Part shown: one piece after another, positions 1-64,000 of the stretch
Numbering within the stretch: the stretch's first letter is position 1
How the letters are laid out: the number at the start of each line of letters is the position of its first letter
NCBI GenBank assembly: GCA_965226885.1
Contig: CBDDEL010000010.1
Span: forward strand, 128,001-192,000
DNA: 64,000 bases
Direction of reading: 5' to 3'
Source: Opitutales bacterium
GTDB taxonomy: Bacteria > Verrucomicrobiota > Verrucomicrobiia > Opitutales > UBA2987
Position numbers and translations under genes: made by a program
The notes under the pieces: model-generated
Seen by the model: only the letters and a program-made list of their open reading frames with translations
What the model was told of the DNA's origin: nothing
Database searches by the model: none

Positions 1-1337
1 TTCTTCAATACCCCGATCCGCCCTTCGGTGCTGGCCCGGCGCTTTTGCAATTGTCTGAACAGTGGTTCCTCCATCCGGTTTTTCAACTGCTTCGGATCGC
101 GTGGACAGAGCGCGTCGTAGATTCCCTCCTGGGCTAACTGCCGGCGGGCCCGCTGGGAGGCAAATCCCCGGTCCGCGCACATGGCCGCTATGGGTTCTTC
201 CAGGTTGAAGCGGTTCTGTCTTTGCAAACTCTCTTGCATTTGTTCATTTTCGCTTGGAGTTCGGCTGCCGTAGAGTTTCCAGTCCAGCAGGTACCCTTCA
301 ACGCTTTCTCCCAAAAACAGGGTGTTGCCGAACTCGACCTCTTGGCCCGCTTTACCTCGCACAATCACCTGCCCATCGAGTTCGTAAACACTCAAGACTT
401 TCTCTGCGTTTTTCACCTGGCGGCCGCCAATGATCCGCTCGTGCGCCTGTTTGATGACCACCGGGATTTGCTCGCTCATGCGCTCCATCCGGGCGAGGAT
501 CTGTTGGACCTGTTTTTCGCTGTAATCGCTTTGCTCCCAGCAGGCTTGCAATAATTCCCGGTGACTGCGGGCATGCTCCCCGAGCCGTTTGAGCAGCTTT
601 TTCATCTGCCTCAAGATACCCTTGCGCTGCCGCGCGCTGTCCTTTCGCCGCCGGCTGTGGGTCATCTGTATGCACAGCCGATTCATCTGCCGAGCCAAGG
701 GCTCCGGTTCGATCGGCATGCGATGGCGCACACCGGCCTTCTCGCGGATCAGCCGGATCGCTTTGAGCAACGTGCCGGCTACATCCTTGAGTAATACCCA
801 GTCCGTCGGCCAATGAATGTTAGCCTCCAAACAGGTGCCGTCGATCAGGCAAATGGTGGTGTCAATCGGCTTGTCCAATCCCACCTGCCGGGCCAGAAGG
901 GCATCGCCCACCACCTCAGTCAAGGTCCGGTGCAAGGCCCTCAACTGCTCTTCGCTGAAAAACTTCGAGGCCCGCTCCAGGGTGCTTTTGGAGATGCCCC
1001 TGATGCCATCGATCTGCCGGACACGGCAAAAGTCGGCCAACAGATCGCTGCTGCCCAGAGCCCGCGACAAATGCCGAAACGAAATCCCTCCGAGCAGACG
1101 GCCCAGCGTATCCATGCGCAGTGCCTTGATGGCAAAACTGGCCCGCTGCCGCCGGGCCTTTAGACCCATTGGCGGCCACCCCTCCAAGGCCAGCTCAATG
1201 GCCTGCGATTCCACCTCCGAGTCGATCAGCAGCCGATCGATTCGATCAATGGTGGCGCGGAAGTTATCGTAATCGAGGCACCGGTCGACCACAGTTAAAG
1301 CTGGACGCAGGAGGCATTGGATGGCTATATTTTTCAT
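1..1337 (-). CDS. IS5/ISNCY-like DDE transposase (copy 1; 3' end runs off the window)
   Basis: Starts MKNIAIQCLLRP at 1337. Near-identical to copies at 52403-56391 and 56398-60164, which show motifs IDGTCLEANIHWPTD, ADRGF and RRASTEGRIG. Confidence 0.85.
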   Translation of the reverse strand, partial: MKNIAIQCLLRPALTVVDRCLDYDNFRATIDRIDRLLIDSEVESQAIELALEGWPPMGLKARRQRASFAIKALRMDTLGRLLGGISFRHLSRALGSSDLLADFCRVRQIDGIRGISKSTLERASKFFSEEQLRALHRTLTEVVGDALLARQVGLDKPIDTTICLIDGTCLEANIHWPTDWVLLKDVAGTLLKAIRLIREKAGVRHRMPIEPEPLARQMNRLCIQMTHSRRRKDSARQRKGILRQMKKLLKRLGEHARSHRELLQACWEQSDYSEKQVQQILARMERMSEQIPVVIKQAHERIIGGRQVKNAEKVLSVYELDGQVIVRGKAGQEVEFGNTLFLGESVEGYLLDWKLYGSRTPSENEQMQESLQRQNRFNLEEPIAAMCADRGFASQRARRQLAQEGIYDALCPRDPKQLKNRMEEPLFRQLQKRRASTEGRIGVLK

Positions 1338-1555
1338 AGAAAGGGCTATAGGCGGATCCTCCAGCAGTTGGTCTTCGAGCCCCTGCCGGAACTCTCCGTC
1401 CCAGGCATTTTCTCCGGGCAGGCACTTGATCCGCTCCACCAAAAACTCCCCGCCCTGCGCGCGAGATCAAGCATGAGTTCAGGCCCCACCTGACTCTTCA
1501 TCGCTCCGCGTCGAGTCCGTATGACGTTTCTCGTCTTCTATATTCGGTGTCACAA

Positions 1556-2075
1556 CTAACTGCGGCGTGATGCTTTAGATAACACAACAGAATTTTCGAT
1601 GGGTTTCGTTTCCCATGGCCCGTTTCTCGAACTGCCTTTCGACCCGCTCACTCCTCCTTCGTCGAGCCGCCCCGCCCAATACGAACCGTCCCGGACTGTC
1701 GCAAAGATAAACGGCCACCTGGGCCACCTGATGAGCACTCGTCCCCTGGCTACCAACAATAGGCCATGAAGGCGATGCTCGTAGGAAGATTGCTCGCTTC
1801 GACGGATTTCACCTTGCAAGACCAAGCTAGGGGCGCGCCACGGGCAGCCATCCCTGCACCGGCGTGCCCAACCGGATAGCGCCCCGCGTCTTCAGCGATG
1901 CGGCTTGCGATACGGTTGGCGGCGGCCTTGAGGGAACCGTAGGCGAGGTGGGTGTAGCGGCGGCGGTCTGCACCTTGTTGTGCCGGAGCAGGTTTCCAAT
2001 CATGGGCAGCGCCTCGCCGACCGGAAACCCGTTTCTGGCATAGCTATGTCCAAAAGGTCGTAAATGCGCTACCAA
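1556..2075 (-). pseudogene. Degraded fragments: IS630-like N-terminus and tyrosine integrase C-terminus
   Basis: EIRRSEQSSYEHRLHGLLLVARG (IS630-like) and GEALPMIGNLLRHNKVQT (integrase box II-like), both broken. Confidence 0.5.
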
Positions 2076-2163
2076 AGCTCACGAAAAGAGGCGTGCCGCG
2101 CTTGAAGTCGGGCATCACCCGGGGGGGTTGCCTTCCTAAAGTGCGCCGCGGCGCTGAAGCTCT

Positions 2164-4689
2164 TCAAAAACTGTAGCCGAGCTTTCCGTACCAGAAGGCG
2201 CCATCAAACCCAAAGGGGCAGAACTGGCCGTATTTGTTGCCAGTAGTCGCGGCGGACTTCGGATTTTCGTCAGGGTAATTGTTGAAGACGTTCTGAGCGC
2301 CCGCCGTTAAGGTGATTCGATCCGTAAGGGAGTAGTTGACTTCGAAATCAACGAGGAATTCGTCTCCGTAGGTTTGACTATCCTCGGAATCATGCCAGGA
2401 ACTATAGTAACGGCCGCGGCCCAGCAGATTCCAGCGATCCAGCATGGGCTGCGTCAGGGTTATGGTTGCCCGATGCCTGGGAAGACCCTCCTGTAATTCC
2501 CGGATGCGGACGTCGTTTATCGTCTCGGGGCTGAACTGGGTGACTTCCGTATTCGTGTAGTTATAACCGAGGCTCAGTTCACCCTCCCGCACTCCGGTCG
2601 ACAGAACGACGTCGATGCCGCGGGTTTCCGTGTCAAAGTCATTGATGAAAAAGACGTACTCCACCAGATTGTAGGCGTCGGTGATGCCCGTAGCGAACAA
2701 TTGATCGCGCTCTGCATCCGTAAACTCGAAGTCCTGTGAGAGCGACATGCGGTTCTTCACGTCGATGCCGAAATAATCGACCGTGATTACCGTATTGCCC
2801 ATATCGACAACGAAGCCGATACTGAAGTTGGTCGATTTTTCAGGCGTGAGCGCCTCGCCGCCCCTCCCCATCGCAACGGGATTGGTGGGAGGAATCACGG
2901 CCCTGGTGATTAGTTCCATTCGGTCCGCTTGAAATTCAGTGGTTACGTTGAAAGCGTTTTGCTGACCGGGAGTGGGGGCCCGGAAACCGGTGTTGAAGCT
3001 CCCGCGCACCTTCAGATTCTCGTTGATGCCGTAGGTGGTCGCCAGCTTATAGTTGATTGTGCCTCCGAAATCATTGAATTCTTCATAGCGCAAAGCGGCG
3101 GCAACCAACCAGTCGTCGGTCAGCTCGTATTCCGCGTCCACGTAGACGGCATAGTTGGAGCGGTCCCATATACCGGCGGCGCTATCACCGAAACCCGAGA
3201 AACCGTTGGAAGCACCCCTGAATCCCTGCTGATGCAGAGCCTGGCCGATCGCATATGACTCGGGTTGCCCCCTCACGATTTCAAACTCCTCGACACGGTA
3301 TTCGAAGCCACTGGCGAGGAACAACTGCTCGCTTAGCGGATAGGTCACGCCAAAGTTGAGGTTGATTTCGGTCTGAATATAATCACCGGGATCGAAATAA
3401 GTCGGAGTATCGGGGCCGAGAGAGGCGTTGACGGTATTAAAGATAAAGAAATCAGTGTGATGACGCCCGTAAGCAGCGCTGAAATCCAAGCCGAGTTTCG
3501 ATCCGGTTGTTCTCACCCCGGCGACAATGGATTGGTCCTTCGCGTACCCGCCAAAGCGGGGCGTGAAACCGCCGGGGAAGAGTTCCTGAAAGGTGAACAG
3601 ATTGGGATCGTCGAACACCTGTTGCAAAGCGACGGGGTCCGGCACATGGTTAGTTATCGTTACCACAGGGACCTTGGACTCATCGCCATCCAAAGCGCCC
3701 ACCAGCAACGTTTTTCCGGCGTCATTACTGAATACGCCGCGTCGCGTATTGGGATTGCGGTAATAGAACCCGCCCTCCACTTCCTTGCTCGCGTAGTTGG
3801 CATGACCGTAGAACTCGAGGTTCCCGCCTATGGCGGCGCCGTAATTGGCAAACAATTTGAGATCGTCCCGAACGAAGGGTTGACCCCAGATTTGAGCGGG
3901 ATTCGCCACCTCGCTGTTTCCCACCGCGATCAGAGCAGCGGCGTCATCTCGCTGCACGGAGCGGATGGTCTCGCCAGAGTTGCCGTACTCCCCGCTGAGA
4001 TTGATCCAGGCCTTTTCGCTGCCCAAGCCGATATTGCCGGCGATGGAAACTGCTTCGCCGCCACCGTCCTGGTAAATCCCCGTTCGAACGATGAGAGACC
4101 CTCCTTCGTAACTGTCGTTGAGCTCGAAGTTCAACACCCCCGCAATGGCATCGGAACCGTACTGCGCCGAAGCTCCGTCGCGCAGCACTTCAATCCGTTT
4201 CAGAGCGAGCGCGGGAATGGGGGCTACATCGGGCCCCTGTGCGCCATCGGCGACGCCGTTGCCCAACCAGTGAATCACGGACGCGCGGTGGCGGCGCTTG
4301 CCGTTGATGAGCACCAGCGTATGGTCCGGCGGCAGCCCGCGTATATTGAGCGGCCGAACGATCGTCGAGGAGTCGCTGATCGGCTGGGTATTGACGTTGT
4401 AAGAGGGGATGACGTTCCTCAATAGATCCTGTAAATCAGTGAAGCCTTGCATGGTGAGGGATTCGCCGGCGAATGTATCGACGGGCACCGCTGAATCAAC
4501 CACCGAACGCGGCTCCGCCCGCGAACCGATGATGACCAGTTCTTCGAGGACCTGCAGATTCTCGGAGTCGTCCCGGGGCTCGGACGGGGCTGGGGTCGAG
4601 TGAACGCTTTCGGGCTGCAGCACCTCCTGCGCGAAGGCATTTAAAGGAAGCAATGCAAGTATGGTAAGAGTAATTGTAGAAAGTCTCAT
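2164..4689 (-). CDS. TonB-dependent outer-membrane receptor, substrate unknown
   Basis: Signal peptide MRLSTITL..AFA, TonB-box-like ELVIIGSR, plug motif IRGL..TLVLINGKR, RIEVLRDGASAQYGSDAIAGV, and C-terminal Phe. Confidence 0.93.
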   Translation of the reverse strand: MRLSTITLTILALLPLNAFAQEVLQPESVHSTPAPSEPRDDSENLQVLEELVIIGSRAEPRSVVDSAVPVDTFAGESLTMQGFTDLQDLLRNVIPSYNVNTQPISDSSTIVRPLNIRGLPPDHTLVLINGKRRHRASVIHWLGNGVADGAQGPDVAPIPALALKRIEVLRDGASAQYGSDAIAGVLNFELNDSYEGGSLIVRTGIYQDGGGEAVSIAGNIGLGSEKAWINLSGEYGNSGETIRSVQRDDAAALIAVGNSEVANPAQIWGQPFVRDDLKLFANYGAAIGGNLEFYGHANYASKEVEGGFYYRNPNTRRGVFSNDAGKTLLVGALDGDESKVPVVTITNHVPDPVALQQVFDDPNLFTFQELFPGGFTPRFGGYAKDQSIVAGVRTTGSKLGLDFSAAYGRHHTDFFIFNTVNASLGPDTPTYFDPGDYIQTEINLNFGVTYPLSEQLFLASGFEYRVEEFEIVRGQPESYAIGQALHQQGFRGASNGFSGFGDSAAGIWDRSNYAVYVDAEYELTDDWLVAAALRYEEFNDFGGTINYKLATTYGINENLKVRGSFNTGFRAPTPGQQNAFNVTTEFQADRMELITRAVIPPTNPVAMGRGGEALTPEKSTNFSIGFVVDMGNTVITVDYFGIDVKNRMSLSQDFEFTDAERDQLFATGITDAYNLVEYVFFINDFDTETRGIDVVLSTGVREGELSLGYNYTNTEVTQFSPETINDVRIRELQEGLPRHRATITLTQPMLDRWNLLGRGRYYSSWHDSEDSQTYGDEFLVDFEVNYSLTDRITLTAGAQNVFNNYPDENPKSAATTGNKYGQFCPFGFDGAFWYGKLGYSF

Positions 4690-4770
4690 TGGTATCTGAA
4701 TATGACCATTACACCACTCAACCAACTCGAGGTCAAGTCCGGATTCTACTGCCAGGGTAGAAAGATTCTA

Positions 4771-5114
4771 GGTTCCTCGACGTTTTCAGTGGTACATTGC
4801 GGAGGGGATGTTGAGTTTACCGACGGCGAAGTGGAGCATGGTGATTAGCTTCTTTAGTGGTGTGATGGCCTCTGGCTTTGCGTTTGGTTGCGCTAAAGAC
4901 ACTGTTGAGTTCTTCAATGCAGGTATTGGTGAAGTGCGATTCCCAGTGGGCGAGGGTTTCCTCTTGGTGATTTTCGATTATGTTGGCCCATGGGTTTAAG
5001 GAAGCCTCGCCATGATGCTTACACATTGCGGTAATAACGTTCGAAATAGGTACTCAGGTTGCGTCTTCTCAGTAAAGGATATTGTGCCAGTACCACTGAA
5101 AACGTCGAGGAACC
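4771..5114. mobile_element. ISL3-derived MITE / internally deleted IS (344 bp)
   Basis: Perfect 25-bp terminal IRs GGTTCCTCGACGTTTTCAGTGGTAC and 8-bp TSD AGATTCTA. Internal remnant TN..EELNSVFSATKRKARG resembles an ISL3 transposase C-terminus. Confidence 0.85.
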
Positions 5115-5217
5115 AGATTCTAAGACGCAACTAGCTGATAAGCAGCTGATAAGCAAAAAGATAAAAAAAGAGCTAGACAATCCCGAATAAATCAGTCATG
5201 TTAAGATGGTATGAAAG

Positions 5218-6917
5218 CCGAGATTTCCCATATGAACATTCGTAATCGTTGAAAATAGCTACTTTCTAATATTTCGATCCAATTTTCTGCTTTCAATGTG
5301 ATTTTGCAATCCTTTCCTTGGTTATTTGATGATCAAATCGGCAGTATTTAACAATTATTGCTGATTTTCCCTTTGCTTGGTCAAATCAGGGAAAGATATT
5401 TCCTTCTGTTGGAGGTTTCCACAGCACTGATTCCCACAGCACTGATTCCTTTTGTATCGAAAAATCTTCTTACTCACCCCGTATCAGGTGCGAGTCGCAG
5501 TCGCTCTACTCGCTTGAGCATGGTTCGAAACATTTCTCTTGGGATGGCCACCTCAGCCATCTGGAAAGTGATATACTTGGCATGGTGGATCACCTTTGCT
5601 CCGATTTTGATGAGTTTCTCCCGCAAAGAGCTCAGCATCTAGTGCTTCACCTTGCCAGGAAGAATCAACCGGCGCATGAAGTTGCCCAGATTGTAGGCTA
5701 AGCCGAAGAGCTGAAGCCGAACGGCATTGTCCTCAAAGTCATGGCAGGACAAGCGGGTCCAGTGGATGGCATGTTTGCCCTCTTTGATCCACTGCTCTGC
5801 GGTGCCCCGGTGGTTGTAAAATTTCACTACCTTCCTGGGTGGCCAGTTCAGATTTGTCACGATGAAACCGACCCGCGCAAATAACTCTCCGGCCTGCCAC
5901 TCGACCTTGGCCACCACCCGGCGAGGTCTCTGCCAACTAGCGGCTTGATACGGAAAACTGGCATAAAACACCTTGGGTGCCCACGAGGGTCGCCCCACTG
6001 GCCGAGTGAGTAAAGGGGCGATATGTTTTTGTAAAATCGTGTTGCTCTGCAGCCGAATGGCATAGGAGAAGTTCTCTTGCTCAAGGTAACCGTAGAGGTC
6101 CGGATTGGCGAAGGCTGCGTCACCTCGGAAAAATCGTTTCAGGGGACAGTCACGATAGCGGGCAACGACCGGTTGGAGCACCGACAACCAATCGTCGGCA
6201 CTGTGCACATTGCCTTTACGCAGGTTGGCCCGTTCCAGATCACCAAACTGGTTGAAGCAGAACAGGGGATGGTAACAGGTGCAGCCGAAATGACCGTTGA
6301 AGGCTGAGCCTTCCTGCTTCCCGTAAGTAGGGCTCTCCGAACTATCCATATCGAGAATCAATTTTTTCATCCCCACTCGCCTATTCACCTGGTCGATCCA
6401 TTGACCACTCATGTCCATCAGTGCGCTCAGATTCGCAGGCTTGGTTAACATCTGTGTTTCAAAGCGGCTCATTTCACTGGGCGAAGCCGCCGGTTGCCAA
6501 TCGGCACGACCCCCGACAATCTGCCTCATGACCGGATCAAAGCGCAGGCGCTCCGCATCGTTCGTATCTTTGTATCCTGCCAGGCGACTAAAGACAGACT
6601 GCCGAAGCAGAGCCGTTCTGCCGTGCTGGATATTTTTGCCCGTGCGCTCCTCCACCACATTTTTGCTTCCTATTGCAGTCAGCCCGAAAGCCTCATCGAG
6701 TTCCCGGTAGAGTAACAATCCTGCATCACTGGTAACCTTCGCACCGTGGAACTCCAACTTGATTCGGCGGTTGAATTGAACCCGAAAACTGCTCTTTTTT
6801 GCGTCACCCATTGGATTTTAAGAATTTGCTCGTTATAAGTATATTTAAGTAACTTATTATTAAACACATAGCGCTTATTTCAAGCTAATTTTCTTATGAT
6901 GAAATGGGAAATATGGG
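5218..6917 (-). mobile_element. IS1380 family element type A, copy 1
   Basis: Ends CCGAGATTTCCCAT / ATGGGAAATATGGG, with transposase inside. Confidence 0.9.
5474..6811 (-). pseudogene. IS1380 transposase with a nonsense mutation
   Basis: Motifs TSDAGLL, LDMDSS, RGDAAF and YNHRGTAEQWIKE. TGG>TAG at about 5640 relative to copy 2. Confidence 0.88.
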
Positions 6918-7049
6918 CTATATTGATTTTCGCTAACTCAATTATAGAACCCTTTTTTGGCCGGATCGAGCAAAAACTTGCTCTTTCCGGCTCTTTTTAT
7001 CAACGTCATCCAGTTGACTATAAAATCTTTATATTTTTGGGACAGCCTC
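6918..7049 (-). mobile_element. Left end of IS5-like copy 1
   Basis: Matches 56260-56391 and ends TTTTGGGACAGCCTC. Confidence 0.88.
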
Positions 7050-7051
7050 TA

Positions 7052-7143
7052 GGTACAGATTGTTTTGCGTTCCGACTGCAAGACGTTAGGGAACCGGTTA
7101 AAATGGCACATAAGCAAAGACTGCTTACTATTCGAGTATTCAT
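7052..7143 (-). pseudogene. 5' end of first integron cassette gene (lipoprotein), interrupted by the IS5-like element
   Basis: Manual translation MNTRIVSSLCLCAILTGSLTSCSRNAKQSVP with lipobox-like LTSC and upstream AGGTGG. Confidence 0.6.
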
Positions 7144-7164
7144 AATGTTCCACCTGTTGTTATT

Positions 7165-7200
7165 TTCATCTAACTATATGTAGGCGGCAAATACGCCGCG
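7165..7200 (-). promoter_or_regulatory. Putative attI site
   Basis: GTTAGAT (GTTRRRY core) at 7174-7168 on the minus strand, upstream of and divergent from intI and just before the cassette ORF. Confidence 0.55.
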
Positions 7201-7410
7201 ACAATTATGTACATTATCCTTTCGGCCAATTTATTCAATAATATTCGTAAATCTATGATAAACAACAGGATCACAAGGTTATGCCTGAAAAGGAGCAAAA
7301 TGATATGCGTCATTTCTGCCGCCTAATTGAAAACAATTACGCCGCCTATTAAATAAATTAATTAAATGCGTTGACGCATCATTTTATATATATACATTTG
7401 TTCACTTATT

Positions 7411-10400
7411 ATGCAATTTACTTCTCCAAAATTGAAATTTCTCGACCTTCTACGACATGAGATTCGCGGCCGGCACTACAGCTACAGAACCGAGCAAGCC
7501 TATGTTTACTGGACCAAAAGGTATATCCTGCACCATCACAAAAGACATCCTAAGGATATGGTGGCCAAAGAGATAAAGGAATTCCTAGCTTATTTAAGCG
7601 TCAATAAGCATGTTTCGGCAAGCACACAAAACCAGGCTTTCAGCGCCCTAATTTTCCTCTACCGGGAATTCCTTAAGGTCGATCCGGAGCGAATTGAAGG
7701 GGTGATACGTTCAAAAAGACCAAAGCGAATACCTACAGTATTGTCACGCGAAGAGGTTCAAGCGATTTTCAGCAGTATGGAAGGAGTTCCACAGTTGATT
7801 GCCAAATTGTTGTATGGTAGCGGATTGCGTCTGAGGGAGGCTCTCTGTTTAAGAATTAAAGATGTCGACTGGCACCTGAATCAAATCACCATAATCGACG
7901 GCAAAGTGTAAACGCCGGGATGAAACCGGTACGGGGGTCGGGGTAAAACCGGTACGCTTGGAATAAGGTTTAGGTTAGTAATTGCAGGTACGTCAAGGTT
8001 TAGGGTTTGGGAGTTGGTTTTGGGGATTGGCTTGGGGTCGGTGAGGAGGCCGGAGGCCGACGAGCCGGGCCCAAGGCGTTTATTGTTTTGTGCCACGGCG
8101 ACGGCGTCGAGCATCGCGCAAGCGGTAGCTTTGCCCGTTGGCTTCGAGGATATGCACCCGATGGGTGAGTCGGTCCAGCAGAGCTCCGGTGAGCCGTTCG
8201 GAACCGAGCACTTCGATCCAGTTCTCAAAGGGCAGGTTGGTGGTGACGATGAGACTGGTGCGCTCGTAAGCGCGGCTGACCACGTCGAAGAGCAGTTCGG
8301 AACCGGTCTTGGAAAAAGGGACGTAACCGAGTTCGTCGAGGATGAGTAGGTCGAGCCTTTCGAGTTGCTTCATGAAGCGCTGCAGGTCGTGGTTGTCGCG
8401 TTGCTCGAGCATATGGGTAACCAGGGCGGTGACCCCGAAGAAACGGATCCGCCGGCCCTGGGCACAGGCGGCAAAGCCCAGGGCGGTGGCCAGGTGCGTT
8501 TTACCGGTACCGGCGTTACCGAGGAGCAGCACGTTTTCGCGCTGGTCGACATACTCCCCGCGCATGAGCTCTCGGATGAGCGCTTCGTTGATCGAGGGCT
8601 GCGCTTCAAAGGCGAAGCTCTCGAGGGTCTTGAGCACGGGGAAACGGGCGTTTTTGATCCGCCGCTGGGCGGCCCGCTGTTCGCGTTCAATGAGCTCCCG
8701 TTCGACCAGATGCAACAAAAAGGCGGCGTAATCGAGCCGGTCCCGGGAACAAGCCGCGGCCACCGCCGGCCATTCGCGCAGGATGGTGGGCAACTTCAGT
8801 TTCTTGAGGTGATGGTGTAACAGCAGCTGGTTTTTTTCTTCCTTCATAAAGCCCCTCCTGGAATCTTGAGCAGTTCGCTGTAGGCACCGAGGTCAGGGGC
8901 GGCCACACGGACGTGACGCAGGTGTGGATGGCCGTCCAGCCGGAAGGTTCTGCTCCCGTAGTCTTCCTGAGGATAGAGATACTGGGCGATGGCCTCACGA
9001 GTCAGTCCCCCCCCACCCGCAGGGCCGAGACGACGGCCTGCTGCAAGGCCGCCATGGGGTGTTTCTCCAACAGCCGCAGCACCCGGATATACTCCCGGGT
9101 GCCTTCGCCCCCGCATTGGCTTTCGAGCCGGCGTCTGAGGACCTGCAGGCACTGCGGCAACTGCCAGCCCGAGAGTGGGCGGGCGAAGTCCAAAGCGCCC
9201 GGTTTTTTCTCCAGCAAAGCCAGGTAGTGCACCGGCTCGAAAGAGACTTGCTCTTTATCCCAAATGCGGCGGTGCCGGGCCACCTCTTGGCCCCCACAGA
9301 AGATCACCACCTGCCGACAGGACCCTTCCACCACCACCGGATGGTGGGCGCAGCGCACCGGCACCGAATAGTCGTTGCACTCGAAGCGCACCAGCGAGAG
9401 GCTGCTGACGCAGGTCGAGCGTTTGCGGCTCGCTTCAAAGGGTATGGGCGGCAACGCCAGCATGACGGCGCGCTCCTCGGCCAGCAGTTCCTTTTTCACC
9501 GCCCTTTTCCCGCGTAATTTACGCTCCATGTCCCGCTCACATGCCTCCAACAGCTTTGCGTTGAGTTCCTCCAGGTCCCGAACCTGCGGTACCGGTACCA
9601 GGAAGTTGGCCCGGGCATAACGCACGATCCCCTCGACCACGCCCTTCTCGTTGGGCCGGGCGGGCAGACAGAAGTGTTCCTCGAACAGGTAATGGCTCTG
9701 TAGCTGCAGAAACCCGTCGGTCAGCTTGCGTTCACGCGAACCGATAATCTTACCCACCGCCACCTTCGAGTTGTCATAGCTGATGCGCCGGGGCACCGCC
9801 CCGAAAAACTCAAAAGCTCGCAGGGGCCCCTCCCAGAAGCTCTCCGTGCACTCCCGTTCGAACACCTGCACGAAAAAGGCATCGCTGTAGGGCAGGCTCA
9901 TGGCAAAAAATGGCCGCCTACGCAATTGCCCCGCCTCCTTCACCAGGGCATGACCGAAGTCCACCTGTCCCTCCCCGGGGCGGTGCTCCAGCGGCACGAA
10001 CACTTCCCGCCGCCTCGCTCGCAGCTCGGCCACCACCTCCTTGACCGCCGTGTAGCCCCCTTGGTAGCCCTTCTCCCGACCCAAACGCTGGTAGATCCGT
10101 TTGGCCGTATGGCGCTGCTTCTTGGGCACGTTCCGGTCCGCTTTGAGCACCTCCTCGATCCAGCCCACATACGGATCGATCTTGCGCTCTCGCCTCTTCT
10201 TGCGCCGGTCTCCCGGCGGCTGGGAATAGGCCAGCATCTTTCCCAGGGTCTCCCAGTGCAGTCCCTCTTCTCGCATTACAGAGCGCTTGCTCTGCTTGTC
10301 CCGCAGCACTTTGTGCCGCACTCTTGTCCATTGCTTCATATCTCGATACACTCCTCCTTTCTAGGATAAGCGTACCGGTTTTAAAGCGCCCTCTTTACCG

Positions 10401-10907
10401 TACCGGTTTTTCCCCGGCGTTTACAGCAAAGGCATGAAAAGCCGGGTCACCGTGCTGCCGGACCCGCTCAAACCCCCATTGCTAGAACATATTGATCGGG
10501 CGAGGTTACTTTATCAATTGGACCAGAGTAAGAAACATCCGGGGGTTCAAGTTCCATTCGCGCTGGATAGGAAATATCCGAATCTTGGTAAAGAATGGGG
10601 ATGGTTCTGGCTTTTCCCGGCCAGAACATTATCCCGAGACCCGGTGAGCGGAATCATTCGAAGACACCACTTTCATCCCACAACCCTCCAGAGGGCGGTA
10701 AAGAGAGCCTCACAGTTGGCTGGGATTATTAAACATATTAGCTGTCACACATTTCGGCACAGCTTTGCCACCCATCTACTTGAGGACGGCTACGATATTA
10801 GAACGGTTCAGGAACTGCTGGGACATAGCAATGTCACCACGACGATGATCTACACCCATGTTCTGAATCGCGGCGGACTATGCGTGAAGAGTCCGCTGAG
10901 GGTTTGA
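7411..10907 (+). pseudogene. intI: Integron integrase interrupted by IS21 (7411-7906 + 10432-10907)
   Basis: HYSYRTEQAY, SASTQNQA, LLYGSGLR, IntI-specific [45 protein letters not shown]. The frame rejoins as DGK|GMKSR. Confidence 0.95.
7907..10425 (-). mobile_element. IS21 family element copy 1 (istA frameshifted near 9010; istB 8080-8847)
   Basis: TGTAAACGCCGGG...CCCGGCGTTTACA ends, internal AAACCGGTACG repeats and 6-bp TSD GCAAAG. Two extra C relative to the other copies. Confidence 0.95.
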
Positions 10908-11034
10908 TTAACCGGTGATGGCTGCCTTCGATCAGATAGCCCAAAACGGAGTGCCAAAAAAGCTTGAATAAGGAGTCGCACCATTCATTGCAAACCCCTG
11001 AGACATTCCCAACAGTCAAGACCAATGATTAACG

Positions 11035-13580
11035 TCAAATAGGTCGGATCGGGCTCAAGAGGCTGGCGTAGTGCTTCTCAGTGGTGACGGTGACATAGGA
11101 GTCGCCGAGGAACTGTGCTGCCGTCAGGAGTCCATCCCGCGTTGCGATAACGCTGCCGGCGTGTTTACGCAACTCGTGCAACCGTTTAACTCGATCCGGT
11201 ATGAAACGCGCAATCCAGACGCACGCCTCTCGCTGGATTGCTTTCCGCCGATCTGTTGGCGTGTACCCAGGCACGATGTAATCCCAAGCCTTCTTAGGCG
11301 GACAGAGTTCCTTCCAATCTTCCACTCTCTTCTCCGATACGGGAATCCACCGGTCCCGGCTTTTTGGAGCAAAGTCCTGCACTTCGGCCGAAGGTGTACC
11401 GGCCGACCGTGCCACTACACCGAGTTGATACCAACCTTTCTGCTTTTCAATCCAATGCCAACGTGCCGCCAGGATCTCCGCTGATCGCATCCCCAGGTAA
11501 AACGCCATCTCAAAAATAACGAAAAGCCGCGGATTCTCCGTCCGTAATTTCGTGCGCGCCTCCTGCTCCATTTGTTCTAGCACATTGATGTGCACTGGAA
11601 AAAGTGGACACGAGATTCTCCTAAATGGAGAATCGAAGCATGGGAAGAAGACGCTTTAGTATAGAGTTCAAAAATGAGGCAGTTCAACTGATGATACTCG
11701 ATGGTCTGAGCGCCACCGAGGTATCGACCAAACTTGGGGTCAACACCAACCAATTGTATAGGTGGAAGAGGCTCTATCTGGACGATCAGCAGGGCGAAGC
11801 CACCTCAAAGCGACAGAGCAGTCCGAAGGAGATGGCGGCCGAGATAGATCGTCTTCGCAAAGAGCTGCGCCGCTCGGAGCGGATCAACCAGATACTAAAA
11901 AAAACGGTGGGCTACTTTGCCAAGGACGAACAATGAAGTACCAGTTTGTCAAAGACAACGAGGGGCGCTTCAAGATCGAGGAAATATGCTCGGCGATGGG
12001 GATTTGTCGCAGTGGCTATTACTGCTGGAGGCACCGAGCGCCCTCGGCCCGGCGGATCGAGGACGAGGGAATCAAGGGGGCGATCCTGATCCTGAAGGTA
12101 CACAAAGAGGCCAAGGGCCGCTATGGGCATCGGCCAATGCACCGCCATCTGAAGGATGATGAGGGCATCGATTGCGGCCGTGACCGGGCTCTGCGTCTGA
12201 TGCGTGAAATGGGAATCAAAAGCACCCAGAGTAAACGCTTTAAGCCATTAAAAACCAACAGTAACCATCCCCCTATGGTTACAGCCCCAATGTGCTTAAA
12301 AAGCATGGCCAGCCGACCCATATCGACGAGGTCTGGGTGGCGGACACGACCTACCTACGGACCCTGGCCGGTTGGATGTACTTGGCCACGGTGATGGACC
12401 TGTTCAGCCGACGCCTGCTGGGCTGGAGCGTTTCCAACCACAACGACGCGAAGCTGGTTGGCAAGGCCCTCAAAGCCGCGGCCATGACCCGCGGCACACT
12501 GCGCACCGGGATTATTCATCACAGCGATCGGGGCAGCCCCTACGCCAGCGACGACTATCAGAGGCTGGTCTCTGAACTAGGCATGAAGCCGAGCATGAGC
12601 GCCCAAGGCAACTGCTACGACAACGCGGCCATGGAATCGTTCTACGGCCGCTTCAAGACCAGCACGATTCGAGGCCGCCACTTTGCCGACGAGCGCGAAC
12701 TGCGATCAACTGTCTTCGAATACGTGGAAATCTTCTACAACCGATATCGCAAACATTCCTCTCTGAGTTACCAAAGCCCAGTCCAATTCGAGGAAAATAT
12801 TTGCCCCCCATGGGGGGCAACGAGAAAACAAAACCCTTTACCAAAACAAGCCGCCTGACACACTAATCAATAAACAATGAATATAAGAGAATCCCGTGTC
12901 CAACAAATCCAGTACACGTCACATCCGACTCGATCGGTGCGTAGTGGGTTTTGTGCACCTTCAGCTTGGATACCCCCAAAAATCCCCTCAAATCTGGCAA
13001 ATGCAACTCTCCGTAGAGATTCTCCCGCGCAGCCTTGCTAAAAACACTCTGCGCCTGCCGCAAAGTGGAGTTGAGCGAATAGTTGTGCCGTAGATCACCT
13101 TTAGGAGAAATTCCTTTTCTCTTTCTCCTCTGACGGCGAAATTCGATCACAAAATCGCGGGTGAGGACATCTCAACGTAAATCCCGCGCCTCCTTGCGCG
13201 GGTAAACCTCGCGCGCCATGGCCAGCAAATTGCCCACATTGCGCTGCATCGAATCGGGCTGGATGGAGGTATAATCGGCAATCCCCTTCATATAAATATC
13301 GCAAATCTTCCCTAGGGATGGGTAGAGGTTGCGCCTTAACGCCGGAGCCGGACCTATCCCTTGTCCGCTCTCATGTAAGGTAAGAAAATCTGCCAAGCCT
13401 GGTCCCGGGCTTCGCGCTCATGGAATTTTCCGGTGGATCTTCGGATCTCCCTCCTGTTGGTACGAAACCGCACATGGTAAACACCTCTTTTGCCGTGTCG
13501 AAAAACATTCAAATCTCTCTTGGATCGAATCATTAGAAGTTCAAAATTCTTTTAAGATTGCCAATCTTTGAGGCATGTAT
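11035..13580 (-). pseudogene. Phage-type tyrosine integrase, split by IS3 and frameshifted upstream
   Basis: LGMRSAEI, LHELRKHAGS, FLGD..TEKHY. Removing the IS3 rejoins ...APIESD|VLEQMEQ. The 5' boundary is approximate. Confidence 0.8.
11586..12921 (+). mobile_element. IS3 family element type A copy 1 (orfB frameshifted)
   Basis: TGATGTGCACTGG...CCAGTACACGTCA ends and 3-bp TSD CAT. orfA 11625-11936; DDE motifs WVADTTY, HSDRGS and AMESF. Confidence 0.93.
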
Positions 13581-13754
13581 TTGAATTGAAAATGAAGCAG
13601 ATGACCTAAAATCAACTGTTTATTTATCCCGTTTTTTATCCCATTTCATTTGACACACTTTAGCTTTTAAGACACACCTTGAAATCGAAAATAGCAAGAC
13701 AAAATTGCCTTAATCCGCATAATAAAGCGGTAAACAATTATTTATCAAGGGAAT

Positions 13755-13831
<77 letters not shown>

Positions 13832-13964
13832 TATTAATATCTTATTGTTTTTCAATATTTTACACATTTGATTCAATCAAATCTTTAATATTAAAGAATA
13901 AAAGTAAGAATAGACTCGCGAATAATCGTCAATGACGCCGAGTTAAATTATCCCTGATTATTTC

Positions 13965-14693
13965 TTGCCTATCAGCCTGTCAGAGCAAACATCTTCTCTT
14001 GTGTCCTCTCCCCCTCAAAAGAGAATTCGACTAAGTGATTATAAGGGAATTCCCGAGCAAGGGATAAGGGATTATTTTAATTACTCGGGTATAATAGACA
14101 AAAGTTTCCTAAAAAAGTCTGTTTGGTGGTGGCGAAGCATCGATGGAGTGCTCAAAAAATACAAAATTGGAACCTGCAAAGATTTTCAGAACCCTGATGA
14201 ATTTTTTTGCGGATTTCCTTTACGTTTCCTTGAGGACCTCAAAATACAACAGGAATACAATAGGATCGAACCTATAATGGATTTTATCTTTTATTTTGAG
14301 CTTTCGGGGAGGATCGACCCTCCAAAAAACTGGGGTCCCGCAATCTCTGAACTTCCTTATACCCGCAAAGGTGTTCCTCTCGTTGATGCTCGATTTTCCG
14401 AAAGAGAATTTGAATACATCTCCTGCGAAGATTTAAACATTTGCCTCAGTAGCCCCGATTCATATCTAAAAAAGCAATTTCTTGCCTTTGTTGACAGAAA
14501 ACAGAAAGAGTATGGGATTGAAAAAACCAAATGGAATAAAGGGCAAGCGAACCGCACAAAATACAACATATCCTCTAAATTTCAAGTCCTTGAGATTTTC
14601 GATAAAATAACGATTCTCGGGCAAAATAAAGACATCGGTAACGACAAAAAAGCAAATCTTCGGAAGGCTATTCGCAAGTTTTATCAGGGCTGA
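13965..14693 (+). CDS. Hypothetical protein of the integrative element
   Basis: 242-aa AT-rich ORF directly upstream of the AlpA-like gene. Start uncertain. Confidence 0.6.
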   Translation: MPISLSEQTSSLVSSPPQKRIRLSDYKGIPEQGIRDYFNYSGIIDKSFLKKSVWWWRSIDGVLKKYKIGTCKDFQNPDEFFCGFPLRFLEDLKIQQEYNRIEPIMDFIFYFELSGRIDPPKNWGPAISELPYTRKGVPLVDARFSEREFEYISCEDLNICLSSPDSYLKKQFLAFVDRKQKEYGIEKTKWNKGQANRTKYNISSKFQVLEIFDKITILGQNKDIGNDKKANLRKAIRKFYQG

Positions 14694-14750
14694 TAAATTT
14701 TCTTACTTATACCCGTTGAACATGCCGCATGAAATGTTTTTCGTGGTGGC

Positions 14751-15008
14751 ATGAACCGAGAAAACTTAAGGTATGCGAGAGGGGTAGGGAAGCCTGAATG
14801 GATACGTTTGCCGCGTCCAGGCGGACGCTGTGAGCACACAGGTCTTTCAAGAACAACCCTTACAGAGCTGACTGTTCCTTCACCGGCGAATCAATCCTCA
14901 CCGCCTGTGAAATCCAGATATCTTAGGAAAAGAAATGCTCGGCGAGGAATCCGGCTAATCAATTACGATTCCCTAATGGAATACATTGAAAAACAAGGTG
15001 TACTATAG
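14751..15008 (+). CDS. AlpA/excisionase-like DNA-binding protein
   Basis: TGLSRTTLTEL helix-turn-helix-like segment and GIRLINYDSL, positioned before the helicase. Confidence 0.7.
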   Translation: MNRENLRYARGVGKPEWIRLPRPGGRCEHTGLSRTTLTELTVPSPANQSSPPVKSRYLRKRNARRGIRLINYDSLMEYIEKQGVL

Positions 15009-15016
15009 GGCTGTAA

Positions 15017-16543
15017 TTGCAGAAAGGTAAATTCATGAAAGTTAAAAGACTTTATCCTTCTAAAAGGAAAAGGGCTATAAAAAGCAGGTTTCCGAGGAAA
15101 AAGAAGGTAAAAAGGAAATCTAAATCCTGTAATTTTCCTCGGCAAAAAGTTCTCGATAAAATTGAAGCCAAGGTTAGCTCTGCTGTCTATTTTAATAAAA
15201 AAAGCGGGACTGTAAGAAAGCTCAATGATAGATACTTCGCGAGGTTATTTACTAAAGTCCACTCGATTTTATTTGAGCCATCATTAAATGGATTTTACCG
15301 TTATAATGCAGCGAACGGGGTTTGGGGAAATACCACAGAGACGAAACTGCTCAACCAGATTGGCTCAGTGATCAAGATGTATGCGGATAATCAGGGTAAA
15401 CCTGAGATAAACGAGAAAAACGACACAAATTTTCAACGTAATGTTTTAACCCAATTGAAGGGAAATACTGAAAAAAAGGATGCCTTCAAAACCAAAAATG
15501 GAATCCTACACCTTGATAATTGCATGTTGGATATCAATGAATATCCGCCGTCTGAGAAAAAGTTTTCAAAAAAATATTATTCAACTTATCAGGTGCCTAT
15601 TCGCTATGATCCTAAAGCGATATGTCCGAAATTCATCGATAAACTTCTTATACCAGTCCTGTTAGCCTATGATCTCGACCTTCTTCAGAGAGTATCAGGG
15701 GCTATTTTGTATGGGGGAAATAAGGCTCAACGAGTAGAAATCATTGAAGGTTCGGGCGGAACCGGTAAATCTCAATTTGTTGAAATTTTGGAGGTAATAA
15801 TTGGAAAGGAGAAATGCCATGAACTTCGAATTCAAAATATGGATTCACGTTTTGAAATTTCACGACTACTGGGGAAGACACTTTTGGTGGGGGAGGATGT
15901 TCCAGGTGATTTCCTTAATCGCAAATTTTCACACAAAATCAAAGCATTAACAGGGGGAGGCCACCATTCAGTAGAATCGAAAAACTCAAATGCCACCCTC
16001 CAAATTCAAGGTAAATTCAATATCCTAATTACTTGCAACAGCGAACTTCAGGTCAAGTTAGATGGGGATTACTCCGCATGGGAGAGAAGATTGATAATAA
16101 TTCCGTTTCAATCTCATAAGCCAAAAAAGCGAATCCCAAATTTTGCGCAAATGCTTTTGCGCGAAGAAGGCCCCGGAATCCTGAACTGGATGATTGAAGG
16201 GTATAAAAAACATCGAACAGAATTGAAATCTTTTGCAGACTTCAATCTCAATATAACCCAAAAACGAAGGGTAAAGAATCTTTTGAATGAGAGTACCCCC
16301 CTACAGATATTCGGCCAAACCTGTGTAAAGAAAGCTAAAGGAGATGTGACAACCGATGAATTGGTTAATGCCTATTTCAAATTCAAATTTTCTCAAAATC
16401 GTAAATGGGAGGAATTGACTCGACGACAAGTAGAACGGGGCCTACCCGGTATCATACTAGAGCTGTTTCATGTAATTCGACGCAAAGACATTAAAAGGGG
16501 AGGCAAGGCTCGCCGTGGCTATAAAGGGATCAAGTTGAAGTAA
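15017..16543 (+). CDS. P4/D5-family SF3 helicase (phage/plasmid primase C-terminal type)
   Basis: YDPKAICP (D5_N-like), Walker A GSGGTGKS, IKALTGG, ITCN and AWERRL. Confidence 0.88.
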   Translation: MQKGKFMKVKRLYPSKRKRAIKSRFPRKKKVKRKSKSCNFPRQKVLDKIEAKVSSAVYFNKKSGTVRKLNDRYFARLFTKVHSILFEPSLNGFYRYNAANGVWGNTTETKLLNQIGSVIKMYADNQGKPEINEKNDTNFQRNVLTQLKGNTEKKDAFKTKNGILHLDNCMLDINEYPPSEKKFSKKYYSTYQVPIRYDPKAICPKFIDKLLIPVLLAYDLDLLQRVSGAILYGGNKAQRVEIIEGSGGTGKSQFVEILEVIIGKEKCHELRIQNMDSRFEISRLLGKTLLVGEDVPGDFLNRKFSHKIKALTGGGHHSVESKNSNATLQIQGKFNILITCNSELQVKLDGDYSAWERRLIIIPFQSHKPKKRIPNFAQMLLREEGPGILNWMIEGYKKHRTELKSFADFNLNITQKRRVKNLLNESTPLQIFGQTCVKKAKGDVTTDELVNAYFKFKFSQNRKWEELTRRQVERGLPGIILELFHVIRRKDIKRGGKARRGYKGIKLK

Positions 16544-17666
16544 TGTCTTATTTCTCCACCTCTTGGGCATTTCAGCCAATAAAATAGGCCATAATGTCCA
16601 CTTGGTAGTTTAGACCATGATGAATACAACAATAACAAAAGAAGCGTCCGAAGCGTCCGAGATGCCACATTTTTTAGTCCATCGACTAGGAAGGACAGTT
16701 CTGAGAGCAATATTTTTATCGATTCAGACCCTAAACATACACACGCTTGCTCCTAGTTTCCTTAATGAACCGACGGCCTGCCGGAAAACCGGTTTTGGTT
16801 CCAGTATTGTGTATAGGGTTAATAACATACATACGTTTATTCCCTGCTCTTTTGGCTACCGTCGTAGCACTTCCTTCCTATTCTCTCCTGGATATCTTTT
16901 ACTACTCTACTTACTATCTTTAATATTAAAGACTTTCTTTTCCGCCCTCTTTTTTAATTTTTCTAGGAACTCTGCGTACTCTTCATCGGAACTAAAGTGC
17001 ACTTAACATACCGATCTCCCCTATCTAGCTCTTTAAGAAATCCGCCTGTCTTAATTTCCATCAATAATCATAAAAAAACTATCATCCATCTCCGCGCATT
17101 TTGGGCAAAAAAGCCCTTCCCTCATACGGGGCCTTCTTAGCTCAATATGGCCGGTTTTTCTTCTCAGATTGATCGTCGTCCTCATTTTGTCTAAACCGCC
17201 CATTCTGGGGTCTCCGTTTAATTGTGTATAAGGTTATAATCCAAAAATTGCCTATTTTTCGACTATTTTGGTCGTTTGAAGTATTTTTTGCTTTTGTTGG
17301 CCTTATGTTAGAACGATTCTGTCGACCTCGAATTTTACTCTTAATTTTAACACAATTTTATAGCCAGGCCCTAGAGAAAAATTTCCGCGTTAAGTATGGG
17401 ATGACTACAAGGACGGCACGACCTATGGTTTTAAGGCTGGCACATACTCGTCCAATAGGCAATCTATCATATCCTAAGGTAAGTATGTTAAATTCAATAA
17501 TCTTTAATATTAAAGACTCGATTCAAGGATTTTTAAAAATGGCCCAGAAATTGTTTTATGTAGAAACAGGCACTTGGCTAGGGCTGGGCAATGAAAACGA
17601 TTTCTGGGGGCATATGAAGAGCTTTAGCGCATCATTTATAAGGCAATTAAACTGCATTCATTAACT

Positions 17667-18353
17667 ATGAAGAAAAAACAATTAAATGATACCGCTGCGG
17701 CGAATAAGATACTGAGAAGGTTCAACAATAAATATTTGAAGCAGGCAAGAGAACGCCATACTAACCTCAGGCGATTAATTGACCACAGAACGGAAGACCA
17801 TGTTCTGGAGCTTACCCTGACCTTTCCCAAAAGTTCTCAGCCGATAAGCCCACAAGAACTTGGCAAAAGATTTAACAGCTTTGCTACAAATCATCTTGAT
17901 AGAAAAACTTATCGGGGGAAAAAAATGTTTCCAGAATGGATTCGGTTTATTGAACCACACTCAAATGATTCAAAGAAAACGAGGTATACGAAAACTCTTC
18001 CCAGGAAATCTCTCCACGTCCATGTAATTCTTGGAGTTTCACCCAGTGTCAATCATCCTATGCGGGAATTTGAGGATTATGACGATTTCGATGCAGCATA
18101 TACGCCTCCTCAATGGTTGACTGATTGGATTGAGGAATTGAAAAAGGTTTTACCTAGATACGGATTTGGATTACAGTACTCGGTAAATCCCATAAAGAGT
18201 AATAGACGTTCGTTTGGAAAATACTTTGTAAAAACGATCCGAAAGTATGCTGGGAAAAATGGAAGACCTAAATACCTAAAGAGAGTACATCTTGTTACCT
18301 ACGGTGGTGGTTTTAAAAATAATATTACTTCTAAGTTGTGTTATCCTTTTTAG
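17667..18353 (+). CDS. Putative HUH rolling-circle replication-type endonuclease
   Basis: Motifs in canonical order: LTLTF (I), LHVHVIL (II, HUH) and KYFVK (III, YxxK). Confidence 0.6.
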   Translation: MKKKQLNDTAAANKILRRFNNKYLKQARERHTNLRRLIDHRTEDHVLELTLTFPKSSQPISPQELGKRFNSFATNHLDRKTYRGKKMFPEWIRFIEPHSNDSKKTRYTKTLPRKSLHVHVILGVSPSVNHPMREFEDYDDFDAAYTPPQWLTDWIEELKKVLPRYGFGLQYSVNPIKSNRRSFGKYFVKTIRKYAGKNGRPKYLKRVHLVTYGGGFKNNITSKLCYPF

Positions 18354-18805
18354 AACGAGATATCATTTCTAATATTTTAACATACACACCATTATCTCTC
18401 TTGGATAGTGTATTTCAAGGATTGGCTTTTAAGCGGGGTAAGACAAGGAATATAATATATATATACGCGAGGGAAATTTTTATGATTTTGGGCACATTCC
18501 CTCAGGCAGAATCATAGCAATTGGATACTTTGTGAGTGGATGACTATGGGGGTCAGCATTTATAATACCTTATCAGTCAGCCTTATAAGATAGCTTAGGG
18601 GCCTTTTTCTAAATTTCAATCGGTAACCTTAAGAGGTTCACTGTGTAACGTGTGTATGTCCCAAAATACTCCATTTTTGATTGAGTTGTTTCAAAATATG
18701 GGTTTCCTGCATTTTTATCGTTAGCTTCTTTAATATTAAAGAAATTCTACAAAACAGGGGGCAGAATGAGATTTTTTTTTGCCCATTCCGTGTGCAAGGC
18801 ACCCC

Positions 18806-19024
18806 TTAGTCATGCCTCAGCCTGTCATAAACCACTTGGTGGCACCGCGTCAAATACTCTGAAACACTTAACCGGCACATTTGAGCCGCCTGCTTCATTT
18901 CTGCTTTATCGTCCGCCGTCACTCGCATTTGCACGGTCTCCTCTTTTACCAGTGCCGCCCGAATTTTTTCCTCCGGGGTTCTGGAAAGTAGCTTTGATAG
19001 TTTTTCTTTCTTTTTTGCGCTCAT
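18806..19024 (-). CDS. Small ribbon-helix-helix (DUF1778/MobC-like) protein
   Basis: ETVQMRVTADDKAEMKQAAQMCRLSVSEYL. The start overlaps the recombinase stop. Confidence 0.6.
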   Translation of the reverse strand: MSAKKKEKLSKLLSRTPEEKIRAALVKEETVQMRVTADDKAEMKQAAQMCRLSVSEYLTRCHQVVYDRLRHD

Positions 19025-19707
19025 GCTAATATTTTCTCCTGCCGGTCCAGGATGCCTTTGATTGTTCTGGCTCTCCATTGCCCGCCCTTCTTCGTTTTAA
19101 CATTTCGGCTTTCAAGGTGACGGGCAATTTTACGGAAACTTTTTCCGGCCCCCCTGAGCTTTTGAATCAAATATATTGCTTCCTCTTCGGCAGGGTTTCT
19201 GGTAAGTGTTCTCTTGTCGGGAGAGAGGTCATAGCCGAAAGGCACCTTGCTGGATATCCTGCGATTTTGTCTGCGTAAATGCTCCATAGCCGCTGTTGTC
19301 CGTTCACTGATTTGATCCCTCTCGAATTCGGCTAAAACAGCGAGCATACGGAATATCATTTTCCCGGCGGCGCTGGTGGTATCGATTTTCTCCGAGAGGC
19401 TTACTAAATCAGCCCCAGCTTTGTCTAGGCGCTCGCTGATAAGGATAGCATCCTTGGTTGAGCGGGCTAAACGGCTTAATGAGTAAACAATCAGGGCTCC
19501 TTTGGATTGGCAGACTTGTTGAATGGCTTTTTGAAGCTTTGGTCGATTGTCAGCCCTGCCGCCGCTCATGGTCTCAATGTATAGGCCTTCTAAGGTGCTT
19601 TCATTGGCTACACACCATGCCCTGATTTTAGCTTCCTGAGCCTCCAGACTTATTCCGTCTTTTGCCTGTCCCTTTGTGGAGACTCGTATATATCCTATTA
19701 CTGTCAC
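19021..19707 (-). CDS. Serine recombinase (resolvase family with recombinase domain)
   Basis: GYIRVST..Q, LSRLARS, EFERDQISERT and PFGY. Confidence 0.92.
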   Translation of the reverse strand: MTVIGYIRVSTKGQAKDGISLEAQEAKIRAWCVANESTLEGLYIETMSGGRADNRPKLQKAIQQVCQSKGALIVYSLSRLARSTKDAILISERLDKAGADLVSLSEKIDTTSAAGKMIFRMLAVLAEFERDQISERTTAAMEHLRRQNRRISSKVPFGYDLSPDKRTLTRNPAEEEAIYLIQKLRGAGKSFRKIARHLESRNVKTKKGGQWRARTIKGILDRQEKILA

Positions 19708-19789
19708 TTCTCATAAAGTAATGCCCTTAATCAATACAGTCAATGTGATTTTTGGAAGCGAGCTATGTCTTTAATGTTAAAGACGCATA

Positions 19790-20095
19790 TTGTTCGCGTC
19801 ATTTGGGCAAAACCGCTATATTCTTGATTCAGCCAGCGGATTAACTTCAACAGAGGCCGAGAATGCCTTTGCCTTGTCAATAATCGAGTGTGGAAAATTA
19901 TCCCCTCAGATTGTTGCACGGGAAAAGGCTGAGGAAGTCAAAAAGAACGGCCTTTTGGAAATTGTCTCTACACCTGAATCCTTAAAAAGTATCGGTGGCC
20001 TGGAACTTCTCAAAGAATGGCTCCTTCAACGGAGAGATGCTTTTGGAAAGGAGGCCAGAGAATACGGCCTGCCAGCGCCCAAAGGAATTCTTCTT
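19790..20095 (+). pseudogene. AAA ATPase (Ycf46-like) fragment cut just before Walker A
   Basis: GLTSTEAENAF, IGGLELLKEWL, YGLPAPKGILL, then an abrupt switch to GC-rich DNA. Confidence 0.75.
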
Positions 20096-21490
20096 TCATC
20101 CATCAAACCGGAACGAAAACATATCTGCGTTCTTGAGCGTGAAACGCAACTGAATAACGCCCTGTTTGAAACCTGGATCTTGAGCCCAATCCACGCGAGC
20201 ATCAACGGCGTCTCCCCTCAGCGGCTGTGATTTACCGACGACTTGCCCGGACTTGTTCAGGGCTTCGATCGTCAACGTGCCGTCGGCTCGTACGACGTAG
20301 TTGACAAGCAGACGCTGGCCCTCGTAACGCAGCGGCTTGGTCGTCATCTGTCCGCCGTCGCTACCCCCGCACAAAGCGACGAACCCGTCCACGCGATAGA
20401 CGAATCGCCGGACTCGGCCCGGTGTCGGTTCGAAGAAATTCTCCGTTGCGTAGACCGAGATTTCGTTCGGCTTGCCGGGCAGTTGGAACATGCCCCAGGC
20501 CATGTAATTGCTGCGGTTGTGGTTGCGGTCCTTGGGAGCCGTGCGCGGAATGACCGCTTCGGCGTAACGGTGGAATTCCGTCCCGTCGCGGCTGGTCATC
20601 AGGATCGGCTCGACCTGCTGGCTCTTGGGTTCGTAACGAGTGGGAAATCCGATGAACAAATGCGGCGCACGGAAATACTTCTGAATCGCATTTGTGTAAA
20701 GATGCTCGTTGGCCGTGCCTTGCGGATAAGTCAGCTCGGCTTCGTTCTCCCAGGTAATGAAGTCTTTGGAGGTCGCGGTGCGGATCGCTCGCACGCCGTT
20801 GCCGAAATAACGCCAGTAGGCGCGGTACTCGCCGCGGTCGGTATCCCAGAACGCGAGGTTCTGCGAGTCGAACGCTCCGTGGGTGATCACGGGTTCCTCC
20901 TGCATAAGCTTCCAGTTAATGCCGTCGGGAGACTGAAACGCATACAGGCCGAGCCGGTAGCTCTGGTCGCCTTGTGACCGCGCCAGCGCCTTATAGCGCG
21001 CTTCGGGTTGGCAGTCCGGGTTGGCATCTTTAAAAGGAGTGAAATTGTGGCTGAACATGCCGTCCCAGATGATATTGTTTGCCTTGGAGCCGTTAAACTC
21101 GACCAAGCCGAGGTTCGGTTTCGTCCACCGGATGCCGTCTTTGCTTTCGGCATAGCAGGTGACTTCCTCATGAGCGGCCTTCTGCTGCTCGTCGTGCTGC
21201 CAGCCGCGATAGATCATGCGGTAAACGCCGCCGTCTTGGAAAAAGGTGTAATAGCCGCTGCTGTTTCCCTCCCACGGCTGGTCGGCGACAAACACGACCT
21301 CTTTCGGTTCGGGCCTCATCAACTGCTGCTGAACGTCGCCCGTGATTTCGCCTATTACATGGTCGTCAACGAACAACTCCAGCCGGTTGTCAACGTCGAT
21401 CGGCTCTGCGGACTCAGCCAACGTGATCGTGCAGAGTGCGAGTACAAAAGCAGACACGGGAGTGTTCAAGAATTGGATGCAACGGAGCAT
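20096..21490 (-). CDS. Secreted beta-propeller glycoside hydrolase-like protein
   Basis: Signal peptide, ELFVDD, PWEG, YAESKDGIRW/SPDGINW Asp-box-like repeats, FDSQN and RVDGF. Confidence 0.75.
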   Translation of the reverse strand: MLRCIQFLNTPVSAFVLALCTITLAESAEPIDVDNRLELFVDDHVIGEITGDVQQQLMRPEPKEVVFVADQPWEGNSSGYYTFFQDGGVYRMIYRGWQHDEQQKAAHEEVTCYAESKDGIRWTKPNLGLVEFNGSKANNIIWDGMFSHNFTPFKDANPDCQPEARYKALARSQGDQSYRLGLYAFQSPDGINWKLMQEEPVITHGAFDSQNLAFWDTDRGEYRAYWRYFGNGVRAIRTATSKDFITWENEAELTYPQGTANEHLYTNAIQKYFRAPHLFIGFPTRYEPKSQQVEPILMTSRDGTEFHRYAEAVIPRTAPKDRNHNRSNYMAWGMFQLPGKPNEISVYATENFFEPTPGRVRRFVYRVDGFVALCGGSDGGQMTTKPLRYEGQRLLVNYVVRADGTLTIEALNKSGQVVGKSQPLRGDAVDARVDWAQDPGFKQGVIQLRFTLKNADMFSFRFDG

Positions 21491-21554
21491 GTTGTGTCCC
21501 TGCTGGTTGGAGTGTACACGAGACGGGCAGCAACAACGCAAAGATTGATATTGA

Positions 21555-22982
21555 CCGAGATTTCCCATATGAACATTCATAATCGTTGAAAATAGCTACT
21601 TTCTAATATTTCGATCCAATTTTTTGCTTTCATTGTGATTTGGCAATCCTTTCCTACATTATTTGATGATCAAATCGGCAGTATTTAACAATTATTGCTG
21701 ATTTTCCCTTTGCCCGGTAAAATCAGGGAAAGATCTTTCCTTCTGTTGGAGGTTTCCACAGCACTGATTCCTTTTGTATCGAAAAATCTTCTTACTCACC
21801 CCGTATCAGGTGCGAGTCGCAGTCGCTCTACTCGCTTGAGCATGGTTCGAAACATTTCCCTTGGGATGGCCACCTCAGCCATCTGGAAAGTGATATACTT
21901 GGCATGGTGGACCACCTTCGCTCCGATTTTGATGAGTTTCTCCCGTAAAGAGCTCAGCATCCAGTGCTTCACCTTTAGGGGAAGGATCAACCGGCGCATG
22001 AAGTTGCCCAGATTGTAGGCTAAGCCGAAGAGCTGAAGCCGAACGGCGTTGTCCTCAAAGTCATGGCAGGACAAGCGGGTCCAGTGGATGGCATGTTTGC
22101 CCTCTTTAATCCACTGCTCTGCGGTGCCCCGGTGGTTGTAAAATTTCACTATCTTCCTGGGTGGCCAGTTCAGATTCGTCACGATGAGACCGACCCGCGC
22201 AAATAACTCTCCGGCCTGCCACTCGACCTTGGCCACCACCCGGCGAGCTCTCTGCCAACTGGCGGCTTGATACGAAAAACTCGCATAAAACACCTTGGGT
22301 GCCCGCGAGGGCCGCCCCACTGGCCGAGGGGCGATCTGTTTTTGTAAAATCGTGTTGCTCTTCAGTCGGATGGCGAAGAAAAAGTTCTCTTCCTCAAGGT
22401 AACTGTAGAGGCCCGGATTGGCGAAGGCGGCGTCACCTCGGAAAAAACGTTTCAAGGGACGCTCACGATAGCGGGCAACGACCAGTTGGAGCACCGACAA
22501 CCAATCGTCGGCACTGTGCACGTTGCCTTTACGCAGGTTGGCCCGTTCCAGATCGCCAAACTGGTTGAAACAGAACAGGGGATGATAACAGGTGCAGCCG
22601 AAATGACCGTTGAAGGCCGAGCCTTCCTGCTTCCCGTAAGTAGGGCTCTCCGAACTATCCATATCGAGAATCAGTTTCTTCATCCCCACTCGCCTATTCA
22701 CCCGGTCTATCCATTGACCGCTCATGTCCGTCAGTGCGCTCAGATTCTCAGGTTTGGTTAACATCTGTGTTTCAAAGCGGCTCATTTCACTGGTCGAAGC
22801 CGCCGGTTGCCAATCGGCACGACCCCCCACAATCTGCCTCATAGCGGGATCAAACCGCAGGCGCTCCGCATCATTCGTGTCTTCGTAACCCGCCAGGCGA
22901 CTGAAGACAGACTGGCGAAGCAGAGCGGCTCTGCCGTGCTGGATATTTTTGCCCGTGCGCTCCTCCACGACATTTTCGCTTC
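21555..22982 (-). mobile_element. IS1380 type A copy 2, 5' end lost at the IS3 junction
   Basis: CCGAGATTTCCCAT end; partial transposase 21796-22968 closely similar to copy 1. Confidence 0.9.
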
Positions 22983-24267
22983 TGATCGGACCCCATCTTT
23001 GCTACCACTTTAAGTGAGAGTATTTCCGTAGGTTTGGTATTGTAGGTTTTGCAGCGGGTGGCGCAATGAGGCCGTAGGCCGAATGGAGCCAGCCGCTGCT
23101 TTGTTGATTGTTCGCCAGAGTCTGGCAAATGTATTTGGGGAGAGAAAGCCTAATCGGCTGTGGGGGTGTTTCGCGTTGTATTTGTGTCGCCATTGTTCGA
23201 CCACCACACGCGCTTCGGTCACGCTCAGGAACAGTTCCTGGTTAAGGCATTCATCGCGCAAACGATTATGAAAGGATTCTATATGTCCATTCTGCCAAGG
23301 GCTTCCTGGATCAATGTATGCGATGGCAATTTCCTGTCGCTGCAGTTCTTCTTTGACTTGGTGGGCTATAAACTCCGATCCGTTGTCCGAGCGGATGCAC
23401 TGAGGTTTGCCGTTCTCTCTTATGGCATCGTTCAATACCTCTACCACATCGGCACTTTTCAGTGAGCGCGCAACCTTAATGGCCAGGCATTGACGGGTAT
23501 GTTCATCGATCAGTGTCAAGAGCCTGAGCGGACCGCCCCGGTCGGTGCGATCCGCCACGAAGTCCCAACTCCACACATGGTTGGGCTGCACTGCTCGGGT
23601 CGGGGTAGCCGTGGATTGGCCCTGCCGGCGACGGCGCTTGCCAGACGGGCGCACACCCAGTCCTTCGAAACGACGCACTTTTTGGACGAATTTGCGACTC
23701 ACGGGCCAACCTTCATGGGCCAACAAAGCGCGGATCCGACGATAGCCATAGCGCGGATGCTTCTTCGAAAAGGCAATGATGCGTGCCACCAGTTTATGCC
23801 TATACTCAGTAGCTTTCTTGGGTTCATACAGGTAGGTTGAGCGGTGCAACCCAAAATACTGACAGGCCCGACGCAGCGAGCACGACCCTTGGGCCAATAC
23901 ATGCTTCACCGCTTCCTTTTTCTGCTTCGGGCCTACCATTTTTTTGCGTTCACCTCCTTGAGCACACGGTTCTCCAGCATCTGCTCGGCTACTATCTTCT
24001 TAAGCTGCGTGTTTTCGCGCTCCAGCTCCTTCAGCCGCTTGGCGCCACGCAGCTCCATGCGGCCATACTTTTTACGCCAACGATGGTAGCTTTGAGGACT
24101 GATATTGTGGGACCGACAGACATCCTGAATGCCTTTGCCTGCGTCTACTTCGCGCAGTATCGTTATGATTTGTTCAGGGGTGTATCTTTTTTGCTTCATA
24201 GGTCTTTCCGGTAATTTCTCCAGAAAGACTCTCACTGGCAATGGTAGTGTTTTCGGCGGTCACATCA
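22983..24267 (-). mobile_element. IS3 family element type B (orfA 24199-23933, orfB 23939-23010)
   Basis: TGA...TCA ends; WSWDF, RSDNGSEF, PWQNGHIESF. No TSD, consistent with an adjacent deletion. Confidence 0.92.
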
Positions 24268-24466
24268 GAGGCTGTCCCAAAAGGGTGATTTTTGCGAGGG
24301 CTTTTGATAGGCGCTCATTTTAGAGGTATTTGCATTTGGGAGAGTATCAACTTTGCTCTCCTATGACGTTAGGATACTGGTTTTGGGGTCCGGTTGCCTA
24401 GTTTTCTTTGTATGAGCCGACAGTAAGGCTGTGAAAAAGTATTGTCCTTGCTTTTCCGCTCTCTAG
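24268..24466 (-). mobile_element. Right end of the IS5-like element
   Basis: Starts GAGGCTGTCCCAAAA and matches 56398-56596. Cut at the CTAG containing the transposase stop. Confidence 0.88.
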
Positions 24467-25919
24467 CCCGGATATTTCATGAAGGGTAAAGTTTGGCTCG
24501 TTATTGCTATTGGAGATGGATTTCTTTGTATTTTGAGCAGATCGTCTTGATTTTTAGGTGTTTTTCAGGGTGTAGAGACACTGCCCCCTTTCCCCCATTG
24601 GTTCGGTAGTGCCGGGGGCAGCACCAATGCACCCTTTAGGTTGGCACCAATCGGCGGGCCGCATGGTTGAAAAGACTGGCCCAAGGATAACTCTCACTTA
24701 GGTGAAAGTGAATCGTTCGGGTGTTGCGCACGATGACCGCTCCGATCTTGATTAATTTGAGCCGCAGGGTGTGGCATTGGGCCCGCGCCCACTTCGTCCC
24801 TTTTAAGGCTAACCGGCGCATGGCTTCCATCAAGGTGTAGGCCAGCGCCGACAAGAGCAATCGCCACTGATTGGCCCACCATTGATGGGCGCTGGTGCGC
24901 TCGCTGAACAATTGCATCTGTTCCTTGATTCGGTTCTCCATTTCACCGCGGCCACAGTATACCTTGTCGTAAAGCTCCTGGGGATCGCCCGGCAGGTTCG
25001 TCACCACGAAGCGCGGGTTGGACCCCTGTGCGGTGTGTTCGGCTTTATGGATGACCAACCGCAGCCATCGCCACGAATCGGCAGCATAGACGAAGTCCTG
25101 GAATAACCGTTGTTTTTTACCCCTTAGTTCGAACCATTCTTTGGCCTGCTTTTGCAACTGCTGGGCGTCTTGCTGCAAGCGTGCATTGCGAGCCATCCCC
25201 ACGATGTAACTAACTTCGTTGCGGTCGCACCAAGAGAGTATCCGGTCTCGACAAAATCCACTGTCGGCGCGCCAAATAATCCGCGTACGGGGCCAGCTTT
25301 GGCGAATCCGTTTAACCAGCAATTTGAGGATGGCCCCGGCATGCTTGCTGGCATCGATCTTGCTCGGCCGCAGGTAGGCCACCAGCAGCTGATCACCGCA
25401 AAAAACATATAGCGGCAGAAAACAGTAATGATCATAATAACCGTGGAAAAAACGTCCCTCCTGGAGCCCGTGCACCGGATTGTCGGTGGCGTCAAAGTCC
25501 AGGATGATCTCTTCGGGTTCCTCGGCAAAGGAGCCCATGAACTGTTCGACCAACAGCTCGTTTACCGCAAAGGCCGCCCGCCGATCCTGCCCGTTTTCAA
25601 AACGACACAAAGTCGGCGCGCTGGCCAACGTTTCAATGCGCCCCGTTACCGTTTGCAACAATGGATCGTGGCGCAGGGTATCAAAGTCGTTCAAATCCTC
25701 ATAGCCCGCCACCAGCCCGTAAACGCGCTGCCGCAGCATCCCCAATACCTCATGGCGTACTTTGCCCTTCTGCCGTTTGTCCACTAACTGTCGGGCCGCT
25801 CGTTCGGTCAAGCCCAACTGCCGATCCACTTCCCGGATCAAAAGCAGTCCGGCATCCGAAGTAACCTCTCCGCCCTTGAAATCAACCCGCACACGGCGGC
25901 CTTTTACCCTTGTCAACTG
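24467..25919 (-). mobile_element. IS1380 type B, 5'-truncated by IS1
   Basis: CCCGGATATTTC end; transposase 24636-25916. Confidence 0.92.
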
Positions 25920-26721
25920 GGTAGTGTATTAAGTAGGAATGGTGGCTAATTCTTGATTATATTGATGAATGAAAAGTCTCAGACAGGTTTCATGCATACT
26001 CTTAAGCTTGGAAAAGGAGAGGGTTTTGCGTGTGAAACGACCCAGTCGTTGGCGCAGGGTATTGTTCCATCGTTCCACATGGGCCGTTTCACCGGTTTCT
26101 TTTCCCACGGATCGGTTATGAGGAAAGACTTCATCATAAGTGCTCCAAAAGTCGCTGTAGGTGGCACATCTTTTGTAGGCCCGTGGCAGACGCTCGTAAA
26201 GTTCCCGGCAACGATACCAATCCCGAGGCCCAATGGCATAGGAGAGGATTTGACGGGTGCGTCGGCAAAGAGCGATCCAAACCCATTGGGCATCGCTCTT
26301 GCGCCCCACAAAAGACCACAGTTCGTCCAGTTCAATGACATCATGGCGGCGGGCCGCAAGAATCGTGCTTTTGAGCGGTCGCAGCGATTGTCGTTTTTTT
26401 TAACCAACTCAAAACGGTGTTGGGACTCACCCCGAAGGCGCGCTGTAAACCGCGTAGACTGCTGCGTTCCTGATAGACTCGAAGGATCATTTCTTTTTGC
26501 TCTTCGGTGTATTTCACTGTGGGGTTTTCGCGGCTTTGTTTACCACAATCATGGCAGCGGTAGCGCTGTTTATGGTTGGGCGTCTTGCCAAATTTAATGA
26601 TATTTTCACTTCCACAGTGCCGACAATTAATAATTTTAGTAACCATGCACTAAGAATAAACTGCCTAACGCTATTTGTACAGCTAAAAATACAAAATAAC
26701 ATTCTTTTTTTATACACTACC
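25920..26721 (-). mobile_element. IS1 family type A (insA/insB)
   Basis: GGTAGTG...CACTACC ends, Zn-finger InsA, A-run slippage site and InsB HVERWNNTLR. No TSD. Confidence 0.93.
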
Positions 26722-27954
26722 AAAATACCAATCCGGCAAATGCGATTAATACGCCGGTAGTGTATTAAGTAGGAATGGTGGCTAATTCTTGATTATATTG
26801 ATGAATGAAAAGTCTCAGACAGGTTTCATGCATACTCTTAAAAGCTTGGAAAAGGAGAGGGTTTTGCGTGTGAAACGACCCAGTCGTTGGCGCAGGGTAT
26901 TGTTCCATCGTTCCACATGGGCCGTTTCACCGGTTTCTTTTCCCACGGATCGGTTATGAGGAAAGACTTCATCATAAGTGCTCCAAAAGTCGCTGTAGGT
27001 GGCACATCTTTTGTAGGCCCGTGGCAGACGCTCGTAAAGTTCCCGGCAACGATACCAATCCCGAGGCCCAATGGCATAGGAGAGGATTTGACGGGTGCGT
27101 CGGCAAAGAGCGATCCAAACCCATTGGGCATCGCTCTTGCGCCCCACAAAAGACCACAGTTCGTCCAGTTCAATGACATCATGGCGGCGGGCCGCAAGAA
27201 TCGTGCTTTTGAGCGGTCGCAGCGATTGTCGTTTTTTTTAACCAACTCAAAACGGTGCTGGGACTCACCCCGAAGGCGCGCTGTAAACCGCGTAGACTGC
27301 TGCGTTCCTGATAGACTCGAAGGATCATTTCTTTTTGCTCTTCGGTGTATTTCACTGTGGGGTTTTCGCGGCTTTGTTTACCACAATCATGGCAGCGGTA
27401 GCGCTGTTTATGGTTGGGCGTCTTGCCAAATTTAATGATATTTTCACTTCCACAGTGCCGACAATTAATAATTTTAGTAACCATGCACTAAGAATAAACT
27501 GCCTAACGCTATTTGTACAGCTAAAAATACAAAATAACATTCTTTTTTTATACACTACCAATACGCCCAACCATTCTGTTATATGCAAACGAATTCCAGT
27601 AAAAAGGGATAATATAATTATGGTAATTTGTACTGAACCAAATAGAATGAGCGCACCTGTTCCAGTATCCAGCGTGGTATAGGCATAAGAGAAGGTAATG
27701 GCGTAAAGAAAGATCATGATGCTGGCAAACCAACTGCCTTTAGAGGACAAGTTCTTTTTATTGTTACTTATCTTTAATATGGCTAAAAAAACAAGGGCGC
27801 CTGAAAGTAAGCGTAGAACAGTAAAACTTGGTGCATCAATGGAATTTTCACCAAGCGCTAATCGGCACAACACAGAATTTGCTGCGAACGCAATTAGCGC
27901 CAAAGTAGTAAAAATCAGCGTTCTTTTAATGGTATGCCTTGATTTATCAATCAT
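26722..27954 (-). pseudogene. DMT/EamA family transporter, interrupted and truncated by IS1 copies
   Basis: AFAANSVLCRLAL, IDAPSFT and LDTGTGALILFG. Continues across the IS1 as ..LGVLIAFAGLVF. Confidence 0.85.
26756..27559 (-). mobile_element. IS1 type A (insB has a 2-bp insertion)
   Basis: 8-bp TSD AATACGCC. Confidence 0.93.
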
Positions 27955-28165
27955 TTAAAATCTCATTTCGCAGATCAAAATGTACCATCTTGAGGGCAAG
28001 AATAGATACGTTATTGATTTTATGGACGTCAAGGTTTGATTTGGGTATTTTTGATTCTTCCCCTAGCCGGGGTGTAGGGGCGGGATCGGCTTGATGCTCA
28101 CTAAAATGAACGCGCATCAAAATCTTCCCGTAAAATCATCTTTTTGGGACAACCTCTAATCTAGA

Positions 28166-29490
28166 TGACGTGTACTGGATTTGTTGGACACGGGATTCTC
28201 TTATATTCATTGTTTATTGATTAGTGTGTCAGGCGGCTTGTTTTGGTAAAGGGTTTTGTTTTCTCGTTGCCCCCCATGGGGGGCAAATATTTTCCTCGAA
28301 TTGGACTGGGCTTTGGTAACTCAGAGAGGAATGTTTGCGATATCGGTTGTAGAAGATTTCCACGTATTCGAAGACAGTTGATCGCAGTTCGCGCTCGTCG
28401 GCAAAGTGGCGGCCTCGAATCGTGCTGGTCTTGAAGCGGCCGTAGAACGATTCCATGGCCGCGTTGTCGTAGCAGTTGCCTTGGGCGCTCATGCTCGGCT
28501 TCATGCCTAGTTCAGAGACCAGCCTCTGATAGTCGTCGCTGGCGTAGGGGCTGCCCCGATCGCTGTGATGAATAATCCCGGTGCGCAGTGTGCCGCGGGT
28601 CATGGCCGCGGCTTTGAGGGCCTTGCCAACCAGCTTCGCGTCGTTGTGGTTGGAAACGCTCCAGCCCAGCAGGCGTCGGCTGAACAGGTCCATCACCGTG
28701 GCCAAGTACATCCAACCGGCCAGGGTCCGTAGGTAGGTCGTGTCCGCCACCCAGACCTCGTCGATATGGGTCGGCTGGCCATGCTTTTTAAGCACATTGG
28801 GGCTGTAACCATAGGGATGGTTACTGTTGGTTTTTAATGGCTTAAAGCGTTTACTCTGGGTGCTTTTGATTCCCATTTCACGCATCAGACGCAGAGCCCG
28901 GTCACGGCCGCAATCGATGCCCTCATCATCCTTCAGATGGCGGTGCATTGGCCGATGCCCATAGCGGCCCTTGGCCTCTTTGTGTACCTTCAGGATCGCC
29001 CCCTTGATTCCCTCGTCCTCGATCCGCCGGGCCGAGGGCGCTCGGTGCCTCCAGCAGTAATAGCCACTGCGACAAATCCCCATCGCCGAGCATATTTCCT
29101 CGATCTTGAAGCGCCCCTCGTTGTCTTTGACAAACTGGTACTTCATTGTTCGTCCTTGGCAAAGTAGCCCACCGTTTTTTTTAGTATCTGGTTGATCCGC
29201 TCCGAGCGGCGCAGCTCTTTGCGAAGACGATCTATCTCGGCCGCCATCTCCTTCGGACTGCTCTGTCGCTTTGAGGTGGCTTCGCCCTGCTGATCGTCCA
29301 GATAGAGCCTCTTCCACCTATACAATTGGTTGGTGTTGACCCCAAGTTTGGTCGATACCTCGGTGGCGCTCAGACCATCGAGTATCATCAGTTGAACTGC
29401 CTCATTTTTGAACTCTATACTGCGTCTTCTTCCCATGCTTCGATTCTCCATTTAGGAGAATCTCGTGTCCACTTTTTCCAGTGCACATCA
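28166..29490 (-). mobile_element. IS3 type A copy 2
   Basis: 4-bp TSD TAGA; orfA 29143-29451 and orfB ending at 28229. Confidence 0.93.
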
Positions 29491-30356
29491 TAGAGGCATT
29501 GGGGCAACTGGCGAAGGGCGGTGATTATAACGTCTGGAATGAGGCCTTGGCAGTGGGGGTGATTTTCCCGAATCCTCAATGAACGCTTGTCGCCAGCATA
29601 GAGGGCGGTGCGAAAACCGGTTTGTGCGGCGGGGAGAATGTCGTTGAGAAGGTCGTTGCCGAGGTAGAGGGTTTGCTTTGGAGCTATCTGTCTTTTGGCA
29701 AGTTCATTTCTTAATTTGGCAAAGAGGCTAACTGAGGGTTTGGCTTCGCGCTCAAGGTAAGACCACACGCAGAGGGTGGGGTCGAAACATTGGGCCAGGT
29801 TTTCTTTTTCCCTGAAATATTCGAGCATCAAGGGGGTGTAAAATTGGGCGTTGGAAACGATGCCGAGGGGCAATCCCGACGCCCGAAGTTTAGACAGGGC
29901 TTGATGAATTCCCGGCATGGGCCAGACGGGGTTGGCTTTGCATTCGTAGGTGAGGGCAAGGGCTTCAATGGCGTCCGGAGGGATGTTTTGGTGTAGGCTG
30001 TGGAGGAAATCTTGCCAGACATCCCGTATTTCCACTTCTGGATGCTCAATGCATTGGGATCTGCGGCGCTGCCAGGCGGCCTTGATTTGAGCCTGAAAGC
30101 GGTTGGACAGTGCGGCGGAATTTTCGTCAGGGTTGAGGCCAACGCTTTGCAGGCTGGAGCGCATGGCTTCGGCCTTAGCGGGGTCATTTTTTTGGTGCGT
30201 TCCGATGTCGCCGGAGCCTGAAATGAGAAGCGTTCCATAAATATCGAAGGCGACCGCCCGGATGTTGGGCAATTTTTTCAGACGGGGCTCCAGGCCGGTC
30301 GGGATGGGCTGGAGGGGGAAGCAATTTTCTTTGATGATGGCCGACTGGTCGCTCAT
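29415..30356 (-). CDS. HAD-family phosphatase (native stop displaced by IS3)
   Basis: FDIYGTL, IVSNAQ, AKP and YLGNDLLND. Confidence 0.88.
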   Translation of the reverse strand: MSDQSAIIKENCFPLQPIPTGLEPRLKKLPNIRAVAFDIYGTLLISGSGDIGTHQKNDPAKAEAMRSSLQSVGLNPDENSAALSNRFQAQIKAAWQRRRSQCIEHPEVEIRDVWQDFLHSLHQNIPPDAIEALALTYECKANPVWPMPGIHQALSKLRASGLPLGIVSNAQFYTPLMLEYFREKENLAQCFDPTLCVWSYLEREAKPSVSLFAKLRNELAKRQIAPKQTLYLGNDLLNDILPAAQTGFRTALYAGDKRSLRIRENHPHCQGLIPDVIITALRQLPQCLYDVHWKKWTRDSPKWRIEAWEEDAV

Positions 30357-30359
30357 CTT

Positions 30360-31820
30360 TCAATTGCGCAAGAGGGAGAAGGATTCAGGGGCGAGAAAAC
30401 CGTCGAGCAGTTTTTTGGGGTCGAGGGCGTCGATTTTTTCGACGGGCTGCTCAAGGAGGTTTCGATAAAGCATTTCGAGGCGGACGCCGTAGGAATCCAG
30501 GCTGTAATTTTCCGTTACGATCCGTTTGTTTTCATGGAGGCGTTTTTCGCCCGGGCCGTCGCCGAGAATGGATGGGCATAATTCGGTGCGGAGTGGCGGA
30601 TTTTCGAGGAGGGTTTTAATGACTATTTCCTGCAACGATTCGTCGAGCCGTCCGAAATCGACACGGTCTTTTTTGACAATTTCATTCAATGCTCGTTCGA
30701 GAGCCTGTTCGGGCGGATTTCTACCGTAGGCTGGATAAAAATTCTCAATGGCCGTCTGGAGGCGTTGGCGGAGTTGTTGCCGGCCCACCCATGGCAGGGG
30801 AATATCGAGCCGTTGATAGAGATTTGAAAGGTCGATGCCGAAATCTGCAGTGATATCCGGCAGGTTGCGGCCCACGAGCGGCTTAGACAGAAGGCAGGGT
30901 TCCAAAAAGGCCATGCCGAAGCCCTCCGCAACACTGGTGGTGATCAGGCGGTGGGAGGATTCGAGCCATTCCGAAAATGAACCGCCGTGGCTTTCGATTA
31001 ATCCGAAATGGGCGGGCAGACAGAGTTCGTGACTGAACTGCACCCAGCGATTGTGGCAAGATTGCCAGATGGGATTATCGGGAACCAGGGTGGTGGCGAA
31101 AGATTCGTCTTTTTCGGCCAGGGCAGCCCAGAGGAGAAATTCGCCGAGGTTTTTACGCCTGATGCCGCGTGTTGGGTAGAGGGTGAGGCGCATTCCTTGG
31201 AAGGCTTGCAGGGCATCCTTTTTCCCACCGTGGCCGAGTTGGGATGGTGGCAGGGAGACAGGATTGGGCAAGACATGCAATTGTTCTTTGGTCAATCCGG
31301 CCTTGGACAAGATTCCGGCGTCTCGGGGGTTGAGAACGGCGTAGTGGATTTGGGGGGCCGAGGGGTAGGGTATTTTGGCCGGTTTTTGATCCCATTTAAT
31401 TAACAGATCGAAAAGGTGTCGGTAATTGGCGGGTCGGCCGTCCTCTGGAAAATCATGCATCTGCAGGAGGAGGCGATGCCCATTTTCGGCCAGTAAACGG
31501 CAGGCGGCGGGGAGGGCGGGATTTTTGCCCAGGGAATGGTTGTGGAAGTGCCAGAGGTCGGGCGGGCCTTCCAGCCGGGCGCAGGCGGATTGTTGGAGGG
31601 CATTATAAAGTTCCCGGGGAGCGGGCGTGGCGGAATTTTCGGTATAACCGAGCCCTTCGACATATTGCGACTGGGACAGGCAGGATGTTGGGGCGGGTTC
31701 ACCATGAAGAACTACGGCATGAATATTCCGCCGGGCGAGGGCGGCGACGGCGTTTTCGATCACCCGTGAGACCCCGCCCGGTCTGAGGTGATAATGGACA
31801 ATGGCGACCTTTGGAGACAT
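30360..31820 (-). CDS. GT-B (GT4-like) glycosyltransferase
   Basis: HYHLRPGGVSRVI, HNHSLGKN, HDFPEDGR, PTRGIRRKN and SVAEGFGMAFLE. Confidence 0.85.
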   Translation of the reverse strand: MSPKVAIVHYHLRPGGVSRVIENAVAALARRNIHAVVLHGEPAPTSCLSQSQYVEGLGYTENSATPAPRELYNALQQSACARLEGPPDLWHFHNHSLGKNPALPAACRLLAENGHRLLLQMHDFPEDGRPANYRHLFDLLIKWDQKPAKIPYPSAPQIHYAVLNPRDAGILSKAGLTKEQLHVLPNPVSLPPSQLGHGGKKDALQAFQGMRLTLYPTRGIRRKNLGEFLLWAALAEKDESFATTLVPDNPIWQSCHNRWVQFSHELCLPAHFGLIESHGGSFSEWLESSHRLITTSVAEGFGMAFLEPCLLSKPLVGRNLPDITADFGIDLSNLYQRLDIPLPWVGRQQLRQRLQTAIENFYPAYGRNPPEQALERALNEIVKKDRVDFGRLDESLQEIVIKTLLENPPLRTELCPSILGDGPGEKRLHENKRIVTENYSLDSYGVRLEMLYRNLLEQPVEKIDALDPKKLLDGFLAPESFSLLRN

Positions 31821-31824
31821 GCCC

Positions 31825-32805
31825 TTAAGAATCCGGCAATCCAAATTTACGGCGGTAGGCGGGAATCGTGATCATGGGCGGGCGCTCCTCCTCTACGATT
31901 TCATTGACGACCTGTTTGTAATGGCGGTGTTGGGCCTGAAAATGCCTGTAAAGGGTGCTTATTTCCGAATCTTTTCCAACAAAATCGTCTTTCTCCAAGC
32001 GTTTGAAAAAAGTTTGGAGGATGCCGAAAGACATTTTGCCGAGGGCTTCCACGGGCTGATGGCGGTGAATCCTTTGATCGAGGTCGGTTTGGCCGAATGC
32101 ATCCAGTCCCCATTGGCGGTAAACATCAATCAGGTGGGAAGTTTCGACACCATAGCCGACTGGAAAAGGAATACGTTCCAAAACCTCCCGGCGAACCGCG
32201 TATTCTCCCGAAAGGGGCTGCAAAATGGCGGCCAGATGGGGGAAAAAGAGAGAGAAGAGCGGGCGGACGAGGATTTCCGTGACACGGCCGCCGCCGGAGG
32301 GCCTTATTTTATGGGAGTAGGCCAGGGGACGGTCATAAAATGCTTTCACGTATTTTATCTCATCGCGGTAGATGAGCGGGGCGACGAGGCCATAGACAAA
32401 GCGGGGGTGGATGTTTTTGATGTCCGCATCGACATAGCAGATGATGTCGCCCTGGAGTTGATAAATGGCTTTCCAGAGGTTTTCCCCTTTGCCTGGTTTG
32501 TCTCCCACTTCGGGAAGGATTTCGGAGGCGAGGTATACATCGGCCCCAAAGGCGGCGGCCACCTCTCTGGTTTTATCGGTCGAACCGGAATCGATGACGG
32601 CGATTTCGTCGAGTAGGGGGTATCTTTTTTTTAGCTCGGAAATAAAAAGGACGACCACTTTGCCGATGGTTTTTTCCTCGTTGAGGGTGGGGATGCAAAG
32701 CGAGATTTTGAGGTTTTTTTCTTCCTTTGCCTCGATCAGTTTTAGGCGGTCCCAAAAATCCTCGTGGTGGAAGGTGTTGCGCTGAAGCCAATCGTCAATC
32801 TTCAT
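31825..32805 (-). CDS. gpgS: Glucosyl-3-phosphoglycerate synthase
   Basis: IPTLNEEKTIG, DSGSTD, GKGENLW, YVDAD, GGGRVTE, QPLSGEYA, GYGVE and HRHQ. Confidence 0.9.
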   Translation of the reverse strand: MKIDDWLQRNTFHHEDFWDRLKLIEAKEEKNLKISLCIPTLNEEKTIGKVVVLFISELKKRYPLLDEIAVIDSGSTDKTREVAAAFGADVYLASEILPEVGDKPGKGENLWKAIYQLQGDIICYVDADIKNIHPRFVYGLVAPLIYRDEIKYVKAFYDRPLAYSHKIRPSGGGRVTEILVRPLFSLFFPHLAAILQPLSGEYAVRREVLERIPFPVGYGVETSHLIDVYRQWGLDAFGQTDLDQRIHRHQPVEALGKMSFGILQTFFKRLEKDDFVGKDSEISTLYRHFQAQHRHYKQVVNEIVEEERPPMITIPAYRRKFGLPDS

Positions 32806-33976
32806 GGCCGATGCCTTGGTCGATCATTTGCAGGACCCCGATCAGTTGAGCGATGCCTGTAAAGATGGGTTCAATCTGGATTTGTTCGTCAAATTCGTGA
32901 AGGTGCTGGCCGGAAGTCAGGCCCAGGGTGATGCCGGGGATTTTTTTTGCGATGAGGGCCGAAAGGGCGCCTACGCTGGGCGCGATTTTGGACTCAATGC
33001 CGAGGGTATCCATGATGGCGCGGGCTCCTTCAATCATCGGGTGGTATTTCCTGATACCGCCGGGTTTTCTGCGGGTGATAATGTGGAGCTTGGCTTGAGC
33101 CGCTGAATCCTCGGCCGTGGCGTGTAGAATTTCTTCGATTTGGCGGTGGATAGAGGTAATTTTTCCGCGCACTTTACTGCGCAGCTCGAACCGGAGGAGG
33201 GCCTTGGATGGGATGGTGTTGAAGGCATTTCCGGCGTTGATGGAACCGAGTATGAGCGAAGTGCCGGGCTCATCCAGCTCTGCAATGGCTAGTATGCGGG
33301 TGAGGATGTCATTGAGGTTTACGATCGCTCCGGCGGCGTTCGATCGTTCCCAGAAGGTTTCCGGCGGGGTTTTGCAGACGATCTCCCCGCGCAGCATGCC
33401 CAGACAGGAATAACTCAATCTGCCCAAGTGGATGCCAGCCAGGCATACGCCGGCATGGATGGGCCTATGGACGTGATTGAGAAAAAACCTGAAGCCGCCG
33501 AGGTCGCCGCGGCCCTGGCTTTGCACTGCGCCCAATAATATTAGGTTGTTGGAAAACCGGATGCCTAATTTTTCCAACAAGAGGGGCAATATGGATATGA
33601 CGGCCGCACCGATGCTGTTGTCGGCTATGCCGGGCCCCGCCAGCACGTCGGTGCCCAGCGTCACGGAGTGGTCAACAGAGCGGTCGAAAACGGTATCCAC
33701 GTGAGCTTCGAGGAGAATATTTTTTTTACGCCCGCCACCTTGGCCGGGAAGGACAGCGGTGGCATTGCCGGCTTCGTCGATGGAAATATTTTGCAGCCCG
33801 CATTCATTGAAACGGTCGCTTAAAAACTGTATGCGCTCCTCTTCTGCATGGGTGGGGGCGGGAATTTCGCCCATCATGACGCTGCTGGCCAGTATAATTT
33901 CCCGATAGCGGCGCAGGGCCTGCCTTAGTTCTGGCAGGGATTCGACGATGCTCTCTGTTTGAAATGCGAGTGACAT
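32795..33976 (-). CDS. M20/M25/M40 family metallopeptidase
   Basis: EAHVDTVF, GPGIADN, NTIPSKA and H.FDE. The stop overlaps the gpgS start. Confidence 0.85.
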   Translation of the reverse strand: MSLAFQTESIVESLPELRQALRRYREIILASSVMMGEIPAPTHAEEERIQFLSDRFNECGLQNISIDEAGNATAVLPGQGGGRKKNILLEAHVDTVFDRSVDHSVTLGTDVLAGPGIADNSIGAAVISILPLLLEKLGIRFSNNLILLGAVQSQGRGDLGGFRFFLNHVHRPIHAGVCLAGIHLGRLSYSCLGMLRGEIVCKTPPETFWERSNAAGAIVNLNDILTRILAIAELDEPGTSLILGSINAGNAFNTIPSKALLRFELRSKVRGKITSIHRQIEEILHATAEDSAAQAKLHIITRRKPGGIRKYHPMIEGARAIMDTLGIESKIAPSVGALSALIAKKIPGITLGLTSGQHLHEFDEQIQIEPIFTGIAQLIGVLQMIDQGIGHED

Positions 33977-34211
33977 TACATGCTGATTCAAGAAATAGTA
34001 TTGGGCACAAGGGAATAGCTGCCAATCCTTTAATTTTTTCACTCATTTACTAAAAATGCGCGGATGGACGCGGATTTTTTGAGTGAGAGCCGGCGAGCCG
34101 CACTATTTATCTGTATTCACGCGTTGGCATCAACTCCTTGGCTCAATGCCATCGTGGGAGCCAGTATTCCCGATGCCTGGTGTCAAATATGAATTATGAA
34201 CGTTGACCCCT

Positions 34212-34865
34212 TTAGATTTGTGAAATTTGATATGCGCAGCGCCGGTCTCCCGATAAAATGTGCTCCGTGCGTTCGAGGCGCACTTGCTTTCCTAAAATCG
34301 ATCGAAAAAAGCATAACTCCGCCTCGCACACTGCATTGCAGGCTGTCGCTGCTTCGCAAATTGGACAATGGTTTTCCACAAATAGAAAGGAAGCTCTGTC
34401 TTTCGAACCGACTTCGGCCATGTAACCCTCTGCCGTTCGAAGCTCGGCAAGGTGGGTCAGTTTTTTTTGCAAGGATGCATTTTTCGAAATTTTATCACGA
34501 TAGGTGGAAATTTGATTTCCAATGGCACTCTTGAGGATTCCTTGAAGCGCCTTGGTTCCGTATTTCGATCCCATTGCTTCGATTAATTTGACCACAAAAG
34601 ACGAGTGATCGTCGGGGAAAAAACGGTTTGCGTATTGCGTCAAGGCCCAGAATTTTTCCGGACGTCCAACACCTTGCGCCCTTTCCCTGCAATTTACGCT
34701 TCCTTCATCCTGAAGTTTATATAGGTGCTGGCGGACGGCCATGGGAGATATTTTTAAGCGTAGCGCCAGGGTGGTGGCATCAGTTGAGCCAAGAGTTTTC
34801 AATAGCTTGAGAATAGCTAAACGGGTTCGACCCTGCCGGTTCCTGCTTCCTTTCGGTTGTTTCAT
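34212..34865 (-). CDS. SufR-like winged-helix metalloregulator
   Basis: ISPMAVRQHL, GVGRP, EGYMAE, ENHCPI, VCEAEL and GDRRCAY. Confidence 0.85.
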   Translation of the reverse strand: MKQPKGSRNRQGRTRLAILKLLKTLGSTDATTLALRLKISPMAVRQHLYKLQDEGSVNCRERAQGVGRPEKFWALTQYANRFFPDDHSSFVVKLIEAMGSKYGTKALQGILKSAIGNQISTYRDKISKNASLQKKLTHLAELRTAEGYMAEVGSKDRASFLFVENHCPICEAATACNAVCEAELCFFRSILGKQVRLERTEHILSGDRRCAYQISQI

Positions 34866-34950
34866 CGTAGGTATAATTATAGATTATGCTTTACAATCAA
34901 GGTGTAATTGGTCTTTTTAATAAATAAAGTAAAATCTTTAATTATTTGCC

Positions 34951-35973
34951 ATGATAAACAGCGATCTCAGCAGTTCGGGCCGAAAACGGGGACGCCCGAA
35001 AAAAGGGGCAAAGGTTTATCCCAGGATATCGCATCTCGATTCTGAAATGGGGCTGAATTCCTCTCGAAGCAGCTCCTTGGAGCTTTTCTATGAGCGGATA
35101 AAGGATATCCCTTTATTGAGTGTTGATGAAGAAGTTACCCTTGCCCAACAAATCCAGAGAGGCGATGAAAAGGCCCGCCATAAAATGATCCTTTCTAATC
35201 TGCGGCTGGTTTTCAAGATCGCTTTGCATTATAACAATCTTGGGCTTTCGTCCGAAGATCTGGTGAGTGAAGGCATGGTGGGATTGGTTCATGCTAGCGA
35301 GCATTTTTTGCCCCATAAAGCAAAGTTCAGCTCCTACTCTTCGTGGTGGATCCGAAGATTCATGCATGAGGCCATCGCTCGCAATAGTGGGGCTGTCAGC
35401 GTGAGCACTTATACCGCAAACAAGATGATCGTGATGAGCAAAGTCGCCAATGACTTGCATGAGAAAATAGGTAGTGAGGCAAGCGATATGGAAATCGCGT
35501 TAGAGATGAAAATGCCCGAACATAAAGTTGCTTCCCTGCGCATGGTCAGGAAAATTCCAATCTCCTTGCAAGCGTCGGTTAATGATGATTTATCCACTCA
35601 GTTTGTCGAAATTCTGGCGGACCATAGCGCTCCTATCCCGTCTAAGATCTTCGAGCAAAATGCGCTTAAGCGGGAACTTGAAGAGTCTCTTCAATTGCTC
35701 AAGGGGCGTGAAGCCGAGATCCTTCGTCACCGTTTTGGATTGAATGGCTACTGTCCGAAAACCCTCGTGGATGTGGGTGAAATCTATACACTTACGCGAG
35801 AACGCATCCGCCAAATTCAAAACTCGGCGTTGATAAAACTTCGCAAAATATTTAACGAAAAAGCAAAACTGCGTAGCGCCCAAGAACTGGATGAAAATAG
35901 ACTGGAGAGAATTCGATCAGAAATGCTCAAGGAGTTTTTAGAGACCCGGCTTCATGACGTATCTTCTAATTAA
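34951..35973 (+). CDS. RpoD/RpoS-family sigma-70 factor
   Basis: PLLSVDEE, SNLRLV, DLVSEG, FSSYSSWWIR and LTRERIRQIQ. Confidence 0.9.
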   Translation: MINSDLSSSGRKRGRPKKGAKVYPRISHLDSEMGLNSSRSSSLELFYERIKDIPLLSVDEEVTLAQQIQRGDEKARHKMILSNLRLVFKIALHYNNLGLSSEDLVSEGMVGLVHASEHFLPHKAKFSSYSSWWIRRFMHEAIARNSGAVSVSTYTANKMIVMSKVANDLHEKIGSEASDMEIALEMKMPEHKVASLRMVRKIPISLQASVNDDLSTQFVEILADHSAPIPSKIFEQNALKRELEESLQLLKGREAEILRHRFGLNGYCPKTLVDVGEIYTLTRERIRQIQNSALIKLRKIFNEKAKLRSAQELDENRLERIRSEMLKEFLETRLHDVSSN

Positions 35974-36007
35974 TGGCTTCAAATGTGAATTATGAACGTT
36001 GGTTTTG

Positions 36008-36190
36008 TATGATCAACGAAGCGTTCATCCGAGAGTTCAATACGCGGGGAGTATGTCCAAGAGCGCGAAAACGTGCTGCTCCTTGGTAATGCCGGTACCG
36101 GTAAAACACACTTGGCCACCGCTCTGGGCTTTGCTGCCTGCGGCCAGGGCCGACGGGTCCGCTTTTTCGGGGTCACCGCCCAAGCGGCTG
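36008..36190 (+). pseudogene. Diverged istB fragment
   Basis: [21 protein letters not shown], similar to the IS21 copies. Confidence 0.8.
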
Positions 36191-36497
36191 AAGGATCTGG
36201 AGTGGCGTCAGCACTCAAAGTGGATTCACCGGGCTTTATCAGTGACCTATCGAAAAAGCTGAGGAAGTAGGGGACTATTGAGTTGGAAACCCATTTGAGT
36301 AAGTAGGCTTGGCCGTCGGTTTTTCCAAAGTTTCGATGGCAGTCTATTCAGCGTCCCGGCGGGTTTGCTGGTTGAGTAGGGATTTACAGAGTCTTTAATA
36401 TTAAAGACGGATTCTTTTCAATGATTGCCCGGTATGCTCGAATAGGAATCGGATTACTGGGCCTCCAGACTGGGTCCTTCCCTTGCCTGTCCTTCAG

Positions 36498-36786
36498 TGG
36501 AAACTCGTATAAATCCAATTTCGACTGGCACCCGATACGGGATGAGGAAGAAAATTTTTCGATACAAAAGGAACCAATGCTGTGGGAACCCCCAACAGAA
36601 GGAAAGACCTTTCCAAGCTTTGACACAGCAAAGGGAAAATCAGCAATAATTGTTTAATACTGCCGATTTGATCATTAAATATTGTAGGAAAGGATTGCCA
36701 TATCACATTGAAAGCAAAAAATTGGATCAAAATATTAGGAAGTAGCTATTTTCAACGATTATCAATGTTCATATGGGCAATCTCGG
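36498..36786 (+). mobile_element. Diverged right-end remnant of IS1380 type A
   Basis: Reverse complement resembles 21555-21830 and it ends ATGGGCAATCTCGG. Left boundary approximate. Confidence 0.75.
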
Positions 36787-36980
36787 TTAAAGTACTATTT
36801 CGGGGGAAACTACTTGAATTCAATGACTTATCAATTTAGACCGGTTGATTTGCAAGACATATCCGGTGAACTAATGATGAAGTCTGCTGCCGTCGTAACA
36901 TCTGTAAACAGTTTCCCAACGGATGAAAATTTACTGGGCGAAAAATCTGATTAAGTAGCAGTTGAAGAGAAATCACCCTG

Positions 36981-37158
36981 ATGACGAAAATCTCGGAAAA
37001 TTTGCGCTCTACCCTTGATTTGCTTAAAATCTCTCCCCGCGCTTTCGTAATACCCGGGTTTTTGGGCATTGTGGATTCCATAATGCACCTGGTTGTCCTT
37101 GGATTACTCTTACCCCTTTCACGGTTGCTTCTCTCCGGTGGTGAAAAAACAGGTTTAG
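36981..37158 (+). pseudogene. 5' end of a membrane protein (possibly an ABC exporter), cut by IS1380
   Basis: Hydrophobic N-terminus that runs into the IS end. Confidence 0.45.
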
Positions 37159-37905
37159 CCCGGATATTTCATGAAGGGTAAAGTTTGGCTCGTTATTGCT
37201 ATTGGAGATGGATTTCTTTGTATTTTGAGCAGATCGTCTTGATTTTTAGGTGTTTTTCAGGGTGTAGAGACACTGCCCCCTTTCCCCCATTGGTTCGGTA
37301 GTGCCGGGGGCAGCACCAATGCACCCTTTAGGTTGGCACCAATCGGCGGGCCGCATGGTTGAAAAGACTGGCCCAAGGATAACTCTCACTTAGGTGAAAG
37401 TGAATCGTTCGGGTGTTGCGCACGATGACCGCTCCGATCTTGATTAATTTGAGCCGCAGGGTGTGGCATTGGGCCCGCGCCCACTTCGTCCCTTTTAAGG
37501 CTAACCGGCGCATGGCTTCCATCAAGGTGTAGGCCAGCGCCGACAAGAGCAATCGCCACTGATTGGCCCACCATTGATGGGCGCTGGTGCGCTCGCTGAA
37601 CAATTGCATCTGTTCCTTGATTCGGTTCTCCATTTCACCGCGGCCACAGTATACCTTGTCGTAAAGCTCCTGGGGATCGCCCGGCAGGTTCGTCACCACG
37701 AAGCGCGGGTTGGACCCCTGTGCGGTGTGTTCGGCTTTATGGATGACCAACCGCAGCCATCGCCACGAATCGGCAGCATAGACGAAGTCCTGGAATAGCC
37801 GTTGTTTTTTACCCCTTAGTTCGAACCATTCTTTGGCCTGCTTTTGCAACTGCTGGGCGTCTTGCTGCAAGCGTGCATTGCGAGCCATCCCCACGATGTA
37901 ACTAA
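37159..37905 (-). mobile_element. IS1380 type B 3' part (continues at 51380-51600)
   Basis: Split at a duplicated CTAA. Confidence 0.9.
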
Positions 37906-38228
37906 CCCGGATATTTCGTAAAAAAAGTATCGTTGATATGCTTAACTGCTGATATACAGCAGGATAGATCAATAATTAAAGCAATATCAGCGATGACAAA
38001 AGGTAAACAATTAAAGCTACAGTTGACAAGGGTAAAAGGCCGCCGTGTGCGGGTTGATTTCAAGGGCGGAGAGGTTACTTCGGATGCCGGACTGCTTTTG
38101 ATCCGGGAAGTGGATCGGCAGTTGGGCTTGACCGAACGAGCGGCCCGACAGTTAGTGGACAAACGGCAGAAGGGCAAAGTACGCCATGAGGTATTGGGGA
38201 TGCTGCGGCAGCGCGTTTACGGGCTGGT
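37906..38228 (+). mobile_element. IS1380 type B 5' part, truncated by IS21
   Basis: Starts CCCGGATATTTCG. Confidence 0.9.
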
Positions 38229-40745
38229 TGTAAACGCCGGGATGAAACCGGTACGGGGGTCGGGGTAAAACCGGTACGCTTGGAATAAGGTTTAGGTTAG
38301 TAATTGCAGGTACGTCAAGGTTTAGGGTTTGGGAGTTGGTTTTGGGGATTGGCTTGGGGTCGGTGAGGAGGCCGGAGGCCGACGAGCCGGGCCCAAGGCG
38401 TTTATTGTTTTGTGCCACGGCGACGGCGTCGAGCATCGCGCAAGCGGTAGCTTTGCCCGTTGGCTTCGAGGATATGCACCCGATGGGTGAGTCGGTCCAG
38501 CAGAGCTCCGGTGAGCCGTTCGGAACCGAGCACTTCGATCCAGTTCTCAAAGGGCAGGTTGGTGGTGACGATGAGACTGGTGCGCTCGTAAGCGCGGCTG
38601 ACCACGTCGAAGAGCAGTTCGGAACCGGTCTTGGAAAAAGGGACGTAACCGAGTTCGTCGAGGATGAGTAGGTCGAGCCTTTCGAGTTGCTTCATGAAGC
38701 GCTGCAGGTCGTGGTTGTCGCGTTGCTCGAGCATATGGGTAACCAGGGCGGTGACCCCGAAGAAACGGATCCGCCGGCCCTGGGCACAGGCGGCAAAGCC
38801 CAGGGCGGTGGCCAGGTGCGTTTTACCGGTACCGGCGTTACCGAGGAGCAGCACGTTTTCGCGCTGGTCGACATACTCCCCGCGCATGAGCTCTCGGATG
38901 AGCGCTTCGTTGATCGAGGGCTGCGCTTCAAAGGCGAAGCTCTCGAGGGTCTTGAGCACGGGGAAACGGGCGTTTTTGATCCGCCGCTGGGCGGCCCGCT
39001 GTTCGCGTTCAATGAGCTCCCGTTCGACCAGATGCAACAAAAAGGCGGCGTAATCGAGCCGGTCCCGGGAACAAGCCGCGGCCACCGCCGGCCATTCGCG
39101 CAGGATGGTGGGCAACTTCAGTTTCTTGAGGTGATGGTGTAACAGCAGCTGGTTTTTTTCTTCCTTCATAAAGCCCCTCCTGGAATCTTGAGCAGTTCGC
39201 TGTAGGCACCGAGGTCAGGGGCGGCCACACGGACGTGACGCAGGTGTGGATGGCCGTCCAGCCGGAAGGTTCTGCTCCCGTAGTCTTCCTGAGGATAGAG
39301 ATACTGGGCGATGGCCTCACGAGTCAGTCCCCCCACCCGCAGGGCCGAGACGACGGCCTGCTGCAAGGCCGCCATGGGGTGTTTCTCCAACAGCCGCAGC
39401 ACCCGGATATACTCCCGGGTGCCTTCGCCCCCGCATTGGCTTTCGAGCCGGCGTCTGAGGACCTGCAGGCACTGCGGCAACTGCCAGCCCGAGAGTGGGC
39501 GGGCGAAGTCCAAAGCGCCCGGTTTTTTCTCCAGCAAAGCCAGGTAGTGCACCGGCTCGAAAGAGACTTGCTCTTTATCCCAAATGCGGCGGTGCCGGGC
39601 CACCTCTTGGCCCCCACAGAAGATCACCACCTGCCGACAGGACCCTTCCACCACCACCGGATGGTGGGCGCAGCGCACCGGCACCGAATAGTCGTTGCAC
39701 TCGAAGCGCACCAGCGAGAGGCTGCTGACGCAGGTCGAGCGTTTGCGGCTCGCTTCAAAGGGTATGGGCGGCAACGCCAGCATGACGGCGCGCTCCTCGG
39801 CCAGCAGTTCCTTTTTCACCGCCCTTTTCCCGCGTAATTTACGCTCCATGTCCCGCTCACATGCCTCCAACAGCTTTGCGTTGAGTTCCTCCAGGTCCCG
39901 AACCTGCGGTACCGGTACCAGGAAGTTGGCCCGGGCATAACGCACGATCCCCTCGACCACGCCCTTCTCGTTGGGCCGGGCGGGCAGACAGAAGTGTTCC
40001 TCGAACAGGTAATGGCTCTGTAGCTGCAGAAACCCGTCGGTCAGCTTGCGTTCACGCGAACCGATAATCTTACCCACCGCCACCTTCGAGTTGTCATAGC
40101 TGATGCGCCGGGGCACCGCCCCGAAAAACTCAAAAGCTCGCAGGTGCCCCTCCCAGAAGCTCTCCGTGCACTCCCGTTCGAACACCTGCACGAAAAAGGC
40201 ATCGCTGTAGGGCAGGCTCATGGCAAAAAATGGCCGCCTACGCAATTGCCCCGCCTCCTTCACCAGGGCATGACCGAAGTCCACCTGTCCCTCCCCGGGG
40301 CGGTGCTCCAGCGGCACGAACACTTCCCGCCGCCTCGCTCGCAGCTCGGCCACCACCTCCTTGACCGCCGTGTAGCCCCCTTGGTAGCCCTTCTCCCGAC
40401 CCAAACGCTGGTAGATCCGTTTGGCCGTATGGCGCTGCTTCTTGGGCACGTTCCGGTCCGCTTTGAGCACCTCCTCGATCCAGCCCACATACGGATCGAT
40501 CTTGCGCTCTCGCCTCTTCTTGCGCCGGTATCCCGGCGGCTGGGAATAGGCCAGCATCTTTCCCAGGGTCTCCCAGTGCAGTCCCTCTTCTCGCATTACA
40601 GAGCGCTTGCTCTGCTTGTCCCGCAGCACTTTGTGCCGCACTCTTGTCCATTGCTTCATATCTCGATACACTCCTCCTTTCTAGGATAAGCGTACCGGTT
40701 TTAAAGCGCCCTCTTTACCGTACCGGTTTTTCCCCGGCGTTTACA
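38229..40745 (-). mobile_element. IS21 copy 2 (intact istA 39166-40671, istB 38402-39169)
   Basis: Same termini as copy 1. Flanks differ, so no TSD. Confidence 0.95.
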
Positions 40746-40877
40746 ACCATCAATCCGTTGGGTAAGGGAAATGCAGAAACGACAGACCTTCCCATTTCGA
40801 AAAATTGGCCACCTTGTTCGTTTCGACCCAGCCGAGGTAGCAAAATATCTGTCGGCCCGGAATACTGTGGAGGCTAG
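40746..40877 (+). pseudogene. Excisionase-like HTH fragment
   Basis: Manual translation PSIRWVREMQKRQTFPFRKIGHLVRFDPAEVAKYL. Confidence 0.6.
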
Positions 40878-43237
40878 CCCGGATATTTCGTAAAAAAGTA
40901 TCGTTGATATGCTTAACTGCTGATATACAGCAGAATAGATCAATAATTAAAGCAATATCAGCGATGACAAAAGGTAAACAATTAAAGCTACAGTTGACAA
41001 GGGTAAAAGGCCGCCGTGTGCGGGTTGATTTCAAGGGCGGAGAGGTTACTTCGGATGCCGGACTGCTTTTGATCCGGGAAGTGGATCGGCAGTTGGGCTT
41101 GACCGAACGAGCGGCCCGACAGTTAGTGGACAAACGGCAGAAGGGCAAAGTACGCCATGAGGTATTGGGGATGCTGCGGCAGCGCGTTTACGGGCTGATG
41201 AGGATTTGAACGACTTTGATACCCTGCGCCACGATCCATTGTTGCAAACGGTAACGGGGCGCATTGAAACGTTGGCCAGCGCGCCGACTTTGTGTCGTTT
41301 TGAAAACGGGCAGGATCGGCGGGCGGCCTTTGCGGTAAACGAGCTGTTGGTCGAACAGTTCATGGGCTCCTTTGCCGAGGAACCCGAAGAGATCATCCTG
41401 GACTTTGACGCCACCGACAATCCGGTGCACGGGCTCCAGGAGGGACGTTTTTTCCACGGTTATTATGATCATTACTGTTTTCTGCCGCTATATGTTTTTT
41501 GCGGTGATCAGCTGCTGGTGGCCTACCTGCGGCCGAGCAAGATCGATGCCAGCAAGCATGCCGGGGCCATCCTCAAATTGCTGGTTAAGCGGATTCGCCA
41601 AAGCTGGCCCCGTACGCGGATTATTTGGCGCGCCGACAGTGGATTTTGTCGAGACCGGATACTCTCTTGGTGCGACCGCAACGAAGTTAGTTACATCGTG
41701 GGGATGGCTCGCAATGCACGCTTGCAGCAAGACGCCCAGCAGTTGCAAAAGCAGGCCAAAGAATGGTTCGAACTAAGGGGTAAAAAACAACGGTTATTCC
41801 AGGACTTCGTCTATGCTGCCGATTCGTGGCGATGGCTGCGGTTGGTCATCCATAAAGCCGAACACACCGCACAGGGGTCCAACCCGCGCTTCGTGGTGAC
41901 GAACCTACCGGGCGATCCCCAGGAGCTTTACGACAAGGTATACTGTGGCCGCGGTGAAATGGAGAACCGAATCAAGGAACAGATGCAATTGTTCAGCGAG
42001 CGCACCAGCGCCCATCAATGGTGGGCCAATCAGTGGCGATTGCTCTTGTCGGCGCTGGCCTACACCTTGATGGAAGCCATGCGCCGGTTAGCCTTAAAAG
42101 GGACGAAGTGGGCGCGGGCCCAATGCCACACCCTGCGGCTCAAATTAATCAAGATCGGAGCGGTCATCGTGCGCAACACCCGAACGATTCACTTTCACCT
42201 AAGTGAGAGTTATCCTTGGGCCAGTCTTTTCAACCATGCGGCCCGCCGATTGGTGCCAACCTAAAGGGTGCATTGGTGCTGCCCCCGGCACTACCGAACC
42301 AATGGGGGAAAGGGGGCAGTGTCTCTACACCCTGAAAAACACCTAAAAATCAAGACGATCTGCTCAAAATACAAAGAAATCCGGTAGTGTTAACATGACG
42401 AATGTTTGATATTGCTGTTGTATTCCCAGATGAACAAGCACAGGACGCGAAAATGCATGACCAAAGACTTCGAGAATGACAGCGTTTTACGCACATAGCG
42501 TGACAGGGACTGTCGCAAGGTATTGTTCCAGCGTTCGATATGGGCGGTTTGGCCGGATTGTTTCCCGCTGGCGCTGTTGTGAGGGAAAACCTTGTCGTAG
42601 CTTTCCCAGTAATCGCTTACGGTGGCACAGTCGCGATAGGGCTGGGCGATGTTGTGATACAACTGCCAGCACGTTTGATCGCTACGATCACCCAGAGAAA
42701 ACCCGACGACCTGTCGGGTACGTCGACACAAGGCTACCCATAGCCATACCTGCCCCGAACGCTTATCGCCCCAGAATGACCACACCTCGTCCAGTTCCAG
42801 CACATCACTACACTGGCGGGCAAGCAGAGTGGACTCCAGCTTCGGCAAACTCAGGACTTTTTTTTAATCCATTCGATGACCGTCTTTGGGGCTACCCCGA
42901 AGGTACGGTAAATGGCACGCAGGCTCATCCGGTTTTGGTGCGCACGGAGCACCTGCTTGACCAGCGCCGGAGGATGCTCACGACTTTTGGGGTGAAGCCG
43001 AAACTGATAACCACACCCCTTGCATCGATACTTCTGAACCCCTTTCGGATCCTTGCCGTGCTTGATGATGTGATCGCTTCCGCATTGAGGACATTTTACT
43101 GTGATATGGACCATTCCCAGTTCACAACATAATCACGCTAAAAAGTACAGCCTAAACATTCAAAATGTTAACACTACCAGAAATCCATCTCCAATAGCAA
43201 TAACGAGCCAAACTTTACCCTTCATGAAATATCCGGG
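40878..43237 (+). mobile_element. IS1380 type B (10-bp deletion frameshift near 41197; IS1 type B in its 3' UTR)
   Basis: Both IRs present; compared with the intact copy at 44635. Confidence 0.92.
42383..43178 (-). mobile_element. IS1 family type B
   Basis: GGTAGTG/CACTACC ends and 8-bp TSD AGAAATCC. insA 42851-43114 and insB 42390-42848. Confidence 0.92.
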
Positions 43238-43661
43238 CTAGCACTACTAATTTTCCACCGGAATTCAAATGAGAAGCAGCTTCAATCAATTCTGCGGCAT
43301 CATTCTCTATATGCTCAAGCACATCGATATATAAAATTGCATCGAATTTATCATTGGATTCCAAATCCTTTAGTGTTCCTGTCCTAACCTTTACGCCATC
43401 AAGGGCGGGATCGCTGAAAATCTTTTTTTTTAATTCATTTGCCAGATTGGAATCCGGTTCCATGGCTAACCATGAGGATTGATTCTCATTTTTTAATATT
43501 CGTGTTGTATTTCCCAAACCGGCGCCAACTTCTAGAGTATCTCCTTGTATTGCGTAAGATATAGTTGCTCGAAAATAGGACTTCCAATTTAATGCATGCT
43601 TAAAAACTTCAAGTTCTTTCCCGATATAGTTATAACTATCATCAGAGCTATCTTTAAGCAT
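43238..43661 (-). pseudogene. Class I SAM methyltransferase, truncated by IS1380
   Basis: LEVGAGLG, DVLEHIEND and LNSGGKL. Confidence 0.85.
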
Positions 43662-43685
43662 TCTCTTCCGCCCCCTCGAAAATTG

Positions 43686-44487
43686 GGTAGTGTATAAAAA
43701 AAGAATGTTATTTTGTATTTTTAGCTGTACAAATAGCGTTAGGCAGTTTATTTTTAGTGCATGGTTACTAAAATTATTAATTGTCGGCACTGTGGAAGTG
43801 AAAATATCATGAAATTTGGCAAGACGCCCAACCATAAACAGCGCTACCGCTGCCATGATTGTGGTAAACAAAGCCGCGAAAACCCCACAGTGAAATACAC
43901 CGAAGAGCAAAAAGAAATGATCCTTCGAGTCTATCAGGAACGCAGCAGTCTACGCGGTTTACAGCGCGCCTTCGGGGTGAGTCCCAACACCGTTTTGAGT
44001 TGGTTAAAAAAAACGACAATCGCTGCGACCGCTCAAAAGCACGATTCTTGCGGCCCGCCGCCATGATGTCATTGAACTGGACGAACTGTGGTCTTTTGTG
44101 GGGCGCAAGAGCGATGCCCAATGGGTTTGGATCGCTCTTTGCCGACGCACCCGTCAAATCCTCTCCTATGCCATTGGGCCTCGGGATTGGTATCGTTGCC
44201 GGGAACTTTACGAGCGTCTGCCACGGGCCTACAAAAGATGTGCCACCTACAGCGACTTTTGGAGCACTTATGATGAAGTCTTTCCTCATAACCGATCCGT
44301 GGGAAAAGAAACCGGTGAAACGACCCATGTGGAACGATGGAACAATACCCTGCGCCAACGACTGGGTCGTTTCACACGCAAAACCCTCTCCTTTTCCAAG
44401 CTTAAGAGTATGCATGAAACCTGTCTGAGACTTTTCATTCATCAATATAATCAAGAATTAGCCACCATTCCTACTTAATACACTACC
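43686..44487 (+). mobile_element. IS1 type A
   Basis: 8-bp TSD GAAAATTG. Confidence 0.93.
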
Positions 44488-44634
44488 GAAAATTGTTCTA
44501 CAATCAGCAATATAATCCGTATGATCCCTTGAGGGCATAAACAAAGATGATGAGCGATTGTTCAATATGAATAGTGTCATAATGCCGGCCAGTTGGATTG
44601 CCTGCAGGGAAAATACGATGAGTATAGCTGTTAG

Positions 44635-46201
44635 CCCGGATATTTCGTAAAAAAAGTATCGTTGATATGCTTAACTGCTGATATACAGCAGGATAGATCA
44701 ATAATTAAAGCAATATCAGCGATGACAAAAGGTAAACAATTAAAGCTACAGTTGACAAGGGTAAAAGGCCGCCGTGTGCGGGTTGATTTCAAGGGCGGAG
44801 AGGTTACTTCGGATGCCGGACTGCTTTTGATCCGGGAAGTGGATCGGCAGTTGGGCTTGACCGAACGAGCGGCCCGACAGTTAGTGGACAAACGGCAGAA
44901 GGGCAAAGTACGCCATGAGGTATTGGGGATGCTGCGGCAGCGCGTTTACGGGCTGGTGGCGGGCTATGAGGATTTGAACGACTTTGATACCCTGCGCCAC
45001 GATCCATTGTTGCAAACGGTAACGGGGCGCATTGAAACGTTGGCCAGCGCGCCGACTTTGTGTCGTTTTGAAAACGGGCAGGATCGGCGGGCGGCCTTTG
45101 CGGTAAACGAGCTGTTGGTCGAACAGTTCATGGGCTCCTTTGCCGAGGAACCCGAAGAGATCATCCTGGACTTTGACGCCACCGACAATCCGGTGCACGG
45201 GCTCCAGGAGGGACGTTTTTTCCACGGTTATTATGATCATTACTGTTTTCTGCCGCTATATGTTTTTTGCGGTGATCAGCTGCTGGTGGCCTACCTGCGG
45301 CCGAGCAAGATCGATGCCAGCAAGCATGCCGGGGCCATCCTCAAATTGCTGGTTAAACGGATTCGCCAAAGCTGGCCCCGTACGCGGATTATTTGGCGCG
45401 CCGACAGTGGATTTTGTCGAGACCGGATACTCTCTTGGTGCGACCGCAACGAAGTTAGTTACATCGTGGGGATGGCTCGCAATGCACGCTTGCAGCAAGA
45501 CGCCCAGCAGTTGCAAAAGCAGGCCAAAGAATGGTTCGAACTAAGGGGTAAAAAACAACGGTTATTCCAGGACTTCGTCTATGCTGCCGATTCGTGGCGC
45601 TGGCTGCGGTTGGTCATCCATAAAGCCGAACACACCGCACAGGGGTCCAACCCGCGCTTCGTGGTGACGAACCTGCCGGGCGATCCCCAGGAGCTTTACG
45701 ACAAGGTATACTGTGGCCGCGGTGAAATGGAGAACCGAATCAAGGAACAGATGCAATTGTTCAGCGAGCGCACCAGCGCCCATCAATGGTGGGCCAATCA
45801 GTGGCGATTGCTCTTGTCGGCGCTGGCCTACACCTTGATGGAAGCCATGCGCCGGTTAGCCTTAAAAGGGACGAAGTGGGCGCGGGCCCAATGCCACACC
45901 CTGCGGCTCAAATTAATCAAGATCGGAGCGGTCATCGTGCGCAACACCCGAACGATTCACTTTCACCTAAGTGAGAGTTATCCTTGGGCCAGTCTTTTCA
46001 ACCATGCGGCCCGCCGATTGGTGCCAACCTAAAGGGTGCATTGGTGCTGCCCCCGGCACTACCGAACCAATGGGGGAAAGGGGGCAGTGTCTCTACACCC
46101 TGAAAAACACCTAAAAATCAAGACGATCTGCTCAAAATACAAAGAAATCCATCTCCAATAGCAATAACGAGCCAAACTTTACCCTTCATGAAATATCCGG
46201 G
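44635..46201 (+). mobile_element. IS1380 type B, intact (transposase 44722-46032)
   Basis: CCCGGATATTTC...GAAATATCCGGG; TSDAGLL, LDFDATD, RADSGF and YCGRGEMENRIKE. Confidence 0.95.
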
Positions 46202-46648
46202 CTAAGGAGATACCTTAAATCGCTTGGCTATTCCCCAAATATTGCTGAAAAGCAATTGCTATCCCCCCTTGAACAGGCGTTTGAAACTATCCAAACCAAA
46301 AACGTCATTCAATACGATGGCCCCTTGGCCGGATATTTCCCCGGACCTTTGAAAGTCGGTGGCGGTAGGGTTCTTGTGACCAGTGGCCCGCAATTGATTG
46401 AAGCAAAACCCGGTGATTTCCCTTTGCTTGCGGGCATTTTGGAAAAAATGTTTTATAATCCAGAATCCGGTTTAGATCAAAGGCCTTATTTGTTTGGCTG
46501 GTTGAAAATTGCAATTGCCATTGAAGCATTAAATTTAGGAAACTTTAAACCAGGCCAGGCATTGACTATTGCAGGCCCACGGGATTCGGGAAAATCGCTG
46601 TTTCAAAATCTTGTAACCCTCATTTTAGGCGGGAGGGTGGCCAATGCC
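46202..46648 (+). pseudogene. Phage-type primase/helicase fragment
   Basis: QRPYLFGWL, PGQALTIAGPRDSGKS Walker A. Cut by IS on both sides. Confidence 0.7.
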
Positions 46649-46705
46649 GGTAGTGTATAAAAAAAGAATGTTATTTTGTATTTTTAGCTGTACAAATAGC
46701 GTTAG
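46649..46705 (+). mobile_element. IS1 type A left-end stub
   Basis: Matches the first 57 bp of IS1 type A and ends at TTAG. Confidence 0.85.
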
Positions 46706-46779
46706 CCCGGATATATTGAAGAAGAACCCAATGCAGTTACCGAACCAATCCAGGAAGTTTGCAGATTTTAGGGGGTGCG

Positions 46780-46892
46780 ACCGCCAAGCAACCAAGGTCT
46801 TTTTAGTTTCTATGAAATATCAAACATACATTAAGGGGGTTATTAGCCCTGAAACTTCCCAAATACTAAAAAGACCTTGGCGGCTTGGCGGT
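46780..46892. repeat. 28-bp inverted repeat (2 mismatches) with CCAAG sub-repeats
   Basis: ACCGCCAAGCAACCAAGGTCTTTTTAGT ... ACTAAAAAGACCTTGGCGGCTTGGCGGT. Confidence 0.8.
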
Positions 46893-46928
46893 AATTTGGT
46901 TGATTTTTGAGAATATGCCCTTTATCAA

Positions 46929-47141
46929 GTGTTTCCCCTTAGAAACCTCATGATGGTCGAGATCGCCCTTGTTATTATATTTGCCCTTTTAATATTGGGT
47001 ATGCTTCCCGCCATTGTGTTATGCCTTGTGTCATTTGTCGTTGTTGTAATTCAAATGGCTGGAATTATTCTTATTTCAATTGGCAAAATACTGAAATTCT
47101 TGTTTTCACCATTCCTGCGGTTGGGATTTTTTTGGCGCTGA
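46929..47141 (+). CDS. Small hydrophobic membrane protein
   Basis: 70-aa hydrophobic ORF. Confidence 0.4.
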   Translation: MFPLRNLMMVEIALVIIFALLILGMLPAIVLCLVSFVVVVIQMAGIILISIGKILKFLFSPFLRLGFFWR

Positions 47142-47226
47142 GGTAAAGAATCAGGCCGCTTTCCACTCAAAAGGCCGACTATTGGTTAATCCATTCAGAC
47201 CGCCCAATCCCTTCAAGGAAATATCT

Positions 47227-49221
47227 ATGAAAATCCTTATTAATGTAATCTTGATGTTATTTTTCTTTCATTCTGGGCTTTGTGATCCTCAGCCCATTGG
47301 ATATGACCCAACCTTGTTCACTTTAAGTAACAAGACTCAATCTCCAGCATATGAAAGAAAAAACAATATTTTTTATTTCAACAAATTCAATCTTGACGTG
47401 TACTGGATTTGTTGGACACGGGATTCTCTTATATTCATTGTTTATTGATTAGTGTGTCAGGCGGCTTGTTTTGGTAAAGGGTTTTGTTTTCTCGTTGCCC
47501 CCCATGGGGGGCAAATATTTTCCTCGAATTGGACTGGGCTTTGGTAACTCAGAGAGGAATGTTTGCGATATCGGTTGTAGAAGATTTCCACGTATTCGAA
47601 GACAGTTGATCGCAGTTCGCGCTCGTCGGCAAAGTGGCGGCCTCGAATCGTGCTGGTCTTGAAGCGGCCGTAGAACGATTCCATGGCCGCGTTGTCGTAG
47701 CAGTTGCCTTGGGCGCTCATGCTCGGCTTCATGCCTAGTTCAGAGACCAGCCTCTGATAGTCGTCGCTGGCGTAGGGGCTGCCCCGATCGCTGTGATGAA
47801 TAATCCCGGTGCGCAGTGTGCCGCGGGTCATGGCCGCGGCTTTGAGGGCCTTGCCAACCAGCTTCGCGTCGTTGTGGTTGGAAACGCTCCAGCCCAGCAG
47901 GCGTCGGCTGAACAGGTCCATCACCGTGGCCAAGTACATCCACCCGGCCAGGGTCCGTAGGTAGGTCGTGTCCGCCACCCAGACCTCGTCGATATGGGTC
48001 GGCTGGCCATGCTTTTTAAGCACATTGGGGCTGTAACCATAGGGATGGTTACTGTTGGTTTTTAATGGCTTAAAGCGTTTACTCTGGGTGCTTTTGATTC
48101 CCATTTCACGCATCAGACGCAGAGCCCGGTCACGGCCGCAATCGATGCCCTCATCATCCTTCAGATGGCGGTGCATTGGCCGATGCCCATAGCGGCCCTT
48201 GGCCTCTTTGTGTACCTTCAGGATCGCCCCCTTGATTCCCTCGTCCTCGATCCGCCGGGCCGAGGGCGCTCGGGGCCTCCAGCAGTAATAGCCACTGCGA
48301 CAAATCCCCATCGCCGAGCATATTTCCTCGATCTTGAAGCGCCCCTCGTTGTCTTTGACAAACTGGTACTTCACTGTTCGTCCTTGGCAAAGTAGCCCAC
48401 CGTTTTTTTTAGTATCTGGTTGATCCGCTCCGAGCGGCGCAGCTCTTTGCGAAGACGATCTATCTCGGCCGCCATCTCCTTCGGACTGCTCTGTCGCTTT
48501 GAGGTGGCTTCGCCCTGCTGATCGTCCAGATAGAGCCTCTTCCACCTATACAATTGGTTGGTGTTGACCCCAAGTTTGGTCGATACCTCGGTGGCGCTCA
48601 GACCATCGAGTATCATCAGTTGAACTGCCTCATTTTTGAACTCTATACTAAAGCGTCTTCTTCCCATGCTTCGATTCTCCATTTAGGAGAATCTCGTGTC
48701 CACTTTTTCCAGTGCACATCAATCTTGCTGATTATGACAATGCTGGTTACGAAGAAATCAAAAAACTTTCACTGTACCAGATGCGCATCGTTATTGCATA
48801 TAGAGAAGGGAAAGCAAAAGATGAAAAAATTAAAGCCGAAAGGGTTCAATTAATTACTACTTTATATACCCTGAACCCTGATAAATATCCGTTGAAGTGG
48901 CTCAATGAATTATCTACGGCCCAGGTTAAGGGAATGTATGAAGCAGAAAAAATTCGGGGATTTCCTCAGCCCAAAAAGAAAGCAATATTGCCGCAACCCA
49001 ATGAAAAGGAAAATACACAAGTTAACTTTAACAACCTTTTCAAACCTTTATCGGGCTACAGTGTCGGCCCGATTTCTTTGGATGATTTAATGTCGCCAAA
49101 AACTCAGCAAAAAACCGGGGTTAATAAGCTGACCGCTTTAGAAAAGGTGTATTTGGAAAGTTGGGTAAGAAATGCAATGATAGGTGCGGTGAAGGAAACA
49201 GAGAAAAGATTACAAAAATAA
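47227..49221 (+). pseudogene. Secreted hypothetical protein split by IS3
   Basis: Signal-like MKILINVILMLFFFHSGLC. Rejoins in frame as NKFN|LADYDN after removing the IS and one ATCT. Confidence 0.7.
47394..48721 (-). mobile_element. IS3 type A copy 3
   Basis: 4-bp TSD ATCT. Confidence 0.93.
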
Positions 49222-49455
49222 TATTTCTTCAATTTCACTGTTCAATATATTCACACGGTTCTGGGTATAAAATGTTAAAAAGAAGCGTTTGCCCTGAATC
49301 CCTTGTGAAGCCAATTTTCTCAATAATGGGCGCAGGCCATTGCCATTGCTTATGAAGCTTATGCAATGGTTTTGCCCTTGGGCCGTTCCTGCCAGGAGGC
49401 GGCCCTTTTCATTGATGGGGAAGGATATGCACCCGCCTGTTGCCAAGGTGGTAGG

Positions 49456-49811
49456 CTAATTGGCGGAGAGGATCGATTCGTATTTTGGTTTATCTACGAA
49501 GAGCAGGTAGAGATTGAACAGGAAGATAACCAAACCTGGGCCGATGCTGGAAGGGTCAAGGACCAGGTGAAAGAGGATGATATGAACGCTCAGAGGGGCC
49601 AAAAGAACCAGGGCCAGAGCAACCCACCTGCCCGCCAGGAGAGATAGGCCGACGGCAATTTGTAGGCCTCCGATAAGCGGGAAAAAGTAACTGGCATTAT
49701 TGAGAGCGCCGAGCAACGCATAAGCCTCCTCGGACATCTTGCCTTGGGGCATAAACTGGAGAAAAACATTTAAACCAAAAACGAATAACATAAGCCCCAA
49801 GAGCAACCTAG
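49456..49811 (-). pseudogene. DoxX-like membrane protein, 5' end lost at IS1380
   Basis: RLLLGLMLFVFGLN..F and LAPLSVHIILFH. Confidence 0.75.
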
Positions 49812-51379
49812 CCCGGATATTTCGTAAAAAAAGTATCGTTGATATGCTTAACTGCTGATATACAGCAGGATAGATCAATAATTAAAGCAATATCAGCGAT
49901 GACAAAAGGTAAACAATTAAAGCTACAGTTGACAAGGGTAAAAGGCCGCCGTGTGCGGGTTGATTTCAAGGGCGGAGAGGTTACTTCGGATGCCGGACTG
50001 CTTTTGATCCGGGAAGTGGATCGGCAGTTGGGCTTGACCGAACGAGCGGCCCGACAGTTAGTGGACAAACGGCAGAAGGGCAAAGTACGCCATGAGGTCT
50101 TGGGGATGCTGCGGCAGCGCGTTTACGGGCTGGTGGCGGGCTATGAGGATTTGAACGACTTTGATACCCTGCGCCACGATCCATTGTTAGCAAACGGTAA
50201 CGGGGCGCATTGAAACGTTGGCCAGCGCGCCGACTTTGTGTCGTTTTGAAAACGGGCAGGATCGGCGGGCGGCCTTTGCGGTAAACGAGCTGTTGGTCGA
50301 ACAGTTCATGGGCTCCTTTGCCGAGGAACCCGAAGAGATCATCCTGGACTTTGACGGCACCGACAATCCGGTGCACGGGCTCCAGGAGGGACGTTTTTTC
50401 CACGGTTATTATGATCATTACTGTTTTCTGCCGCTATATGTTTTTTGCGGTGATCAGCTGCTGGTGGCCTACCTGCGGCCGAGCAAGATCGATGCCAGCA
50501 AGCATGCCGGGGCCATCCTCAAATTGCTGGTTAAACGGATTCGCCAAAGCTGGCCCCGTACGCGGATTATTTGGCGCGCCGACAGTGGATTTTGTCGAGA
50601 CCGGATACTCTCTTGGTGCGACCGCAACGAAGTTAGTTACATCGTGGGGATGGCTCGCAATGCACGCTTGCAGCAAGACGCCCAGCAGTTGCAAAAGCAG
50701 GCCAAAGAATGGTTCGAACTAAGGGGTAAAAAACAACGGTTATTCCAGGACTTCGTCTATGCTGCCGATTCGTGGCGATGGCTGCGGTTGGTCATCCATA
50801 AAGCCGAACACACCGCACAGGGGTCCAACCCGCGCTTCGTGGTGACGAACCTGCCGGGCGATCCCCAGGAGCTTTACGACAAGGTATACTGTGGCCGCGG
50901 TGAAATGGAGAACCGAATCAAGGAACAGATGCAATTGTTCAGCGAGCGCACCAGCGCCCATCAATGGTGGGCCAATCAGTGGCGATTGCTCTTGTCGGCG
51001 CTGGCCTACACCTTGATGGAAGCCATGCGCCGGTTAGCCTTAAAAGGGACGAAGTGGGCGCGGGCCCAATGCCACACCCTGCGGCTCAAATTAATCAAGA
51101 TCGGAGCGGTCATCGTGCGCAACACCCGAACGATTCACTTTCACCTAAGTGAGAGTTATCCTTGGGCCAGTCTTTTCAACCATGCGGCCCGCCGATTGGT
51201 GCCAACCTAAAGGGTGCATTGGTGCTGCCCCCGGCACTACCGAACCAATGGGGGAAAGGGGGCAGTGTCTCTACACCCTGAAAAACACCTAAAAATCAAG
51301 ACGATCTGCTCAAAATACAAAGAAATCCATCTCCAATAGCAATAACGAGCCAAACTTTACCCTTCATGAAATATCCGGG
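49812..51379 (+). mobile_element. IS1380 type B (+1 frameshift near 50189)
   Basis: Both IRs present; one extra A relative to the intact copy. Confidence 0.93.
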
Positions 51380-51600
51380 CTAACTTCGTTGCGGTCGCAC
51401 CAAGAGAGTATCCGGTCTCGACAAAATCCACTGTCGGCGCGCCAGATAATCCGCGTACGGGGCCAGCTTTGGCGAATCCGTTTAACCAGCAATTTGAGGA
51501 TGGCCCCGGCATGCTTGCTGGCATCGATCTTGCTCGGCCGCAGGTAGGCCACCAGCAGCTGATCACCGCAAAAAACATATAGCGGCAGAACGCAAAAAAC

Positions 51601-52402
51601 GGTAGTGTATTAAGTAGGAATGGTGGCTAATTCTTGATTATATTGATGAATGAAAAGTCTCAGACAGGTTTCATGCATACTCTTAAGCTTGGAAAAGGAG
51701 AGGGTTTTGCGTGTGAAACGACCCAGTCGTTGGCGCAGGGTATTGTTCCATCGTTCCACATGGGCCGTTTCACCGGTTTCTTTTCCCACGGATCGGTTAT
51801 GAGGAAAGACTTCATCATAAGTGCTCCAAAAGTCGCTGTAGGTGGCACATCTTTTGTAGGCCCGTGGCAGACGCTCGTAAAGTTCCCGGCAACGATACCA
51901 ATCCCGAGGCCCAATGGCATAGGAGAGGATTTGACGGGTGCGTCGGCAAAGAGCGATCCAAACCCATTGGGCATCGCTCTTGCGCCCCACAAAAGACCAC
52001 AGTTCGTCCAGTTCAATGACATCATGGCGGCGGGCCGCAAGAATCGTGCTTTTGAGCGGTCGCAGCGATTGTCGTTTTTTTTAACCAACTCAAAACGGTG
52101 TTGGGACTCACCCCGAAGGCGCGCTGTAAACCGCGTAGACTGCTGCGTTCCTGATAGACTCGAAGGATCATTTCTTTTTGCTCTTCGGTGTATTTCACTG
52201 TGGGGTTTTCGCGGCTTTGTTTACCACAATCATGGCAGCGGTAGCGCTGTTTATGGTTGGGCGTCTTGCCAAATTTAATGATATTTTCACTTCCACAGTG
52301 CCGACAATTAATAATTTTAGTAACCATGCACTAAGAATAAACTGCCTAACGCTATTTGTACAGCTAAAAATACAAAATAACATTCTTTTTTTATACACTA
52401 CC
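51601..52402 (-). mobile_element. IS1 type A
   Basis: Both ends present. No TSD. Confidence 0.93.
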
Positions 52403-55400
52403 CGCCCTTCGGTGCTGGCCCGGCGCTTTTGCAATTGTCTGAACAGTGGTTCCTCCATCCGTTTTTTCAACTGCTTCGGATCGCGTGGACAGAGCGCGTC
52501 GTAGATTCCCTCCTGGGCTAACTGCCGGCGGGCCCGCTGGGAGGCAAATCCCCGGTCCGCGCACATGGCCGCTATGGGTTCTTCCAGGTTGAAGCGGTTC
52601 TGTCTTTGCAAACTCTCTTGCATTTGTTCATTTTCGCTTGGAGTTCGGCTGCCGTAGAGTTTCCAGTCCAGCAGGTACCCTTCAACGCTTTCTCCCAAAA
52701 ACAGGGTGTTGCCGAACTCGACCTCTTGGCCCGCTTTACCTCGCACAATCACCTGCCCATCGAGTTCGTAAACACTCAAGACTTTCTCTGCGTTTTTCAC
52801 CTGGCGGCCGCCAATGATCCGCTCGTGTGCCTGTTTGATGACCACCGGGATTTGCTCGCTCATGCGCTCCATCCGGGCGAGGATCTGTTGGACCTGTTTT
52901 TCGCTGTAATCGCTTTGCTCCCAGCAGGCTTGCAATAATTCCCGGTGACTGCGGGCATGCTCCCCGATCCGTTTGAGCAGCTTTTTCATCTGCCTCAAGA
53001 TACCCTTGCGCTGCCGCGCGCTGTCCTTTCGCCGCCGGCTGTGGGTCATCTGTATGCACAGCCGATTCATCTGCCGAGCCAAGGGCTCCGGTTCGATCGG
53101 CATGCGATGGCGCACACCGGCCTTCTCGCGGATCAGCCGGATCGCTTTGAGCAACGTGCCGGCTACATCCTTGAGTAATACCCAGTCCGTCGGCCAATGA
53201 ATGTTAGCCTCCAAACAGGTGCCGTCGATCAGGCAAATGGTGGGGTCAATCGGCTTGTCCAATCCCACCTGCCGGGCCAGAAGGGCATCGCCCACCACCT
53301 CAGTCAAGGTCCGGTGCAAGGCCCTCAACTGCTCTTCGCTGAAAAACTTCGAGGCCCGCTCCAGGGTGCTTTTGGAGATGCCCCTGATGCCATCGATCTG
53401 CCGGACACGGCAAAAGTCGGCCAACAGATCGCTGCTGCCCAGAGCCCGCGACAAATGCCGAAACGAAATCCCTCCGAGCAGACGGCCCAGCGTATCCATG
53501 CGCAGTGCCTTGATGGCAAAACTGGCCCGCTGCCGCCGGGCCTTTAGACCCATTGGCGGCCACCCCTCCAAGGCCAGCTCAATGGCCTGCGATTCCACCT
53601 CCGAGTCGATCAGCAGCCGATCGATTCGATCAATGGTGGCGCGGAAGTTATCGTAATCGAGGCACCGTGTAAACGCCGGGGAAAAACCGGTACGGTAAAG
53701 AGGGCGCTTTAAAACCGGTACGCTTATCCTAGAAAGGAGGAGTGTATCGAGATATGAAGCAATGGACAAGAGTGCGGCACAAAGTGCTGCGGGACAAGCA
53801 GAGCAAGCGCTCTGTAATGCGAGAAGAGGGACTGCACTGGGAGACCCTGGGAAAGATGCTGGCCTATTCCCAGCCGCCGGGATACCGGCGCAAGAAGAGG
53901 CGAGAGCGCAAGATCGATCCGTATGTGGGCTGGATCGAGGAGGTGCTCAAAGCGGACCGGAACGTGCCCAAGAAGCAGCGCCATACGGCCAAACGGATCT
54001 ACCAGCGTTTGGGTCGGGAGAAGGGCTACCAAGGGGGCTACACGGCGGTCAAGGAGGTGGTGGCCGAGCTGCGAGCGAGGCGGCGGGAAGTGTTCGTGCC
54101 GCTGGAGCACCGCCCCGGGGAGGGACAGGTGGACTTCGGTCATGCCCTGGTGAAGGAGGCGGGGCAATTGCGTAGGCGGCCATTTTTTGCCATGAGCCTG
54201 CCCTACAGCGATGCCTTTTTCGTGCAGGTGTTCGAACGGGAGTGCACGGAGAGCTTCTGGGAGGGGCACCTGCGAGCTTTTGAGTTTTTCGGGGCGGTGC
54301 CCCGGCGCATCAGCTATGACAACTCGAAGGTGGCGGTGGGTAAGATTATCGGTTCGCGTGAACGCAAGCTGACCGACGGGTTTCTGCAGCTACAGAGCCA
54401 TTACCTGTTCGAGGAACACTTCTGTCTGCCCGCCCGGCCCAACGAGAAGGGCGTGGTCGAGGGGATCGTGCGTTATGCCCGGGCCAACTTCCTGGTACCG
54501 GTACCGCAGGTTCGGGACCTGGAGGAACTCAACGCAAAGCTGTTGGAGGCATGTGAGCGGGACATGGAGCGTAAATTACGCGGGAAAAGGGCGGTGAAAA
54601 AGGAACTGCTGGCCGAGGAGCGCGCCGTCATGCTGGCGTTGCCGCCCATACCCTTTGAAGCGAGCCGCAAACGCTCGACCTGCGTCAGCAGCCTCTCGCT
54701 GGTGCGCTTCGAGTGCAACGACTATTCGGTGCCGGTGCGCTGCGCCCACCATCCGGTGGTGGTGGAAGGGTCCTGTCGGCAGGTGGTGATCTTCTGTGGG
54801 GGCCAAGAGGTGGCCCGGCACCGCCGCATTTGGGATAAAGAGCAAGTCTCTTTCGAGCCGGTGCACTACCTGGCTTTGCTGGAGAAAAAACCGGGCGCTT
54901 TGGACTTCGCCCGCCCACTCTCGGGCTGGCAGTTGCCGCAGTGCCTGCAGGTCCTCAGACGCCGGCTCGAAAGCCAATGCGGGGGCGAAGGCACCCGGGA
55001 GTATATCCGGGTGCTGCGGCTGTTGGAGAAACACCCCATGGCGGCCTTGCAGCAGGCCGTCGTCTCGGCCCTGCGGGTGGGGGGACTGACTCGTGAGGCC
55101 ATCGCCCAGTATCTCTATCCTCAGGAAGACTACGGGAGCAGAACCTTCCGGCTGGACGGCCATCCACACCTGCGTCACGTCCGTGTGGCCGCCCCTGACC
55201 TCGGTGCCTACAGCGAACTGCTCAAGATTCCAGGAGGGGCTTTATGAAGGAAGAAAAAAACCAGCTGCTGTTACACCATCACCTCAAGAAACTGAAGTTG
55301 CCCACCATCCTGCGCGAATGGCCGGCGGTGGCCGCGGCTTGTTCCCGGGACCGGCTCGATTACGCCGCCTTTTTGTTGCATCTGGTCGAACGGGAGCTCA

Positions 55401-56391
55401 TTGAACGCGAACAGCGGGCCGCCCAGCGGCGGATCAAAAACGCCCGTTTCCCCGTGCTCAAGACCCTCGAGAGCTTCGCCTTTGAAGCGCAGCCCTCGCT
55501 CAACGAAGCGCTCATCCGAGAGCTCATGCGCGGGGAGTATGTCGACCAGCGCGAAAACGTGCTGCTCCTCGGTAACGCCGGTACCGGTAAAACGCACCTG
55601 GCCACCGCCCTGGGCTTTGCCGCCTGTGCCCAGGGCCGGCGGATCCGTTTCTTCGGGGTCACCGCCCTGGTTACCCATATGCTCGAGCAACGCGACAACC
55701 ACGACCTGCAGCGCTTCATGAAGCAACTCGAAAGGCTCGACCTACTCATCCTCGACGAACTCGGTTACGTCCCTTTTTCCAAGACCGGTTCCGAACTGCT
55801 CTTCGACGTGGTCAGCCGCGCTTACGAGCGCACCAGTCTCATCGTCACCACCAACCTGCCCTTTGAGAACTGGATCGAAGTGCTCGGTTCCGAACGGCTC
55901 ACCGGAGCTCTGCTGGACCGACTCACCCATCGGGTGCATATCCTCGAAGCCAACGGGCAAAGCTACCGCTTGCGCGATGCTCGACGCCGTCGCCGTGGCA
56001 CAAAACAATAAACGCCTTGGGCCCGGCTCGTCGGCCTCCGGCCTCCTCACCGACCCCAAGCCAATCCCCAAAACCAACTCCCAAACCCTAAACCTTGACG
56101 TACCTGCAATTACTAACCTAAACCTTATTCCAAGCGTACCGGTTTTACCCCGACCCCCGTACCGGTTTCATCCCGGCGTTTACAGCACCGGTCGACCACA
56201 GTTAAAGCTGGACGCAGGAGGCATTGGATGGCTATATTTTTCATAGAACATAGAAAGGGCTATATTGATTTTCGCTAACTCAATTATAGAACCCTTTTTT
56301 GGCCGGATCGAGCAAAAACTTGCTCTTTCCGGCTCTTTTTATCAACGTCATCCAGTTGACTATAAAATCTTTATATTTTTGGGACAGCCTC
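52403..56391 (-). mobile_element. IS5-like copy 2, interrupted by IS21 and 3'-truncated by IS1
   Basis: Matches copy 1; left end GGGACAGCCTC at 56391. Confidence 0.9.
53668..56184 (+). mobile_element. IS21 copy 3 (istA 53742-55247, istB 55244-56011)
   Basis: 6-bp TSD GCACCG; both ORFs intact. Confidence 0.95.
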
Positions 56392-56820
56392 TAACTAGAG
56401 GCTGTCCCAAAAGGGTGATTTTTGCGAGGGCTTTTGATAGGCGCTCATTTTAGAGGTATTTGCATTTGGGAGAGTATCAACTTTGCTCTCCTATGACGTT
56501 AGGATACTGGTTTTGGGGTCCGGTTGCCTGGTTTTCTTTGTATGAGCCGACAGTAAGGCTGTGAAAAAGTATTGTCCTTGCTTTTCCGCTCTCTAGGCCG
56601 CCGCTTTGGTTTTTAGTTCGTCTTGCTGGGCCAGCATCTTGGCTACTTTCCATAGGTTGTGCGAGAGTACCGACCAGGCTACGCTGATCGAGCGGTTGGC
56701 AAAGCCTTTGCTGCGCAACCGCCCGGCCTGCCAGCGATTCTTCAATACCCCGATCCGCCCTTCGGTGCTGGCCCGGCGCTTTTGCAATTGTCTGAACAGT
56801 GGTTCCTCCATCCGTTTTTT

Positions 56821-57622
56821 GGTAGTGTATTAAGTAGGAATGGTGGCTAATTCTTGATTATATTGATGAATGAAAAGTCTCAGACAGGTTTCATGCATAC
56901 TCTTAAGCTTGGAAAAGGAGAGGGTTTTGCGTGTGAAACGACCCAGTCGTTGGCGCAGGGTATTGTTCCATCGTTCCACATGGGCCGTTTCACCGGTTTC
57001 TTTTCCCACGGATCGGTTATGAGGAAAGACTTCATCATAAGTGCCCCAAAAGTCGCTGTAGGTGGCACATCTTTTGTAGGCCCGTGGCAGACGCTCGTAA
57101 AGTTCCCGGCAACAATACCAATCCCGAGGCCCAATGGCATAGGAGAGGATTTGACGGGTGCGTCGGCAAAGAGCGATCCAAACCCATTGGGCATCGCTCT
57201 TGCGCCCCACAAAAGACCACAGTTCGTCCAGTTCAATGACATCATGGCGGCGGGCCGCAAGAATCGTGCTTTTGAGCGGTCGCAGCGATTGTCGTTTTTT
57301 TTAACCAACTCAAAACGGTGTTGGGACTCACCCCGAAGGCGCGCTGTAAACCGCGTAGACTGCTGCGTTCCTGATAGACTCGAAGGATCATTTCTTTTTG
57401 CTCTTCGGTGTATTTCACTGTGGGGTTTTCGCGGCTTTGTTTACCACAATCATGGCAGCGGTAGCGCTGTTTATGGTTGGGCGTCTTGCCAAATTTAATG
57501 ATATTTTCACTTCCACAGTGCCGACAATTAATAATTTTAGTAACCATGCACTAAGAATAAACTGCCTAACGCTATTTGTACAGCTAAAAATACAAAATAA
57601 CATTCTTTTTTTATACACTACC
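56821..57622 (-). mobile_element. IS1 type A
   Basis: 8-bp TSD CGTTTTTT. Confidence 0.93.
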
Positions 57623-58709
57623 CGTTTTTTCAGCTGCTTCGGATCGCGTGGACAGAGCGCGTCGTAGATTCCCTCCTGGGCTAACTGCCGGCGGGCCCGC
57701 TGGGAGGCAAATCCCCGGTCCGCGCACATGGCCGCTATGGGTTCTTCCAGGTTGAAGCGGTTCTGTCTTTGCAAACTCTCTTGCATTTGTTCATTTTCGC
57801 TTGGAGTTCGGCTGCCGTAGAGTTTCCAGTCCAGCAGGTACCCTTCAACGCTTTCTCCCAAAAACAGGGTGTTGCCGAACTCGACCTCTTGGCCCGCTTT
57901 ACCTCGCACAATCACCTGCCCATCGAGTTCGTAAACACTCAAGACTTTCTCTGCGTTTTTCACCTGGCGGCCGCCAATGATCCGCTCGTGCGCCTGTTTG
58001 ATGACCACCGGGATTTGCTCGCTCATGCGCTCCATCCGGGCGAGGATCTGTTGGACCTGTTTTTCGCTGTAATCGCTTTGCTCCCAGCAGGCTTGCAATA
58101 ATTCCCGGTGACTGCGGGCATGCTCCCCGATCCGTTTGAGCAGCTTTTTCATCTGCCTCAAGATACCCTTGCGCTGCCGCGCGCTGTCCTTTCGCCGCCG
58201 GCTGTGGGTCATCTGTATGCACAGCCGATTCATCTGCCGAGCCAAGGGCTCCGGTTCGATCGGCATGCGATGGCGCACACCGGCCTTCTCGCGGATCAGC
58301 CGGATCGCTTTGAGCAACGTGCCGGCTACATCCTTGAGTAATACCCAGTCCGTCGGCCAATGAATGTTAGCCTCCAAACAGGTGCCGTCGATCAGGCAAA
58401 TGGTGGTGTCAATCGGCTTGTCCAATCCCACCTGCCGGCCCAGAAGGGCATCGCCCACCACCTCAGTCAAGGTCCGGTGCAAGGCCCTCAACTGCTCTTC
58501 GCTGAAAAACTTCGAGGCCCGCTCCAGGGTGCTTTTGGAGATGCCCCTGATGCCATCGATCTGCCGGACACGGCAAAAGTCGGCCAACAGATCGCTGCTG
58601 CCCAGAGCCCGCGACAAATGCCGAAACGAAATCCCTCCGAGCAGACGGCCCAGCGTATCCATGCGCAGTGCCTTGATGGCAAAACTGGCCCGCTGCCGCC
58701 GGGCCTTTA

Positions 58710-59841
58710 TACCAAATCGCAAAAGGATTGATAAAGATTAAAAAACAGCTATAAAGGCGGAATGAGAAGATATATGGGAACCGATGAAGACCGTGAACGT
58801 ATCAAGAAATTGCTCAACAAAGAGGCTGTCGGCTGGCGTAAAGAGCGTTTGGTGGCATTAAAAATGGGCTTCCAGCCGCACCACAGCATTGATGAAATTG
58901 GAGCCATCGTGGGCCGAGGCAAAGCGACGATCCAGCGTTGGTTTGACAAATATCGTGCTGCAGGGCTCGGGGCGGTGCTTACACGCGCCTACAAAGGCGG
59001 GATCAAAAGCCGTTGCGACAAAGAGGTGGAGGCCTTCTTGCTCAATGGTTTGAAGGTCGCGCGCTGGAACACAGCCGTTCAGGCGGGGCAAGAGCTGGAG
59101 CGACATTTCGGGCGCTCCTTCGCCTACAAGACGGTGTGGCGATGGCTAAAAAAATGCGCCGGGGTGCTTCGAGTCCCTCGCCCCGTGCATGAGAAACGGG
59201 ACTCGGCAAAAGCGGAAGCGTTCAAGCGAGACTTTTTTAAGATCCTCCAGGAGCTTTCCCTCACCCGAGGCAATCGGGTTCGGGTGTGGTTTGCCGATGA
59301 AAGCCGTTTTGGTTTGCTTCCGGTGTACCGCCGGTGCTGGACGCAAAGAGGGCTTCGGCCGCACAAAAAATATCAGACAAGATACCAGTGGAGCTACTGT
59401 TACGGAGCCCTCGACGTGGTCAACGGCGAGATGGTATGCATCCAAACCCCTAGCACGAATCTACAGTGGACGGAGGCTTTCCTCCAACAGATCAAAAAGC
59501 AATATCCTGAGGAGGAACATGTGGTTGTATGGGACGGGGCAGGCTTCCATCCGCACGACTCGGAGCACCCCAACGTCCCCCCGGGCATACATATCGTGAA
59601 TTTGCCGCCGTATAGTCCTGAACTCAACCCGATTGAAAGACTTTGGGATATGATACAGGATCAAACGGCCAACAAACTGTGGCCGAGCATTGAGCGACTC
59701 GAAGAAGTCGTCGCAACCCATCTCAAAGACTGGTGGGAGGACACTGAAAAAGTCCTCTCTTTAGTTGGCGGAGGCTGGCAGCACATTCAAGCAAACGCTT
59801 CTGCCAAATAACTTATTATCATACCTAATGAGATTTGGTAT
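58710..59841 (+). mobile_element. IS630 family element (transposase 58762-59811)
   Basis: TA target, TACCAAATC IRs; FADESRF, VWDGAGFH and LPPYSPELNPIE. Confidence 0.93.
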
Positions 59842-60307
59842 TAGACCCATTGGCGGCCACCCCTCCAAGGCCAGCTCAATGGCCTGCGATTCCACCTCCG
59901 AGTCGATCAGCAGCCGATCGATTCGATCAATGGTGGCGCGGAAGTTATCGTCATCGAGGCACCGGTCGACCACAGTTAAAGCTGGACGCAGGAGGCATTG
60001 GATGGCTATATTTTTCATAGAAAGGGCTATATTGATTTTGATTTTCGCTAACTCAATTATAGAACCCTTTTTTGGCCGGATCGAGCAAAAACTTGCTCTT
60101 TCCGGCTCTTTTTATCAACGTCATCCAGTTGACTATAAAATCTTTATATTTTTGGGACAGCCTCTAGCTAATACGAATTAATAACGAATTAATACTTAAA
60201 ATGACTCAAGTTTCGCTTTTTATATTAAATACGCTATTTATCTGATTTTTTTAAATAATTTCCAAATGCCTGAGATTTGAGCATTTTCCGGGCAACCCTG
60301 TTTTTTC

Positions 60308-62221
60308 ATGAGACTACTCTTAACCAGCCAAATAGGTATTTTTTTCCTGATAGGTTCCCTGTCCGCCGGAGCACAATTGGATGTCGCAAATCCCATCCGG
60401 GAGGAGCTGGAAGCATTTGCCGATGCCTGGATGGCGGAAAAATTGGCCGTCAGCCATATCCCGGGCGCCGTTCTCGTGGTGGTGAAAGATGGAAGTTTTT
60501 TATTGGCCAAAGGTTTCGGCCTGGCCGATCTGGAATCGCAAATTCCCATGGATCCTGAAAAAACTATTCTGAGGGTCGCTTCCAATTCAAAATTGTTTAC
60601 TGCCACGGCCGTTATGCAAGTTCATGAGAAAGAGCTGGTGGACCTCAAAACCGATATTCGCGCTTATATCGAGCCTGCCTTGATGCGGTCCTACCCGACT
60701 CCTGTAAACCTGCACCAGCTCCTGACCCACAGCGCCGGAATCGGCGATAAACTTTTCGGCCAGACAGTTGCCATGGCGGAAGACCTGCTCCCTTTGGAAG
60801 CCTACCTGGAACAAGAATTGGCCCGGCCTTTGGCTCCACCCGGTTACTTTATCAACTATTCCAATCATGGCATATCCCTGGCGGCCCACGTGGTGGAAAA
60901 CGTATCGGGGCTCAATTTTGAAGAGTATTGCCGGAAAAATATCTTCGCTCCCCTGGGAATGGAGAACAGCACTTTTATACCGTCGGAACAACTCATGGGC
61001 AGAGCCGCCACCGGGTATAGATACCTGTTGGGCGGTTACCGTATCCTGCCCCTGGGCGGTTACCGTATCCTGCCCCTGAGACACTGGCGGCCCTATCCGT
61101 CTTCCTCTCTCGTCACAACCGGGTATGACATGGGGCGATTCATGATAGCGCACCTTGAGAATGGGTCCTTGAACTTGACCGGGGAGCCCCCAGGAAAGAT
61201 TTTTTCTGCCGCCACGGCGAAAATCATGCACCGCCGGCAATTCACCATGCACCCCAGAGTCCCCGGCATGGCATACGGCTTTTGGGAGATGGAAGCGAAC
61301 GGGAAACGCCTCTTATGGCACAGCGGCCACATGCCCGGCCATCGCACCGGGTTATTCCTCATAAAATCGGGAGGCCTGGGAATCTTTCTCAACAGCAATA
61401 CTGAATTTCGCCTTTTTGACCTGTTTATCGATGATTTTCTCGACCAGTTTTATCCCGCCCCGCCAGTTGACAGGGCTCATACGCCAAGCAGCGAAAACCT
61501 GAATCGCTATGCCGGAGCTTACCGGCACAATTGGCACCCGCGCAGAACCATCGGCAAAATTGTCGCCTTTCACGGAATTCAGGGACAGCAATTGAATGTA
61601 AAACCATCCGCGGACGGCAATTCTCTTCTCATCGACGGTAAAATGTATGACTGGACGGTCAAAAACCTCTTCAGGGAGGTCGGGGGCGATCAAATTGCCG
61701 CTTTTTGGGAGACGACAAGCGGTCGTCCAGTAATCCTTTATCAGGGTGGCATGCTCACCTATTACCGGTTAAGGTGGTATCAAAGGATAGAATTTCACCG
61801 GGTTCTCTCGGTTCTTCTAACGATCAATTTCATCGTTTGCCTGTTCATCTGGGTTCGCGCCCATAAAAGGGATGGATTCCATTTTTTTAACGGAAAATTC
61901 CCGCCGCCTTGGCAAATCGCCGCAATGAGCGCCGGATTAACCTGTGTTCTATACTTGGTCTTTGTCCTCTCAATATTGGTACTGTTGTCAGCCGGTGCCT
62001 ATAAAATGGTTCAGGAGATTCAGTTGCCGCTGAAAGTCATTCTGACCTTGCCATTGTTCAGCTGCGCCTCTTCGGCCATATTGTTCTGCTCGTTATTCGC
62101 CTCCTGGAATCTTGACTCCTTGAGCAGGAAAGAGAAAATTCTCTACACGGTCATACTTCTAAATTCGCTCGCCGCCCTCGGGTTTCTCAGCTATTGGAAA
62201 CTGCTGGGATACCGGTTCTAA
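60308..62221 (+). CDS. Serine hydrolase (beta-lactamase class C-like) with C-terminal membrane helices
   Basis: SNSK (SxxK), LLTHSAG, YSN and HSG. Contains an in-frame 24-bp duplication (LGGYRILP twice). Confidence 0.88.
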   Translation: MRLLLTSQIGIFFLIGSLSAGAQLDVANPIREELEAFADAWMAEKLAVSHIPGAVLVVVKDGSFLLAKGFGLADLESQIPMDPEKTILRVASNSKLFTATAVMQVHEKELVDLKTDIRAYIEPALMRSYPTPVNLHQLLTHSAGIGDKLFGQTVAMAEDLLPLEAYLEQELARPLAPPGYFINYSNHGISLAAHVVENVSGLNFEEYCRKNIFAPLGMENSTFIPSEQLMGRAATGYRYLLGGYRILPLGGYRILPLRHWRPYPSSSLVTTGYDMGRFMIAHLENGSLNLTGEPPGKIFSAATAKIMHRRQFTMHPRVPGMAYGFWEMEANGKRLLWHSGHMPGHRTGLFLIKSGGLGIFLNSNTEFRLFDLFIDDFLDQFYPAPPVDRAHTPSSENLNRYAGAYRHNWHPRRTIGKIVAFHGIQGQQLNVKPSADGNSLLIDGKMYDWTVKNLFREVGGDQIAAFWETTSGRPVILYQGGMLTYYRLRWYQRIEFHRVLSVLLTINFIVCLFIWVRAHKRDGFHFFNGKFPPPWQIAAMSAGLTCVLYLVFVLSILVLLSAGAYKMVQEIQLPLKVILTLPLFSCASSAILFCSLFASWNLDSLSRKEKILYTVILLNSLAALGFLSYWKLLGYRF

Positions 62222-62279
62222 ACCAAAAGGATTTCATTGCCATATTGTAGCGGGTGAGATAGCCAAAGAAAAATTAACG

Positions 62280-62735
62280 ATGCCTGAACCAAGTCCACAG
62301 GAAATCGAGGATTATCTGCACGAGCAGATACCGGTGACCCGTTTCATGGGCATTCGCCTTGTTTCGCGCAGTTCGCATGAAATCCGTTTCAGCGCCCCCT
62401 TGGAACCTAATTTAAACCACCGTCAAACCGCATTTGGGGGTAGCATCGCCACCATGGGCATCCTGGCCGGCTGGGCCTTCATTCATTTTAATTTGCAAGA
62501 AATGGGTTTGCCTAGCCGACTGGTCATCAAGAAAAGCACAATCGATTTCATGGAACCGATAACCGGTCAATTCGAGGCTTCCTGCGAGGCGCCGGATCCC
62601 CAGAAATGGAAAATTTTTCTCGAAAATTTAAAACAATATAAAATGGCACGCCTCAATCTCGTTTCCAATTTATACTTTCAGGAAAAAATTACAGGGTGCC
62701 ACCACGGGATTTACGTTGCCCGGCTAGATCGCTGA
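62280..62735 (+). CDS. YiiD C-terminal-type thioesterase domain protein
   Basis: QIPVTRFMG and APLEPNLNHRQTAFGGS..LAGW. Confidence 0.85.
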   Translation: MPEPSPQEIEDYLHEQIPVTRFMGIRLVSRSSHEIRFSAPLEPNLNHRQTAFGGSIATMGILAGWAFIHFNLQEMGLPSRLVIKKSTIDFMEPITGQFEASCEAPDPQKWKIFLENLKQYKMARLNLVSNLYFQEKITGCHHGIYVARLDR

Positions 62736-62834
62736 CGGCTATATATATAATAGAAAAAGCGGTCAATGTTCATAATTCATATTTTGCGTAGGCCTTCTCG
62801 CCTCGTGACCTTGGGGATTATGGGGTGTCAGGTT

Positions 62835-63638
62835 GGTAGTGTATAAAAAAAGAATGTTATTTTGTATTTTTAGCTGTACAAATAGCGTTAGGCAGTTTAT
62901 TCTTAGTGCATGGTTACTAAAATTATTAATTGTCGGCACTGTGGAAGTGAAAATATCATTAAATTTGGCAAGACGCCCAACCATAAACAGCGCTACCGCT
63001 GCCATGATTGTGGTAAACAAAGCCGCGAAAACCCCACAGTGAAATACACCGAAGAGCAAAAAGAAATGATCCTTCGAGTCTATCAGGAACGCAGCAGTCT
63101 ACGCGGTTTACAGCGCGCCTTCGGGGTGAGTCCCAACACCGTTTTGAGTTGGTTAAAAAAAACGACAATCGCTGCGACCGCTCAAAAGCACGATTCTTGC
63201 GGCCCGCCGCCATGATGTCATTGAACTGGACGAACTGTGGTCTTTTGTGGGGCGCAAGAGCGATGCCCAATGGGTTTGGATCGCTCTTTGCCGACGCACC
63301 CGTCAAATCCTCTCCTATGCCATTGGGCCTCGGGATTGGTATCGTTGCCGGGAACTTTACGAGCGTCTGCCACGGGCCTACAAAAGATGTGCCACCTACA
63401 GCGACTTTTGGAGCACTTATGATGAAGTCTTTCCTCATAACCGATCCGTGGGAAAAGAAACCGGTGAAACGGCCCATGTGGAACGATGGAACAATACCCT
63501 GCGCCAACGACTGGGTCGTTTCACACGCAAAACCCTCTCCTTTTCCAAGCTTTTAAGAGTATGCATGAAACCTGTCTGAGACTTTTCATTCATCAATATA
63601 ATCAAGAATTAGCCACCATTCCTACTTAATACACTACC
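62835..63638 (+). mobile_element. IS1 type A (same 2-bp insB insertion as the 26756 copy)
   Basis: Both ends present. No TSD. Confidence 0.93.
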
Positions 63639-64000
63639 CCCAGATGAACAAGCACAGGACGCGAAAATGCATGACCAAAGACTTCGAGAATGACAGCGTT
63701 TTACGCACATAGCGTGACAGGGACTGTCGCAAGGTATTGTTCCAGCGTTCGATATGGGCGGTTTGGCCGGATTGTTTCCCGCTGGCGCTGTTGTGAGGGA
63801 AAACCTTGTCGTAGCTTTCCCAGTAATCGCTTACGGTGGCACAGTCGCGATAGGGCTGGGCGATGTTGTGATACAACTGCCAGCACGTTTGATCGCTACG
63901 ATCACCCAGAGAAAACCCGACGACCTGTCGGGTACGTCGACACAAGGCTACCCATAGCCATACCTGCCCCGAACGCTTATCGCCCCAGAATGACCACACC
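63639..64000 (-). mobile_element. IS1 type B, partial
   Basis: Matches about 42425-42787. Confidence 0.9.

Follow-up and report, generated by a model that had tools for sequence, protein, structure and literature searches.

The beginning of the window, by which we mean the whole 64,000-nucleotide stretch of Opitutales DNA analysed here, contains a 5,567 bp block (positions 1351-6917) that is very probably a transposable module (transposition unit) of the IS1380 family, of the ISEcp1/ISPme1 type. The block sits inside a multicopy IS5/ISNCY-like element (hereafter the host IS) and has two parts, a cargo of 3,867 bp (1351-5217) and an IS1380-family element of 1,700 bp (5218-6917); the cargo is a mosaic with one intact TonB-dependent receptor gene. 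A single IS copy is present: its left inverted repeat (IRL) bounds the block, and the cargo lies past its right inverted repeat (IRR), on the 3' side of the transposase gene. The first-pass annotation had proposed that one-ended IS1380 transposition delivered an intact receptor, and this proposal was supported by the anatomy of the block (IRL plus a surrogate end, with the cargo on the 3' side). Every coordinate given in that annotation was correct, including those of CTATA on both sides of the 5.57 kb block. The features are listed in Table 1.

Table 1. Features of the block and of the host IS around it (positions are those of the window).
Feature	Position	Strand	Basis
Host IS, part with the transposase ORF (3-1337, runs off the window)	1..1350	-	ISNCY/IS5 profiles
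Left copy of the target-site duplication, CTATA	1346..1350	.	Direct reading, genome-wide counts, shuffles
PLP-dependent decarboxylase 5' fragment, pseudogene, cut at 1351	1351..1536	-	PF00282 protein matches, other-sample contigs
IS630-family remnant, internally deleted and truncated, left terminus intact	1537..1826	-	77% identity to G008 element
Non-coding remnant common to G032 (homology starts at 1818)	1827..2163	.	Colinear with G032
TonB-dependent receptor gene, intact	2164..4725	-	Plug and barrel profiles
ISL3-derived miniature element, 344 bp	4771..5114	.	Direct reading, ISL3 profile
ISAs1-like element, 5' end including the first 7 nt of the transposase gene (ATGAAAG, 5211-5217)	5115..5217	+	G032 comparison
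IS1380-family element	5218..6917	-	NF033539, PF13701, IRs, sister copies
Promoter-like sequence (TTGAAA, 17 nt, AATATT) within the IRR end, directed outward from the IS to the receptor	5268..5296	-	Consensus match
Right copy of the target-site duplication, CTATA	6918..6922	.	Direct reading, genome-wide counts
Host IS remainder, 134 bp up to the terminal inverted repeat	6918..7051	-	Genome copy comparison

The target site was examined through the other copies of the host IS, which is approximately 1.82 kb long and present in more than 100 copies in the genome. Its full-length copies (n = 104) had the ends GAGGCTGTCCC.../...GGGACAGCCTC and carried 6-7 bp TA..TA duplications. The host IS transposase gene starts on the minus strand at 1337-1335, and the insertion point lies 13 nt away, upstream of the ATG, confirming that the host element is split between its start codon and its left end. 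The label "IS5-like", by which the element had been described, proved only partly apt: the ISNCY model NF033593 (E = 3.7e-52) scored better than the IS5 model NF033578 (E = 2.6e-26), both scores were below cut-off, and a weak match to PF01609 was also obtained. The empty site was represented by a 45-mer consisting of 25 nt from the left and 20 nt from the right, with CTATA counted once. This 45-mer had 111 exact matches genome-wide. The empty-site string of the first-pass annotation occurred exactly twice in the window, at 56255 and 60022, the positions at which it had been reported, and none of 100 shuffles contained it. The 25 nt left flank occurred 137 times in the genome, continuing into the empty site in 127 cases, into the cargo in 3 and into small variants in 7, and the left junction of the block matched the empty site perfectly through the last base of CTATA. 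Occupied junctions (three left and four right) were all identical. These genome-wide counts of empty and occupied junctions indicate that CTATA is a genuine target-site duplication, as opposed to a random match of five letters. GAAAG adjoins the IRR at 5213-5217, and the IRR flank reads ...ATGGTATGAAAG, not CTATA, in all four unit copies, in agreement with the earlier statement that the true right IR was not used. Modules of this kind can be delimited in silico only when they land in a conserved context, according to the available part of PMC3281130. Because the unit landed in such a context, a host IS whose identical sister copies number more than 100, both of its ends could be defined to the base.

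Members of the IS1380 family are about 1.5-2 kb long, have terminal inverted repeats that begin with CC, and generate a 4-5 bp duplication at simple insertions. The element in the block scored 334.9 bits against NF033539 (cut-off 180) and 385 bits against PF13701 (cut-off 34.7). Its IRR (5218-5231; CCGAGATTTCCCAT) is internal to the module and its IRL (6904-6917; CCCATATTTCCCAT) is terminal, and the two match at 12 of 14 positions. Of the IS1380 ends in the genome, 49 of the IRR type began at the counterpart of base 5218 and 16 of the IRL type finished at the counterpart of base 6917. Both repeats resemble the IRL of ISEcp1 as quoted in the available text of PMC6061673. The transposase reading frame (6811-5474) is interrupted by an in-frame TAG at 5641-5639, which is codon 391 of 445. 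This TGG-to-TAG change was present in all four unit copies; seven other copies in the genome have TGG, and the full-length sister copies in G032, a genome of the same order and a different family, all encode an intact 445 aa transposase (3/3). The transposase of the unit is now a pseudogene. No other IS1380 copy with both ends identified in this genome had a direct repeat at both ends, nor was a direct repeat found next to both IRs in any of the four full-length copies in G032 and G004, where the flanks were reassorted. A 5 bp duplication was therefore not seen on a simple insertion of this element. The other IS1380 copies have single-copy flanks, so that no empty site exists from which further modules could be found. 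The flank of a miniature IS1380 copy on contig C17 has one IS-free copy.

The position at which the cargo ends, 1351, is, judging from protein matches and contigs of other samples, the distal, surrogate end of the module and lies inside a decarboxylase gene. The segment 1353-1466 (minus strand) matched residues 51-86 of PF00282 proteins of about 500 aa (513 aa) at 83-97% identity, and the protein P0001 runs on in frame past the cut at 1351. Contigs from two other studies (X22, 1,539 nt long, and X1) likewise continue to the left of 1351 into a common decarboxylase sequence, which they carry where the window has the host IS. The suggestion that 1351 might be the end of a different element did not hold, as the position is internal to the decarboxylase gene. 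The fragment in the block carries a frameshift and lacks about 24 nt of the native form; X21 and X22 carry 24 extra letters at 1483-1493. X1 covers the cargo and has zero depth over 5180-7300. When the distal end was compared with the IRR, 6 of 14 and 7 of 20 positions matched, and 15% (14 nt) and 29% (20 nt) of cargo positions matched the IRR equally well or better. A better IR-like site at 2789 (11/14) was left unused. The distal end had been described as weakly IR-like; the weakness was confirmed, and a likeness beyond chance was not. Published surrogate ends are also weak, as illustrated by IRR1 in the available part of PMC6061673.

The donor locus was sought in several ways. The donor junction, in which the remainder of the ISAs1-like gene would follow the IRL, was found neither in this genome, among 12 distinct IRL flanks, nor in the 40 relatives searched. 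An exact 24-mer from 1351 onward gave no match in public genome contigs or in metagenome contigs, and a 27-mer across the left junction gave none in public genome contigs, a set from which the genome of the window was possibly excluded. No contig bridging 1350/1351 was present among the public-run contigs listed. A search with P0001 for a native locus joining decarboxylase and cargo yielded only more distant decarboxylases, whose N-terminal part was no more than 79% identical. The same search gave many matches to an unrelated repeat fused to the C-terminus of P0001. When the 38 aa decarboxylase fragment was searched for in 40 relatives, the sole weak match fell in the middle of an unrelated 415 aa ORF and was discarded.

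The captured DNA was compared with its counterparts in relatives. G032 is colinear with 1818-5217 of the window and does not have the IS1380 element there; identity was 95.6% over 3,012 bp for 1818-4795 and 90% for 5090-5217. The homology ends at 5217, exactly at the IRR, and G032 continues from there into a 453 aa ISAs1-like transposase (DruA-N, DDE_Tnp_1_assoc, DDE_Tnp_1), whose gene begins with the 7 nt that close the cargo. The position of the IS1380 element inside the ISAs1-like gene is, on this comparison, a probable mark of the donor context. The miniature element has 25 bp terminal inverted repeats, an 8 bp duplication AGATTCTA at 4763-4770 and 5115-5122, and an internal 69 aa ORF that matches the C-terminus of ISL3 transposases; in G032 it occupies the same site with 99.7% identity and an inverted interior. 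The IS630 remnant was 77% identical to a 1.15 kb element that has at least 12 copies in G008, encodes HTH and DDE_3 domains, and aligns by its left end from 1537. The remnant at 1827-2163 may represent a frameshifted C-terminus of a tyrosine recombinase, judging by eye from a motif; no Pfam match was obtained for 1827-2100 even at E <= 10.

The receptor ORF starts with TTG at 4725, encodes 853 aa and has a single terminal stop; as judged by eye from a signal-peptide-like N-terminus, the likely start is the ATG at 4689. Both receptor profiles were above cut-off (PF07715, the N-terminal plug, 68.5 bits; PF00593, the 22-strand barrel, 122.2 bits), and the NCBIfam models for siderophore, heme and B12 receptors gave weak matches, all far below their cut-offs. 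The gene was 100% identical in the three complete copies of the unit (C9, C10, and C11). It lies downstream of the IS1380 transposase gene and is co-directional with it. By DNA search, the receptor was absent from the four same-genus genomes searched (81-93% complete) and was found in G032 (96%) and G008 (91%); at the protein level it shared about 59% identity with MAGs of several other phyla, and it is patchy among the relatives of the lineage. The cargo had no match by BLAST elsewhere in the genome beyond the unit copies. In view of this absence and of the patchy distribution, the receptor looks acquired. It is predicted to be expressed, possibly from a putative outward promoter in the IRR end; three promoter-like sites were found versus 2.1 expected in shuffles, and the match at 5268-5296 is not significant by itself. 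The receptor and decarboxylase genes were adjacent in none of 79 receptor-centred loci and none of 80 decarboxylase-centred loci, suggesting that their juxtaposition is peculiar to the donor lineage. No paper joining IS1380 with a TonB-dependent receptor was present among the literature matches listed, which is a weak negative.

We propose the following course of events. At the donor locus, the IS1380 element would have interrupted the beginning of an ISAs1-like transposase gene and would have been followed beyond the IRR by the ISL3 miniature element, the TonB-dependent receptor gene, the non-coding remnant, the IS630 remnant, and the PLP-decarboxylase gene. The IS1380 transposase would have taken the true IRL, skipped the true IRR, and cut within the decarboxylase gene, 3,867 bp beyond the IRR. 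The resulting 5,567 bp piece would then have entered a copy of the high-copy IS5/ISNCY-like element, producing the 5 bp AT-rich duplication CTATA, and the transposase would have acquired its premature stop after the insertion. The cutting was presumably done by the IS1380 transposase itself, and the event may have been either replicative or conservative.

An alternative history in two steps, in which IS1380 alone first occupied the CTATA site and the 3.87 kb segment arrived later through recombination and a second join, appears very improbable. The flanks of IS copies here and in G032 have clearly been reassorted by recombination, and the absence of a direct repeat at both ends of any other IS1380 copy also speaks for such a history. 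However, recombination within the IS swaps the flank on the IRR side and cannot recreate a host IS sequence ending in CTATA at the far end of the cargo, and none of the 137 left-flank occurrences holds IS1380 alone. We consider it just as implausible that the block is composite or two-ended, with a degenerate end at 1351 left by a second IS1380-family copy or by some other mobile element. Spare ends are indeed plentiful in this genome, given that 34 of the 48 scored IRR ends are solo and that a second IS1380-family element has more than 200 copies; nevertheless, a test for a composite transposon revealed no second IS1380 copy or end at the distal boundary, and the cargo, including its first 190 bp, was found by BLAST only at the unit copies. 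In addition, 1351-1536 is decarboxylase coding sequence that is uninterrupted in other samples and in P0001, and the IR likeness of the distal end is at chance level.

Chimeric joins in a genome with hundreds of repeats could also be blamed for the structure, and the extreme repeat richness, the reassorted outer flanks and the copy that ends a contig would fit such an artefact. Yet a chimeric join would not yield an exact 5 bp repeat where 111 sister copies have these 5 bp once, and three different contigs carry the junctions, the copy on one of them being distinct in sequence. Moreover, 61-80% of the words sampled from 1000-7200 were present in runs of three further studies, and we regard an assembly artefact as scarcely credible.

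The genome contains three complete copies of the unit and one that is cut by a contig end. The first-pass annotation had suggested looking for other copies of 1351-6917 with different 5 bp flanks; the search returned the same junctions in every copy, with neither variable endpoints nor repeated insertions next to different repeats among the three left and four right junctions. Because all four copies share their junctions, one insertion event is visible, and the multiplication was not due to transposition of the module itself. The idea that the mechanism is "importing" the gene stands as one past event and not as ongoing import, given the identical junctions and the TAG in 4/4 copies. In sequence, the C9 copy stands apart (identities of 99.7% and 98.3%, insertions of 30 bp and 1.1 kb), and matching outer duplications around the loaded host IS were seen in this copy only. 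All four composite copies have reassorted outer flanks (A-D, A-B, C-D, and ?-D). Because of this reassortment and of the copy at a contig end, part of the copy number may represent alternative assembly paths or strain variants. The module probably multiplied as a passenger of the host IS, by recombination between IS copies, by mobilisation in trans, or by both. A nested form of hitch-hiking, in which the loaded host IS of about 7.4 kb was multiplied by the machinery of the host IS in trans or by IS-IS recombination and the IS1380 subgroup habitually skips its IRR, is conceivable but rather unlikely as a whole. Habitual skipping would fit a distal end devoid of IR likeness and the lack of flanking repeats at the sister copies with both ends identified in this genome, G032, and G004. 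If it were true, the three or more identical receptor genes would constitute gene amplification by IS nesting, in a symbiont undergoing IS expansion, and most of the "insertions" of this IS1380 subgroup would be modules.

The spread of beta-lactamase genes is the best-known instance of the capture of neighbouring DNA by a single IS1380-family element. Natural cases with non-resistance cargo are scarce, since the distal boundary of a unit of this kind is normally unrecognisable in a genome sequence. In the present case, the genome of a relative and contigs from other samples show the captured DNA in its state before capture. The mechanism is thereby illustrated in an uncultured, sponge-associated lineage of Verrucomicrobiota, where it would have moved a patchily distributed receptor gene, and the case may serve as a useful illustration of how modules of this type can be found in metagenome-assembled genomes. 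As we interpret it, the mechanism is already known, including for non-resistance DNA in Paracoccus, and no new mechanism is revealed. The claim that IS1380 capture is mostly documented for resistance genes needs qualification, as non-resistance cases appear in the available portions of PMC3281130, PMC9330008, and PMC5737581.

Several other known systems resemble the block in part. Single elements of the IS91/ISCR rolling-circle type also mobilise adjacent DNA of variable length from one end, as far as the accessible parts of PMC5737581 and PMC9330008 describe them. In contrast to the present DDE transposase with IRs and a 5 bp duplication, they use HUH/tyrosine-type transposases and leave no direct repeats. 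Composite transposons differ in that no second IS1380 copy bounds the cargo here. Passenger-carrying (transporter) IS are comparable to the host IS, which now holds the module between its own inverted repeats, but the loaded host IS has matching outer duplications only in the C9 copy. In Sphingobium herbicidovorans MH, an IS1380-family element is associated with yfcG-gstB-rutE, and the available text of PMC5737581 describes the IS and its adjacent genes as several identical copies in one genome, as in our case. Separate chromosomal insertions are reported there, whereas here one junction was multiplied together with the host IS.

The closest counterparts are the ISEcp1 units and the transposable modules (TMos) of Paracoccus. 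ISEcp1 units differ from the present one in that its cargo is a nutrient-uptake receptor gene with mobile-element debris and not a resistance gene, and in that its host is an uncultured sponge-associated Opitutales bacterium, its transposase is a pseudogene, and its single endpoint is known from sequence alone. Bartosik et al. in 2008 and Szuplewska and Bartosik in 2009 reportedly captured modules on trap plasmids with several endpoints, and the title of the 2009 paper describes a mosaic with an ISAs1-family IS. The Paracoccus modules differ from ours, deduced from sequence and with one endpoint, in being experimentally captured and having several; the donor context here likewise involves an ISAs1-like element, comparable to the mosaic of Szuplewska and Bartosik (2009). 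In the available parts of PMC6061673 and PMC9330008, ISEcp1 units (blaCTX-M, blaCMY-2, qnrB, and rmtC, among others) show one IS with a terminal IRL and co-directional cargo beyond the IRR, 5 bp AT-rich direct repeats, a poorly IR-like surrogate right end, and an IR starting with CC.AGATT, all of which are found here. The ISPme1/IS1247a TMos, as described in the accessible portions of PMC3281130 and PMC9330008, similarly comprise one IS1380-family copy with adjacent 3' DNA of arbitrary content, in an environmental, non-resistance setting. Both ISPme1 modules and ISEcp1 thus match the present unit in their 5 bp AT-rich repeats and in cargo located 3' of the transposase gene, as far as the available texts extend (PMC9330008, PMC3281130, PMC6061673).

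Direct reading of positions 1-8400 confirmed all coordinates of the first-pass annotation: CTATA occurs at 1346-1350 and again at 6918-6922, enclosing a block of 5,567 bp (the unit, 1351-6917). The block interrupts a multicopy host element of approximately 1.82 kb, present in more than 100 copies in this genome. The empty-site string reported at 56255 and 60022 was recovered at both window positions, whereas 100 shuffles gave no occurrence. Genome-wide, the 45-nt empty site, in which CTATA occurs once, was found 111 times, versus three left and four right occupied junctions, indicating that CTATA is a true target-site duplication around the entire block. As first noted, the IRR adjoins GAAAG (5213-5217) and not CTATA. 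The label IS5-like for the host element stands only in part, as the ISNCY model matched best and the IS5 model second, both below cut-off. Duplications generated by this element are 6-7 bp (TA..TA); an exact 6-bp repeat at a fixed offset was found in 35 of 104 full-length copies, and many others, by eye, had 7 bp.

Features of the block, from the distal end of the cargo to the IS1380-family element
Feature	Position	Strand	Remarks
PLP-dependent decarboxylase gene, first part	1351-1536	minus	now frameshifted
IS630-family remnant	1537-1826		internally deleted; left terminus aligns from 1537
Non-coding remnant	1827-2163		without any profile match
TonB-dependent receptor gene	2164-4725	minus	intact; plug and barrel domains above cut-off
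ISL3-derived miniature element	4771-5114		344 bp; 25-bp terminal repeats; 8-bp duplication AGATTCTA
ISAs1-like element, 5' end	5115-5217		includes first 7 nt of the transposase gene
IS1380-family element	5218-6917		IRR CCGAGATTTCCCAT, IRL CCCATATTTCCCAT; 12/14 positions match
IS1380-family transposase ORF	6811-5642	minus	390 aa; NF033539 334.9 bits (cut-off 180), PF13701 385 bits

Across the genome, 49 IRR-type ends of the IS1380-family element start at the position corresponding to 5218, and 16 IRL-type ends terminate at the one corresponding to 6917. In each of the four unit copies, codon 391 of 445 in the transposase frame reads TAG. TGG stands at this codon in seven further copies of the genome, all of them interrupted or truncated, and in the genome G032, from the same order and another family, the three full-length copies all encode 445 aa. 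No other copy with both ends identified in this genome has a repeat at both ends, nor does any of the four full-length copies in the relatives G032 and G004, so that the 5-bp length is seen only around the unit and on no simple insertion. Among 48 IRR ends scored, 34 were colinear with the IS for at most 140 bp, approximately 15 of them stopping at 92-105 bp; 14 IRR ends of the genome then run into single-copy DNA. The conserved IRR piece of approximately 100 bp (e.g., window 5218-5320) holds an outward-facing match that may represent a promoter.

The cargo (1351-5217) is 3,867 bp long. Translation of 1353-1466 matched residues 51-86 of 513-aa PF00282 proteins at 83%, and the IS630-family remnant was 77% identical to a 1.15-kb element of the relative G008, which is present there in at least 12 copies and encodes HTH and DDE_3 domains. 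For the receptor substrate, no NCBIfam equivalog came near its cut-off. Word depths of the miniature element were 330 to 10,000 in four public runs, far exceeding those of the neighbouring cargo and indicating that it is abundant in those communities. A receptor stretch within 4110-4326 reached a word depth of 8,680 in run X22, compared with about 10-25 around it, and loose ends at 4280 and 4326 flank this stretch in three runs; a near-identical receptor segment of approximately 46 nt seems to be common to other, more abundant organisms.

Window 1818-5217 was colinear with G032 (95.6% over 3,012 bp for 1818-4795 and 90% for 5090-5217), where the site lacks IS1380 and the homology ends exactly at 5217. 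The miniature element is found in G032 at the corresponding site (99.7% identity), with its interior inverted between the 25-bp terminal repeats (L088:13276-13619). Beyond the equivalent of 5217, G032 reads into a 453-aa ORF with DruA-N, DDE_Tnp_1_assoc, and DDE_Tnp_1 domains. Because colinearity stops at 5217, the IS1380-family element of the window sits after the seventh base of the ISAs1-like gene. All DNA leftwards from the IRR is accordingly the sequence located 3' of IS1380 in the donor. In G032, the receptor locus (L088, G032:C1:303000-322000) lies between a gene for a 499-aa DDE transposase and the ISAs1-like element, and the starts of G032 contigs C1 and C2 (L180-L182) hold three intact IS1380 copies in repeated segments of 3-6 kb with reassorted flanks.

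The first-pass annotation would have been refuted had 1351 proved to be the end of a different element, a test that it passes: native sequence runs through this position. Left of 1351, contigs of runs X22 (1,539 nt, also reaching 2232) and X1, from two other studies, carry sequence that differs from the window and continues the decarboxylase in frame, and protein P0001, 92% identical to the decarboxylase fragment, has the same continuation, indicating that 1351 is internal to a longer native sequence. Run X1 covers the cargo and has no depth over 5180-7300. The N-termini of the proteins P0001 and P0004 include a translation of the IS630 terminus, and the IS630-decarboxylase junction is therefore older than the capture. 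The donor junction was found neither in this genome nor in 40 relatives. P0001 is chimeric: its decarboxylase N-terminus is joined to a repeat that occurs abundantly in a MAG of 'Candidatus Moanabacter'. As with the receptor, close relatives of the PLP-decarboxylase (65-79% identity) are spread across MAGs of numerous phyla, among them Binatia, Latescibacterota, and Nitrospirales.

One transposition event very probably used the IRL together with a surrogate end cut within the decarboxylase gene. The one-ended IS1380 transposition proposed earlier is supported, but as a single past event, with the unit's transposase now dead and the distal end not IR-like. This end had been described as weakly resembling the IR; it does match at 6/14 and 7/20 positions, but this is no better than chance, and 15-29% of cargo positions are as IR-like. 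A better IR-like site at 2789 went unused, and the genome showed a single endpoint and a single insertion site.

Copies of the unit were present on contigs C10 (window), C11 (100% identical), C9 (99.7% in the cargo and 98.3% in the IS), and, partially, at the end of C16; the receptor gene was 100% identical in all copies carrying it. Among the contigs of the public runs that were listed, none bridges 1350/1351. However, a misjoin in the assembly would leave no exact 5-bp duplication of a sequence that all 111 sister copies of the site have only once, and the same junctions recur on three contigs, one with a sequence-distinct copy, making misassembly very unlikely. Copies with different 5-bp flanks, for which a search had been suggested, did not emerge in this genome: all unit copies share the same host-IS junctions and therefore go back to a single insertion. 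Around the loaded host IS, the outer flanks have been reassorted. Matching duplications occur only in C9 (TAACTA on both sides), where the loaded IS lies within one of the more than 200 copies of a second element of the IS1380 family; the left flank of C9 is shared by C10 and its right flank by C11 and C16. These flanks are better explained by IS copies recombining with one another, or by alternative paths of the assembly or variation among strains, than by the loaded IS having transposed.

The IS load of the genome is extreme, with frequent nesting and further high-copy repeats; the second IS1380-family transposase gave more than 200 tblastn matches (32% identity). Beyond the unit, a tyrosine recombinase gene starting at 7411 (within 7052-7911) encodes an N-terminal SAM-like domain (PF13495 plus the start of PF00589) and by eye resembles integron-type integrases. 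At about 7907, a two-gene element of 2.5 kb (ORFs 8080-8847 and 9002-10351) interrupts this gene; further copies of the element, which may be IS21-like, lie elsewhere in the genome.

The cargo did not occur elsewhere in the genome outside the unit copies. DNA searches did not recover the receptor gene from the four same-genus genomes (81-93% complete) and recovered it at 96% from G032 and at 91% from G008; an Opitutales MAG carries a version with 90% nucleotide identity, flanked by unrelated DNA. The G+C content of the cargo was 55.6%, compared with 52.2% for the genome. Protein relatives at approximately 59% identity came from MAGs labelled Poribacteria, Latescibacterota, and Gemmatimonadota, and the stretch was present in runs labelled sponge metagenome. 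Acquisition of the receptor via the module is the simplest reading of these data; the same-genus relatives may instead have lost it.

Single-IS capture by the IS1380 family is described for resistance genes with ISEcp1 (PMC6061673) and for arbitrary genomic DNA in Paracoccus with the ISPme1 and IS1247a modules (PMC9330008, PMC3281130); the dhlB gene with IS1247 is reportedly a further case, and yfcG-gstB-rutE with an IS1380-family element in Sphingobium another (PMC5737581). The mechanism, which the first-pass annotation took as documented mostly for resistance genes, was already known for other DNA as well. No paper among the matches listed, a weak negative, brought IS1380 and a TonB-dependent receptor together. 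The kind of event is already known; new here are the host lineage, the cargo, and the clean in-silico delimitation, which is described as otherwise hard for such modules (PMC3281130) and is unusually clean here because the target element is multicopy. The block has the same geometry as the transposable modules of ISPme1 and IS1247a (PMC9330008, PMC3281130) and the units of ISEcp1 (PMC6061673): a single IS with a terminal IRL and an internal IRR, cargo lying 3' of the transposase gene and co-directional with it, and an AT-rich 5-bp repeat flanking the complete unit. For ISEcp1, the same source gives the IRL CCTAGATTCTACGT, a surrogate IRR1 that matches poorly, and the repeats ACTCA, TAATA, and TAAGA (PMC6061673).
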